A stretch of 64,000 nucleotides of DNA from positions 310,001-374,000 of the forward strand of contig NIVC01001016.1 in assembly GCA_002269645.1 (NCBI GenBank). Reading direction: 5' to 3'. This stretch comes from Macrostomum lignano. Lineage: Eukaryota. Within the stretch, counting starts at the first letter, position 1; every line of letters begins with the position of its first letter. A program made the position numbers and the translations under genes. Under the pieces are notes generated by a model. The model had not been told where the DNA came from, searched no databases, and saw only the letters and a program-made list of their open reading frames with translations. Positions 1-64,000 of the stretch are shown here, in pieces.

Positions 1-847
1 CACATCTCTTTAAAGAGAAAATAGAACAAGAGACGAAATTCCGGTAGAAAAAAAATGGCATGAGGGGCTACACCTTGTGGCTATTGTGCCTTCATGGTCT
101 TTTTGTGTCTGACTCGGGCTTCTAAACTATAAGCTGTTTGTCTTTTGTTTTGCCAACTCTGTTTTCAACTTTTTTCTCTGCGAGAGCTTCTTAGTCTCTG
201 TGCAACATTTTTAGAATTATAAAATGACGGTGGTCGCTAAAATTTTATATAAATATATTGGGGTCTATGGGTGCACCCAAGTACAGTGTGAGTGGCCTAT
301 CTTGGGAATATACGATCTATGGTAAAGAGTTCCTCTATTAAAAAGAGTTTTTTAAAGAGAAACCAATTTACAAGAGTTGTCTATGGTCGAAGCTTATTTT
401 TCACCGTAGAGTTTCTTATATACACAACTCAAGTCAAGCCGACTATAGAAATGAAGACAAGTGGGGGCCATAGACAACACGCGAATTTCTGACTAAAATA
501 CTCGACTGAGACTTACAGACTGAAAGTGTTAATTCAAGAAAGCGACTTTGTGCGGATGCATACAGTAACGCTTCTACTGACTGCAGCAACAGACCTTGTA
601 ATTAGTCTGTGTTAAACGTATTGTCTATGGCCCAACCTGTCTTCCTTCTATAAGATTTCAAAAGTCAGATTGTTCATTTTCCAAATTAGCAAGACTAATT
701 TTGGTATGTCTTTAATCGCTATAGTTCATTGATAGGAAACTTCTGTGCGCATCAAAGAGTCTTACGTTTTTTTCTTCTATTGCACTAAAATTTATGCTGA
801 TAACATCATTCATCACTGTTTAATATTTGAAACAGCCCCGGCAAACA

Positions 848-2527
848 ATGACAGACTCTGTCGCTCCATCAGAAACGACAGAAAATGCGTTAGAAGCTGC
901 AGCGGCGGCGCCTCAGCCACCTCCGACTGCTCAACCCCCTCCTCCGCCTCCGCCGCCTCCTCCACCAGCCGCCGCAGCCGCAGCCGCAGTTGTTAACAAC
1001 GCTGAACGCGATCAACTATTCGAATTCTTTCTCCATCGATTGTGCGTCATCTACGCTAGCGCTTTCCCGTCGCCGGCTCGAAGATTCATAGAATTTGTAC
1101 TTTTGGTAGTGGCCGTAGCGGCCCTAATGATACTTATGTACGTGCACTTGATCTTCGTGAAAGCGCCCGTGACCTGTATGGACGATCTCATTGCTACTTG
1201 GCCTAGAAATGGTGTGCTACGAGTTGAAGTAATCAAAGGCGCACCGTTTGGTTACGATCTGAATCAGTCTTATCACAAAGAGTTCAGCGCTGCCCAACTT
1301 ATTCAATATCATAGTCCTCAGCAGCAGCAGCAGCAGGTTTCACCTGCTTCTCAAGCCAGCCGTGCTCAAGCATCAGCTCATGCTGCTACTCAACAGTGCA
1401 ACTCTCCCAGTCTTGCCGAATTGTTAGCCATGTACTATTCTCCAGTTGGTAGCGTTTATAAGCAGCCGAATTTTCGGTATCCAACAGGTGGCAATGGGAT
1501 TATTAATAATAATTCATCCTCCAACAATTCAGACGCTAGTTCAGGTGACACTTTTAGCTACCTGTTTGACTATCTAGTAGCCAGCGCTAATGTTAACACA
1601 GACAAAGCTTTGCAACCGTTTCGCGAGACACTAACAGAGCTGGAACTGTTTGCTAATCTGGTATTTCCACGCGAGAAGCATATTATTGAATACTCGCTAG
1701 AATACGGCTTCTTGAAGCTATCGCCTGTGACTAGAAAAAATCTCAACATTCCTGTCCAGTTAGTAATCCTGGATCCTAATAATCACACCTGCTTTGGCAA
1801 CGGGTTCAGCAGGTTTCTACTAGAAGAGTTTCTAGGCTACAACGATCTGCTGTTAGCCGGTTTAAAGCGCCTTGCCGAGGCTGGTGATAAAGGCTTCGTG
1901 CGCAATGTTGTGACGGGCGATCAGTTTCGTTTCGTAAACGTTTGGATGAGTAGAAGCAGCTATCTGCCATCGGCGTTTATTATGATCATATTCACCCTGT
2001 GCATATCTATGCTGCTTAGGTATTCGCACCATCAGATATTCCTATTCATTGCGGATTTGCTTCACCGATTAGAGTTTAATACCACTCTGAGGCCGCCTAA
2101 TCTGCCCGTAGCCCAGCTATTAACCATTATATTAGGCCTAGTTGGCATGGAAACTATAATGAGCGATTTCTTTACGGACTCTTCTACGGCATTCTACGTT
2201 ATTATAATTATTTGGATATCCGATCAGTTCTTGGCGCTGTTGTGCCATACTAGCGTTACCAGGCGGCATTGGCCAAGGTTCTTCTTCTTGTATCATGCTG
2301 GGTTCTACGCTTACTACTACCGGTTCAACGGTCAGTACAGTGGCCTGGCACTAACCACTAGCTGGTTGTTCATCCAGCACTCTATGATTTATTTATTTCA
2401 TCATTTTGAGCTGCCCGACATCCTGCAAAGATGGTCGATTCGAAATGCTGTTGATGCTATTAGACAGAATGATCAACAGCAGCAGCAGCAACAACAACAA
2501 CAAAGACAAGAACAACAGCAACAATAA
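848..2527 (+). CDS. TMEM259: Membralin (TMEM259) homolog, single-exon ORF with Pro/Ala-rich N-terminus and polyQ C-terminus
   Basis: The 566-aa ORF contains membralin-typical segments: RDQLFEFFLHRLCVIYA, WPRNGVLRVE, EYSLEYGFLKLSP, GYNDLLLAGLK, SMLLRYSHHQIFLFI, RRHWPRFFFLYH, YRFNGQYSGLAL and HSMIYLFHHFELP. The first ATG is at 848; the ORF-track start at 827 is TTG. Confidence 0.93.
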   Translation: MTDSVAPSETTENALEAAAAAPQPPPTAQPPPPPPPPPPPAAAAAAAVVNNAERDQLFEFFLHRLCVIYASAFPSPARRFIEFVLLVVAVAALMILMYVHLIFVKAPVTCMDDLIATWPRNGVLRVEVIKGAPFGYDLNQSYHKEFSAAQLIQYHSPQQQQQQVSPASQASRAQASAHAATQQCNSPSLAELLAMYYSPVGSVYKQPNFRYPTGGNGIINNNSSSNNSDASSGDTFSYLFDYLVASANVNTDKALQPFRETLTELELFANLVFPREKHIIEYSLEYGFLKLSPVTRKNLNIPVQLVILDPNNHTCFGNGFSRFLLEEFLGYNDLLLAGLKRLAEAGDKGFVRNVVTGDQFRFVNVWMSRSSYLPSAFIMIIFTLCISMLLRYSHHQIFLFIADLLHRLEFNTTLRPPNLPVAQLLTIILGLVGMETIMSDFFTDSSTAFYVIIIIWISDQFLALLCHTSVTRRHWPRFFFLYHAGFYAYYYRFNGQYSGLALTTSWLFIQHSMIYLFHHFELPDILQRWSIRNAVDAIRQNDQQQQQQQQQQRQEQQQQ

Positions 2528-2650
2528 CAAAAACAAAGACAAGAACAACAGCAACAGCGACAACAAAAACAACAAAGACAGTGACAACAGCAACAATAAT
2601 AACGACAACAAAAACAACAAAGACAGTGACAACAGCAACAATAATAAATG
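2470..2650 (+). repeat. CAA/CAG-rich low-complexity repeat spanning the membralin stop codon
   Basis: Imperfect (caa/cag)n with repeated aacaacaaagacagtgacaacagcaac units. Confidence 0.85.
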
Positions 2651-3447
2651 ATTGACGTACTTTAGAAGCTCTTAACTATACTGAGATGTGACACTTTTAT
2701 AAATCTGTTTTAATAAACAGAGAGTATCGAGTTCTTAGTATCGGATTTTTTCAGCCAATCGCCATGACTGTCTGTCTACTTCGTAATCACCTTGGCTTGA
2801 AATCTGCCGCTGCTAAAGGCTGGGATTTAGTTTAGTAGAAAGACTATTATTAGTCATTCAGGTTGGCTGGAAAAAACCAACAGAAAGCTGATTTCTTGGC
2901 CGCTGCTCTGTGTCCTTGAATAAAAACCTGTTTAAATCACTAAGAAGCTGTCAGTTGATCAGAGTATAGCTTGAAATATTTTAATTTCTTTATGTTCAAT
3001 TATTCATAATGCATTGTTATAGATTAAGTAGATACTGCATCTATGCTATATTATTCATAATTCTCATTCTCTGAGCAAGTTCTCGGTCTCATTTGTAGCT
3101 AATTGTTCATAGTCTGTATTGTAAGAGTATAAAATGCTTAATAATACGGCCTTGTAAAAGTATATTTCATTTCGTATTCTGCATAATCTATATAAAGCTG
3201 ATATATATGTTATTTCTTAAAAAATAAAATTTAACTATCTTTTATTGATGAAAATTTTAACTGTGCAACCGTTTTGTTGGATGGCGTTTAGGTTAATTTA
3301 CACCAACTACATGTACTTAATAGTTTGTCTGCCTACTTTACCACATTTTTACCACACTTGAAATCTACTGCACGAGTAGTATCTATCTAACTTTATCTAC
3401 TAAATCTGAGAGCATTGTAATGATCGAGTGTTGGCTGTCTCCTAGAT

Positions 3448-3995
3448 TAGGGGTCGGCAGACTCCGGCCCGCGGGGCCTCTCTTATCTGGGCCTCGGGTC
3501 CTTTGAAACTTTTGCAATCCGGCCTGCTAAAGGTGCGCGTCTCTCTTCTCAGCTCTCTTCTCTCTAATAATCTCTTCTCTTCTCGCTTTTCTCTCTTTCC
3601 TCTCCGCTCCTTTCCTTTCCTCTCCTCTCCTTTCCTCTCCTCTCCTTTCCTCTCCTCTCCTTTCCTCTCTCTCCGCTCCTTTCCTCTCTCTCCTCTCCTT
3701 TCCTCTCTCCTCTCATTTCCTCTCCTCTCATTTCCTCTCCTCTCATTTCCTCTCCTCTCATTTCCTCTCCTCTCATTTCCTCTCCTCTCCTTTCTCTCTT
3801 TCCTCTCCTCTCCTTTCCTTTACTCTCCACTCCACTCCTCTCCTCTCCTCTCCACTCTTCTCTCTCCTCTTCTATTTTGTCTCTCCTCTTTTCTCTTTAT
3901 TCCCTCGCCTTTCCTATCTTCTCTCTCCTCCTCTGGTCCGCAGTCATGCACTAGATTCTCTAGCTGGCCCTTAACGTAAAGTTTGCCAACCCCTG
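3448..3995. mobile_element. Non-autonomous hAT (Charlie-like) MITE filled with a CT microsatellite
   Basis: The left end taggggtcggcagact and the right end agtttgccaacccctg (revcomp caggggttggcaaact) form a Charlie-type TIR. The flanking 8-mers tcctagat and tcctacac match at 6/8, consistent with a decayed 8-bp TSD. Confidence 0.7.
3540..3930. repeat. Polypyrimidine (CT/CCT/TCC) microsatellite
   Basis: Directly visible ctctc/tttcctctcc arrays. The ORFs called here are artefacts of the repeat. Confidence 0.95.
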
Positions 3996-4274
3996 TCCTA
4001 CACGTTGGAGAGAAACATGGATTTTCACAATCGAAGCGAAATTTTTAAACCATATATAAAATATATGGTTTATATATAGGGGGTCCGACCTTGAAAATGG
4101 GTGCAAACGGCAAAAAACATGTTTGGTATAAAAACAGGTTCATTAAACCGATTGTTACAATCGTTTCTCTAAAGTATTAAAACTACATTGACTTCAACGC
4201 GAGACTGCCATAAACTAATTAATTGAATGACACCATGTACACACAAGCAAAAACTGGTATGCTGCTATAGGTAA

Positions 4275-4554
4275 TATTTATAATAATAATTGATTACACC
4301 TGCCCTAATGGGCAGATGTGCAACCGACAGCTCAGTGCATCTGAAGGCTGCGTACGGCTGTTCAGTCCAAGGACTGGGGGGTCGCCACACACCCTCAATT
4401 ACCCCAGCTAATGCTGGCACCCATTTTACAGCTGGGTGGACTGAAGCAATACAGAGTTCAGTGTCTTGCTCAAGGACAAATTGTTCCGAGTGGCTCGAGA
4501 ATCGAACCTCCGACCTTAGTTGTGCGTCCGACGCTTTAACCACTGGACTACGAC
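4275..4554 (-). mobile_element. tRNA-derived SINE (family A) with a Deu/Nin-like central domain
   Basis: The minus strand shows an A-box (tagtccagtggt) and a B-box (ggttcgattct). These are followed by gtccttgagcaagacactgaact...cagtccacccagctgtaaaatgggt, which resembles the Deu/Nin-type SINE body, and by a (taa/att)n tail. Confidence 0.75.
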
Positions 4555-4959
4555 TTAAGTTTCTTTGTTGCCTTAAAACTGCGGTGAATAACTTTAATCT
4601 CAGCCTTGCGTGCATCGATTCGTCAGAGGTTTCTGCTGTTCACACATGCTTCTGAGAATGCTCTGACTATCTGCATTTTGCCACTTTAACCCTCAATCTG
4701 CTGACAAAAGAAGCATCTCGCACATGTGAATGCTTGCTCGAAAAAGCTAAAAATAGTTTTCTTGCTCCGCACACCCGACAGCCTGTAGAGTTGTTATTGG
4801 TAGAAAACACAATAACAAAATATGAATTTTTTGGGTCATGAGAGACCACCTAATGAGGCTGCTTGTTTTCCGGCTCATAAAAACCTGCTAAGTAAACCCA
4901 TGACAGCTGCAGCAAAACCTGGAGTAAGTCTGTTACATGTATACATGTAGCGCTTCACC

Positions 4960-6569
4960 ATGGCTCACTGCGATCTGGTCTGCGCTGCAGCTCTGTTTGC
5001 CATATTTGGTAAGGCTGGCGTATTGATTGATTGGCGGACTGACAGACAAGCAGACAGACAGACAAACAGTCAGTCAGACAGACAGACAGACAGACACATA
5101 TTTATGACACAAACATACTCTGTAGAAAGACAGAGACAGACAGACATATTTATGACACAAACATAGACAGACACATATTTATGACACAAAATTAGACAGA
5201 CAGACACTAAGACACTATCTCCCACAGCGAGTCCCGCAACGCCGCTCAGCTGCTACACTCGGTCAGCCTCAACTTCACCTTATTCCAACGGCACTGAAAC
5301 AACTTGTCTCAGTTCTCGGTGGTACTGCTACTCGTACAATTACAAATCCGTAAGCTTGAAATTTCATAGCGGATTTGCTTTCAAGACTATAACGGTCAAT
5401 GAGACATCAGCATTTACATGTGTACATTCATCAACGCTGGACCCAGTTGAAGACCTACATATAAGTGAGAACCTGATTGAGGACCCAATTAAGGACCGAT
5501 TGAGGATCCTGCAATTAAGGACCTAATTGAGGACCCAATTAAGGACCTGATTGAGGACTCAATTAAAGACGCGATTGTGGAACCGATTCCGAACTAGATT
5601 CGGGATCCTGGATCTATCACCTGTTGAGGACCCGATTCAAGACCTTATTGAGGGCCCGATTTTAAGAACCCTTTTAAAAACCTGATTAAGGATTCTATTG
5701 AGGACCCGGTTTAGGAACTAGTTAAAGACCCCATCAAGAACTCTAAACTAACAGAATAACTAAAGTAATGCTCTGACTCTACCTAACAAATACGAGTATG
5801 CTTTCCCACCAAAAATGTCTACAGTACAACTATGGCGGATGCGGAGACTGCACGCACTACTATCGCATCGCTTCCCTATGCACGACTTGCTCAACAGACT
5901 ACTGCAACACTCGACCGCCAACTGTGAACTGCTACCACAGCTTTGACAGTTATTTTCACTCTAGTAGAACAAAAATAAATTGCAGCACTCTCACCTGCTA
6001 CGAGTACAGCAACAGCGTTGGAATTACTCAAGTGAGTTCACTGGTCAGGGCCGTTTTACTGGAACTGTTACTCTCCTGTTAGACAGTGTCTCAATCATCC
6101 TGTTAGACAGTGTCTCAATCATCCTGTTAGACAGTGTCTCAATAATCCTGTTAGACAGTGTCTCAATAATCCTGTTAGACAGTGTCTCAATAATACTGTT
6201 AGACAGAGTCTCAATAATCCTGTTAGACAGAGTCTCAATAATCCTGTTAGACAGAGTCTCAATAATCCTGTTAGACAGAGTCTCAATAATCCTGTTAGAC
6301 AGAGTCTCAATAATCCTGTTAGACAGAGTCTCAATAATCCTGTTAGACAGTGTCACAATTAGTGTCACAACCCCATTGCGTCACCACAAAACCAGAGCCA
6401 ACATTCGCCATTGCAGAGGTTCTTTGCAGGCTGCGGAGACTGCACTCGGTACCCCGACACGAACTGCCGCAGCTGCAGCACAGACTACTGCAACTCTGCC
6501 TGCAGTCTGGGGGGCTGCCAGTTCACCGTTGCTGCCGCCTCCCTGCTGGCACTGATGAAGCAGTTCTGA
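4960..6569 (+). CDS. GPI-anchored two-domain Ly6/uPAR-like (three-finger) protein, paralog 1 (4 exons)
   Basis: Exons 4960-5008 (signal peptide MAHCDLVCAAALFAIFG), 5228-5349 (LSCY...TC...CY), 5825-6031 (GCGDC...CTTCSTDYCN...NCY...C...CY) and 6417-6569 (GCGDC...CRSCSTDYCN plus hydrophobic GPI tail). All junctions are GT-AG and in frame (phases 1,0,0). Confidence 0.85.
5035..5205. repeat. Short GACA microsatellite plus acatatttatgacacaa repeats in intron 1 of paralog 1
   Basis: Directly visible. Confidence 0.85.
5470..5735. repeat. Degenerate ~12-bp gattgaggacc-type tandem repeat in intron 2 of paralog 1
   Basis: Recurrent attgagga/attaagga/gaccc units, related to the array at 10600-11140. 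Confidence 0.7.
6060..6360. repeat. 24-bp minisatellite (ctgttagacagtgtctcaataatc) in intron 3 of paralog 1
   Basis: About 12 near-identical units. Confidence 0.95.
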
Positions 6570-6869
6570 AGCTGCGCTTCTGGAACCCCCTGAAGCAGAA
6601 ATATATACGCTCGTACTTTGCTCACTAAAAAAGCAACTTTTTAATGATTTGCTATACATGCTGCAACGAGCAGTGCGCCTCAACTTCCAGCTACGTATAT
6701 ATCCAACACTAATGTGCTCTAATTTTGTTCCTCTTTAAAGCGACGCTGCTTTTTACACTTCGGTTTGCTTAGTTATTCTTGGATTGGTTATCAAATACAC
6801 CGATTCATTGCAGGCAGCCAGAAGTTTTCAATCTATAAAACACCAATCTGATTTGCCAAAAATTCAGGC

Positions 6870-7610
6870 AGGGGATTGGGGATAAAGGATTAAGGCAGGG
6901 GATTGGGGATTGGGGATTGAGGCAGGAGATTGGGGATTGGGGATTGAGGCAGGGGATTCAGATTGAGGATTGAGGCATGGGATTGGGGATTGGAGATTGA
7001 GGCAGGAGATTGGGGATTGGGGATTGAGGCAGGGGATTCAGATTGAGGATTAAGGCATGGGATTGGGGATTGGAGATTGAGGCAGGAGATTGGGGACAGG
7101 GGATTGGGGACAGGGGACAGGAGATTGAGGACGGGGGATTGAGGACAGGGGATTGGGGACAGGGGATTGAGGACAGGGGATTGGGGACAGGGGATTGAGG
7201 ACAGGGGACAGGGTATTGAGGACAGGGGATTGAGGACAGGGGATTGAGGACAGGGGATTGGGGACAGGGTATTGGGGACAGGGGATTGGGGACAGGGTAT
7301 TGGGGACAGGGTATTGAGGACAGGGTATTGAGGACAGGGGATTGGGGACAGGGGATTGAGGACAGGGTATTGGGGACAGGGTATTGAGGACAGGGTATTG
7401 AGGACAGGGGATTGGGGACAGGGGATTGAGGACAGGGGACAGGGGATTGAGGACAGGGGACAGGGGATTGAGGACAGGGGATTGGGGACAGGGTATTGGG
7501 GACAGGGTATTGGGGACAGGGTATTGAGGACAGGGGATTGGGGACAGGGGATTGAGGACAGGGGATTGAGGACAGGGGATTGAGGACAGGGGACAGGGGA
7601 TTGAGGGTAA
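6870..7610. repeat. G-rich minisatellite (ggggattgaggaca / ggggattggggaca), potential G-quadruplex array
   Basis: Dense GGGG runs separated by 2-6 nt on the + strand. Confidence 0.9.
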
Positions 7611-8185
7611 GTAATTTGATCAGATTAGCCACCAATTTGACAGCAAGAGTTTAGACCAAAATGCGTTGCAGTGACTAACTACGCTCGTATAAACTAAGCA
7701 AGCCTCTAATAACTGTTACAAAGCTCTGAAATGAGTCAACCAAGATAAAATATTTTGTCAACACCATTCGTAAAGTTGAATGGTTCTTTTCCTGTATTTT
7801 TTGCAAGTCCTTTACAGTTTAAATTTTTGTCAGTACAGATTCTGCTAAAAACAAATTGCGTATGTGTCTGTATGTGCCGATTTGAGTGCCCTAGTAGTCT
7901 CACAGTGGAAACTGTCTGCAAACTGCCAGCCGTACTTCAACAGTAACTAATTCCCATAACTGTTCCCATAGCAGTCTGTTTTGCTGTAAGCACACTGTAT
8001 ATTTTTCCTGCTATTGACAACGTTTGCGTGTTTTCGCAAACAAACGAATGTTAATTGTTATAAATATAAGAAAACTGAGAGTCTTGAAGCCTGATGCGAT
8101 GAGTGGTTGTTTTTGGCTTGCGAAAATCTGCCAAGCAAAACTCAATTAGATAATTGAATTGCCATTGAAACTTCTGCGTGAACCC

Positions 8186-12085
<3,900 letters not shown>

Positions 12086-12811
12086 AGCTGCGCTTTTGAA
12101 ACAAGGACCACTAGGAACACTTTGTTATATGCTTCCTAAATTTGATTTTGATGTTTAGAGTGACATGGTTTGTCAGCATATTACATGTACCATTTGTATA
12201 CATGATCCCAACACTGCTTATGAACCACTCTTTTACTATGCTAGATTTGTTAAAAGAATTTTTTGTTAAAGAGTTATTTACTTTTTCCATTTTCTTTGTT
12301 CTCTACTGTTTCGTCACTTTGCAACACTGTTCGACAGACAATAAAATTTGCTCAATACAGTTTATCATGCCTCCAATTTTGTGGTGGACAGACAGCTGTT
12401 TATAAGTTTAGATACAAGCAAATAAACTCGACACAACTCTGCTTGCTTGCTAAATTCTACTGCCACTCTCAAGCCACTTCAATTTACAGATTATAAAGAA
12501 CAGAATGTTAAAACAGGAGTCTGCTTTGTGATGTTTGACTTTTTCTGCTCTCTCATTTTTTTCTGACTGGCCATCTTGTGAGAAAGATTTTAAAGGATAT
12601 AGACCAAATTATGCGGGTTCTGTGTATGATCTCCAGATTCCGATATATTTTCAGAAACGTCACTAATGAAATTCAGAGCGTATTCACAAAAAATGCACTC
12701 AAGATTTTCGGCTGCTTTATTAATTTTCATTCCTAAACTTGAAGATTTGAATCGCTACCAATCTTAATTCATCATTCGATACTCGATTCATTCATACTAC
12801 CATACTTCTTA

Positions 12812-12950
12812 TTAGACAGTAGCTGTCACCTGTTAGACAGTAGCTGTCACTTGTTAGACAGTAGCTGTCACCTGTTAGACAGTAGCTGTCACCTGTTAGA
12901 CAGTAGCTGTCACCTGTTAGACAGTAGCTGTCACCTGTTAGACAGTAGCT
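12812..12950. repeat. 21-bp minisatellite (ctgttagacagtagctgtcac)
   Basis: About 6 units. Confidence 0.9.
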
Positions 12951-13014
12951 CTCTAGCAGGAGCCATAGACTAAATGGGGAGGGACGATACAGAGTTTTTA
13001 ACCACTACCATACT

Positions 13015-13320
13015 GCCTAACAGGTAAACTAAACTATCTAACAGGTAAACTAAACTGTCTAACAGGTAAACTAAACTGTCTAACAGGTGAACTAAACTGT
13101 CTAACAGGTAAACTAAACTGTCTAACAGGTAAACTAAACTGTCTAACAGGTAAACTAAACTGTCTAACAGGTAAACTAAACTGTCTAACAGGTAAACTTA
13201 ACTATCTAACATGTAAAATAAACTGTCTAACAGGTAAACTATACTGTCTAACAGGTAAACTAAACTGTCTAACGGGTAAACTAAACTATCTAACAGGTAG
13301 ACTAGGCTGTCTAACAGTAG
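13015..13320. repeat. 21-bp minisatellite (ctaacaggtaaactaaactgt), inverted relative of the 11430-11865 array
   Basis: The revcomp unit acagtttagtttacctgttag matches the intron-3 unit of paralog 2. Confidence 0.9.
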
Positions 13321-13886
13321 ATAAACTCTGAAAGGACGTCTTTAGGTTTTATAGTAGGTGTAATAAAAACATAGTTTCAGTTTTAATAGGCTCATAATTT
13401 CGTCGCGTCTGTAAGCGGTTTTGAGGGTTTTGATTCCCATATAGCTTAATTAAAGCCCACCACCGGCCCATGGGGAATAGATCGGGTTTAGGGTGAGGAC
13501 CTTCCCTATAGACGCTCTAACCTCTAGGCTACAAAGCTCCATCATATTTAACACCCACTGAATGTTTGGTGAAATTTTCATTATAATAAAAATATTGGAA
13601 GTATTCTATATACCTAAACTTGAAGAAGTTATAGTTCCAACCGAATCACACACTGATGCTGATAATACCGTAATACGAGGGCTGACCCAAAAGTAGTGTT
13701 ACTTTTCTTTATATCTCTCGTTCTGCTGATCCAAATAACATTATCATATATCATATATTATCATATATTAATAACATATCATTTTGCACAGATTTATAGC
13801 GGCAACTCTCTTCTTTATGTTATCTTTAGCATCATTAAAAACAGGTAATGGAAACACAAGTTATGAACTAAAATATAGCAGGACCT

Positions 13887-15665
13887 TGATGAGGACGCAC
13901 TTTTTCCAAACCCCGCGCTAGCACATGGGCTCTAAACTTACTAGCCTACTAACAGTGGGCAGTGGGCATTTTTATCCTTTTTTCTGCGAATAGTCATATA
14001 ATCTATACTAGATATAATGTTTGGTCATACTAGTAGTCATAATAACATAGGCATAGCTTTTTGGGTCATAAATCATCGCTTTCGAAGTTGGTCTGACAGC
14101 CACCTGCGCCTCATTCAGTGTTGAGGCTGGCGCCAGATGGTCTGAGGGGATGCGAATAGTAGCTTTTTTCTCATCATTTTTGACAGGCCATCAGATTTAT
14201 GAGGTCAGAGCCTTATTGTTCGGATTCACTCAAGCGTGTGACAGCTTTTACAGCTATGCGTTTTACCCCTAAAAGTACTTTGGGATTAGCGATTAGCGAT
14301 TTCTCTTCATTATCTTCACTTTCTATTTAATAAGAGCTTTCTAATGTATATTTTTTCATTAATTTCTGTCAATCCTACGCGAAAAGTCATAAATCATTTT
14401 GTTACGATTTTGATTGATTTATGGCCGCACCTGTCATCTTTTTACGACCCTGTGGGAACTGATAGGATCTCACGGTCACGTGATTCTGGGTGGCAACAAG
14501 CTTAGCCAATCAGAAAATTCGGCGCTCATTTTAACAAAACGGCTCAGCCAATCAGAATCGACGTGTTCCATTATAACAAACTGCGGTCCAGTTGGCGGCT
14601 ATTTAAACCGGTGTTTTTGGCCCGCTCGGACTCCAACTTGCTCGGGCCCAGCACGCAACTTATGGTTCCCGGAGCGCGACCGTCGTTTCTTGATCCCCGG
14701 ATTGCGACTTCCCCCCATCATCATCAAGGACGAATCCCCCGGTCATCAGCAGCGAACATCAAGCGAAGATCATCACCTGCTAGCTATTAGCGAAGATTGT
14801 ATCAGCTTCATCCCGAGTCTACAGCTACAGAGCATCAAGCCGATTCGGTCACTGTGGATTACCTGGTCTCCGGCTGTTGAGTTTCTGATTGGTTGGGTGA
14901 GAGGCTACCTAGACTTGCTTGATTGGGTGATCCCCTGTCTGTCCCCTGTTTCAGTAGCTGGATTAGGCGCACACTTTTGCTCATTTTGTTCAGTAGTGCT
15001 GTCGCTGAGCCAGAAGTCATTCAATAATACTGCTAGTAGTCTAAAACTCCAATTCAGTCTGAGGTGTGAAGTGATCTAAGGAGAAGGTTAAATCTGACAG
15101 TTATTTTCATCGGTTTTATTTCTTTGTTCGCCGATGGCTCAGATGAGTAGCTAAGCTAGTAGGCGCCGGTCACAGTGGACCAATGGCAAGGCGGTTCTCA
15201 GTCGATCAAACTACCAAATCAGTGAGCAAAACTGCCAGAAGTGCAGAATCGGCGCCAGAGATGTACTTTGTGCACTCTAGGTTAGCCAAGCGGCTCGGGT
15301 AATGAATCATGCGGTCTCTGAAGTTCGAGTTAGTCTATCATCAGCGCTAGGAGAGGCTAGTTGGCGCGTTGAAGGCCAAAAGTACATATCTTCGTATTTA
15401 GCAATGTAATAGTACATGTAGCTACCCCATAGACTCGCCACTGCAAGAATCCCCTGCACAAGTCCCCTCTGTACCTGCATGGCCAATGCGATCTAGTCCC
15501 AGCAGTGTCCCTTATCATCGGCTATGACTTCGAGATTGACAGCAAAAAGACACTAGTTGGCAGGTAAGTGCAAAGCCCCCTCTAGTCGGAAGCCCGATTT
15601 CGAGAGCCCCGGTGTGTTGAGCCAGGCGTACGGGCTGGTTGCAGCGAGTTAGCTTAGTCTGCGGA
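13887..15665. repeat. Unclassified interspersed repeat R, copy 1
   Basis: Colinear similarity to 53917-55347 (from tgatgaggacgc onward) and to 49600-50980. Confidence 0.85.
14500..14610 (+). promoter_or_regulatory. Promoter-like module in repeat R: two agccaatcag CCAAT boxes and a TATA-like tatttaa
   Basis: agccaatcag occurs twice about 43 bp apart, followed by ggctatttaaacc. The arrangement is conserved at ~54540-54645 and ~49650-49755, and partly at 17030-17090. Confidence 0.45.
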
Positions 15666-18280
15666 TTAGCTAATTTCTACCTTCAAAATTTTCCCTGCTT
15701 GTCTCTCGCTGTCCCTCTCTTAGCTATAGGACCTAGACTGCTCGCCACACGATCAAGCTACCATGGGGCTGACCATCTGACAGGAGTGGGGGGCCAGGAC
15801 TCTAATTGATTTATTTCTGAGACCTGAGGCCCGAAGGCTTCCCCACATAAGGGGGCCCGAAGGTCGAAACCCATCAACCTCGACAATAGACTTACAGTAA
15901 TTCGACAAGCTAGAGCAAAAGTAGCGAAAATACTTTTGATTGAATATGTACTCAGACTTTTTTGTTAGGCTGCTGTGACAACGAGATATCTATGGAAAAA
16001 TTGGAGAAGCATATTTTAATATAGCTTTTAAAGCAACAGAATATTTCAAACTGGGCTTCAGCTTTAGCTTCAGTAATTTCGGGATTCCCTAGGGAAATCC
16101 CAGGGACGCGAAAGACCGCTTTTATTGTGTAGAAATGCTTTTTGTTCCCCTCCTTTTGCTGCGCTAAAAGTCCCGGATGTGCATTCAAGTTTTGCTCCTC
16201 AGAGGAGTGTCCTTTGGGGCAAGAGTCCTTTGGGGGCAGTCATTTTGCAGCATTCACTGCAGTCAGTTACCCGTTTGTGAGCTACCACTTCAAAATTTCG
16301 TTAACTTGTCGACTTACTGTATAGGTCTATGGTCGAGGTCCTGCTAAATTTTAGTTCATAACTTTTGTTTCCATTGTCCGTTTTTAATGATGTTAAAGAT
16401 AATATGAAGAAGAGAGTTGCCGCTATAAATATGTGCAAAATGATGTTATTTGGATCAGCACAGAACAAGAGATATAGTGAAAAGTAACACTTGGGACAGC
16501 CCTCGTAAAAGAGCTTGAACTTTTCAGGAAAGTAAAATTTTATTCCTGTGGATTTTCCTGTGTTTTGTCAAGAGGCGATGTGGAGGTGCAGCATAGGCGC
16601 AACGAAGATCTATTTTTTTTAAAATCTAACAGATTTTCGCTTGTTTGCAGCGAAGCAGTACTGAGCCACCTACTGAGCCACCTACTGAGATCAAGTTGGT
16701 ATTACATATCGATCGTTGATCGTCTACGACAGTCTCTGTGGCTTGAGTGACATTGAGTTGTGCTCCCATGATTAAATTGACTTTGGTAACAACCCAAAGG
16801 ACCACAGATTTAAAGATAAAAGAACTATAGCTAAATTATGATAGGGACGAACTTTTTTCAAACTTATATTCAGACCTGAGAGTACTTATCTTCTTCGCTA
16901 TTACTCTTAGTAGGCTAGTATAGGATTTTTCATTATTATTTTATAATTTTATGGAAAAGTCTATAGCTATTAAATAATTTGCTTTTGTCTTCCTACATTC
17001 AACTAATTAGTTTTAGTTACGAATTCGATTAGCTCAGCCAATCAGAGTCGAGCTGGTCCTCTCGGGCTCGTCCAATTAGAAAATTCGATGCTCGTTGTAA
17101 CAAATCTACGGATTTACGCGCACTTCAATAGAAATCAGTGACAGCATGAGTCATCTCGACAGACACTGGCAGCTTGCAGGTACCCTGATATATTGATTAG
17201 GTATCATGAGTCACAAGTTTAATTCAATTCAGTTTGTCCAAAAACTATCTTAGTGCACCGACCCAGTTTAAAAGAAGTGTGAACTGACCATCTGACAGGA
17301 GTGGAAGGGGAGAAGTGAAAATAACTTTTTCGCTATGAAGTTTAAAAATGTAGTAAAAAGAGCTCAAAAAGCCTTTCTTTCACCGATTCAATAATTATAA
17401 ATAATAAAAGATTGTGCATTCTAATAAAATGGGTTATTAGATGGTAATTTAGTTCATTTGCGTTAAGTTCAATAGATTTTTATTAAGTTACACAATAACT
17501 CTGACGAAATTTATTATCATAGAGACAAAAAAGTTTTCTTCTGTTTTGAAAAATTAGTCAACTGTTAACTTTATTCAAACTAAAATAAATCGGTTAACAA
17601 GTTTTTTATAGCTGCATAATATAATTAAATAGATTTTGTAACTTCTTAACTTCAGTTTAGTTTGCAGGACAAGAAACTTAGAAACAAAATTATTCGTTTA
17701 CGTTTAGTAATTCGTTTAGTTCCCTTTGCTTTTTAACACAATCTAGTAAAATAAAATTTAAAATTGATAGCGTTAATTAATTAGACTTCCGAAAAAATAT
17801 AAGAGAATTAAAACAAACAAAAAAACAGTTACTGCACTTGACACAATTTCTAATGAATTATAAAAGACAAATAGATTTTTTATTAAAGAAAACAACAAAA
17901 AGAGGGAAAAAGCGTTTAAAGAAAGCATTTAAGATAGTTAAAAAGCTATCTACTCTTTGCGTGTACGTGTATAAAATGTGATGTTCTCTACCTTGCAACA
18001 TAGTATAAAATAATTAGAAGATTGAATTGAATATTTACGGCGCTTATAGAGGAACAAAATACAGAAAAATATTCTACTTATTACATTAGCTCGTATATCT
18101 TTAATAACAAATTAAACATGACAAAAACTGTCTCGTCTCGATATGACAACCAAAATCTCAGCTATAGGTATCGGATCTCGGATGAGCTGTAACTACGCCA
18201 ATAATAAAACAATTTACCCCAAATGACACCGTCCTAAACTAACCCAAACCATCTGAAATGAAAATTACACACACATACAC

Positions 18281-19230
18281 ACCGTCCCAACTGAACCAGA
18301 AGCGTCTCAAATGAAAATGACACCACACCGTCCCAAATGAACCAGAAGCGTCTCAAATGAAAATGACACCACACCGTCCCAACTGAACCAGAAGCGTCTC
18401 AAATGAAAATGACACCACATCGTCCCAAGTGAACCAGAAGCGTCTCAAATGAAAATGACACCACACCGTCCCAAATGAACCAGAAGCGTCTCAAATGAAA
18501 ATGACACCACACCGTCCCAACTGAACCAGAAGCGTCTCAAATGAAAATGACACCACATCGTCCCAAGTGAACCAGAAGCGTCTCAAATGAAAATGACACC
18601 ATAACGTCCCAACTGAACCAGAAGCGTCTCAAATGAAAATGACACCATAACGTCCCAACTGAACCAGAAGCGTCTCAAATGAAAATGACACCATAACGTC
18701 CCAACTGAACCAGAAGCGTCTCAAATGAAAATGACACCATAACGTCCCAACTGAACCAGAAGCGTCTCAAATGAAAATGACACCATAACGTCCCAACTGA
18801 ACCAGAAGCGTCTCAAATGAAAATGACACCACACCGTCCCAACTGAACCAGAAGCGTCTCAAATGAAAATGACACCATAACGTCCCAACTGAACCAGAAG
18901 CGTCTCAAATGAAAATGACATCACACCGTCCCAACTGAACCAGAAGCGTCTCAAATGAAAATGACATCACACCGTCCCAACTGAACCAGAAGCGTCTCAA
19001 ATGAAAATGACATCACACCGTCCCAACTGAACCAAAAGCGTCTCAAATGAAAATGACACCACACCGTCCCAACTGAACCAGAAGCGTCTCAAATGAAAAT
19101 GACATCACACCGTCCCAACTGAACCAAAAGCGTCTCAAATGAAAATGACACCACACCGTCCCAACTGAACCAGAAGCGTCTCAAATGAAAATGACACCAC
19201 ACCGTCTCAAATAAAAACGACACCACACTG
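18281..19230. repeat. 46-bp minisatellite (accgtcccaactgaaccagaagcgtctcaaatgaaaatgacaccac), about 20 copies
   Basis: Contiguous units with no spacers; it starts just downstream of the fibrinogen-domain gene. Confidence 0.95.
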
Positions 19231-19308
19231 TCCAAATGGTCTCATCTAATAAAACGTGAAACGACTCAACACTCGCTCTGCATGGTTCGTACGAGCGTAG
19301 CTACAAAC

Positions 19309-21141
19309 TCAAATCTCCACCATGAGTCGAATGCTTTTCAACGCCTTTTTCTTGTCAGCGTCCCAATAGTGCATGGCCGAATTGCTGTTAAACTCAGCCG
19401 AGTAGATCCCGTTAGGGTTGCTGTCGGAGCACTGCTCGAACCACCAGCCGGCATAGCCGTAGGACTCTCGGGAGCAACTGTCCGAATTGTCATCGTTGTC
19501 CCTATCCAGAGTAGAGAATTTCATTCCCTTATTGATGCTGAGCGAATCTCCGCTGGTGTTGGAGCTTCCAGACAAATACGAATTGAATGTCATCAAGTAA
19601 TTTGTTGACGCGTCGCCAACTGAGAAGTCGGAGTACTCGGCAACGTAGAGCTTGTTCTCGCGAGTTACAGCCTCAATACGGAGGCGTCGCGGCGTGTTTC
19701 CAGTCAGTTCGTTGATTTTGCGCAATCCTTGAAATACAAAAATTGGCTGATCGGTTTATTTAAGCCTTCGAGGGTTTTTCGTGCGACTCACAGCCAAGAG
19801 GGCCAACCCCCCAAGGCACAGGCTCACTAGTCACTAGACTAAATCAGCTATTTAAAAACATTTTTATAGACTCATTACCAATCCAAAAGTCTTTGTCATC
19901 GCCGAATCCGTTTTCGTAGTCGGCCCAGCACTGAGCAAAGCTCAAAAAGCCTTTAGATCGTTGTTGGATAACTTGAAACTTGCGACTGCCAACGCTGGCG
20001 TACACATCTGCGGCATGGATTGCGTGAAGTGATTAATAAGTTATAGTTATACACAAATGCACTGCATTTAATACTGTAGCTATTGATGTTCTCTGTTGCG
20101 AACTGGACCTGGTCATCTTAATTGAACACTTCACCGACTGAGCTTAAGTCTAATCGAGCATCTAATTTACAGGCAGGGCCTGTGTGCAGCCTGGCGCACT
20201 TTGAGCGACATTGTCACACAACCGGCGAGAGGCATTACTGCCCATTCCGCAGACTCCCCTGAGCAGGCACACAAGCGCGCGGATACGTACTTAGACATAC
20301 GCACAGGCACACACTCACACAGGAGTGTACAGCGGCCCTAACTATTTATTTATAGTTAGACATGTACACTTCACTGTGCCTTGGGGGTTGGTTCTCAAGG
20401 TAGTTAATTGCACTATCAAGCCTGGGCCACAGACATATCAGAGCGCAGCGCTAGACCACTGGGCTACGGTCCACTGACACGGTCCACTGACACGGTCCAC
20501 TGACACGGTCCACTGACTGATTTGCTTTTGGCAAATCCACCAAAGTATCTTCCAATAAGAACTCACTAAAATCGGGCTTGCTCAGACGTTTCCTGTACAC
20601 GAAACTCGACGGTGCAGTGATGTCAAATCTGGCGCACCAAGTTGCCGAAAAGACGCAGCGGTTGAGATCCTGCCTAAAGGCGGTGGCGTAGCAGTTGACA
20701 GAGGCGCTGAATTTGCATCGCATCAGGCACTCAGCGACGGTGCGACCGTTCGAGAAGGTATACTCAGCGTATGCCGTCGAGATGGGAGGGTCACGGATGT
20801 AAACTGAAAATTTTCCAATGATATTCTCTGCGTTTTAGGCTTTGGCATTTTAATATAGGAAATTTTTCCCATCCTAGCTCAAAAAGGTGATACGAGTGTC
20901 CAACAGATCATTTAGATGCCTAACAAATGATTCAGGTGTCTAACAGATTATTGTAGTGTCCAACAGACAGATTATACGGGTGTCTAACAGATGCTACGGA
21001 ATCATTTTAGACGCAATGATAATTAGAACACCACTTACAATTGAAGTCAGTGTAGCCGGTCTGAGTCGCGATCACCCAAGGCAAGCAGCAGCCAGCGCAA
21101 GTCAGCAGTGTCGCAACAGCTCTAAAAGCAGAAGATGACAT
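19309..21141 (-). CDS. Secreted fibrinogen-related (FReD) protein with an N-terminal PAN/apple-like Cys domain (4 exons)
   Basis: Exons 21141-21039 (MSSSAFRAVATLLTCAGCCLPWVIA, signal peptide), 20803-20567 (TVAECLMRC...NC...NRCVF), 20007-19879 (VIQQR...WADYENGFG...FWIG) and 19727-19309 (LRIE...GDSL...MKFSTLDRDND...C...GWWFEQC...NPNG). All junctions are phase 1 and GT-AG. Confidence 0.85.
20165..20450 (-). mobile_element. 5'-truncated copy of SINE family B in FReD intron 2
   Basis: The reverse complement matches 41480-41725 (ccttgagaaccaacccccaaggcacagtgaagtgtacatg...gcctgctcaggggagtc). Confidence 0.75.
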
Positions 21142-21874
21142 TGGCTCGTTTTCTTTCTCAATCGGAATTTAGCCAGTGAAGAAATTTCGAGAGCGCGCTG
21201 CTTATCTCGGCGCTGTTATTTAACACAAGGAACCCCTGCCCCTACCTCTAACTCTACTATCTAACTCTGCTTTGTTGGCATGGATACCAATTGCATTTCA
21301 AGCAGAGACCCCGCGACAACAAAGGCGCTGCGATGCTATGGCCCGTAACTGTCTCTATTGTCAGCAGGTGGTCTCTCGACAGTCTCCAAGTTTGATTGAC
21401 AAGTTCACAACTACAAAAACGTGGGCGTTGTCTAAAACTTTTTTATTTGAGTTTAAAGTCGCTTAATCTTAAGAAGAAAGCTTTTATTTTAAAATTTTCG
21501 TCGAGAAAGTTGAAATCCACGCTTCGCTTGCTGACTAAAAAAGCTTTTCTCGTTCCTGACTGCCATTTGAGAATGATTTTTCTGCCGTCTTGTAGCGATA
21601 TCCTACTTACTAGTAAGTAATAAGTTTAGGAAAAATTCATTATTAAAATTAGTTACCTACAAAATCCTTTTCCAAAAGGCTGTCTTTAACGGTCCACAGG
21701 TTAGCTACTATCAGCTGTAACATAGCCCATCTAATGAAAATGCAACAAAGCATTCAATATGAAAAAAATGTTGCGATATTCTTCATATGCTACTTACAAT
21801 GCTGGAAAAAGGTAACGAGCAGTCTGCTAGATACTATTAGCTACTTTCGGTGTGTACCAGAAAATAGAGAATAG

Positions 21875-21989
21875 AGACTAGATATAGAAATAGCTACTTT
21901 TGATACATATCGGATAATAAATATAGAAATAGCTACTTTCTATACATATCGGATAATAAATATAGAAATAGCTACTTTCGATACATATC
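21875..21989. repeat. 39-bp minisatellite (atatcggataataaatatagaaatagctactttcgatac), left part interrupted by the Polinton
   Basis: About 3 units, in the same orientation as the array at 26312-26750. Confidence 0.9.
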
Positions 21990-22800
21990 AGTAGTAGGAA
22001 AGTGGTACCCTCCACCGCCATCGCACCGGATTGGCCGGGGCACCCGGCCAATGAGGGGAGAGGGCCCCCAAAAGACGCCCACCCCGACCCCAGACCCACC
22101 ACCGCCACGCACCCACCCCCGACCCCAACGCCGCCACGCACCCACCCCCGACCCCAAACCCACCACCGCCACGCACCCACCCCCGACCCCAAACCCACCA
22201 CTGCCGCACCTATCTCCGACCCCAAACCCACGCACCCACCCCGAGCCCAAACCGGGCCCCCTCCTGTCCTGCACCCCATCCCATATAACACGGTCCTTCT
22301 ATCCTGCACCCCATACTAAGGCCCCTTCCTGTCCTGCACCCCATCCCATACCAAGGCCCCTTCCTGTCCAGCACCCCATCCCATACCGGAGGCAGGAGAA
22401 ATGGGTCGGGCAAGCCCAGGAGTGGGGTCGGGCAGGCCGGTCGAGCAGGCCAGATGAGGGGTCGGGCAGCCGAGTGTCTGGTTGAGTGTCCAAGTGTGGG
22501 TATCGAGATGTGAATGAGTGTCCATTGGCGAGTGTCCTCCTACCGCGTGTGGTGACACGCAACACAGAGTTTCAATGTGATCCGGTAGAGGGTCCGATTG
22601 CTTGGAATTTCCGAGTAGAGAGGGGAAGGGATTCTATTGGTCGAGAAGGAATTCTATTGGTCGATAGGTCCCTGGCGAACGATTTGGTTTGGACCCTGCG
22701 GGAGAAGGGCCCCAGTACCCTTTATAAACAAAGCACCTGGGACTCAGTAGACCCCATAGATTATTTATTTATTTTAGATTAAATTAAAAATACAACGAAA

Positions 22801-23367
22801 ATGCAAATAACTTGCGACTTTTGCGAGTCATCAGTAATCGGGGGCATTGAGGAGCACTATGCGGTATGTCCTGCGATACCAGCACTGTTTGAGTCAGATG
22901 ACTCCCCAATGATTCATTTTCAACTGATTAAGGAGGCGTTTAATGGCAGGTCCCAACTTTACCGGGCCAGTGCATGCGGCGACCCGATGAATGTTTTGGA
23001 AAACACTCGTCAACCTTTCATTGACTTGATCACCCAGCATCAACGTGAGCCAGGAACCGCCATCAAAGTTCAGCTGCGCCTCGGAGTCCTGATGCAGCGC
23101 ATCATTAATGGTAGCTGCGCCGCCGAGAACACCGCCTGGTTTACTGCCAAGGTCCACTCTGTTTTTCGGAGTGAGGAGGAGCAATACTTCTCTGACGATA
23201 TACAGACTATACTCAACCGGATAGAGAAGTACCTACGCAATGGCAGTGGCTGGGTAATCAGGGCCACTCGGTGTGTTGACGTGTCAACCGCAAGTTATTA
23301 TCTACCGCATGGAGCGTCGTGCAAAAGGCCAAGAATGAGTTCAAGAAAGACTGCAACAAGCTGCTAA
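22801..23367 (+). CDS. 188-aa ORF corresponding to the N-terminal part of a Polinton-type protein-primed DNA polymerase B (left arm)
   Basis: It has a CxxC...HxxxC zinc-finger-like start and the IEKYLRNGSGWVI...YYLPHGAS segment, which resembles the GSGW...YxPxxGSS motif of invertebrate Polinton pPolB N-termini. It is preceded by a TATA-like ctttataaa. Confidence 0.7.
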   Translation: MQITCDFCESSVIGGIEEHYAVCPAIPALFESDDSPMIHFQLIKEAFNGRSQLYRASACGDPMNVLENTRQPFIDLITQHQREPGTAIKVQLRLGVLMQRIINGSCAAENTAWFTAKVHSVFRSEEEQYFSDDIQTILNRIEKYLRNGSGWVIRATRCVDVSTASYYLPHGASCKRPRMSSRKTATSC

Positions 23368-23570
23368 ACAACTCCCTGTAGACCATCGAGTATGTTCGCA
23401 AGCAAGTGGACTACGTGCTGGTTTATTCAGCAGGGAAGCCTGTGGCCAAGCCGACGTTCCGCGATCAGATGATTTTCAACGGGGATTTAGCTCTAGTGCA
23501 CATTCTCAAGACGAATGTTGTGCTCGACAGGCTAGTGTATATCGGCCAGTGCGATCTGTCTGGACACTAG
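23360..23570 (+). pseudogene. pPolB palm (motif B region) remnant, left arm
   Basis: A shifted frame reads LLNNSL*TIEYVRKQVDYVLV...VAKPTFRDQMIFNGDLALVHILKTNVVLDRLVYIGQCDLS, matching the pPolB pattern NS(x)FGKTMENVRK...KPNF...IF...L..VH....V..DKP.Y.G. Confidence 0.7.
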
Positions 23571-24529
23571 CAAGCTCTTTTTCTCACATTTTTTTTCTTT
23601 GTAAATATCTGATTTAAAACAACTATATGCATGTAAATTTAATACGAACATACTATATTTTGAATAATAATAAATACAAGCTTTACTCTATGATATTAAA
23701 AAAAAACTGGAAATTGTTAGCTAGTGGATAAAACTAAAAGCCTAAGCTGGAATTTTCTAGAAAATCATTGGTTCAGGAGTATATCGTATATACATACCTG
23801 CCCTACACTAAACTTGGGTCCGAGCTGTTTGTGCAACTCTCGTTTTAATGCCTGATAGCCGCCATAGCTGCCCGGTCTACTGCAGTCAAAATAAACACCT
23901 GGCAGAATTTTTGAAATTGCCTTTTTCTTTTTCATTTTACGAAATTTTTAGTACCTATCATTTTCTTATGCCAAACACCTGGCTTGAAAAAAAAACTGCC
24001 CACCCCCACCAGTTTCTGCGGATTTAGCGTTTCTAGCCTCTGTTGTGCACGAAAAATCATGGATTTCAATGGGAATTTTTACCCGAATGTGTGCACGAAA
24101 AACCTCGACACTTTGCATACTTTTTAACACTGTGCACGAAAACTTGCATACTTGTGCACAAAATACATGCATTTCAATAGGGATTTTTACTCGAACCTGT
24201 GCATGAAAATTGACGCATGTTATCAAAAAAGTCACGTCATAATGCGTATTTTTATCACTGTGCACGAAAACATACATACTCGTGTACAAAATACATACAT
24301 TTTAATGAGAATTTTAACCCAAAGATGTGCACAAAAAATAACCCATTATGGTAAAAATATTAATGTGAAAGAACATTTTTCTCTCCTGCAGTGTACCAAA
24401 TATTGAATATGGCAAAGCATGTATTTATTATTATTCAGAATATATTACGTTCGTATTAAATTCACATGCATATAGTTAAAAATTAAAGATATGTGAAAAG
24501 AAAAAAAAATGTGAGAAAAAGAGCTTGCT

Positions 24530-24710
24530 AGTGTCCAGATCGCACTGGCCGACACTGGCTTGTCATCTTGAGAATGTGCACTAGAGCTAAATCCCCGTTG
24601 AAAATCTTCTGGTCGCGGAATGCTGACTTGGCCACAGGCTTTGAATTGACTAGTCGGTAGTCCACTTGCTTGCGAACATTTTCGATGGTCTACAGGGAGT
24701 TGTTTAGCGG
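24530..24710 (-). pseudogene. pPolB palm remnant, right arm
   Basis: The minus strand reads LNNSL*TIENVRKQVDYRLVNSKPVAKSAFRDQKIFNGDLALVHILK. Confidence 0.7.
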
Positions 24711-25267
24711 CCCGTTGTCTTTCTTGAACTCATTCTTGGCCTTTTGCACGACGCTCCATGCGGTAGATAATAACTTGCGGTTGACACGTCAACACACCGA
24801 GTGGCCCTGATTACCCAGCCACTGCCATTGCGTAGGTACTTCTCTATCCGGTTGAGTATAGTCTGTATATCGTCAGAGAAGTATTGCTCCTCCTCACTCC
24901 GAAAAACAGAGTGGACCTTGGCAGCAAACCAGGCGGTGTTCTCGGCGGCGCAGCTACCATTAATGATGCGCTGCATCAGGACTCCGAGGCGCAGCTGAAC
25001 TTTGATGGCGGTTCCTGGCTCACGTTGATGCTGGGTGATCAAGTCAATGAAAGGTTGACGAGTGTTTTCCAAAACATTCATCGGGTCGCCGCATGCACTG
25101 GCCCGGTAAAGTTGGGACCTGCCATTAAACGCCTCCTTAATCAGTTGAAAATGAATCATTGGGGAGTCATCTGACTCAAACAGTGCTGGTATCGCAGGAC
25201 ATACCGCATAGTGCTCCTCAATGCCCCCGATTACTGATGACTCGCAGAAGTCACAAGTTATTTGCAT
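24704..25267 (-). CDS. Inverted, near-identical copy (187 aa) of the pPolB N-terminal ORF (right arm)
   Basis: The protein is identical to 22801-23367 except for WFTAK versus WFAAK and the last few residues. Confidence 0.7.
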   Translation of the reverse strand: MQITCDFCESSVIGGIEEHYAVCPAIPALFESDDSPMIHFQLIKEAFNGRSQLYRASACGDPMNVLENTRQPFIDLITQHQREPGTAIKVQLRLGVLMQRIINGSCAAENTAWFAAKVHSVFRSEEEQYFSDDIQTILNRIEKYLRNGSGWVIRATRCVDVSTASYYLPHGASCKRPRMSSRKTTGR

Positions 25268-26311
25268 TTTTGTTGTAAGTTATTTTATTTATTGTAACTT
25301 TATTAACGTAATTTTATATAAAATAAAAAATCTAAGGGCCGAGGTGCTTTATTTATAAAGGGTACTGGAGCCCTTCTCTCGCAGGGTCCAAACCAAATCG
25401 TTCGCCAGGGACCTATCGACCAATAGAATTCTTTCCCCACATTATACTCGGAAATCACTTCAAATGCTTGCTCGACCAATAGAATCCCTTCCCCTCTCTA
25501 CTCGGAAATTCCAAGCAATCGGACCCTCTACCCGTTAAGATCACATTGAAACTCTGTCTTGCGTGTCACCACACGCGATAGAGGACACTCACCAATGGAC
25601 ACTCATTCACAACTCGATACCCACCCTTGGACACTCAACCAGACACTCAGCTGCCCAACCCCTCATCTGGCCTGCTCGACCGGCCTGCCCGACCCCCACC
25701 CTTGGCCTGCTTGACCCCCCTCATCCAGCCTGCCCGACCCCACTCTTGGGCTTGCCCGACCCCAACCTAGGCTTGCCCGACATTTCTCCGGCCTCCGGTA
25801 TGGGATGGGGTGCAGGACAGGACGGGGGCCGGTTTGAGGTCGGGGTGGGCGACTTTGAGGGGCCCGGTTTGGGGTCGGAGGTAGGTGCGGCGGTGGTGGG
25901 TTTGGAGTCGGGGTGGGCGTCTTTGGCGGGCCCGGTTTGGGGTCGGAGGTAGGTGCGGCGGTGGTGGGTTTGGAGTCGGGGTGGGCGTCTTTGGCGGGCC
26001 CGGTTTGGGGTCGGAGGTAGGTGCGGCGGTGGTGGGTCTGGGGTCGGGGGTGGGTGCGTGGCGGTGTTGGGTTTGGGGTCGGGGTGGGCATCTTTGGGGG
26101 CCCGGTTTGGGGTCGGGGTGGGCATCTTTGGGGGGCCCGGTTTGGTCGGGGGTGGTGCTGGGCGGTGTTGGGTCTGGGGTCGGGGGTGGGTGCGTGGCGG
26201 TGGTGGGTCTGGGGTCGGGGTAGGCGTCTTTGGGGGCCCTCTCCCCTCATTGGCCGGGTGCCCCGGCCAATCCGGTGCGATGGCGGTGGAGGGTACCACT
26301 TTCCTACTACT

Positions 26312-26750
26312 CATATCGGATAATATATATAGAAATAGCTACTCTGGATACATATCCGATAATAGATATAGAAATAGCTACTTTCGATACATATCGGATA
26401 ATAAATATAGAAATAGCTACTTTCAATACATATCGGATAATAAATATAGAAATAGCTACTTTCGATACATATCGGATAATATATATAGAAATAGCTACTT
26501 TCGATACATATCGGATAATAAATATAGAAATAGCTACTTTCGATACATATCGGATAATATATATAGAAATAGCTACTCTGGATACATATCCGATAATAGA
26601 TATAGAAATAGCAACTTTCGATACATATCGGATAATAGATAGAGAAATAGCAACTTTCGATACATATCGGATAATAAATATAGAAATAGCTACTTTCGAT
26701 ACATATCGGATAATAGATAGAGAAATAACTACTTTCGATACATATCGGAT
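26312..26750. repeat. 39-bp minisatellite, right part (about 11 units)
   Basis: It continues the array interrupted at 21989. Confidence 0.95.
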
Positions 26751-29700
26751 AATTGCACACCCTGTGTGAGCGTGTGTGTGAGTGCGTGCCTGAGTACAGT
26801 ACTGCCGCGCTTGCATGTGCTCAAGTTTGAAGAAGTTCAACGTCTATCCAATCCAGACCCGATTGATTCTAAATGAGTTTTGCTGGTCAAAATGAATAAA
26901 CAAAAATGGAATTAGAAACGCATTTTTGGTAGAGATTTTTTTAATTCCAGAAAAACGAAAAAACGGCAATATGTAGCAACCGTGTCTGTAGGTGTTTATT
27001 AATATTATTATTATTAAAATTATTTTGTATAAAAATAATGTTCGTGACGTTAAAGTGAACAGCCTGCTCTATAAATGAGTTCTATATTTAATCTACGCTA
27101 AAATTCTACCCTGACAAAATAGTTGAACAACCAACCAGCACATTTTGGGCTATTTAAAGCTGTCTAATATCTTTCGCTATAAAATTACAGAATACGGGGA
27201 CCCGGGAGGGCAGAAAACTATCATTACCGCAAAAAGCACGCAAATACAATACATGAATAGTTAAACCTTTTTATCAGATGGCAAGCAATTTGAAATTTGC
27301 AGCGAATTATAACAAAATAACTTCAATTTAGGGGGGGGGGGCGGCAGAAGACAGTTGAGACTTTGATTGATCAAACTTCAAAATGATTAAAAATGTAAAC
27401 TGTCGGTACAGAATAGTGTGGCAAATAATAAATAAATAATAACTGCTTGGAGACTTGCTAATATTAATTAATTTAAACTCAATGTTTTTTTGGCGGTAAA
27501 AAGTATTAAAATTGTATTGAAACAGAGAGAAAAAAGGTTTTTAAAAAATTTAAGGAAAAAACTGTTGCTTATAACGAAGAAATAGACCGGACAACAGCAG
27601 CCCCTGCTCACGCTGTGTAGAACTAATTACCTAGGTAAGATAAATTGCATAACGAAAAAACACCAACACAAATGGTTCCTATTAATACACAAATAATAGA
27701 TATAAAACTAAAGCTATTCGGTTGTTTGTCCTTTGCTTAATAATAATCTCAAAAACTTAATAATAATAATAATAGACCAAAAAGTTGTTTTGCTTTTCTT
27801 AATTAAGAAAAAAATGGAACAAAAAAGTGCGGCCGCTGATTGCAAATGATAAATAATTGACAAAGTTCAGCAAGTATAATAGTTTTAAAAGCTTGGTGTA
27901 AGTAAATCATCACAGCAAAGTGTCAATCAACTTTACTAATTATATAAACTGCACTTGCGAACCCGGGGTTACTGCTGAGTCTAAGAGCTGATCAACTTTG
28001 AGCAACGGGAGAACCAGGCTGATAAACAAAAATAGGCTGGGATAAAAACAGAACACTTTTCAAAAATAAACCGAGTGAAAAAAATGAAAAAAAGAAAAAA
28101 AATACACGATGTTCGTCTATTTAGGAAGTAGCATACATAGTATAGTAGAATAATGTTTTAATTTCGAAATAAATAATAAACGCAGACTTAAAAAAATTTA
28201 ATTACACAAGTAATTTCCAAATTGTGACTTGACTTTTGAGTGGAATTAATGGAATATTAAAACAGACACAATGTCATTCTTTAGCCCTGGAAGCCAGTTC
28301 AAATCTTCTTATCCAACAGTCGCCCAGAAACTTTTGCGAGACCCCAAGTTTCATTTTGAATTAGAGGATTCATCCAGCACTACTTATCCAACCCCAGAAT
28401 GTAAGTAGCAAAAAAGCATGTATCAAAGATTAAAAAATAATTATTAAAAAAGCGTATATAGGTATTAATATCACTCCGATGAGATGGGATGGCTCAGGCA
28501 AGACATCTGCATTGCAGACACTAAACAGCATAAATATGAATTATTAATAGGAGTAATAATTGAATAATGAGGGCATTAGTTACTTGCTATTGCACCAGCC
28601 AGTATATTTAAATCTGGATAAAGTTGAAATAAAATATTACTTAATAAAAAATAGTCCATTGTGTTCAGATTAAGGTAACGGGGGGTGGGGTACATTAAAA
28701 ATTTGAAAATACAATTATCGAATAAAGGAGATTACAGGATGTCAGTCACTACAGAGCAACAACCTAATGCTGGTGTAAAACGGTTACCAAAAGGTGGCGA
28801 GGTTGAAAGATTATTACAAAAAAAGATTTACTCTCTTATAAATAATAGTAGTAGTAGCGATATTGGTAAATGAAAAACAGACTATAAGAAAGGTAAACAG
28901 GTGCTTAAAAAATGTAGGGCACTGGGATTAGCTAATTAAAACACAATAATAGTAGTAATAGTAGTATTATTATTCATAAATTTATTAATAATTCGATTGC
29001 ACAAGGTTGGCTAAACTGTTATTTATTTTTAAAAAATAAGCTTTTTACCTACTATGCTGAGAGAAAAAGGTGAACAAAGTCAAGGCCAAGATGTTAGTAT
29101 ACTGTATGAAATAACAATAATAATAATATTACTAATCATAATTAACTTACTCATAAGAGTTGTTATCTAATGTAGGTAGGATGATGTCATTTTGTAATAT
29201 TTTTCTCTAATAAAATAATAATTAGATAGCAAGCAAAGGAGTCAAACAGGAAGATATAGCCTAAAACAATAAATAAAAATAGCCATATAATATATTATGA
29301 TTAAAATAAAACCAACTGGGTATAATACACAGTTTCTAAAATAACTAGATGGGCCACTCAGGCATAATATACTTAGTAAAATTCCTTTCTACTTTCAGTT
29401 CAGTAGCAAAGAAGAATACATAAGCTATTTTATAAAATAAAGGCAGCTGAAATGACTTTGATAAGTTTAAAAGCCAAGCTTTCAGGCGTAAACAGCTTGC
29501 TTGCTAATTGGTTCAGCAATAATGTACATTGGCCAGTCCACTGAAATGCACATATATAACAGCTTTTATTGGGCTGGGATTCCGAGAAAGGCAATAAAAA
29601 TTGGGGCGGGGCGGGAGGTGGTTTTAGGTTCGGGGGGGGGGAAGAGCCAATAAAGGAGGATTGGCTTGAAAAATACATTAAAATGCTTCTGTTTAGCTTA

Positions 29701-29935
29701 CTACTGAACTGAAAGTAGTTTACACGCAAATTTGCTGAGTGGCTCATTTAGTTATTCTAGCATCTGTGATATAATATATAGAAACAAAAAAGCGACCGAT
29801 TGTGTTGCCAAACTGGGAAGAGATACGAGCGAGAATGAGACGGGAGAACTACAAAAAAACAAGCGCACACACACAGGGAATGAACAGTCTGTTGTTGTTG
29901 CTAAACAAGCCAAACTAAACTAAATGACCAACAGT

Positions 29936-32900
29936 CTAATTAATGTAGAGCGTATCCAGCACCAGCACGTGATGATTGTTCTTAGCTAGGGTGACAACGT
30001 AGCCTTCGCTAGTGATTTTCAGTCCGCAGCATCGGGACACTTTCACGGCCGGACACTCGAACTCGGAAGTCAGCTGGCCGAGCCGATTAAACACGGCCAC
30101 GTGGAACTTGTTACCATGCGAGTCGCCAACTAAAACATCGCCATGGTCGCTAATGTCGATGCCGTTAGGAAAATTAGTGACAGATTCGGAGCCGATGCGG
30201 CGAAGGAACACGCCGTCTTCCTGTGGATTGGGAGGGGGGCGGCGGCTAGTCTCACTATACTAAATCTCAGATATTGTGCTATTGTCATAAAATCTAGAAG
30301 TTAAGCAAATTTGGTCGCGGTTAGGTACGTAGATGAACACACTGTTTGAGATAAGCTAAGTGCACTACAGGTAACGGTAATACCACGTTGAAAACACCGG
30401 TTCTCGTCTGATCACCGAAGTTAAGCAATGATGGGTTTGGTTAGTTCTTGGATGGGTGACCGCCTGTGAGTACCAATCGTTTGTTGTCTGTTTTTGTAAA
30501 AAGGGCCTTGAAAAAATCTAGAAACTGTAAAATGAGTAAATTGAGTGTGTGGCGACCCCCCCCCCCTAGTCCACATCTGTCAACTGTGACAATGACTTTA
30601 TTAAAGTGCATAGAAGTCCTACCTGAAACACTGACACGCAGTGGCCCTTGAAATCGCAGATGAAATACTCCCGACCCTGGATAGCGATGTCAGACGGCTC
30701 GCGCATATAGCTAGAGCAGTCGAACCACTTCACTAGATCGCCATTCTCGGCGATGGCGAATACGGTTGGAGACACGGAGTCCACGGCCACAATATGATTC
30801 TGGCTATTGATGGCCAGCCCGGCAACTATGTCTATGTAGCGCACGGTGATTTTGCGCAGGAAGTGGCCCGATTTAGTGAAGATTTGCATGCGACTGCGTT
30901 CGCTGCCTCGGTCGCAGATTATGTACTTGCCGGTTTGGCGCATGACAACTACCTGGCAACGGGAGCGAGTGTACAGTCGAATGGATGTATTTATTCAGAT
31001 TTTTGGGTTCTTTATGCGAATTTCTGTAACTGTAACTCTCACATTCTTAGAAAACTACCGGCATCCCAGGTCCCAAATTAAAGCTACCAGCCTCCCAGGT
31101 CCCCAAATTAAAGCTACCGGCCTCCCAGGTCCCCAAATTAAAGCTACCGGCCTCCCAGGTCTCCAAATTAAAGCTACCAGCCTCCCAGATCCCTAAATTA
31201 AAGCTACCGGCCTCCCAGATCCTCAGATTAAGCTACCAGCCTCCCAGATCCTCAGATTAAGCTAGCAGCCTTCCAGATCCTCAGATTAAGCTACCAGCCT
31301 CCCAGATCCTCAGATTAAGCTACCTGCCTCCCAGATCCCTAAATTAAAGCTACCAGCCTCCCAGATCCCCAGATTAAGCTGCCAGCCTCCCAGATTAAGC
31401 TACCAGCCTCCCAGATTAAGCTACCAGCCTCCCAGATTAAGCTACCAGCCTCCCAGATTAAGCTGCCAGCCTCCCAGATTAAGCTACCAGCCTCCCAGAT
31501 TAAGCTACCAGCCTCCCAGATTAAGCTACCAGCCTCCCAGATTAAGCTACCAGCCTCCCAGATTAAGCTGCCAGCCTCCCAGATTAAGCTGCCAGCCTCC
31601 CAGATTAAGCTACCAGCCTCCCAGATTAAGCTACCAGCCTCCCAGATTAAGCTACCAGCCTCCCAGATTAAGCTACCAGCCTCCCAGATTAAGCTACCAG
31701 CCTCCCAGATTAAGCTACCAGCCTCCCAGATTAAGCTACCAGCCTCCCAGATTAAGCTACCAGCCTCCCAGATTAAGCTACCAGCCTCCCATATCCTCAG
31801 ATTAAGCTACCAGCCTCCCAGATTAAGCTACCAGCCTCCCAGATTAAGCTACCAGCCTCCTAGATCCCTAAAAATAAAGCTACCAGCCTCCCAGATCAAA
31901 TCCCTCACCTTTCTCGGATACCACAGCTGCCCCTCGTCGCGGCCGGCCACGCCGAACTGGAACTTGTGCTCGCCGGTCTTGTCGAACACCTGAATCCGGT
32001 GGTTCTGAGTGTCAGCCACAACAATATCCTCGTCAGAGCCGAGGCAGAAACCATGCGGCGAATTAAACTGACCGCGCGACGAGCCTAGCGAGCCCCAGCG
32101 AAACCGGACAGTCATGTTCCCGCAGCGGCCGTTCCGATTCGGGAATGGCATTCCACCGCCGCCACCTCCGCCGCCGCCACTGCCGCCGCTGCCAATGGAT
32201 CGGCCGCCGCCACCGCCGCCGCCCATGAAGTCCATGGAGTTCGGCGTCATCGCTCTGGGCGTTGTACCGATTATTGGCGACACGGGACCGACAGCGCCGC
32301 CACCGCCACCTCCGACACCGCTTCCGACGCCGACACCGCCGACATCCAGACTGAGTTTAGCGGCCAGCATGCTGCTGATCAGACTGTTGGCACCGCCGAC
32401 TCCATCGACAACGCCGGCAATTGACGAAGCTACCGAGGCCGATGAAACAACCGCCGCGGTGGTATCGGCAGCGGCGACAGCTGCAGCCGCCGATTGCGGC
32501 AATCCGTAGAGCACCTGCGGCGGTACAACCGTAGCCGGTGCGTTGCTAGCCAGCATGTGAGGCTTCATCAGTTCGGCGTTCTGATGCTGAGCGTGATGCT
32601 GCAGCATCAGTTGAGGATCGAACTGATCCACAGAGCCGGCTGCGGCGGCGGAACCGAGCGAACCAGATTCCGAACTGTTGCCGAATGTGCCGAAATTGGC
32701 TTCGAGCAGGGCTCGAACCCGGGGATGATTAGCCTGAAACGGGATGCTAGTGAGCAGGCCGGTGTCCCAGTGATTCCTAGTCAGGGTGGCCATCCAGTCC
32801 ACTAGGAGTTTCCTAGCGTAGGCCAGGGTGCCGGCACCGGCGCGCTCGCGGTATTGGCGGACGAATTGCTCGGCTTCGGACATTTGGTCCACCCCGCGGC

Positions 32901-35900
32901 TGGTGGCTTCTAGCAGCTCCATCACCTGGCGGCGGCGCGTGTTTAGAGTGCGAATTAATCGATTGTTCCAGTAATTCCAGTGTTCTAATAAACTTGGCTT
33001 GGGAATATTTAGGGACTTAGAGACTTGGGGAGAATTCCCCATGACTTAGGGGAATTTCCTCATGACTTAAAGATTCTGAATGATTTAAGGAAATTTCCTG
33101 ATGGCTTCAAGGGAGATTTCTCAATGGCTAACGGAGATTTCATAATGGCTTAGGGAGATTTCCCAATGACTTAGAAAGATTTCCCAATGACTTGGAGAGA
33201 TTTCCTATTGACTTAGGGAGACTTCCCATTGACTCAGAAAGACTTCCAATGACTCAAGAAAGATTTCAAATGACTTAGGGAGATTTCCCATTGACTTAGG
33301 GAGATTTCACATTGACTTAGGGAGATTTCCCATTGACTCAGAAAGACTTCCAATGACTCAAGAAAGATTTCAAATGACTTAGGGAGATTTCCCATTGACT
33401 TAGGGAGATTTCACATTGACTTAGGGAGATTTCCCATTGACTTAGGGAGATTTCACATTGACTTAGGGAGATTTCACATTGACTTAGGGAGATTTCACAA
33501 TGACTTAGGGAGATTTCACAATGACTTTGGGAGATTTCACAATGACTTAGGGAGATTTCACATTGACTTAGGGAGATTTCACAATGACTTAGGGAGATTT
33601 CACAATGACTTAGAGAGATTTCACAATTTCATGAGTCAGAAAGATTTCCCCATAACTTTAGGAGATTGCCTCATGACTAAGGAAGACTCCCCATTGACTC
33701 AGAGATTTTCTAGACGACTAAAGGAGGATTAAATCGGCTATTTTTCCTGACGATTTAGCGTTTTTTAATGGCAATATTTTTTGCCGAATCCAAAATAAGA
33801 AAAGCCTTACCTTCATTTCTAAATCATCATGCAGACGGCGATTCTCTTTAGCGGCAGTCTCGCCAATCTCTTCAACAAAGGCCCGATAAGAGGCGACGGC
33901 TTCGGCAATTGCGCCGGCGTTCTGCTCGCGGCTGTCCCGAATCTCTTCCAGCTTCTCTTGGAGAGAGGCCAGCTCGGTTTCCCAACGGTCGCGAGAATTG
34001 CTTAGTTGAGTGAGGCCGACTGACAGGTCCGCGTCCACCTTGATGGGAGAGTGAGATGGATAGAGTGCGAGTGTACATTGGGGCAGGGTTTAGGATAGCA
34101 GGAGTGTACATTGGGGCAGGGTTTAGGATAGCGGGAGTGTACATTGGGGCAGGGTTTAGGATAGCGGGAGTGTACATTGGGGCAGGGTTTAGGATAGCGG
34201 GAGTGTACATTGGGGCAGGGTTTAGGATAGCGGGAGTGTACATTGGGGCAGGGTTTAGGATAGCGGGAGTGTACATTAGGGCAGGGTTTAGGATAGCGTG
34301 AGTGTACATTGGGGCAGGGTTTAGGATAGCGTGAGTGTACATTGGGGCAGGGTTTAGGACAGCGTGAGTGTACACTGGGGCAGTCTCTGAGTTAGTGAGT
34401 TTACCGGTACAATGGGGCAGACAGTCTGGGTTAGCGTGAGTATACATTGGGACAGGCTGTGGGTTAACCTGAGTGTACATTGGGGCAGGCTGTGGGTTAG
34501 CGTGAGTGTACATTGGGGCAGGCCGTGGGTTAGCGTGAGTGTACATTGGGGCGGGCCGTGGGTTAGCGTGAGTGTACATTGGGGCAAGCTGTGGGTTAGC
34601 GTGAGTGTACATTGGGGCAGGCTGTGGGTTAGAGCGAGTGTACCTTCGGGCAGGGTTTATGTTTTCGTGAGTATATTCAGGCAGTGTTCTGGTTTACATG
34701 AGTGTACATTGGGAAGGACTATGGGTTGGCGCGAGTGTACATTGTGTTTCATCTCACTTGAGGAAATGCATCAGCAACTTTGTCAACAACGTGCTGCTTG
34801 TGATCCATGGCGACGCACTCGGGACAGTGCAGGGTGCCGCAGTCTTGACAATAGTACTTCAGCTGCTCCTGGAAAAAATGAAAGGAATAAAATAGAAATA
34901 ATAAGCACACTCATAATAAAGCCTACTTTAAGTAGTAAAATTGCAATACTTTACCTGCGGATGATCGAAGCAAAAGATTGGCTTTTGTAACTGCAACGGC
35001 GTGTCAGTTTCTAAATCTTCCGGCGTAATCTCTTCAACGTGATGCTTGCTAAACATTTTCATCACCGAGTGGGCGGCGCGGCAGGAGCCGCACAAGAAAT
35101 CGGCGCACTCGGTGCACTTGGCAACGGCTTCGGCTCCGGTGGTGCAGCCGCCGCATTTCACTCGCTTCTGACTGCTGGAGGCGGCAGCAGCAGCCGCGGC
35201 TGCTGTAGACGGGTCTGCTGACTCCACCGATCTGAGCAGGCATTTAATATTCAATAGTTTTATGAATTTAAGCAATTGTCGGGACAGTTTGAGAGCGATG
35301 TTTATAAACAACAGTTTGTGGCAGATTTTTGGGCGATTTTTAAAGGCAGTTTATGGGCATTTTTAGAGCAGTTTATGGCCAAAATTTAAAGCAGTTTACG
35401 GCTGATATTCAAAACAGTTTATGGCCGATGTTTAGGGCAGTTTGTGACTGATTTTTTGGGCGATTTTCAAGGCAGTTTATGGTTGATATTTAAGGCAATT
35501 TATGGCCGATATTTAGAGCAGTTTATGGCCAATATTTAAGGCAGCTCATGGCAGATATTTAAGGCAGCTCATGGCAGATATTTAAGGCAGTTTATGGCCA
35601 ATTTTTAAGGCAGTTTATGGCAATTATTTAAGGCAGTTTATGGCCGATATTTAGGGCAGTTTATGGCCAATTTTTAGGGCAGTTTATGGCAGATATTTAA
35701 GGCAGTTTATGGCCGATATTTAAGGCAGTTTATGGCCGATATTTAGGGCAGTTTATGGCCAATTTTTAAGGCAGTTTATGGCAGATATTTAAGGCAGTTT
35801 ATGGCCGATATTTAGGGCAGTTTATGGCCAATATTTAAGGCAGTTTATGGCAGATATTTAAGGAAGTTTATGACTAATTTTTAAGGCAATTTCTGGCTGA

Positions 35901-37057
35901 TTTTTGGGCGATTTTTTGGGTAGATAATTCAATTTTAAGTGGTACTTTATGGAAAATATCTAGATTGGTTTTCTTTGGACAATTTTAAAGAAATTTCATT
36001 GGCAACAACGCGTACATATAATGGGAATTTCCAAACTAAATTAATCATGGAAAATTCAATCGAAAGTTATGGAAGAATTCATCATAGCTGTCGGGTTAAA
36101 ATATTCATGAGGAGGCCATGTTTTCAGATATGATTAGGTAAGTTCATTTTGCTTTGTTTTACAAGAAGTGAAATTAGTCTGCCCTGATCTAATTGAACAT
36201 TATAGAATTTTTACCATTCTTAACCTAGCTTTTCTATGTCACAGAGTGTCTCATGAGACATCAGGCTCCGTAGTTTCTTCAATTTATAATTCAATAGAAG
36301 CATCAATATTTCTATAACTATTGGGATTTCAAGAATTCTATCAATTGTCAAATTTGAATAATCTGTAAAAATTGAGTCTTCAGTTTGAGTCAGAGAAGCT
36401 CAACAGTGTAAAATATGCGGGTAGCGGGTCATTATACCTGGCCGCTTCAAGCTCGTGTAGATACAGATAATCCTTAGTTAATCCGGCCAGGCCAGAACGA
36501 GGATTAAGCACTGTAGGCGTACTACAAGTTGGACAGATTAACAGAAAGTCATCGCCGCCTGAGCCGGCCGATGAGCTGCGCAGACAGGCCAAATCGAACC
36601 TGTGCAGACAGGCCAGCAGCACTGGTTCAGTGAGCTGCTGACGGCAGATGCTGCACTGGTCAGCTGACAATGGCCGCCTACCAGCGCTACGGTTAGAGCT
36701 GGAAGCGGCGCCAGAGTCAGCCGCCAGCATGTCGTTCTCGTCGCCATCAGGGCCTCCGAATGTTTCTAATAGATCTCTGGCCACATCGGAATCGTAATCC
36801 TCATCTCCTCCTTGATCATTAGAAGCAGCTGTGTGCCTGTCATTGTTGGCTTTATAGTTATTACAGCCACCTTGGCTGCCACCGTTTTCACTGACTAATT
36901 CCGATCTGTTGTCCTTGTTCCCGATGCTACTATCATCATCATCAACTATTGCACTGATAGTTGTGTCAATATCAGTGGCATCGCACTTCTTCATGCTCTC
37001 ACTGTTATTATTGGCAACTAATTCTGTTGAATCGTCGTTGCTATCCATGTGCAGCAT
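29936..37057 (-). CDS. mei-P26: TRIM-NHL protein, mei-P26/NHL-2 type (RING, two B-boxes, coiled coil, NHL repeats), 7 exons
   Basis: Exons 37057-36438 ([28 protein letters not shown]...CPTC), 35231-34955 (B-box 1), 34868-34758 (B-box 2), 34038-33811, 32925-31909, 30952-30623 and 30220-29936. The NHL segments [67 protein letters not shown] and [33 protein letters not shown] are characteristic of mei-P26. The start ATG is assumed; an upstream exon is not excluded. Confidence 0.9.
30370..30489 (+). pseudogene. 5S rRNA-derived sequence (variant or pseudogene, probably the head of a SINE3-like element) in the last mei-P26 intron
   Basis: taccacgttgaaaacaccggttctcgtctgatcaccgaagttaagcaa...ggttagttcttggatgggtgaccgcctg matches invertebrate 5S rRNA, including box A and box C. 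The terminal stem is degenerate and is followed by a T5 run. Confidence 0.85.
31070..31900. repeat. 21-bp minisatellite (cagattaagctaccagcctcc) in a mei-P26 intron
   Basis: About 35 units with longer variant units at the edges. Confidence 0.95.
33000..33705. repeat. 21-bp minisatellite (gacttagggagatttcacatt) in a mei-P26 intron
   Basis: Directly visible; degenerate at the edges. Confidence 0.92.
34060..34745. repeat. 33-bp minisatellite (gagtgtacattggggcagggtttaggatagcgg) in a mei-P26 intron
   Basis: Two sub-arrays with variant units. Confidence 0.92.
35300..35920. repeat. 23-bp minisatellite (ggcagtttatggccgatatttaa) in a mei-P26 intron
   Basis: Directly visible. Confidence 0.92.
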
Positions 37058-38150
37058 TTTTTTGGCATGAAAATTTATAAAAGGATAACTTTGCACATAT
37101 TGTTAATGTGAAATTTGTATCCAATGTGAACAATAAAAAAACAGTAACATTTGATGAAATGCATAATTAAAAGCAAATAATTACTCTCCTATCAATAATA
37201 ACAATATAAATAACTATGTTATCCAGTATATAGTATGTTTATTTTTCATTCTGATGTATGGATTTCAATAAGATTTTAAAGGTTATCATTAATATTTTAA
37301 TTATATTTTAAAAAATCTTAGCTAAGCGTAGCTAATTTTTGTGTAAGAAGCACTTTACATTAGAAAATTGGCTAAGTAGTAAAAAATTACAAAAGTCCAT
37401 ATTTTAGATTTATGACTTGTAATATATTTTACCCACAATTTATCATACTATAATCATATTTGGCCAACTTTTTTTTAATCTCTTACCTCATATGGCAGGT
37501 ATAATTTTGAATATTAGAATAATATTAAAAACAAAAATAATTTATACCATTGGCTCTAAATTTTATAATAACAACTTATGCTTGAACTTGTATCTTTTTA
37601 AGCTTTGTCTATAAAAGATGGCAAAATGTAATATTATACTTGTCAAATATTACTTATATTTGATACCTTTTATTTTATATATTTTATATTTTATTTTATA
37701 ATAATGAATTATTATTCATTATTTTTCCTTAAAAGTGGTAAAGTTACTATATTCCTTTCAGTCAAAAAATTATTGTATAATCTTACTTAGAAGATTTTCT
37801 AATATGTGTTTTTCAATAAGAGCTGAAGCTTTCCCTATTTTTCTGTATAAAGAATAATAACATAGATTGAAAAACTCTATTTTAGACTAGTTATACTAAT
37901 ATAGCACATGGTTAACAGTTATGTGCATGACACAAATTTATTTCTTCAATGATAAGAATAGGATTTTATTCATTTGTTGTATTTCATTTAGGTTTGGTTT
38001 TTATAACAATTATAACAATTATTAATTTTATTATTAACATAGAAGACTACTCAAAGTTTGAATTAAAACTGAGGCTAAGACAAAATTTGACTAGAAATTG
38101 ATAAACAATTTGTCTTTAACTTTGTTTTTAGGCTATGAAAAAATCTTCAA

Positions 38151-39415
38151 TATCTGATTGTCGGGAAAGTTCTTTTACATGTACATTCCAGAACATTCTA
38201 TTTGTGCTTGTTCTTGGAACATTCTCAATGTAATGTGCATATAAATAGTGAATAGTGTGCATACAAAAACTACAATAGATAAACATTCTTTGCTCGACTA
38301 TCTGAAATGGCAAAAGATACTCTGCTCTCGAAAGACCTGCAGCGCGTGCTGCTTCTCTACAACTTTTGCTCTGGCAAGAGTGCGAGTCAGTCGGCCACCG
38401 ACATCAATGCTGCATTTGGTGCGGGAACCCTCACTCGTCAGACTGCCAACAATTGGTTCAGGCAATTCAAAGATGGGGATGAGGGCCTCAAAGACAAGCC
38501 ACGCAGTGGCCGGCCGGCAGAGCTCGACGACGGTGCACTTGAGCAGCTGCTTGAGTGGGACACCCGGCAGACTACACGTGAGCTGGCGGCACAGCTGGGT
38601 GTGCATCACTCAACTGTTGCCGACCACCTTCACCATCTGAACAAGAAGCCAAAGCTGGGATGTTGGGTGCCCCACCAGCTGACCGCCACTGACATGGACC
38701 GGCGCATTGAGGCCGCCCTCACCATGCTCTCCCAATCTCGCCGTCCAGATTGGCTGGACGATGTGGTGACAGGTGACGAAAAATGGTGCCTCTACGTCAA
38801 CATCCGACGCAAGCGACAGTGGGTTGATTCTGATGCAAAGCCAGAGCGAGAGGCCAAGGCTGAGCTGCACCCCAAGAAGGTCATGCTTTCAGTCTTCTGG
38901 GACACAAAAGGAATAATAATGTGGGAGCTGCTGCCGAAGAACAAGAGCATCAATGCTGCCTTCTACCAGGAGCAGCTTGAGCGCCTGCAGCAAAAGCTGG
39001 CTGAGGTGCGCCCTGAACGTTGCTGGGTCATCTTGTTGCACGATAACGCACCTACGCACAAGGCACAGTCGACCCGTCAGAAGCTGCTCGAGCTGGGCTG
39101 GGAGATTCTTCCCCATCCACCGTACAGCCCAGATCTTGCACCCACTGATTATCACCTGTTTGCCGCCCTCGACTGTTCTATGGCCGGCAAGGAGTTCAAT
39201 GATGAGGACAACCTGAAGACCCACCTGACAAACTTCTTCGAGGGCCAGCGCCCAGAGTTCTACAGCCAGGGCATCCGCTCCTTGCACACACGCTGGCAGA
39301 GGGTTATTGACCATGATGGTGACTACATTTAAGATTGATAAACCCATTGTCCAGAAAAGTGTTACATTTAATAAACTTCTGACAAATGTAAAAAATTTTT
39401 CCACACAATCAGATA
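38151..39415 (+). mobile_element. Full-length mariner transposon
   Basis: Imperfect ~28-bp TIRs (tatctgattgtcgggaaagttcttttacat versus the revcomp tatctgattgtgtggaaaaattttttacat) with TA ends enclose an intact transposase. Confidence 0.88.
38307..39332 (+). CDS. Mariner transposase (D,D34D), intact, 341 aa
   Basis: HTH region, WVPHQL, VTGDEKW, HDNA and HPPYSPDLAPTDYHLF are all present; exactly 34 residues separate the second and third catalytic Asp. Confidence 0.96.
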   Translation: MAKDTLLSKDLQRVLLLYNFCSGKSASQSATDINAAFGAGTLTRQTANNWFRQFKDGDEGLKDKPRSGRPAELDDGALEQLLEWDTRQTTRELAAQLGVHHSTVADHLHHLNKKPKLGCWVPHQLTATDMDRRIEAALTMLSQSRRPDWLDDVVTGDEKWCLYVNIRRKRQWVDSDAKPEREAKAELHPKKVMLSVFWDTKGIIMWELLPKNKSINAAFYQEQLERLQQKLAEVRPERCWVILLHDNAPTHKAQSTRQKLLELGWEILPHPPYSPDLAPTDYHLFAALDCSMAGKEFNDEDNLKTHLTNFFEGQRPEFYSQGIRSLHTRWQRVIDHDGDYI

Positions 39416-39864
39416 AATAGCAAAAGAAAAGATGTCACAGTATAAAAAATAAGGGGAATTTACTCTGATGCCCATAATACTATCTAGAATAATTTCTAGC
39501 CACCTTTTGACTATGACAATATGCAATTTATCTGCATGGTCTCATTTAAAATCATTTTATAGCTGTAATAAAAACCTTTTATTTGTCTAAATAGCCTAAG
39601 TCTACTAATAGGTTGAATACCATATTTGATTTTATTTAATAGTACATATAGGCACTAGGGTTAAATCATAGTAATTTCAGTGACAATTGTTTTGGTGACA
39701 AGAAAAAGATCCTTTTGGTGATAGGCCTAGATATTATTGTAATGGTTGATAATTCTAAATTTGAAGTGATTGCATTTCTTTAAACTTTAGTAGAATAAAA
39801 TGCTTTTTTTATGCTGTTATAGTTATGTATGTCAATTTATTCTAGGGTTTTATAAAAATATATA

Positions 39865-39910
<46 letters not shown>
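39865..39910. repeat. (TA)n microsatellite
   Basis: Directly visible. Confidence 0.95.
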
Positions 39911-39911
<1 letters not shown>

Positions 39912-40661
39912 GGGCTCTGGAATGTTCCAGAAATTTCTTAGACAGAAAGTTCTAGAAACTGCGGGAACTTTTTCCCCAACCAAATAATAAGATATATATT
40001 TATAAAATATTAGAAATATACACTTTTTTATTTAATACATTCATATATATATATAAACATATCTTGGCTGTACCATTAAATTAGTTTAAAATTATTAAAG
40101 TTTATTATAGAAATTAAAAACTGCTAAATAAGTCCTTTATTGTTGCAACTGCAAAAGGGTCCTTTATTGTTGCAACTGTGATTAGTGTTGGCATGCATCT
40201 GCTTGACATTGGTGTGCATTAGTTTGAAGTATTCTGGCATGCACTCAACTCAGTTTGATCCAGACTAAAAATAGAAAATAGCTAGGCCTACACCTAGCCA
40301 CCTACAGCTATGACCTAGCCTAGGCCAGCAAAATTCAGATTCTTATTCTGAATTAGTTTCCAGATTTTCAATGAAAAATGAGACTAGACCTAGTTAGTTA
40401 AATAGCACAAAAGTCAGATCCAGATAAACTTGTCAACTTTTTATTTGTCAACTGTGTTGATGAGTTTACCATGGTTTGTATATTGTGTAACTGATATGCA
40501 GTACAACAAAGTGTATAGAAGTAAGAGATGCAAACAGAAGCAAAATCAATAAGGTTTTTTTAATTTATACATGCATAAAAAGTTAATTAAGCATATATGC
40601 TCAACACCTGTCTGACCTGTCCAAACTGAATGGGTAAAATGGCCACTAGCTAAGGTAGTTG

Positions 40662-41363
40662 CCCTATTGGAATAAGTTGACAAAATGTGGACAACTGTCC
40701 GTTGCATTTTTGGATTCTCCTGGTGTCGCATTGGGCGACAGTGGTGTCAAGTGGAATATTGCATCGCGCGACACTGTGGAAACCTAGTGTTGTCATGCGT
40801 CGTGTTACGCAACGCAACAGTGTGGCAACTTGGCGGCTAGCGTTGTCATGTGTCGCGTTGCAGCCTGGACCTGTAGCCAAAACCTTGCAAACTGTGTTCA
40901 CAGTTGTTTTTCGGTATTTAAATGTTTCAAACATGTTTGATAATAACTAGTTCTTGAATTGTTCTTTTTTATTTTGAGGTAAAGTAACTAATACTTCAAA
41001 TATAATTTTTAGAAATGTTACTTGTTAGTTACAATGCATGTGCTGTTTTTCTAAGTGTTGTACCTTTGTTGTTTTACTGTTTATTGTTTTTAAATTTTAT
41101 TTCTTTTTCTGTGAAATTGAAAGGAATACTCTCGCCACTCGCCCCATGGTCTTGGTATTGGGAGTGAATGGTGGAATGGGAATTGTCAATTGCAACGTGG
41201 CTGCTGTGGCATCCTCCCTCCCTTGGTCATTCAGTCAACAGACATTGGCATTGCATTGCCACCCCCCAGTCAACAAAACTTGGTGTCGCATCGCACTTTT
41301 GAGGGCATAATTTTGGCATCTGTGTCACACATCTGCGGGTTTTTGAGACTTATTCCAATAGGG
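40662..41363. mobile_element. Putative MITE with a 16-bp perfect TIR (ccctattggaataagt)
   Basis: 40662-40677 is the reverse complement of 41348-41363. The flanks ggtagttg and gtaagttg are similar, and tgtcgc motifs recur internally. Confidence 0.55.
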
Positions 41364-41376
41364 GTAAGTTGCAGGA

Positions 41377-41735
41377 GGGGGCCATAGCCTAGAGGTAATG
41401 CAGCTACTCTGGTGTGCCAGCGACCCAGGCTTAATTCCAAGTGCAGTCACATTAATTTGGGGCTGAATTGGAATCTCGGCTTGGCTCTGCTTGTGCAATT
41501 AACAGCCTTGAGAGCCAACCCCCCAAGGCACAGTGAAGTGTACATGCCTAACGATAAAATAAAGTTAGGGCTGCTATATACTGTGTGGGTGTGTGCCTGC
41601 GTACATATCCGCGCACTTGTATGCCTGCTCAGGGGAGTCGGCAGTATGGGCAATAATGTCTCTTACCAGTTATATGCCTATGTCGCTTAAAGTGTACTAG
41701 GGTGCATACAACCCCCTGCCTCTAATAAATAAGTA
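41377..41735 (+). mobile_element. tRNA-derived SINE (family B)
   Basis: The head ggggccatagcctagaggt...ggcttaattcc contains A/B-box-like motifs. The body is shared with 20165-20450, and the tail is taataaataag. Confidence 0.65.
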
Positions 41736-41749
41736 AGTTGCAAGATCAA

Positions 41750-41870
41750 AAATGCAAAAAAACAAAAAATTGGGAGAAAAAAGAAAGAAAGAGAAAAGGA
41801 AAAGAAAGGAAAAAAGAGAAAGAGAGGAAAGAGGAGAGGGAAAAAGAGAGGAAAAGAAAAAAATGCAATA
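41750..41870. repeat. A/G-rich low-complexity tract
   Basis: Directly visible. Confidence 0.8.
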
Positions 41871-44800
41871 AAAGTCATATACAAAGTGAAAATTAAGTCA
41901 TAATTAAAAGAACTAAGTTGCAATTGAGAGGAACTAAGTTGCAAATCTGGACAAAACTAAGTTGCACCAGATAGGTGAAATTTTGAGGTTGGGCATGTAT
42001 GTAATTAGCTTAAGTAGAATTTTTTTAAATTACATTTATCAAAACTGATTAAAATAAATATTAATTAGGATTGGGATCCTATAACAATTAATTGCAGTTC
42101 CCTAACTAGGTTAAGATAGAAGATTCTTGGTTATATCATTTTTAATTTTATCATATCTCATATTTGATCATGTTGTACATAGCAGACTGCTAGGTGCCGC
42201 AGTGCACTGTTGTCTCTTGTCTAGTCAATCTAGCAAACAAATTCTAGCGATAGATGATTTTGATTTACTGATCTGGCAACAGTGAAGGCAGGCATTGTCA
42301 CAATTGACAATTGTCATGTCCTGTGCCTAAAAACTAGCATTACAATGACACGGCTTGGCTCATTGCTTTTATGAATCTGTTTTATCTGTGCATCGAGACA
42401 GCTGCACATACTGTGACTACTATGCTGATGAATTTACCAGTTAATGAATTTAGGCCCTACCATTTGACAAATTTACCAGTTGACAAAAAAAAGTTTACAA
42501 GTTTACCAGCACCCTAAAATCCACCAAAATACTAATTACTAAGGAAAAAATTGCAAAAGGTATGCTATATATAATAGGCCTATTAAAAGTGTAGGATAGG
42601 CCCCTAATAAAAATGGCAAAACTGCAATATTTCGAAGTTTATTTTAAGAAACTAGCCTAGCATGATAAATTTAAGGATGTATTCAAATTGCGATTGAAGT
42701 TATTTAATTATTTGACAGCGTGACAGTCTGTTGTCTAACCTAAGCAAGCATGGTCTATTGGTCTGCAATTATTTTAATTTTAATAAGGCGAAATTTGTTT
42801 CGGTCAAAGAAGTTAAATATCAATGTTTAAACCAACAGCCAGCAACAAATAATAACTAGTATGCAACAACAATTAGAATGCCCCAGCACCAGCACCCAAT
42901 AACTGGAACGCTAGTTTTAAAATAAAAAATCTTAAGTCAGTAGTTAAGATACAGATTCATCATGATCTGAAATTAACCTTCGAATTAGCGCCTCAATAGT
43001 GCATTTAAACAGATACATTTTCGATAAAAGCATCATATATAATTAATGATGTTAAGTCTACTTTATTTGCACATAAACACATACATCTAGATAAAATATA
43101 AAAAAGGTAATAAAAGTATTTTTAAACTTTTTATATACAGAAATTTTCGGTAGAATTGACGACATTATATACATAAGACCATTTAGAAGCAAAAACATGT
43201 CAACCAACCATTAACCAACTACATGTGAAAGTACAGTTGGCTTTGTCGGGATGGCCTGGTAGGTCTTGAAATCCCACTGCTGCCACCAATGTTGTACCTG
43301 TGTTTCTCCGGCCGTCTAGCGCAGTGATTTGGGTTTGGGCTCTCCATATCTTCCTCAACCGGAAGCCTTAACTCAGTAGCGTACGTAGGTAGTGCTGCCA
43401 CCAGTTCCTTCAGGCCTCGGGCTTTGATGAGGTGAGCTACTCTTCTGAACGAAATAAACAAGTCAACGAACTCAGCGTGCAGATTTGCAAGTAACGAACA
43501 AGGTGTCCTGCAAGTCAGCAGATCCTGCCGGACTCAGTGGGTGGTTGGGAAGGCAGATGTGTATTAGCTCCTTTTGAGCTTGGGCGTCTAAGTTAGTCAG
43601 GCCAATTACAGATAGCTAGAATGGGCAATTGGGACTATGACAGAAGACTAGAGTCTTAGAGAACAATACGAAGACTGGAAAACTGGTCGTCCAACAAAAT
43701 TAGACTCCGATTTTGACTGAACCAAGGGTCCAATTTACATGTATTTACATGGCACGTATTACAGGGCACGTATTTACATGTATAGCTAGGCAGGGAATCA
43801 CGGCTGCGCCAGTGTGCGTTGGACCTCATGACTCTGTTCTATTTTTAGAACTGACGTCACCTCGCCTTCTAGACATGGGCCTTTTCATATTGCTTGTTCT
43901 GGTTCCAGAACCAGAACCAATTTGTGAAGTATAACTTTTTGTCTCCATAACTAGAGGGAGATATACGTGCTATAAAGTTTTTATTATTGAATGACAATCG
44001 CCAAGAAGAAAGTGAAAAATTATGCTAAGTGCAGAGGTTGTTAAGGCAGTCAAACATTCAACAGAATTAAATAGTTATACTGCTGTTTTTCTTGGAAGAA
44101 GCCGAATGACGATCAGTATCTATTTTTAGAAACATGAGTCATCTCTAACATGTACATGTATCTTTTTTAGGGAAACAGACCACCAGCGTGACCGATCAGG
44201 ACAGAAACAAAACGCAGAGGAGGCCACAGCAGAGATGCCCGCGTGGCCGCAAGCAAGAGCGCAGAGAAGAGGGGGGCGACAGAGAACAGGCAGAGAAAGG
44301 GGAGGGCTGCCCAACGGCAGACAGCAATCCGGGGCGAAGGCAAGGGCGAGGGAAACTGCTGACATTAGTGTGACGACTAACACCAAACTAGCAGCTCACT
44401 ACTCGGTGTATGTAAATATACTTCGTTTTAAATTACGAGTAAAATATAGCGCTTCATCATGACGTACATGTGCGCAATTACGGCATGTATATTCTTGACA
44501 ATTATTATCTACAAAACTTATTAATCCTACATGCATGTACATAAAATGCAATTACATATGCTATCAGTCGGAGCTCATGCGAGATCGACCCAAAAGAGAC
44601 AAGTTCTGTTAGGCAAACTCCGGGGCCACGGGATTTCAAGTCTGCCCACACCAACACGCAACTGGGGCAGAGCAACCAGACCGCAACCTAGCTGACTGAT
44701 TGAGCCACGTTGTTTCGCCAACGTACAGTTGGACCTGCTGTCCAGTGTAAGTAACATACACGTGCATGTAACAGCTACGTTATCGCACGTTCTGGTGGGC

Positions 44801-46094
44801 CTCCTCACTAACTTTTGTATGCACCCTCCCTTTCTTTCCCTGTGATTCTTGATGTGATGTGATAATGTCATGTTATCGCCCACCCCAACCCCACTTCAGA
44901 TCTATTGCTCGGAATGATTCATGCGTGTGACAGTTTTATGACCGGCCCTATATCTCTCCAAACTTTTTCCCGCCTGTTATGTAGTGCAGCTCTTCATCAT
45001 AAATCATTTTTCTCCACTGCGCCCCAAACCAATTTCTCGTCCAATCACAGCGCGGCTGGCAATCGTGACTTTCATCAGGATTGTTTGGTAACGGAGGTCG
45101 AGGATACGTCACGGCCTTCAATATCACGCATCACGCTCCCATGATCGCGTGTCGCGTGATCTCAGGGGTATAAATAAAAGCTCACCGCATCTTCTAATAC
45201 TCATTCTTAATCCAACTCACCTTAATAATTAACCGGACTATTAGTGTCAAGTTCATTTCCAGAAATTTTGGTCTGCCTATTTTCTCATTTGCCATGAACC
45301 GTGAAATCATGAAGTATGAGAGAGATTGTGTCTCTCGCAGGATGGAATGTAAGCTGGGGATCAGAGCGGAAAATCACCGAGTATAAACCGAATGCATTCA
45401 AATAATCAACAGTATTTCTAAGTAAGTCCCTGTAAGATGTGCACCATGAGAGAGTTCTGGAACCTGCACTTCCCCATCCCTTGCTGCATCATGCAAGCCC
45501 ATCTAGGAGGGAAAGACATTAAGATGGAGTTTTCTATTATCCCTGCACCATTGGGATCCTGGGGATTAGGAGGGAGTAGCCTAAAGTCGCCTACCTCTAG
45601 GTTCCAGGAGCACAGGTGTGACGGCCAACGTCTTTGGCGTGTACGGTCAAACAACCCAGGCCCGCTTACTGTCTAGATAATGAGATCTTGGCCGCAACGT
45701 CGTCGTCGGCTATCGCACCATCCAGAGTGGACAAATTCTATAGGGGACGAGGCCTTGCGGTTGTATTTTTCAGCGCCACAGCCCAGACAGAGTACAGCAG
45801 GTATTCTCATGCAGCCCGGGTTTGGTCACATGCAAATCGACAGGTAAAACTTATGACAGGTGTGAAGAATTTCAACCGCTTTTAAATAGATGCCCGATTT
45901 GTATAACTTTGTAATGCGACTACTTTAGTTCAAGGACCATAGCATATCATAAGAGTGTGACTATTTTGCAAACTTGCATACTGTCCTTGTCTGTCCTTTT
46001 TTGGCTCGTACAATGAAAAGAAGTCTAACTGGTAATGAAGTTTAAACTCTTGAGTACAGTGAAATGCAGATCGGTAGGACAGTTAGCACAGACA

Positions 46095-46346
<252 letters not shown>

Positions 46347-46854
46347 AAACAGTCAGCCCAGACAGTCAAAAGCGACCGTCAGGTTCATAAATTCGCTGCT
46401 ATATAAACTTTTAGTCTAATTTGGAACATATAGTCTAATTTGTTACATTTTCTAAGCTGTTATGAACGTATCTTGTGGTTCTACTTTCTGCACTCTAGTT
46501 TTGTTATTTATCTTGACTTCACTTTATTTGGGCCGCGATTTAGCGAAAGAAACACTTCTTATGGACAAACGTGCACTGTACTAAGAAAAGCACATCACAT
46601 AAACATTTTCTTAGAATCTGGTCTCAAACCAGAAAAGCAAACTGCATAGAGAAATGCACAGAGCAATAATAATGGTGAGTACAATTCGAGTTTCGTCGAA
46701 AATACTCGTATAGCCGTCATTTGGTACCTTATTACTCGACTCAGGTAATTTTTATACTGTATATAGCATTTAATAGCATCAATATTAAAAAACTGATCAG
46801 AAAACAACCAAAAATTTTTTGTGCCGAAACGTAGATAAAATTTTCGCAGTCACA

Positions 46855-48246
46855 ATGAGCGGTGGCTTTGTATACTTTAGCGCAATGAAGCTTGAATGTT
46901 CAAATGGCATCATGAAAGTCGAAGCGTTTACAGCTGTTGGTGCATTCCGATGCTACGGACTTGGTAAGATTTCATTGGCAAACTATAAATTCCAACTGCT
47001 GCGTGCTTAGTCAATTTAAACAGTTTAAACCAGTCAGTAAAAGCGCCACAAATCAGAAATTAAATGTAATGGCTTGCACTGTTGACCCTTGAGCACGAGC
47101 ACCCACGCTGCTCACAGATTATGTACAGCGGCCTTAACTCTCATCGGCATACAGATATTCACCTTGTGCTTTTGGGATTGGTTCTCGTGTGTTAGCTACT
47201 TAGCTAGCTACACTCCTCTGTTCCTCTGGGTAATCGCGTGTTGATATTTTTCAAAACTTTTATCCTTACAAATGTTTCAGGTCGTCACAAAGTCATGGGG
47301 ATCAGGCAGATGCAGTTACAGTTTGATGCATCTTCTTCTGATTCCGGTGACGACTCTGATGACGATGGATTTCCAGGCTTCTTTGGCCGGGCCATTCAAA
47401 GCTCCATTCCATCTCGTCGAGCTGAGCCAACTCCGACTCAAACCAGTGACCTCTATCTTGACGCTCAAAGTCTGTAAAAGTTTACAAACGGCAACTTGAC
47501 AAACTCTGCGGCAGTAGTTCGAGCTGCTGTGGATTCGATCACAAAGCCGCGGTAGCCAAGACTACGAGCGGAGAGCGCTACGTGATCGAAAAAGGTAAAG
47601 ATGCTCCGACGCTAGCAATTAACTTTTATTGTTCGAGTTTTTCTTTCTTTTCGGGATCAGGATTTTAAGCCAGTTATTTCTCATCCCCAGATTCAAACAT
47701 ACGAGCGTAGCTAGTCTACATGATGGGAAATTTTATAATTTAGCTAGCAAGAACTGCAAGAGCGTAGCCAAGAATTTTTGTCAGTGGAGGCCACTGAGGC
47801 GGCGCCACTGAGGGAGGTGCCATCGTGTGGTCACCTATGGGAATGTTATTGGTTAGATTAGACTAGATTTAAAAATTAGATTTGCAGAAACGATCTACAT
47901 TATCCTTTTGCAATTTATATTTTTATTCCTAATTTCTTATATAATTAGCGGCTCAATTATGCTCTTAATTTTTTATCCAGGAGTAAGCAGAGAAAGTAAC
48001 ATCGGCAAGTCCACGGAGTGCTATCGCAAGGGCGAGTGTCGCTTGGTTAAAATAGAAAAATCGGATATCCACGACTGGGAGCTGGTTCGCAAGCTGAAGG
48101 CCGAATTTCCGAACTCCAGCGCGACGCTAAGACATCTGCTTGATAGATGCGGCTCCGCTTACAGTTTACTACGGGACAACTGTATTGACGGTGTTCGTAA
48201 AATCTGCAACTTCTTGGAACAGAACAATTTCATCAATGCGTCTTGA
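46855..48246 (+). pseudogene. Permuted papain-like peptidase (PPPDE/LRAT-like) paralog 1, frameshifted
   Basis: Exons 46855-46963, 47281-47594 and 47981-48246 are colinear with the intact paralog. A 4-nt deletion (gctcaaagtctgtaaaa versus gctcaagtagagtctgtaaaa) causes a stop at ~47477. The downstream frame reads HKAAVAKTTSGERYVIEKG...YSLLRDNCIDG. Confidence 0.7.
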
Positions 48247-49599
48247 TCGAGTGAAAGTAGCTCTGCTATACGACAGTTGATTCCTCGTCAAATCGTGAAT
48301 CACCTTTTTGTTTTTTACTAATAACTAACAAAATTTCATTAGGCTCATATGCCGTATTTCACCTATTTCGATTGTTTATTCATAGTTGTAGATCATTAAA
48401 AAGTATCTTTTCTTCTTTCACTTTAAGGTGTTTCCTCACAGATCGGCATTAATTGTGATTGGTTAATATCAAGCCATGAAAGCTACTGTAATGCCGTCAC
48501 TATATAAAGTTAATGTTTTATATCTCAGTTTAGAACTTCGCCGGCGACCGAGCTACTTGTATATTGCAACCGTTTGTAATCGCTATTTTAGAATAAAAAA
48601 CAATAAAAGGTACTGCATTGTAACCTCTTTTCAGTTGGAAAGCTTGTCTTCTGCTCTCTTAAATTTTATGAAAATGAAATCCCAGTCGAAAATAACTTTT
48701 TGTTAAATTAAATAATAATAATACACAGAGCGCTTTTATATTATACATCTAACAATCTAGTATGTAAAATTATTATGCTGTACTTAAATTGTACACACGG
48801 ATGAGCAGGGATAGCTGCACAGCACAGACCCGAAAAAGTCCCAGAAATAGGCCAGTAATAAAGCTAGCTAAAGTGCAAGTTCAATTAAAGTGGAACTTCA
48901 CTCTCTGCCGTTTGGAAAAGCAATACTCGTAATTCATTGTCACATGACCCCGGTTTTGTAGTGAAAATAACAAGTGCACATTTATGCGAATTGCCGCTTG
49001 ACTGACTGGAATCGTCGCTCCCGTCTGTCTGTCCTTTTTGAAGCAATTTCAGCTCTTTACGTATGGAATGTACAGCTACACAAATGTCATTGCTATGCAT
49101 GCAGTGGTTCCTAAAGACGCTTTTAGGATTCTTTTAAACTTGTATAAATTTTCTTATGATGAGCATTAATAGCTACTGATGTGATGGTACATGAGCTCCT
49201 TCCCCTGTACTATAGCTACTACTGCCAGTAGCGATTGCATTTTCTCCATCCCTTTTCTTATTTATTTTCCTCTATTCTTTCATTCCCCTCTCCCATCTCA
49301 TCGAATCCCATCAGCTCCATCAGGTAGTCACCAATCGTTCCAGCAATCGTTAATTTCTTCATGGAAATCGAGCTTTTGAGTTTGCCGCCGCCTTTCTAAA
49401 ACTTTCAACGCGACTCTGCGCTTTTGTAGATTATTGGGACAGTAAGATGCTGCCTGATCTTAAAGGTATTGATATGGTGCATCGGCTTCCAGTTATGTTG
49501 AGCTTCCAGTATTTGTCGCCGCCTTCAAAGAAGCGCGAGCATTTGCAAAAGTCGAACAGTGATTTATGTTAGCACCTGGCGTATCTTTATGACCCCGGG

Positions 49600-50980
49600 G
49601 GAACTGAAAGGATCTTTTGATCACGTGAGTCTCTGTGGTAACAATTAGCTCCACCAATCAGAAAATTCGACGTCAGTTCTAACAAATCGGCTCCGCCAAT
49701 CAGCGTCGAGGTGTTCCATTTTAACAAACTGCGGTCCAGTTGGCGCCTATACTGAAACCACTGATTTTTTCCCGCTCGGAAGGGAACCCGGCCTCCGGTA
49801 CCTCTATTCTCTTGAGTTGCGTTAGTTCGACCGTCGTTTTTTGATCCCCGGATTGCGACATCTCCCCTCATCATCAAGGACGTCTTTCCCGGTCGACATC
49901 ATCGAGGTCGCGATGACATCATCCCATCCCTACAGCTGCGAAGCACTAAGCCGATTTGGTCGCTGTGGATTACTTGTTGAGTTTTTTATTGGTTGGTTGG
50001 CTACCTAGACTTGCTTAATTAGGTGATACCCTATCTGTCCCCTGTAGTGAGTGAAACGAGGCTAGACTGCTTGTTGTAGTCGATAGTTGCCGAAAGCTTG
50101 CAGGCGAGAATAATAGCGATCAGTATATTTATTGAATTATTGAGCTGAGTCAGAATGGTGGCTAAAGTCGCACCATGCACATTTGATTTTGTACGCAAAG
50201 GGTTGAGCTGGCAGAGTCACGCGGCGCAGCCGCTAACAACCCCCCAACACACACGATAGTAGGCGCTGCCTTCATCCCCTATTTCAGGAACTGGATTAAG
50301 CGCACACGTTTGCTTATTGTGATTAGCAGTCCAGTGCTGTATTTGAGGCAGAAATAATTAAAAAATACTGTTAGTAGTCTGATTACCTCAATTCAATCTG
50401 AAGTGTGAAGTGTTTTTCTGAGGTTGAATCTGACAGTTATTTTTATCTGATTTTTACTTTTTCGCTGATGGCTCCAGTGAGGAACTAAATTAGCAGGCGC
50501 CAGTCACAGTGGACCAATGGCAAGGCGGTTCTCAGTCGATCGATCTATCAAATCAATTAGCAAAATTGCCAATAGTTCAAAATTGGCGCTAGAGATGTAC
50601 TTTGTGCACTCTGGATTCGCCAAGCGGCTCGGGTAATGAATCATGCGGTCTCTGAAGTTCGAGTTAGTCTATCACCAGCGCTACGAGAGGCTGGTTAGCA
50701 CGTTGAAGGCTAGAAGTAGAATCTTTATTATTTAGCAATGTAATAGTACATGTAGCTACCCCATAGTCCCGCCACCACAAGCCCCCTCTGTCCCTGCATG
50801 GCCAATGCGATCAAGTCCCAGCAGTGTCCCTTATCATCGGCTATGACTTCGAGATTGACAGAAAGATGACACTAGTTGGCAGGTAAGTGCAAAGCCCCTT
50901 CTAGTCGGAAGTCCGATTTCGAAAGCTACGGTTTGGTGAGCCAGGACGCACGGGCTGGTGGCAGCGGGTTTGTTAATCTG
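49600..50980. repeat. Unclassified interspersed repeat R, copy 2 (more diverged, partial)
   Basis: Colinear with 14480-15665. Confidence 0.8.
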
Positions 50981-51046
<66 letters not shown>

Positions 51047-51049
51047 TAA

Positions 51050-51102
<53 letters not shown>

Positions 51103-51106
51103 CTAT

Positions 51107-51158
<52 letters not shown>

Positions 51159-51162
51159 CTAT

Positions 51163-51254
<92 letters not shown>

Positions 51255-51320
51255 GGCAGACAGACACACAGACAGACAGACAGACAGACACACAGACAGA
51301 CACACAGACAGACAGACAGG
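50980..51320. repeat. (GACA)n microsatellite
   Basis: Directly visible. Confidence 0.97.
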
Positions 51321-51959
51321 CCCTTTGTCTGCTCTCTAAATTAAATCGCAGTCGAAATACTTTAGCTATAAACAATAAATAAAATGGAAAAAAGCATATT
51401 GGTCATAGGAGTTATATGATTGTACAGACATGTACAGATAACAAGTATGTAACTTTATTATGCCTACTTAAATTGTACACACGGATGAGCAGGAACAGCT
51501 GCACAGAGAAACTAGCTGCCAGCCAACCAACTACGAGTGCATGACTCGTCGCACACACTTGAACAACTCAAAAAATAGCCAGTAAGATAGCTAAATTGTA
51601 CTCAATTCAAGGGAACTTCGCTGCACTCGTAGCTCCCATTTGTCTGCTTTTCTTGCAGTCTACTTCTTTGCATACAGCTGTCTGTCTGTCTGTCTATCTG
51701 TCTGTCTGTCTGGGTCTCAAACCAGAAAGTAGAACTGTACGGAGAAATATAATGCAACTATACTTGTGAGTACAATATAAAGCTCGTATAGCACGGCCTT
51801 TGGTTGAGTACACGTACGTACGTTGCAGTACCGTATAACTCGACTCAAGCCATATATCACACTATATATATGCAATAAGGCAAATCATTCATTAAGCATC
51901 CATATTCAGAAAACTTTCCAGAAAAAACCGACAACTCTAACGAAATTTTTGCAGTCACA

Positions 51960-53173
51960 ATGAGCGGTGGCTTCTATTGTAGCGCAATGACGCTCGAATG
52001 TTCGAATGGCACCATGAGAGGCCAAATGTTTGAGGCTGTTGGTGAATTCCGACCCAACGGATTTGGTAAGGCTTCACTGGCAAACTCGCTATTTTGTATA
52101 TAGTCAGTTTAAACAGTCAGTAAAAGCCGCAAAGAGTTGTATAGCGACCTTGACTTTCTCTAATCGGTAAATATATTCACTCTGTGCCTTTGGAGTTGGC
52201 CCTCATTTGTTAGCCAATTAGCTACCTGGTAGGTATAATCTTAATTCTGTCCTTCAGAAACTGCGTGCTGATATATTTCAAAACTTTTATCCTCACAACT
52301 GTTTCAGGAGGCCACGAAGTCATGGGGATCAGCAGGCAGAGGAAGTTTCAATCTGATGCATCATCTGATTCAGTTGACTATGACATTCAAAGCCGAGCCA
52401 TTCAAGGCTTATGGCCAACTCGGACTCAAACTAGAGACGTCGATCTTGACGCTCAAGTAGAGTCTGTAAAAGTTTACAAACGGCCACTTGATAGTGCCTC
52501 CGGCGGTAGTTCGCTCTTTTCAAGCGGCTTCGGGCCCGGGCACCAAGCCGCGGTAGCCAAGACTACGAGTGGAGAGCTCTACCTGATCGAGAAAGGTGAG
52601 GCTGTCATTGTTACAGTTTTTCTCGTTCTTTTTTAAAAAGGTCAGTGATGTAGGATTCGGGTTCGTGATAATAGACTAGTTTGATTCATACAGTTCTTTA
52701 CCAACTATATTGTGCACATATAGTCTAAATGACGGCAGGAACAGAGATGCTGTGCACCTGTTGTGATTGAGGGCGCCAAGTAAGGGGGCAACGGGGCAAG
52801 GGGGTGCCATAATTTCTGCCAGCCTCTTTTTTTTGGGGGGGGGGCAACTGCCCCCATGCAACATTCACCCCATGACTACGCCGCATAATATAATTACACA
52901 GGAGTAGAAAGCGATAAGGCAATCGGCACGTCCAGAGAGTGCTATCGCAAGGGCGAGTGTCGCTTGGTTAAAATAAAAAAATCCGATATGTACGGCTGGG
53001 AACTGATTCGCGAGTTAAAGGCCAGCATGTTCAGCTGGTTCAGTTTCGGAGTGACGCTAAGACAACTATTCGATATTTGTGGCTCTAAATACCGTTTGCT
53101 TTCGGACAATTGCATCCACGGTGTTGATAAAATCTGCGCATTCTTGCAGCTGAACGGTTTCATCAGCAGCTGA
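51960..53173 (+). CDS. Permuted papain-like peptidase (PPPDE/LRAT-like) paralog 2, intact, about 221 aa, 3 coding exons
   Basis: Exons 51960-52065, 52308-52595 and 52902-53173 splice in frame (phases 1,1, GT-AG). A His motif GHQAAVAKTTSGELYLIEKG precedes a Cys motif YRLLSDNCIHG, the order found in permuted NlpC/P60-like families. Confidence 0.72.
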
Positions 53174-53916
53174 GAGACGTGTTGATCGAGCGAAATCGAA
53201 TAAAATTTGTTAATTTCATACAGTAATTTTTTATACTTGATTATAATTAATGTATAGTAATCGACAGTTTCCATTATTCTTTCACTTCAGTGGCTTGGTT
53301 TCGCGTAGTTGTTATTGGCGAGCCCATGGACGGCTAAAATAGGACGCTATACACCTTGACTTTTTCGAAATCTGTATATCTGTATAGCCAAACCTGTATA
53401 TTGGTTGTAACTTACATGTACATGTAGTACACTCCAGAGAAGTTAAAGTAAAGGAAAAAAGATCGATACATTTCTGTTCGGTGTATTGTCAGAAATGCAA
53501 CAAAATACTAAAAGTTCTAAAAGAAATTATAGCAAAATGTATAAAAATTCTGCACTTTTTTTGCGTCAAATATTTATTACCTGCCTCTCGTCAAACTAGA
53601 GTGCAAGGCTGCAAACGTTTTATATTTGTAGTCTTTAGCCGTGAAACATTTCCGAAACTAGAATGTTCTACAGAGTTCGGGCGGGAATTTAACTTGTTAT
53701 ACTTTAAATATATTTATCTCGTAATTTTCTATACTTTGAAATACGAAAAGTGACAAATAGTGTCTTGTTTTGTGCAAGAGTTCTTTCTTTTGTTTTGTAG
53801 TATAAATTATTCTGCAGTACGCTTTAAACGCATAGCAGTTTCATGTACAGTTGGATTGAATTTTTGAGCGTACTCGTGCGTAGCTCTCACATTACTTACA
53901 GGTGCTTTTATTATAT

Positions 53917-55347
53917 TGATGAGGACGCCCTTTTTTCCAAATCCCGCGCTAGCACATGGGCTCTAAACTTACTTGCTTACTAACAGTAGGCTAGGGGCAT
54001 TTTTTATTCTTTTTCTGCGAAGTAACATAAAATTTATACTAGATATATGGTTTGGTCATACTAGTAGTCATAATAACATAGGCGCAGCTTTTTGGGTCAT
54101 AAATCATCGCTTTCGAAGCTGGTCTGACAGCCACCTGCGCCTCACTCAGTGTTGAGGCTGGCGCCAGATGGTCTGAGGGGATGCGAATAGTAGCTTTTTT
54201 TCTCATCATTTTTGACAGGCCATCAGATTTATGAGGTCAGAGCCTATTGTTCGGGTTCACTCAAGCGTGTGACAGCTTTGACAGCTATGCGTTTTACCCC
54301 TAAAAGTACCTTGGGATTAGCGATTAGCGATTTCTCTTCATTATCTTCACTTTCTATTTAATAAGAGCTTTCTAATGTATATTTTTTCATTAATTTTTGT
54401 CAATTCTACGCGAAAAGTCAGTCATAAATCATTTTGTTGCGATTTTGATTGATTTATGTTTTAAAACCTGTCATGTTTTTACGACCCTGTGGGAACTGAT
54501 AGGATCTCCCGGTCACGTGATTCTGGGTGGCCACTAGCTCAGCCAATCAGAAAATTCGGCGCTCATTTTAACAAAACGGCTCAGCCAATCAGAATCGACG
54601 TGTTCCATTATAACAAACTGGGGTCCAGTTGGCGGCTATTTAAGCCGGAGTTTTTGGCCCGCTCGGACCTCAACTGGTACTGGCTCGGGCCCAGTACGCG
54701 ACCGTCGTTTCTTGATCCCCGGATTGCGACTTCCCCCCTCATCATCAAGGACGAATTCCCCCGGTCGTCAGCAGCGAACATCAAAGTTAAGATCATCACC
54801 TGCTAGCTATCAGCGAAGATTGTGTCAGCATCATCCCGAGTCTACAGCTGCGAAGCATCAAGCCAATTCGGTCACTGTGGATTACCTGGTCTCCGGCTGT
54901 TGAGTTTCTGATTGGTTGGGTGAGAGGCTACCTAGACTTGCTTGATTGGGTGATTCCTTATCTGTCCCCTGTTTCAGTAGCTGGATTAGGCGCACACTTT
55001 TGCTCACTTTGTTCAGTAGTGCTGTTGCTGAGGCAGAAGTCATTCAATAATACTTCTAGTAGTCTAAAACTCCAATTCAATCTGAAGTGTGAAGTGATCT
55101 AAGGAGAAGGTTAAATCTAACAGTTATTTTTATCGGTTTTATTTCTTTGTTCGCCGATGGCTCAGATGAGTAGCTAAGCTAGTAGGCGCCGGTCACAGTG
55201 GACCAGGCAAGGCAGTTCTCAGTCGATCAATCTATCAAATCAGTTAGCGAAGCTGCCAGGAGTGCAGAATCGGCGCCAGAGATGTACTTTGTGCACTCTA
55301 GGTTCGCCAAGCGGCTCGGGTAATGAATCATGCGGTCTCTGAAGTTC
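53917..55347. repeat. Unclassified interspersed repeat R, copy 3 (3'-truncated at the gypsy-like element)
   Basis: High colinear similarity to 13887-15335. Confidence 0.87.
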
Positions 55348-55682
55348 GAGTTAGCCATCACTGTGCTCACAGCCATCACTTGCTACTCAGCTTCATCCCA
55401 ATTATCATCATCTACTCAACTTTCATCTATACAACTAAATTACATCAACCCATTGTTGCAGCCGCCAGTGCCCAATAACGTCATAAGCTTCTGTATTAAT
55501 ATTAAACATTGATAATTATAAACCAGTTGGCGTCTTGTTATCTACCGCCATTGCCAAATGCTACCGCTACAAAATCTACTCTGCCATTGTTGAGTTCACC
55601 ATCCTTTTGGGACTAATTAATAACGTCAGTACCCTCGTCAAACGGCCCTTTTGAGGGCTATAGCCACTACTACGCCAATAAC

Positions 55683-56530
55683 GTGACAGACGCCTACAAG
55701 GTTTACATTAACTTAGGCCTAGCGAGCACCGAACCTTTTAAAAGCATTGAAAAGACTTTAAAGGACAAATTTAAGCCCGTAGGACAGAAGGAAGAAGCGA
55801 AGCTAGAGCTGATGAACCGGAAGCAGAAGGAAGACGAATCATTAGAAGAATTTTACGACGCGCTAGTTGAATTAGTTAGGAAAGCAGGACTAGAGAGTCA
55901 GGCCAGAGAGCGAGTTTCTGAACGATTTGAAGCCGGCATAGCAAATTATAAAGTCAGGCGCGCAGTTATTGCCTATCGCAGAACGCATGAATCGAAGTAC
56001 CAGACGCAAGATTTACTGACTGCAGCCAAAAACGAGGAGATCCTCGAGGAGCTCGCCAAGCCCGGCAGTCAAAAGAATAGGAGGAAGCAGGAGGGCTCAA
56101 ATACTTTGACAGCTCAAGTAGAAAAAGAGCAGAAAAAGCCAGCACCCAGCGCGGGGCAAGGCCATCAGTCATTTGGACCTCAGTTTGCTTCCCCAGCCAA
56201 TTATCCTTCGCAGAAGCTATAGGCCACAGGCACCAGTGCAGCCTCCGAATAGCTTTCGGCCACAGCATCACATGAGCAGTTACTTAAGACCCTATAGGCA
56301 GTCTTCGCCATTTGTCAAACCCGCCATGACACGCCCGCCACGCTTTGGTCACGAGGCCGGAGGGGCCAATGACAGGTTCAAACCTTCGGGGCGAACGCGC
56401 CAAATGTGAGAAAGGCCTGTTATGAGTGCGGCGAAGAAACTCACCTGGCTAGAGACTGCCCAGTTAGACGAAATTCTTTAAACTACCGACGGGGCGGCAC
56501 CAATGGAGGGCCAACCGCCCCCAGCCACTA
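55683..56530 (+). pseudogene. Gag (capsid-like region plus CX2CX4HX4C zinc knuckle), with two compensating frameshifts
   Basis: The reading follows the ORF 55683-56222, then the shifted frame of the 56173 ORF, then returns to the first frame for CYECGEETHLARDC at 56418-56459. Confidence 0.8.
56477..56522 (+). promoter_or_regulatory. -1 programmed ribosomal frameshift signal (T TTA AAC plus downstream GC stem-loop)
   Basis: The heptamer at 56477-56483 is in XXXYYYZ register with the CCHC frame, and its -1 frame is the protease frame. A stem ggggcgg...ccgcccc starts about 7 nt downstream. Confidence 0.7.
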
Positions 56531-57526
56531 AACCGATTTGCTCCCAGTAGAAGAGTCGCAGCAGTAGAAGACCAGCGAGTTAGATCAGGCAATGTAGAAT
56601 ATGGCAATTTAGTTTGGTATAATTATTACAGAGGCTACGGATTCCTGTGAGATAGCAATAATAGAGATATTTTCTTTCATGTGATTAATACTAATATAGC
56701 AACTGATTACGAAATTATGCACTTTCTGCGCCAGAGGGCGACAGTAAAATTTATCCGCACTAGCGATACTACTCATAGTAGAAAACAGAGAGCAGTCAAT
56801 GTTAAAATTTGCTCAAGCGAGGAACGCAAATTAGCAGAAATCGATAAACAGAAGTCAGCGAGCTTAGCTAGACAGTCAGAGCAATTGACAGAAGAATTAG
56901 AGGAACGAAGCGAAGCTGCGGCAGCTCAGAGAAGTGCATTGAACAGCATAGACTTGCGACTCAGTGAAGTAGAAGGAAAGAAAGCTTCAGCGGACGAATC
57001 TAAAGTAGTAAAAGAATTATCAGATCTAAGAACCGAATTGAAGGACTTGCGCCAATGCTTGGTAGGGAAAGTCCAAGAAGAATCAGCGAAAGAAGAACCT
57101 GACAAGAGTGCAACGACAACAGAACTTAGAGCTGAACTTAGGGAAATGAAGCAGGAATTAAGAAAGTTAGAGACAGCCATCCAGCGAGATGTGGCAGCTG
57201 AAAAGAAAGCAACAGAGAAGCAAGAAAAGACCGTAGAAGCAGACATATCTAGCCTATTAGTAAACTCAGGATTATTGCTCGATAGCCAGATTAACGGATT
57301 AAGCGAAAAAATATTAGTTGACACCGGCGCCTCGAATTGCCTAATTGATAATAAATTATATCAGCGCCTCTATCCAGCAAATCATAGTTTGAAGCCATTC
57401 TCAGTAAATATGCGATCCGCAAATGGCCAGACTTCAAATTTATTAGGCCAAGTAGCATTGCGCGTTAGATTCGGGGATTGCGAGATTACGCATCCATTCT
57501 ATGTTGCTGAAGGCTTACTAATGTAG
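56477..57526 (+). pseudogene. Pol-frame product: cold-shock domain, coiled coil and retroviral-type aspartic protease (one in-frame TGA at 56648)
   Basis: The frame reads GNLVWYNYYRGYGFL*DSNNRDIFFHV...LRQRATVKF...QRAVNV (CSD with RNP1- and RNP2-like motifs), then an E/K/L-rich heptad region, then KILVDTGASNCLID...MRSANG...LLGQV. Confidence 0.75.
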
Positions 57527-58818
57527 TAGGGGATTATCTTAGGAACGAGAATTATTGTGGGTTGAAATATGCTTTTTGCCTACTATCAGTAGTTTCAACC
57601 CGGGGAAATAATTAGGGCAGGGGTAAATCGCTAGTTTTGGGGTTTCTCTAGAACTACAGAGCAGTTGGGCTCTTGGAAAAGCACGCTGGCTTCGCCGATG
57701 CCCGAGTTGTTCGACACGATGGCGACGGCCGTGTCGGTGGCCATTGCTACCGCCAGCGTATGCCAGACACGAGCATCGACGACATCCGCACGGCCTGTCA
57801 GGCGGAAGGGCTCGCCTTGAAGGGACGCAACGGCACTGGGTCCGCGTCAACGTCGATCGGGGGCGTTTTGCCCGCTGGTCGCTGCGAGTCGTTGTTCGGC
57901 GCCGGTTACCGCCGCCAGCTAGAAGAGGACGGCTCAGTAACGGTTCGCAGCGTGGCGCGCTTTCGAGTCGACACCCACGCGGCTGCTGACAGGTTTGAGT
58001 GCTTGTATATGCGCACCCCACCACGTGCTAAGCGGGACCCGTAGCTGGCGAGCGACTGTTGTTGGTAGTTGGCTAGGCTTTAGTCATCATTGGTTGTACG
58101 GTTCCGCGAGGTCGTCTTGTCAAGTTATCGCTCGGGCAGCGGGTGAAGTAGAGTAGTTGGATGCGAATCGGGGCGCCGCCTGAGCCTCGTTGGGCGCTTA
58201 AATAATTGTCCTGGGCACGACAGAAAACTGCAGCCATTGGGCGATAGTCTTCGCGAGCTGAGTGTTAGTCCGCCACGGGAGCGTGGGTGGAACTTAATTA
58301 TCGTCGAGGCACCTAATTAGAGATAAGCGTCGTGGTACATTGCGATAAGAATTCCGCTGTGGAGACAGTGAGGGTCGAAGCGCCCACCCTACCTTTTTAG
58401 GAGGGGGGAGGTGCAAGTAGTTAAATTAGCGAGTAATAAAGTTTTGCCAGCCAATAAGGTTCATCTTAGCACGCCGATAAAATGAGTAGTTAGATATTTT
58501 TTGTAAAACGTTGCGTTCCGTCGCGATTTGTTTCGATTTATTTATTGATTTGCTTGTGTTGTGTTTTGTCGTGCCGCGTATTGCATAGTAACTTTGCTTA
58601 TGTATTTGATTGCGTTTTGCCGTGTCATAGAATTGTATTGTGTTCATTGCATTAGTCCCCTGATTGCTATAGTTATTCTCGTTGTAACATTGCTTGTTTT
58701 GCGAATTTTGGTTCCCGTAAACGCGAATTTCGTTATATAGTACTCATTTGCTTACTGGAAGTAGTATGTTACGCGTATTTCGAATTTTTCAAGTTTTTCT
58801 TCTTGTACTCTACTTCTT

Positions 58819-58832
58819 TTAGGAGGGGGGAG
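58819..58832 (+). promoter_or_regulatory. Polypurine tract immediately 5' of the LTR (a second copy lies at ~58399-58410)
   Basis: ttttaggaggggggag occurs twice; the second copy is directly followed by tgtagtg. Confidence 0.7.
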
Positions 58833-59480
58833 TGTAGTGTGAGCATCTTTTGCGATAGCCTTGTATTCTATTAGTTAGGTTTTGCATTATTGTTATTGAA
58901 TTATTGTATTTTGCTTTAGTTTAGTCATGCGTTTTTGATGTACTTTTTCTTGTTAGTTAAAATCTAAAATTGTAAACAGGTTAGAGTTAGACGCCAATTC
59001 TGTGACTCAGCGGAGGGTTGAGTTTTTCTGCGAACCCCAGCTTTGCGCGGCCAGCCAATCAGAACCGGCCTGGACCCTGGCACGCGGCAAGTTCCAGTTC
59101 TACCCGGCGCCGCGGGCACAGTGCAAGTCGGCTTAGCGGGCGGCCGGCCAGACGACCACCACCCGGCTTGAGGGGGGTTGTGAGGGTTTGACTCTGACAA
59201 TATATGAAAGTGTGTTTGGCAATCGGATCTCGCCTTCTTTCCCCGGTTCTTGGTTTTGTCCAGCTTTCCGGCCGCTTGCCCTTGTTTTGGTTCGCGCTTT
59301 GAGGCGCTTGAGTTCATCACCCCGGTCCATATTTTTGTCCCCCGCCCAACCGCTCCAGCCTTGTAGCGTAACGTCTACGGCAAATTTCTGTCTGAAGTCG
59401 TCGCTATCAAGCGCGGTTAGATAGAGACTGTCGGATCTGATCAAGTACGCGGCCTCGACCCCGAGGGCCTCAGTGTCACA
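58833..59480 (+). mobile_element. Putative 3' LTR (~650 bp)
   Basis: It starts tgtagtg right after the PPT, ends ...cagtgtcaca and contains cagccaatcag. No matching 5' LTR lies in the window, so the right boundary is tentative. Confidence 0.55.
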
Positions 59481-59944
59481 CTGAAGGGCAGAGCTGATAG
59501 AACTTAGTCAGTGCTCCTTTGAACGGTCGATTCGGCAGGGCTCTCGTTTGAGTGTAGGTTCTGGTTTAGGCCAGGGGTTAGGAGTCTTCTCCGTTGTCCT
59601 GTTCGGTTTCTCTTTTTTTTCTTCTTCAAGCTGGGATCCGCTTGCCAGTGCGTAATTAAATCATTATTACTAATCGTTTGTCTCGTTATACCTTCGGGCA
59701 CTAGATTATAAGCAAGCTCAATAAGGAAGGAGCAAAATTATTCCTGCAAATCCATTAAAAAAGCACATGTTCTTAAGAACCAATTCCTTCTTCAGTTTTA
59801 TAAATCACCTTATTCGAGTAAAATTGTCATAGACGGACACAGATGTTGGCTATGAATCTCTTTTTGCAAAAAGTAACAAAAAGATAGAAGAAAATAAAGC
59901 CAAAAAACCGTCACTAAAGATAGCAGGCATTCCCTCTGAATACT

Positions 59945-60645
59945 TCGAGGTAGAAGGCATCCCTCAGATAGCAGGCGTTCCCCCTGAATAGAAAGCATCC
60001 CCCAGATAGCAAGCAAACCCAGATAGCAAGCAACCCCAGATAGCAAGCATCCCCCAGATAGCAAGCAACCCCAGATAGCAAGCATCCCCCAGATAGCAAG
60101 CAACCCCAGATAGCAAGCATCCCCCAGATAGCAAGCAACCCCAGATAGCAAGCATCCCCCAGATAGCAAGCAACCCCAGATAGCAAGCATCCCCCAGATA
60201 GCAAGCAACCCCAGATAGCAAGCAACCCCAGATAGCAAGCATCCCCCAGATAGCAAGCAACCCCAGATAGCAAGCATCCCCCAGATAGCAAGCAACCCCC
60301 AGGTAGCAAGCATCCCGCAGATAGCAAGCAACCCCAGATAGCAAGCAACCCCAGGTAGCAAGCATCCCCCAGATAGCAAGCAACCCCAGATAGCAAGCAT
60401 CCCCCAGATAGCAAGCAACCCCAGATAGCAAGCATCCCCCAGATAGCAAGCAACCCCCAGATAGCAAGCAACCCCAGATAGCAAGCATCCCCCAGATAGC
60501 AAGCAACCCCAGATAGCAAGCATCCCCCAGATAGCAAGCAACCCCCAGGTAGCAAGCATCCCGCAGATAGCAAGCAACCCCAGATAGCAAGCAACCCCAG
60601 GTAGCAAGCATCCCCCAGATAGCAAGCAACCCCAGATAGCAGAAG
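59945..60645. repeat. 17/18-bp minisatellite with a 35-bp higher-order period (ccccagatagcaagcaa / cccccagatagcaagcat)
   Basis: The two variants alternate, with recurrent rarer variants (aggtag, cccgcag). Confidence 0.95.
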
Positions 60646-60934
60646 TTTGTATTGTATATAAAATGCTAAATACGTGTCGTTTAAGTTACTCGTATACACG
60701 AAAGAAATACCAACAACTACGATTGTACATCCGCATGCAACATGGTTATGAATGATGTTTCTCACAAAAATCTGCGCCATTACATAGTTAAATAGTCTCT
60801 GACTACATGTATAGACAAAAAAATTACTAAATAGATAAACTAAGGTTGGATAAAACTTCACGCAAATATCTTGCAGAATTCAGCCGCTAGAGCCAGATAA
60901 ATTCAACACCTCTGCCCACTTTCCGGCGGAGCTC

Positions 60935-62035
60935 ATGAAACTGAATCGCGAGCACTTTTGTGCTATAATTTTTTATGACTATCGCAGCGGCCTTGGTTGC
61001 CACCAATGCCACGAAAGGCTGTCAGTAGTGGCTTTCGCAGAAGCTGCTCCATCGCGTGCAACGGTCAGCAACTGGTTCCGCGAGTTTCGTTGTGGCCGAG
61101 ACTCGTTGGAAAATGAGGAGCGTACAGGCCGACCTTCAACTGCCACGACACCAGAAACAGTGGCTCGTGTCCGCCAGCTGGTTGAAGCTGTCAGGCGGAT
61201 AAACTACAAGGAGATCGAGGCATCCATTCGCCGGCAATCGCTAAAATCCTTCACGACCACATCGGCTTGCGCAAGCTGACCAGTCGCTGGGTGCCCCACC
61301 TGGCGCAGCCTAAGCAGAAACAGGCCAGGGTCGATTGGTGCCGCCAGATGCTACAAAAGTACAGCGATGCAGCGTCGAAAGCGGTCACTGACATCGTGAC
61401 ATGCGACGAGACTTAAGTATACTGCTACGAGCCAAAGTGCAAGTGCCAGTCGTAGGTGCGGGCGTTTCCAGACGAGGTGCCGCTAACGAAGTCGTGCAAG
61501 GCAGGAGCACCGGCAAGCAGATGGTCGCAACTTCACGCGGCGACTGTGCGGCTGCTGGACCAGCGCACGGTGACTGCGGCCTGGTATACCGGTGTCTGGT
61601 CGCCGCAGGTTATCCACAGCCTGAGCAGGACGCGACCAAAGACCGATGTCCGAGGCCTCAGGACAAAGCGAGCGCTCACACGGCTCAGGCAACAAGGCCG
61701 TTCCTGCAGTCTCAGAGACTGCAGCTGACCAGTCACCCGCCATACTCGCCTAATCTGCATGGCACCTTGTGACTTTTTCATAATTCCCTAAAGTCAAGGA
61801 CTCCCTGCGTGGCCGCGGCGATGTTCGACTGCAGAGGAGGCTGTTGATGCATTCGACGAGATGGTGAAGGGATGTCGACTTCCGAGTGGCACCACTAGCT
61901 GCTTCGTCACCTGGTTTCAGAGGATGAGGCGCTGCATCCAGGCTGGTGGAGAATACTTTGAGAAGCTGTGAAAATTTCAGCTTCATAGCTGCTTCTGTTT
62001 AGATGTAGCTAAGAACTTTTGCAGTGCCCCTCGTA
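60935..62035 (+). mobile_element. Decayed mariner transposon (frameshifted transposase; only the right TIR found)
   Basis: Fragments MKLNREHF...WFREFRCGRDSLENEERTGRP, RWVPH, VTCDET*VYCYEP and HPPYSP. The right end aagaacttttgcagtgcccctcg-ta is the revcomp of ta-cgaggggcactgcaaaagttc. Confidence 0.85.
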
Positions 62036-63235
62036 CAGTGGTCCTTGAAATAAAGCTGCATGGTCTCAAAAATACATGTTTTCGTTTCAGTGCAGCTAAC
62101 CGAGGGTACAAACAGAATTAATTGCACGAGCACGAAAAAGCATCGAGTTGTGGCCGATTAGACGGTGACAATGTGATTTAACTACTTTTTTCGTCAAAAA
62201 ATAAAAATATGCCAGTCATACGGCTGAAATTCATATTTCATATAGTTATATTAAATTGGTTAGTTGCGCACATTAGAAAAAGCTAGACTTAGCTAAGGTG
62301 TGCTCAGTTAAAGTGGAACTTCTCGCTCTATGCTGTTTTAGAAAAGCAGAATTTATATTGTCACATGACTGCTTTTTGTACTGAAAATAACAAGTTGCAT
62401 GATGTAAGTGCGCATTAAGGACATTAATTATCGCTCTCGAGTGACTGGAATCTAACTACTTGTAGCTCCCCACTTCTGTCTTTTTTAAAGTCTGCCGCCT
62501 CTTTACTTATGGAATGTACAGTACAAACGAAATCATGTAAGGAAACGAAACCATCAGTTATATGATGTACATGTAAAAATGCACAATGGTTGCTTCGTAA
62601 ATTTTCATTTGCATTGCATTTTGGTTTTCATTTGCATTAGCTTTGCGATTCTTAAGTGATTTTGAGTTTAAAATCGAAGTTTCACGTGCACAACTCGATA
62701 ATCCTTACAAAAAAGGATTTGTGAAATATCCAAATACAGAATATATTCGTTAATTACTTTTCTCATTTAAAACAAAAATCTATTACATTTTTATGCTTTA
62801 AATATATGGTTGTTATCTAGTGTTTCAAAATTAAAACGAATAAAAATTAATTTTTTACTTGTTTAATACATTATTTTTTTACTTATTTCTAATTTGGTTT
62901 TAATAACTATTATTAACTCATAAACATATACGGAAGATCTCTTTCATAGAAATCTAAAAGAAATCGTAGTGAAAACCGAAGGATAAACCGATAAAGCAGT
63001 TAAAGGCTCACAAATTGGACTACAGTTAAAACTACTTGTAGGCGCTACTGTTGTCAAGTTTCGTGACCTTAATTACATAGTAAAATTGTATGGTATAAAT
63101 TCAAGCCATAATCTTCGTTGTTCCAAATCCAATCCAACTATTTGAAGTGCTGTTTTTTTAACTGAAACATTTGAGTTAATAAATTCGTTTGACATACCTT
63201 ACAAAAATATAATATTCATATATTATGCTATTGCA

Positions 63236-63456
63236 ATGCAAAGGAGTACTAGTGTTCCAACTCAAGGATTAAATGGCATTCACAGTGGAGCTGCAGAAAA
63301 TAATGCTTCAAATTTAAAAAATGTTGAGGAAGAACCAACAGATGCTTTAAAACTACCCTTAAGTATTGTTGATAAGATTGTACCATGTAGCCATGCCAAT
63401 TGTGATCATACATGCAGCAATTGTGTTAACAGTCTAGGGTTAATAGAACAAACAGG
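63236..63456 (+). CDS. Possible first exon of an unidentified gene
   Basis: An ATG-initiated open frame with a small Cys/His cluster (CSHANCDHTCSNC), relatively GC-enriched, ending at a plausible ag|gtaaat donor. Confidence 0.25.
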
Positions 63457-64000
63457 TAAATATAATTGCATTTATAAGCTCTATTTCTTTTTTATACTAA
63501 TATTTATACCCATAGCCATAGGTCCCTAGGCCTAGTCATATAAATTGGCTATTTTAAAAAAATTCATGACTTTGTGATTAAAATTAAAAGTTAGGGGCCT
63601 ATATAAGTTAAAAACTTATTGCCATGCTCAGAAAGTTGGCTTTTTCATTGAAAATTCAAAGCAAATTTAGCCTAGGGCAGAGCAAAGTGAGGGAAGTAAG
63701 GGTAAGGCAAGGGTAGCTCAAGGGTTCCATTCTAGCTAAAATTGTCAGATTTGAGATTGTCATATGGTTTACAAGAAAAACAATTAAATTACCTAAATTG
63801 CCATTGTCCCAGTATTGGACAATGCTACATTTACTAAATTGTTATATTGTATTATATTGGCTATATAGGCCTAAGGATCTCAACTCAGTCATAGTAGCAA
63901 CATGTTTTTGTTTACCATTACCATCAAAACAATTTGCAACTTTAGGCCTAATTTAAATTTATACTATCTGCATAGAGAATATGAAGCCTGTTCTTTGTAA

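Follow-up and report, generated by a model that had tools for sequence, protein, structure and literature searches.

Palindromic deletion forms exist in adenoviruses and in yeast linear plasmids. Polintons, or Mavericks (Polintoviricetes), have (AGT)2...(ACT)2 ends, a 6-bp target-site duplication (TSD) and a polymerase, pPolB, with an N-terminal terminal-protein domain, and passages of the same source give intact vertebrate copies as 12.7-24.6 kb long with terminal inverted repeats (TIRs) of 46-1,447 bp (PMC8097293). The window analysed here, 64,000 nucleotides of Macrostomum lignano contig NIVC01001016.1, contains an element of this kind; in contrast to intact Polintons, it is 4.3 kb long, carries the same end twice, and has neither a catalytic polymerase nor an integrase. 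Non-autonomous copies of Galileo are similar, in that internal DNA adjacent to the TIR is inverted and duplicated at the other end and subfamilies exchange sequence; passages of the Galileo paper also refer to an earlier report of inverted-repeat expansion in Polintons (PMC3573991). However, Galileo moves by cut-and-paste without a replicating linear form, the pieces it recruits are mostly non-coding, and chromosomal repair has been invoked to account for its structures.

Copy-back and snap-back defective viral genomes also have one end doubled as a long complementary stem and depend on a helper, and by the definition excerpted from PMC13506859 the presence of a unique loop makes the window element copy-back-like rather than snap-back. 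The window element differs from them in being integrated with a TSD and in having arms from two templates, and any interference role would be hypothetical. In Mu killer of maize, a transposon segment is duplicated in inverted orientation and could give rise to hairpin RNA against its family (PMC1563492). The window element resembles it in DNA layout, though an AATAAA after the ORF in either arm (23669 on the plus strand, 24424 on the minus strand) may stop read-through. Adenovirids and a polinton of the coral Stylophora encode the terminal-protein domain as a separate ORF, as described in part of bioRxiv 10.1101/2024.03.18.585575, but they keep the polymerase as a second gene, whereas the family of the window element has deleted it, and many of its spreading copies carry the ORF in broken form. 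Among the papers listed in literature searches, as judged by titles and abstract openings, none described a palindromic Polinton.

Anatomy and insertion site of the window element

The window element spans 21990-26311 (4,322 bp), with AGTAGTAG...CTACTACT ends; it begins AGTAGTAGGAAAG, finishes CTTTCCTACTACT, and is flanked by CATATC on both sides. The anatomy given in the earlier note (these coordinates, termini and TSD, with a ~0.7-kb spacer between arms of ~1.7 and ~1.9 kb) was confirmed (Table 1). The arms make up about 84% of the element and each holds one inward-pointing ORF of 187 or 188 codons. Global alignment of the arms, run with slightly shorter arm limits, gave 1,547 matches against 102 mismatches, plus 311 gap columns; near-identity was confined to the outermost 80 bp and to a core of 561 bp (99%), so that the arms were not near-perfect overall. 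The terminal 80 bp are presumed to be the replication origin and integrase site; the end motif is described in PMC8097293, where its function is treated as expected. Folding of the loop region gave a z of -13, a value that merely restates the inverted repeat.

Table 1. Coordinates of features of the window element and its flanks.
Feature	Position	Strand	Remarks
Left TSD, CATATC	21984-21989	+	Inside a 39-bp tandem array
Left arm (1,708 bp)	21990-23697	+	Polymerase-side end of the polymerase-deleted family; C3259/C176-like haplotype
Terminal 80 bp	21990-22069	+	Same as right terminus; (AGT)2-type end motif
GC-rich subterminal tandem repeats	22078-22390	+	Left arm; units of 29-35 bp
188-codon ORF	22801-23367	+	Left arm; last ~16 residues derive from the deletion junction
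Arm-homogenised tract	22822-23350		Partner at ~24718-25246
Out-of-frame pPolB remnant, residues ~950-1030	23310-23552	+	Inherited deletion junction; start approximate
Fusion junction	23698-23706	+	Left arm meets parent T-run (A9 on +), ~100 bp upstream of integrase start; microhomology about 1 nt
Spacer (~700 bp)	23698-24397	-	Parent-family polymerase-integrase intergenic DNA; 88-93% identity to most copies
Right arm (1,914 bp)	24398-26311	-	Polymerase-side end; C2485-like upstream; downstream of the ORF, other haplotype than the left arm
187-codon terminal-protein ORF, second copy	24704-25267	-	Right arm
Longer GC-rich subterminal array	25823-26239		Right arm
Right TSD, CATATC	26312-26317	+	

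The element retained typical Polinton features, namely (AGT)2/(ACT)2-type ends with TIRs and a 6-bp TSD, and was missing the gene set of autonomous Polintons (complete pPolB, rve integrase, capsid, protease and ATPase). The absence of integrase, capsid and ATPase had been noted previously and held when the family proteins were used as tblastn queries, which found no match to integrase, capsid, protease, ATPase or accessory proteins within the element. Taken together, its sequence supports classing it as a non-autonomous Polinton derivative in which one end occurs twice. The spacer was ruled out as foreign DNA, being intergenic DNA of the parent family.

The 39-bp tandem array at the insertion site spans 21882-21989 and resumes at 26312-26753, with one CATATC per unit. 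A chance TSD arising from this array was considered and rejected: the hexamer was doubled at insertion, and three homologous loci (C1665, C2204 and C3233) were empty with flanks 93-96% identical, indicating that the TSD is real. In both of the empty-locus arrays inspected, the array was uninterrupted. Assembled contigs from 4 of 24 listed public runs, compared with 21700-24400 (left flank, left arm and spacer), carried other letters at the private variants 23014, 23161 and 23164 and a parent-type continuation at 23702; such contigs drop rare variants, no junction-bridging piece was present among the matches listed, and the comparison speaks neither for nor against the palindrome. None of the public runs on record was an RNA run with the window element.

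Parent family and the short ORF

The right 2.6 kb of the window element is the left end of a Polinton family of ~11 kb found on 19 other contigs of the same genome; the arms and spacer had matches on 18 other contigs. This family retains terminal protein, rve integrase, double-jelly-roll capsid, minor capsid, protease and ATPase genes, and it already carries the polymerase deletion; the deletion was inherited, not made in the palindrome event. The same deletion recurs at about 14 distinct non-palindromic loci, the majority flanked by a TSD of their own, demonstrating that trans-mobilisation in this family is real. The terminus of the window element had 65 matches in the genome, and the suggested search for helpers succeeded, as helper-type relatives with the same termini were present. 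Their TIRs measured 935-1,072 bp in 6 of the 10 copies in which the greater part of the polymerase region survives, and ended before the pPolB start, so the idea that parental TIRs already spanned the ORF was rejected. The helper-type pPolB was near-identical to a protein named for Macrostomum lignano.

Either ORF matched residues 4-168 of the 1,236-aa pPolB at 51% identity and was followed by an out-of-frame piece of residues ~950-1030. The earlier label of a deleted pPolB gene did not hold up; the ORF is better described as a stand-alone terminal-protein (D1) domain of pPolB. The 188-codon ORF carries what we take to be an N-terminal C2H2-like motif. Pfam gave nothing significant for the ORFs of the element. 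With the short ORF as query, a word-based search yielded no homolog among 18 similarly long candidates, while phmmer found 11 homologs. The predicted structure (pLDDT 80.6) had an LF/PAD-like fold of a four-stranded sheet and two helices, as at the pPolB N-terminus, and the top nine matches in a structure search were all Y-family polymerase chains (Z 8.7-6.7; best rmsd 2.8 over 106 residues); a Z near 8 is modest by itself, but the same result has been reported for D1. Ser149 lay in a GSGW loop between the second helix (128-146) and the last strand (151-167) and was invariant in 19 of 19 rows. In modelled fold and loop serine, the ORF agrees with a PRD1-like terminal protein, with a putative role in priming DNA synthesis covalently.

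Purifying selection on the short ORF was rejected, as the ratios were too weak (pN/pS 0.70 overall and 0.53 for shared variants; dN/dS 0.34-0.76 over seven pairs) and stops were shared, with an identical stop at codon ~144 in five copies. The shared stops speak against a need for the ORF, which is dispensable for spread.

Two haplotypes and the origin of the palindrome

Near the junction, the two arms differed at 43 positions in ~330 bp, with the left arm only 1-4 differences from eight other copies; upstream, the left arm matched C3259 at 98-100% and the right arm matched C2485 at 97%. The homogenised tract was a patchwork of both haplotype groups and private variants, with a single difference between arms in 529 bp and three variants common to both arms that occurred in none of 19 other arm sequences. 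Of 45 other ends, four carried the exact right-end signature (a gap near nt 81 and T at 91), each of them with T24 and G38, yet the right end of the window element has C24 and C38, as does the left arm. Both ends carried the same letter at nt 24 in 24 of the 26 two-ended copies of the family, as would be expected if ends pair during replication. The family is mosaic, with haplotype changes along the arm in C176, C4138 and C592. The arms of the window element derive from two different haplotypes, the ~530-bp tract and the tip having apparently been homogenised afterwards, which argues against a one-template snap-back.

Two further TSD-flanked palindromes brought the total to 3 of 27 two-ended copies, and the three had three different structures. 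C592 continues into a complete internal right terminus and, after a repeat of the final 11 nt, turns back through a 4.8-kb copy that reaches the left end (arms at 99.5% and 97.1%; outer TSD TCTATG). A free linear template allows run-off and stuttering of this sort, with no host DNA at the terminus. In C862, two right ends (2.7 kb, 99.6%; TSD AGTATC) enclose a centre that is its own spacer copied at 100%. Both are clean one-template fold-backs. The copy-back by template switching put forward in the earlier note was right in that one end and its ORF are doubled around a unique loop, and unsupported as to a single template, which would be expected to leave the arms identical; one-template copy-back suits C592 and C862 better.

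We regard it as somewhat probable that the window element is a defective Polinton genome produced by a template switch between two co-replicating linear genomes and then integrated in trans. Two free linear genomes would be copied by a polymerase supplied in trans, and a strand from the left end of one would jump after 1.7 kb to the oppositely oriented strand of the other, running out to the second left end to give origin-ORF-spacer-ORF-origin. The displaced single strand could pair with itself as a long panhandle, in which mismatch correction would homogenise the ~530-bp tract and the tip, and the integrase of another copy would insert the product, a dead-end by-product that stays put. The basis for this reading is that both halves are polymerase-side ends of two haplotypes, joined at an A/T run where microhomology amounts to ~1 nt, and bounded by an integrase-type 6-bp TSD. 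As read from chromosomal fossils, tip homogenisation and the C592 junction favour an extrachromosomal origin. Against it, the junction has almost no microhomology, the C24/C38 tip may have been present on the right-hand parent in a family that is mosaic throughout, the patchwork of the shared tract could also stem from a donor outside the sample or from conversion between the arms on the chromosome, and the sample of palindromes is small (n=3).

Repair after insertion survives best among the alternatives and is, in our judgement, rather unlikely. An inserted 11-kb copy would have lost most of its length to a break, and its far end would have been rebuilt via the TIR from an ectopic C3259-like left end, with 1.7 kb copied, rejoining by microhomology, and the shared tract left by later chromosomal conversion between arms. 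This would directly give two-haplotype arms and an intact TSD, the genome has about 20 homologous donors, and the same mechanism and an end-F1-F1-end structure are described for Galileo copies with two recombinant TIRs in passages of PMC3573991. However, both tips bear left-arm variants out to nt 24, which requires invasion within the first ~23 nt and a second conversion of the right tip; the complete internal terminus and stutter of C592 are poorly accounted for, and in the same passages Galileo chimeras with ends of different subfamilies do not have matching TSDs.

A one-template fold-back whose arms diverged later by patchwise recombination with other family members is improbable. Such fold-backs do occur in the family, as in C592 and C862, and C3259, the nearest copy to the left arm, ties as nearest over the 100 spacer nucleotides closest to the junction (two substitutions); yet it is not the nearest over the remaining spacer, and the right arm would have to undergo at least two later replacements, flanking the shared tract on both sides.

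We consider a self-propagating satellite family, selected for two origins and two terminal-protein genes, very improbable. Both ORFs are open with the invariant Ser149 kept, and the insertion looks recent, given its empty homologous sites. However, the search for further copies of the palindrome returned one match to the central junction in the 764-Mb assembly and no second copy, the C592 junction was also single, the three palindromes differ from one another in structure, and the ORF, with the stop shared by five copies and pN/pS of 0.53-0.70, is dispensable for spread. A single-copy palindrome indicates that there is no palindromic satellite family, and the satellite or defective-interfering class proposed earlier, which needs spread, was not upheld.

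An assembly fold-back or chimera is almost certainly not the explanation. Long palindromes are error-prone and this one was read from the assembly, but its flanks are direct rather than inverted and collinear with three empty loci, its TSD is exact, and its arms hold different real haplotypes.

Implications for Polinton replication

Taken alone, the window element is one dead-end copy, and structures resembling it occur in Galileo and in defective viruses. It is a one-off mirror-image remnant and, together with the two other palindromes, looks like a replication-error fossil of a free linear Polinton rather than a new spreading satellite family. A broader proposal, which we hold to be doubtful, is that the Polintons of animals replicate as free linear genomes and shed adenovirus-like defective forms, with about one in nine insertions a fold-back bearing two ends of one type, and that the ~11-kb polymerase-less lineage has out-spread its helpers. 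The window element would then be a mini-genome with two origins and two terminal proteins, formed between co-replicating genomes, that might interfere with the family as a replicon or silence it as the source of a hairpin like that of Mu killer.

Polintons have long been modelled as replicating via a free, protein-primed linear DNA that anneals to itself, although, to our knowledge, direct support from animals is scant. Three TSD-flanked fold-backs with readable junctions, homogenised ends and a trans-mobilised polymerase-less lineage constitute fossil evidence bearing on this model, in Macrostomum lignano, a host that allows sites with and without an insertion to be typed.

Parent Polinton family

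The terminal 23-mer of the palindromic element had 65 matches (≤1 mismatch) in the 764-Mb assembly of 5,269 contigs, in which C1016 carries the window, and the control had 0; most of the match regions were examined as copies. Of 26 other copies showing both ends, 23 carried an exact 6-bp target-site duplication (TSD), one matched at five of six positions and two had none. Gene mapping placed the copies in two groups with common termini. The helper-type group (n = 10) kept the protein-primed DNA polymerase B (pPolB) region largely or wholly, and one member had an open 1,236-codon pPolB frame (Pfam DNA_pol_B_2), which served solely as a ruler for residue numbering. Terminal inverted repeats (TIRs) of 935-1,072 bp, found in 6/10 helper-type copies, stopped short of the pPolB start, as the earlier note had expected of autonomous elements.

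A single deletion joining pPolB residue ~168 out of frame to ~950 was common to 19 other contigs, counting C862, which has just its 3' part. Most were ~11-kb copies retaining integrase (Pfam rve), minor and major capsid, protease and ATPase genes, with frequent frameshifts; capsids were assigned from Atlas leads (V18-19 and DJR-like). Some of these contigs are probably allelic, which leaves about 14 non-palindromic loci. Paired contigs with matching flanking letters (C1131/C1769, C2126/C5126, C2079/C3493, C1330/C414) probably each represent one insertion, in allelic or homeologous copies, so that contig counts overstate insertions. Polyploidy is known in Macrostomum lignano.

Read in reverse, window 23702-26311 corresponded to the initial 2.6 kb of the deleted family, whose polymerase-integrase intergenic DNA formed the element's loop. 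Because the right 2.6 kb is the family's own left end, the polymerase deletion is older than the palindrome and was not part of the same event. The defective lineage mobilized in trans is accordingly the 11-kb deleted family and not the 4.3-kb element. The deleted family (e.g., C738, C255, C494, C2485, C176) is a recombinant with a sister-lineage left end and shortened TIRs. From integrase to the right end, most of its genes had 95-100% identity with the helper type; its short ORF was 51% identical to helper-type pPolB and 83% to older copies (C13, C382, C1228, C2657). TBP, the label of one parent-family gene, is also used in the available text of PMC8502044.

Terminal-protein ORF

The "deleted pPolB gene" described for each arm is better read as a terminal-protein domain ORF. 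The 188-codon ORF was 51% identical to pPolB residues 4-168, and its predicted model (pLDDT 80.6) contained a sheet and two helices. In the 19-row alignment a single column, Ser149, was invariant; it followed helix 128-146 and preceded strand 151-167. Structural comparison placed Y-family polymerase chains in all of the first nine ranks (Z 8.7 and rmsd 2.8 over 106 aligned residues for the best), and the best viral match was an adintovirus protein (E 1e-9). Fold, best-hit class and linking-residue position agreed with the Polinton terminal-protein domain as described in the available part of bioRxiv 10.1101/2024.03.18.585575; the deletion therefore left a stand-alone terminal-protein ORF. An identical stop at codon ~144 in five copies (four terminate there), an earlier frameshift in 5/21 arm sequences and weak selection showed it to be dispensable in cis.

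Element, insertion site and arms

Features of the window (bare coordinates), of other contigs (C) and of regions extracted from them (L)
Feature	Location	Description
Palindromic element	21990-26311	4,322 bp; starts AGTAGTAGGAAAG, finishes CTTTCCTACTACT
Left arm	about 21990-23697	
Loop between arms		700 bp
Right arm	about 24398-26311	
C592 palindrome (L031, L032)	C592:149057-159651	10.6 kb; two left ends, 4.8-kb arms; TSD TCTATG
C862 element (L059, L060)	C862:327172-340125	13 kb; two right ends (2.7 kb, 99.6%); TSD AGTATC
Internal inversion	C1277:59273-62776	clean, ~3.5 kb; copy otherwise ordinary
Copy with inverted flanks	C1330:160650-173241	no direct TSD; either larger fold-back or assembly error
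TBP-like gene, parent family	L069:2398-2991	Pfam TBP, E 1e-18; overlaps another ORF
PC4-like ORF, parent family	L061:1388-2026	E 6e-5, under curated cut-off
Membralin gene	824-2524 (+)	
21-bp-unit arrays	11421-11884, 13007-13317	opposite orientation, ~1.1 kb between, 87% complementary; may be ends of another foldback-like element
NHL-repeat frame	31852-33045 (-)	
Mariner-type transposase	38283-39329 (+)	open 349-codon frame; Pfam Transposase_1 E 3e-28, HTH_48
Gag-type aspartyl protease fragment	56651-57523 (+)	

The element was real: a single-copy, non-autonomous Polinton derivative carrying two left ends and drawn from two templates. CATATC flanked it on either side, inside a 39-bp tandem array in which this hexamer occurs once per unit and stood in two copies at the insertion point. 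Three homologous loci (C1665, C2204, C3233), with both flanks 93-96% identical, were empty, and the array was unbroken in both of the two inspected for it. The doubled hexamer and the element-free loci therefore confirmed the TSD that had been claimed.

In ungapped columns the identity of the arms was 93.8%, and a further 311 columns contained gaps; near-perfect identity was confined to a 561-bp core and the 80 bp at the terminus. They were compared with 19 arm sequences from 18 contigs, omitting C862, from which most of the arm is missing. At 23351-23690, the left arm differed from eight copies at 1-4 positions and from the right arm at 43, while the copies nearest the right arm over the paired region were 23-29 differences off. 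Upstream, identity was 98-100% between the left arm and C3259 and 97% between the right arm and C2485. Across the middle tract, the arms differed at 4/560 sites (one of these in 22822-23350), the nearest other copy was 16 off, three variants common to both arms were absent from the other copies compared, and diagnostic states of both haplotype groups were mixed. The simplest reading of these variants is that two haplotypes were fused and that arm-to-arm conversion followed. At the junction, where microhomology was about 1 nt, the left arm abutted a T-run ~100 bp upstream of the integrase start.

Origin of the palindromes

Palindromes made up 3/27 two-ended copies. C592 ran through a complete internal right terminus, repeated its last 11 nt and then copied back 4.8 kb, with an integrase-to-TBP deletion in each arm. 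C862 folded back at 336766/7 onto its own spacer, from which its centre was copied, and had a further blunt deletion; its restart point, upstream of the integrase gene, lay ~50 bp off the window element's junction position, and the two may mark a hot spot for such junctions.

Adenovirus panhandle replication, palindromic derivatives of yeast plasmids and the original Polinton replication model belong to the known background. We give slightly better than even chances to the palindrome having formed there, by replication steps that we infer. Repair after insertion from an ectopic copy would account for the two haplotypes and the TSD, and such an origin is proposed for extended-TIR copies of Galileo in the available text of PMC3573991. 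We nevertheless consider it unlikely here, as both tips of the element had left-arm variants out to nt 24, despite a right-end signature that elsewhere adjoined only an alternative tip (4/45 ends), and as the nt-24 letter was equal at both ends in 24/26 two-ended copies. The TSD-flanked C592 and C862 palindromes, with their terminus run-through and own-spacer centre, also argued against repair. Fold-back on one template, patched later, was distinctly improbable, and the earlier note's one-template copy-back was not supported, as the arms matched two haplotypes. An active satellite family, or defective-interfering class, was highly improbable, as the element's junction occurred once in the assembly (that of C592 was also unique). 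The chance of an artefact was very low, and the direct orientation of the flanks argued against an assembly fold-back, which would not yield it.

Polinton ends, TSDs and sizes are described in the available text of PMC8097293, according to which 96% of the copies in vertebrates are degraded. By the copy-back and snap-back definitions in that of PMC13506859, the element was copy-back-like owing to its loop. The likeness to Mu killer (PMC1563492, available text) is a functional analogy only; AATAAA was present separately in each arm. The available portions of PMC11414722, PMC3014272, PMC6431247, PMC8502044 and bioRxiv 10.1101/2023.08.22.554363 contained no palindromic Polinton, and in one of them, a lizard study, non-autonomous copies were apparently absent. 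The value of the three fold-back fossils and the polymerase-less lineage lies in the set, by which the model of replication on free linear genomes becomes testable.
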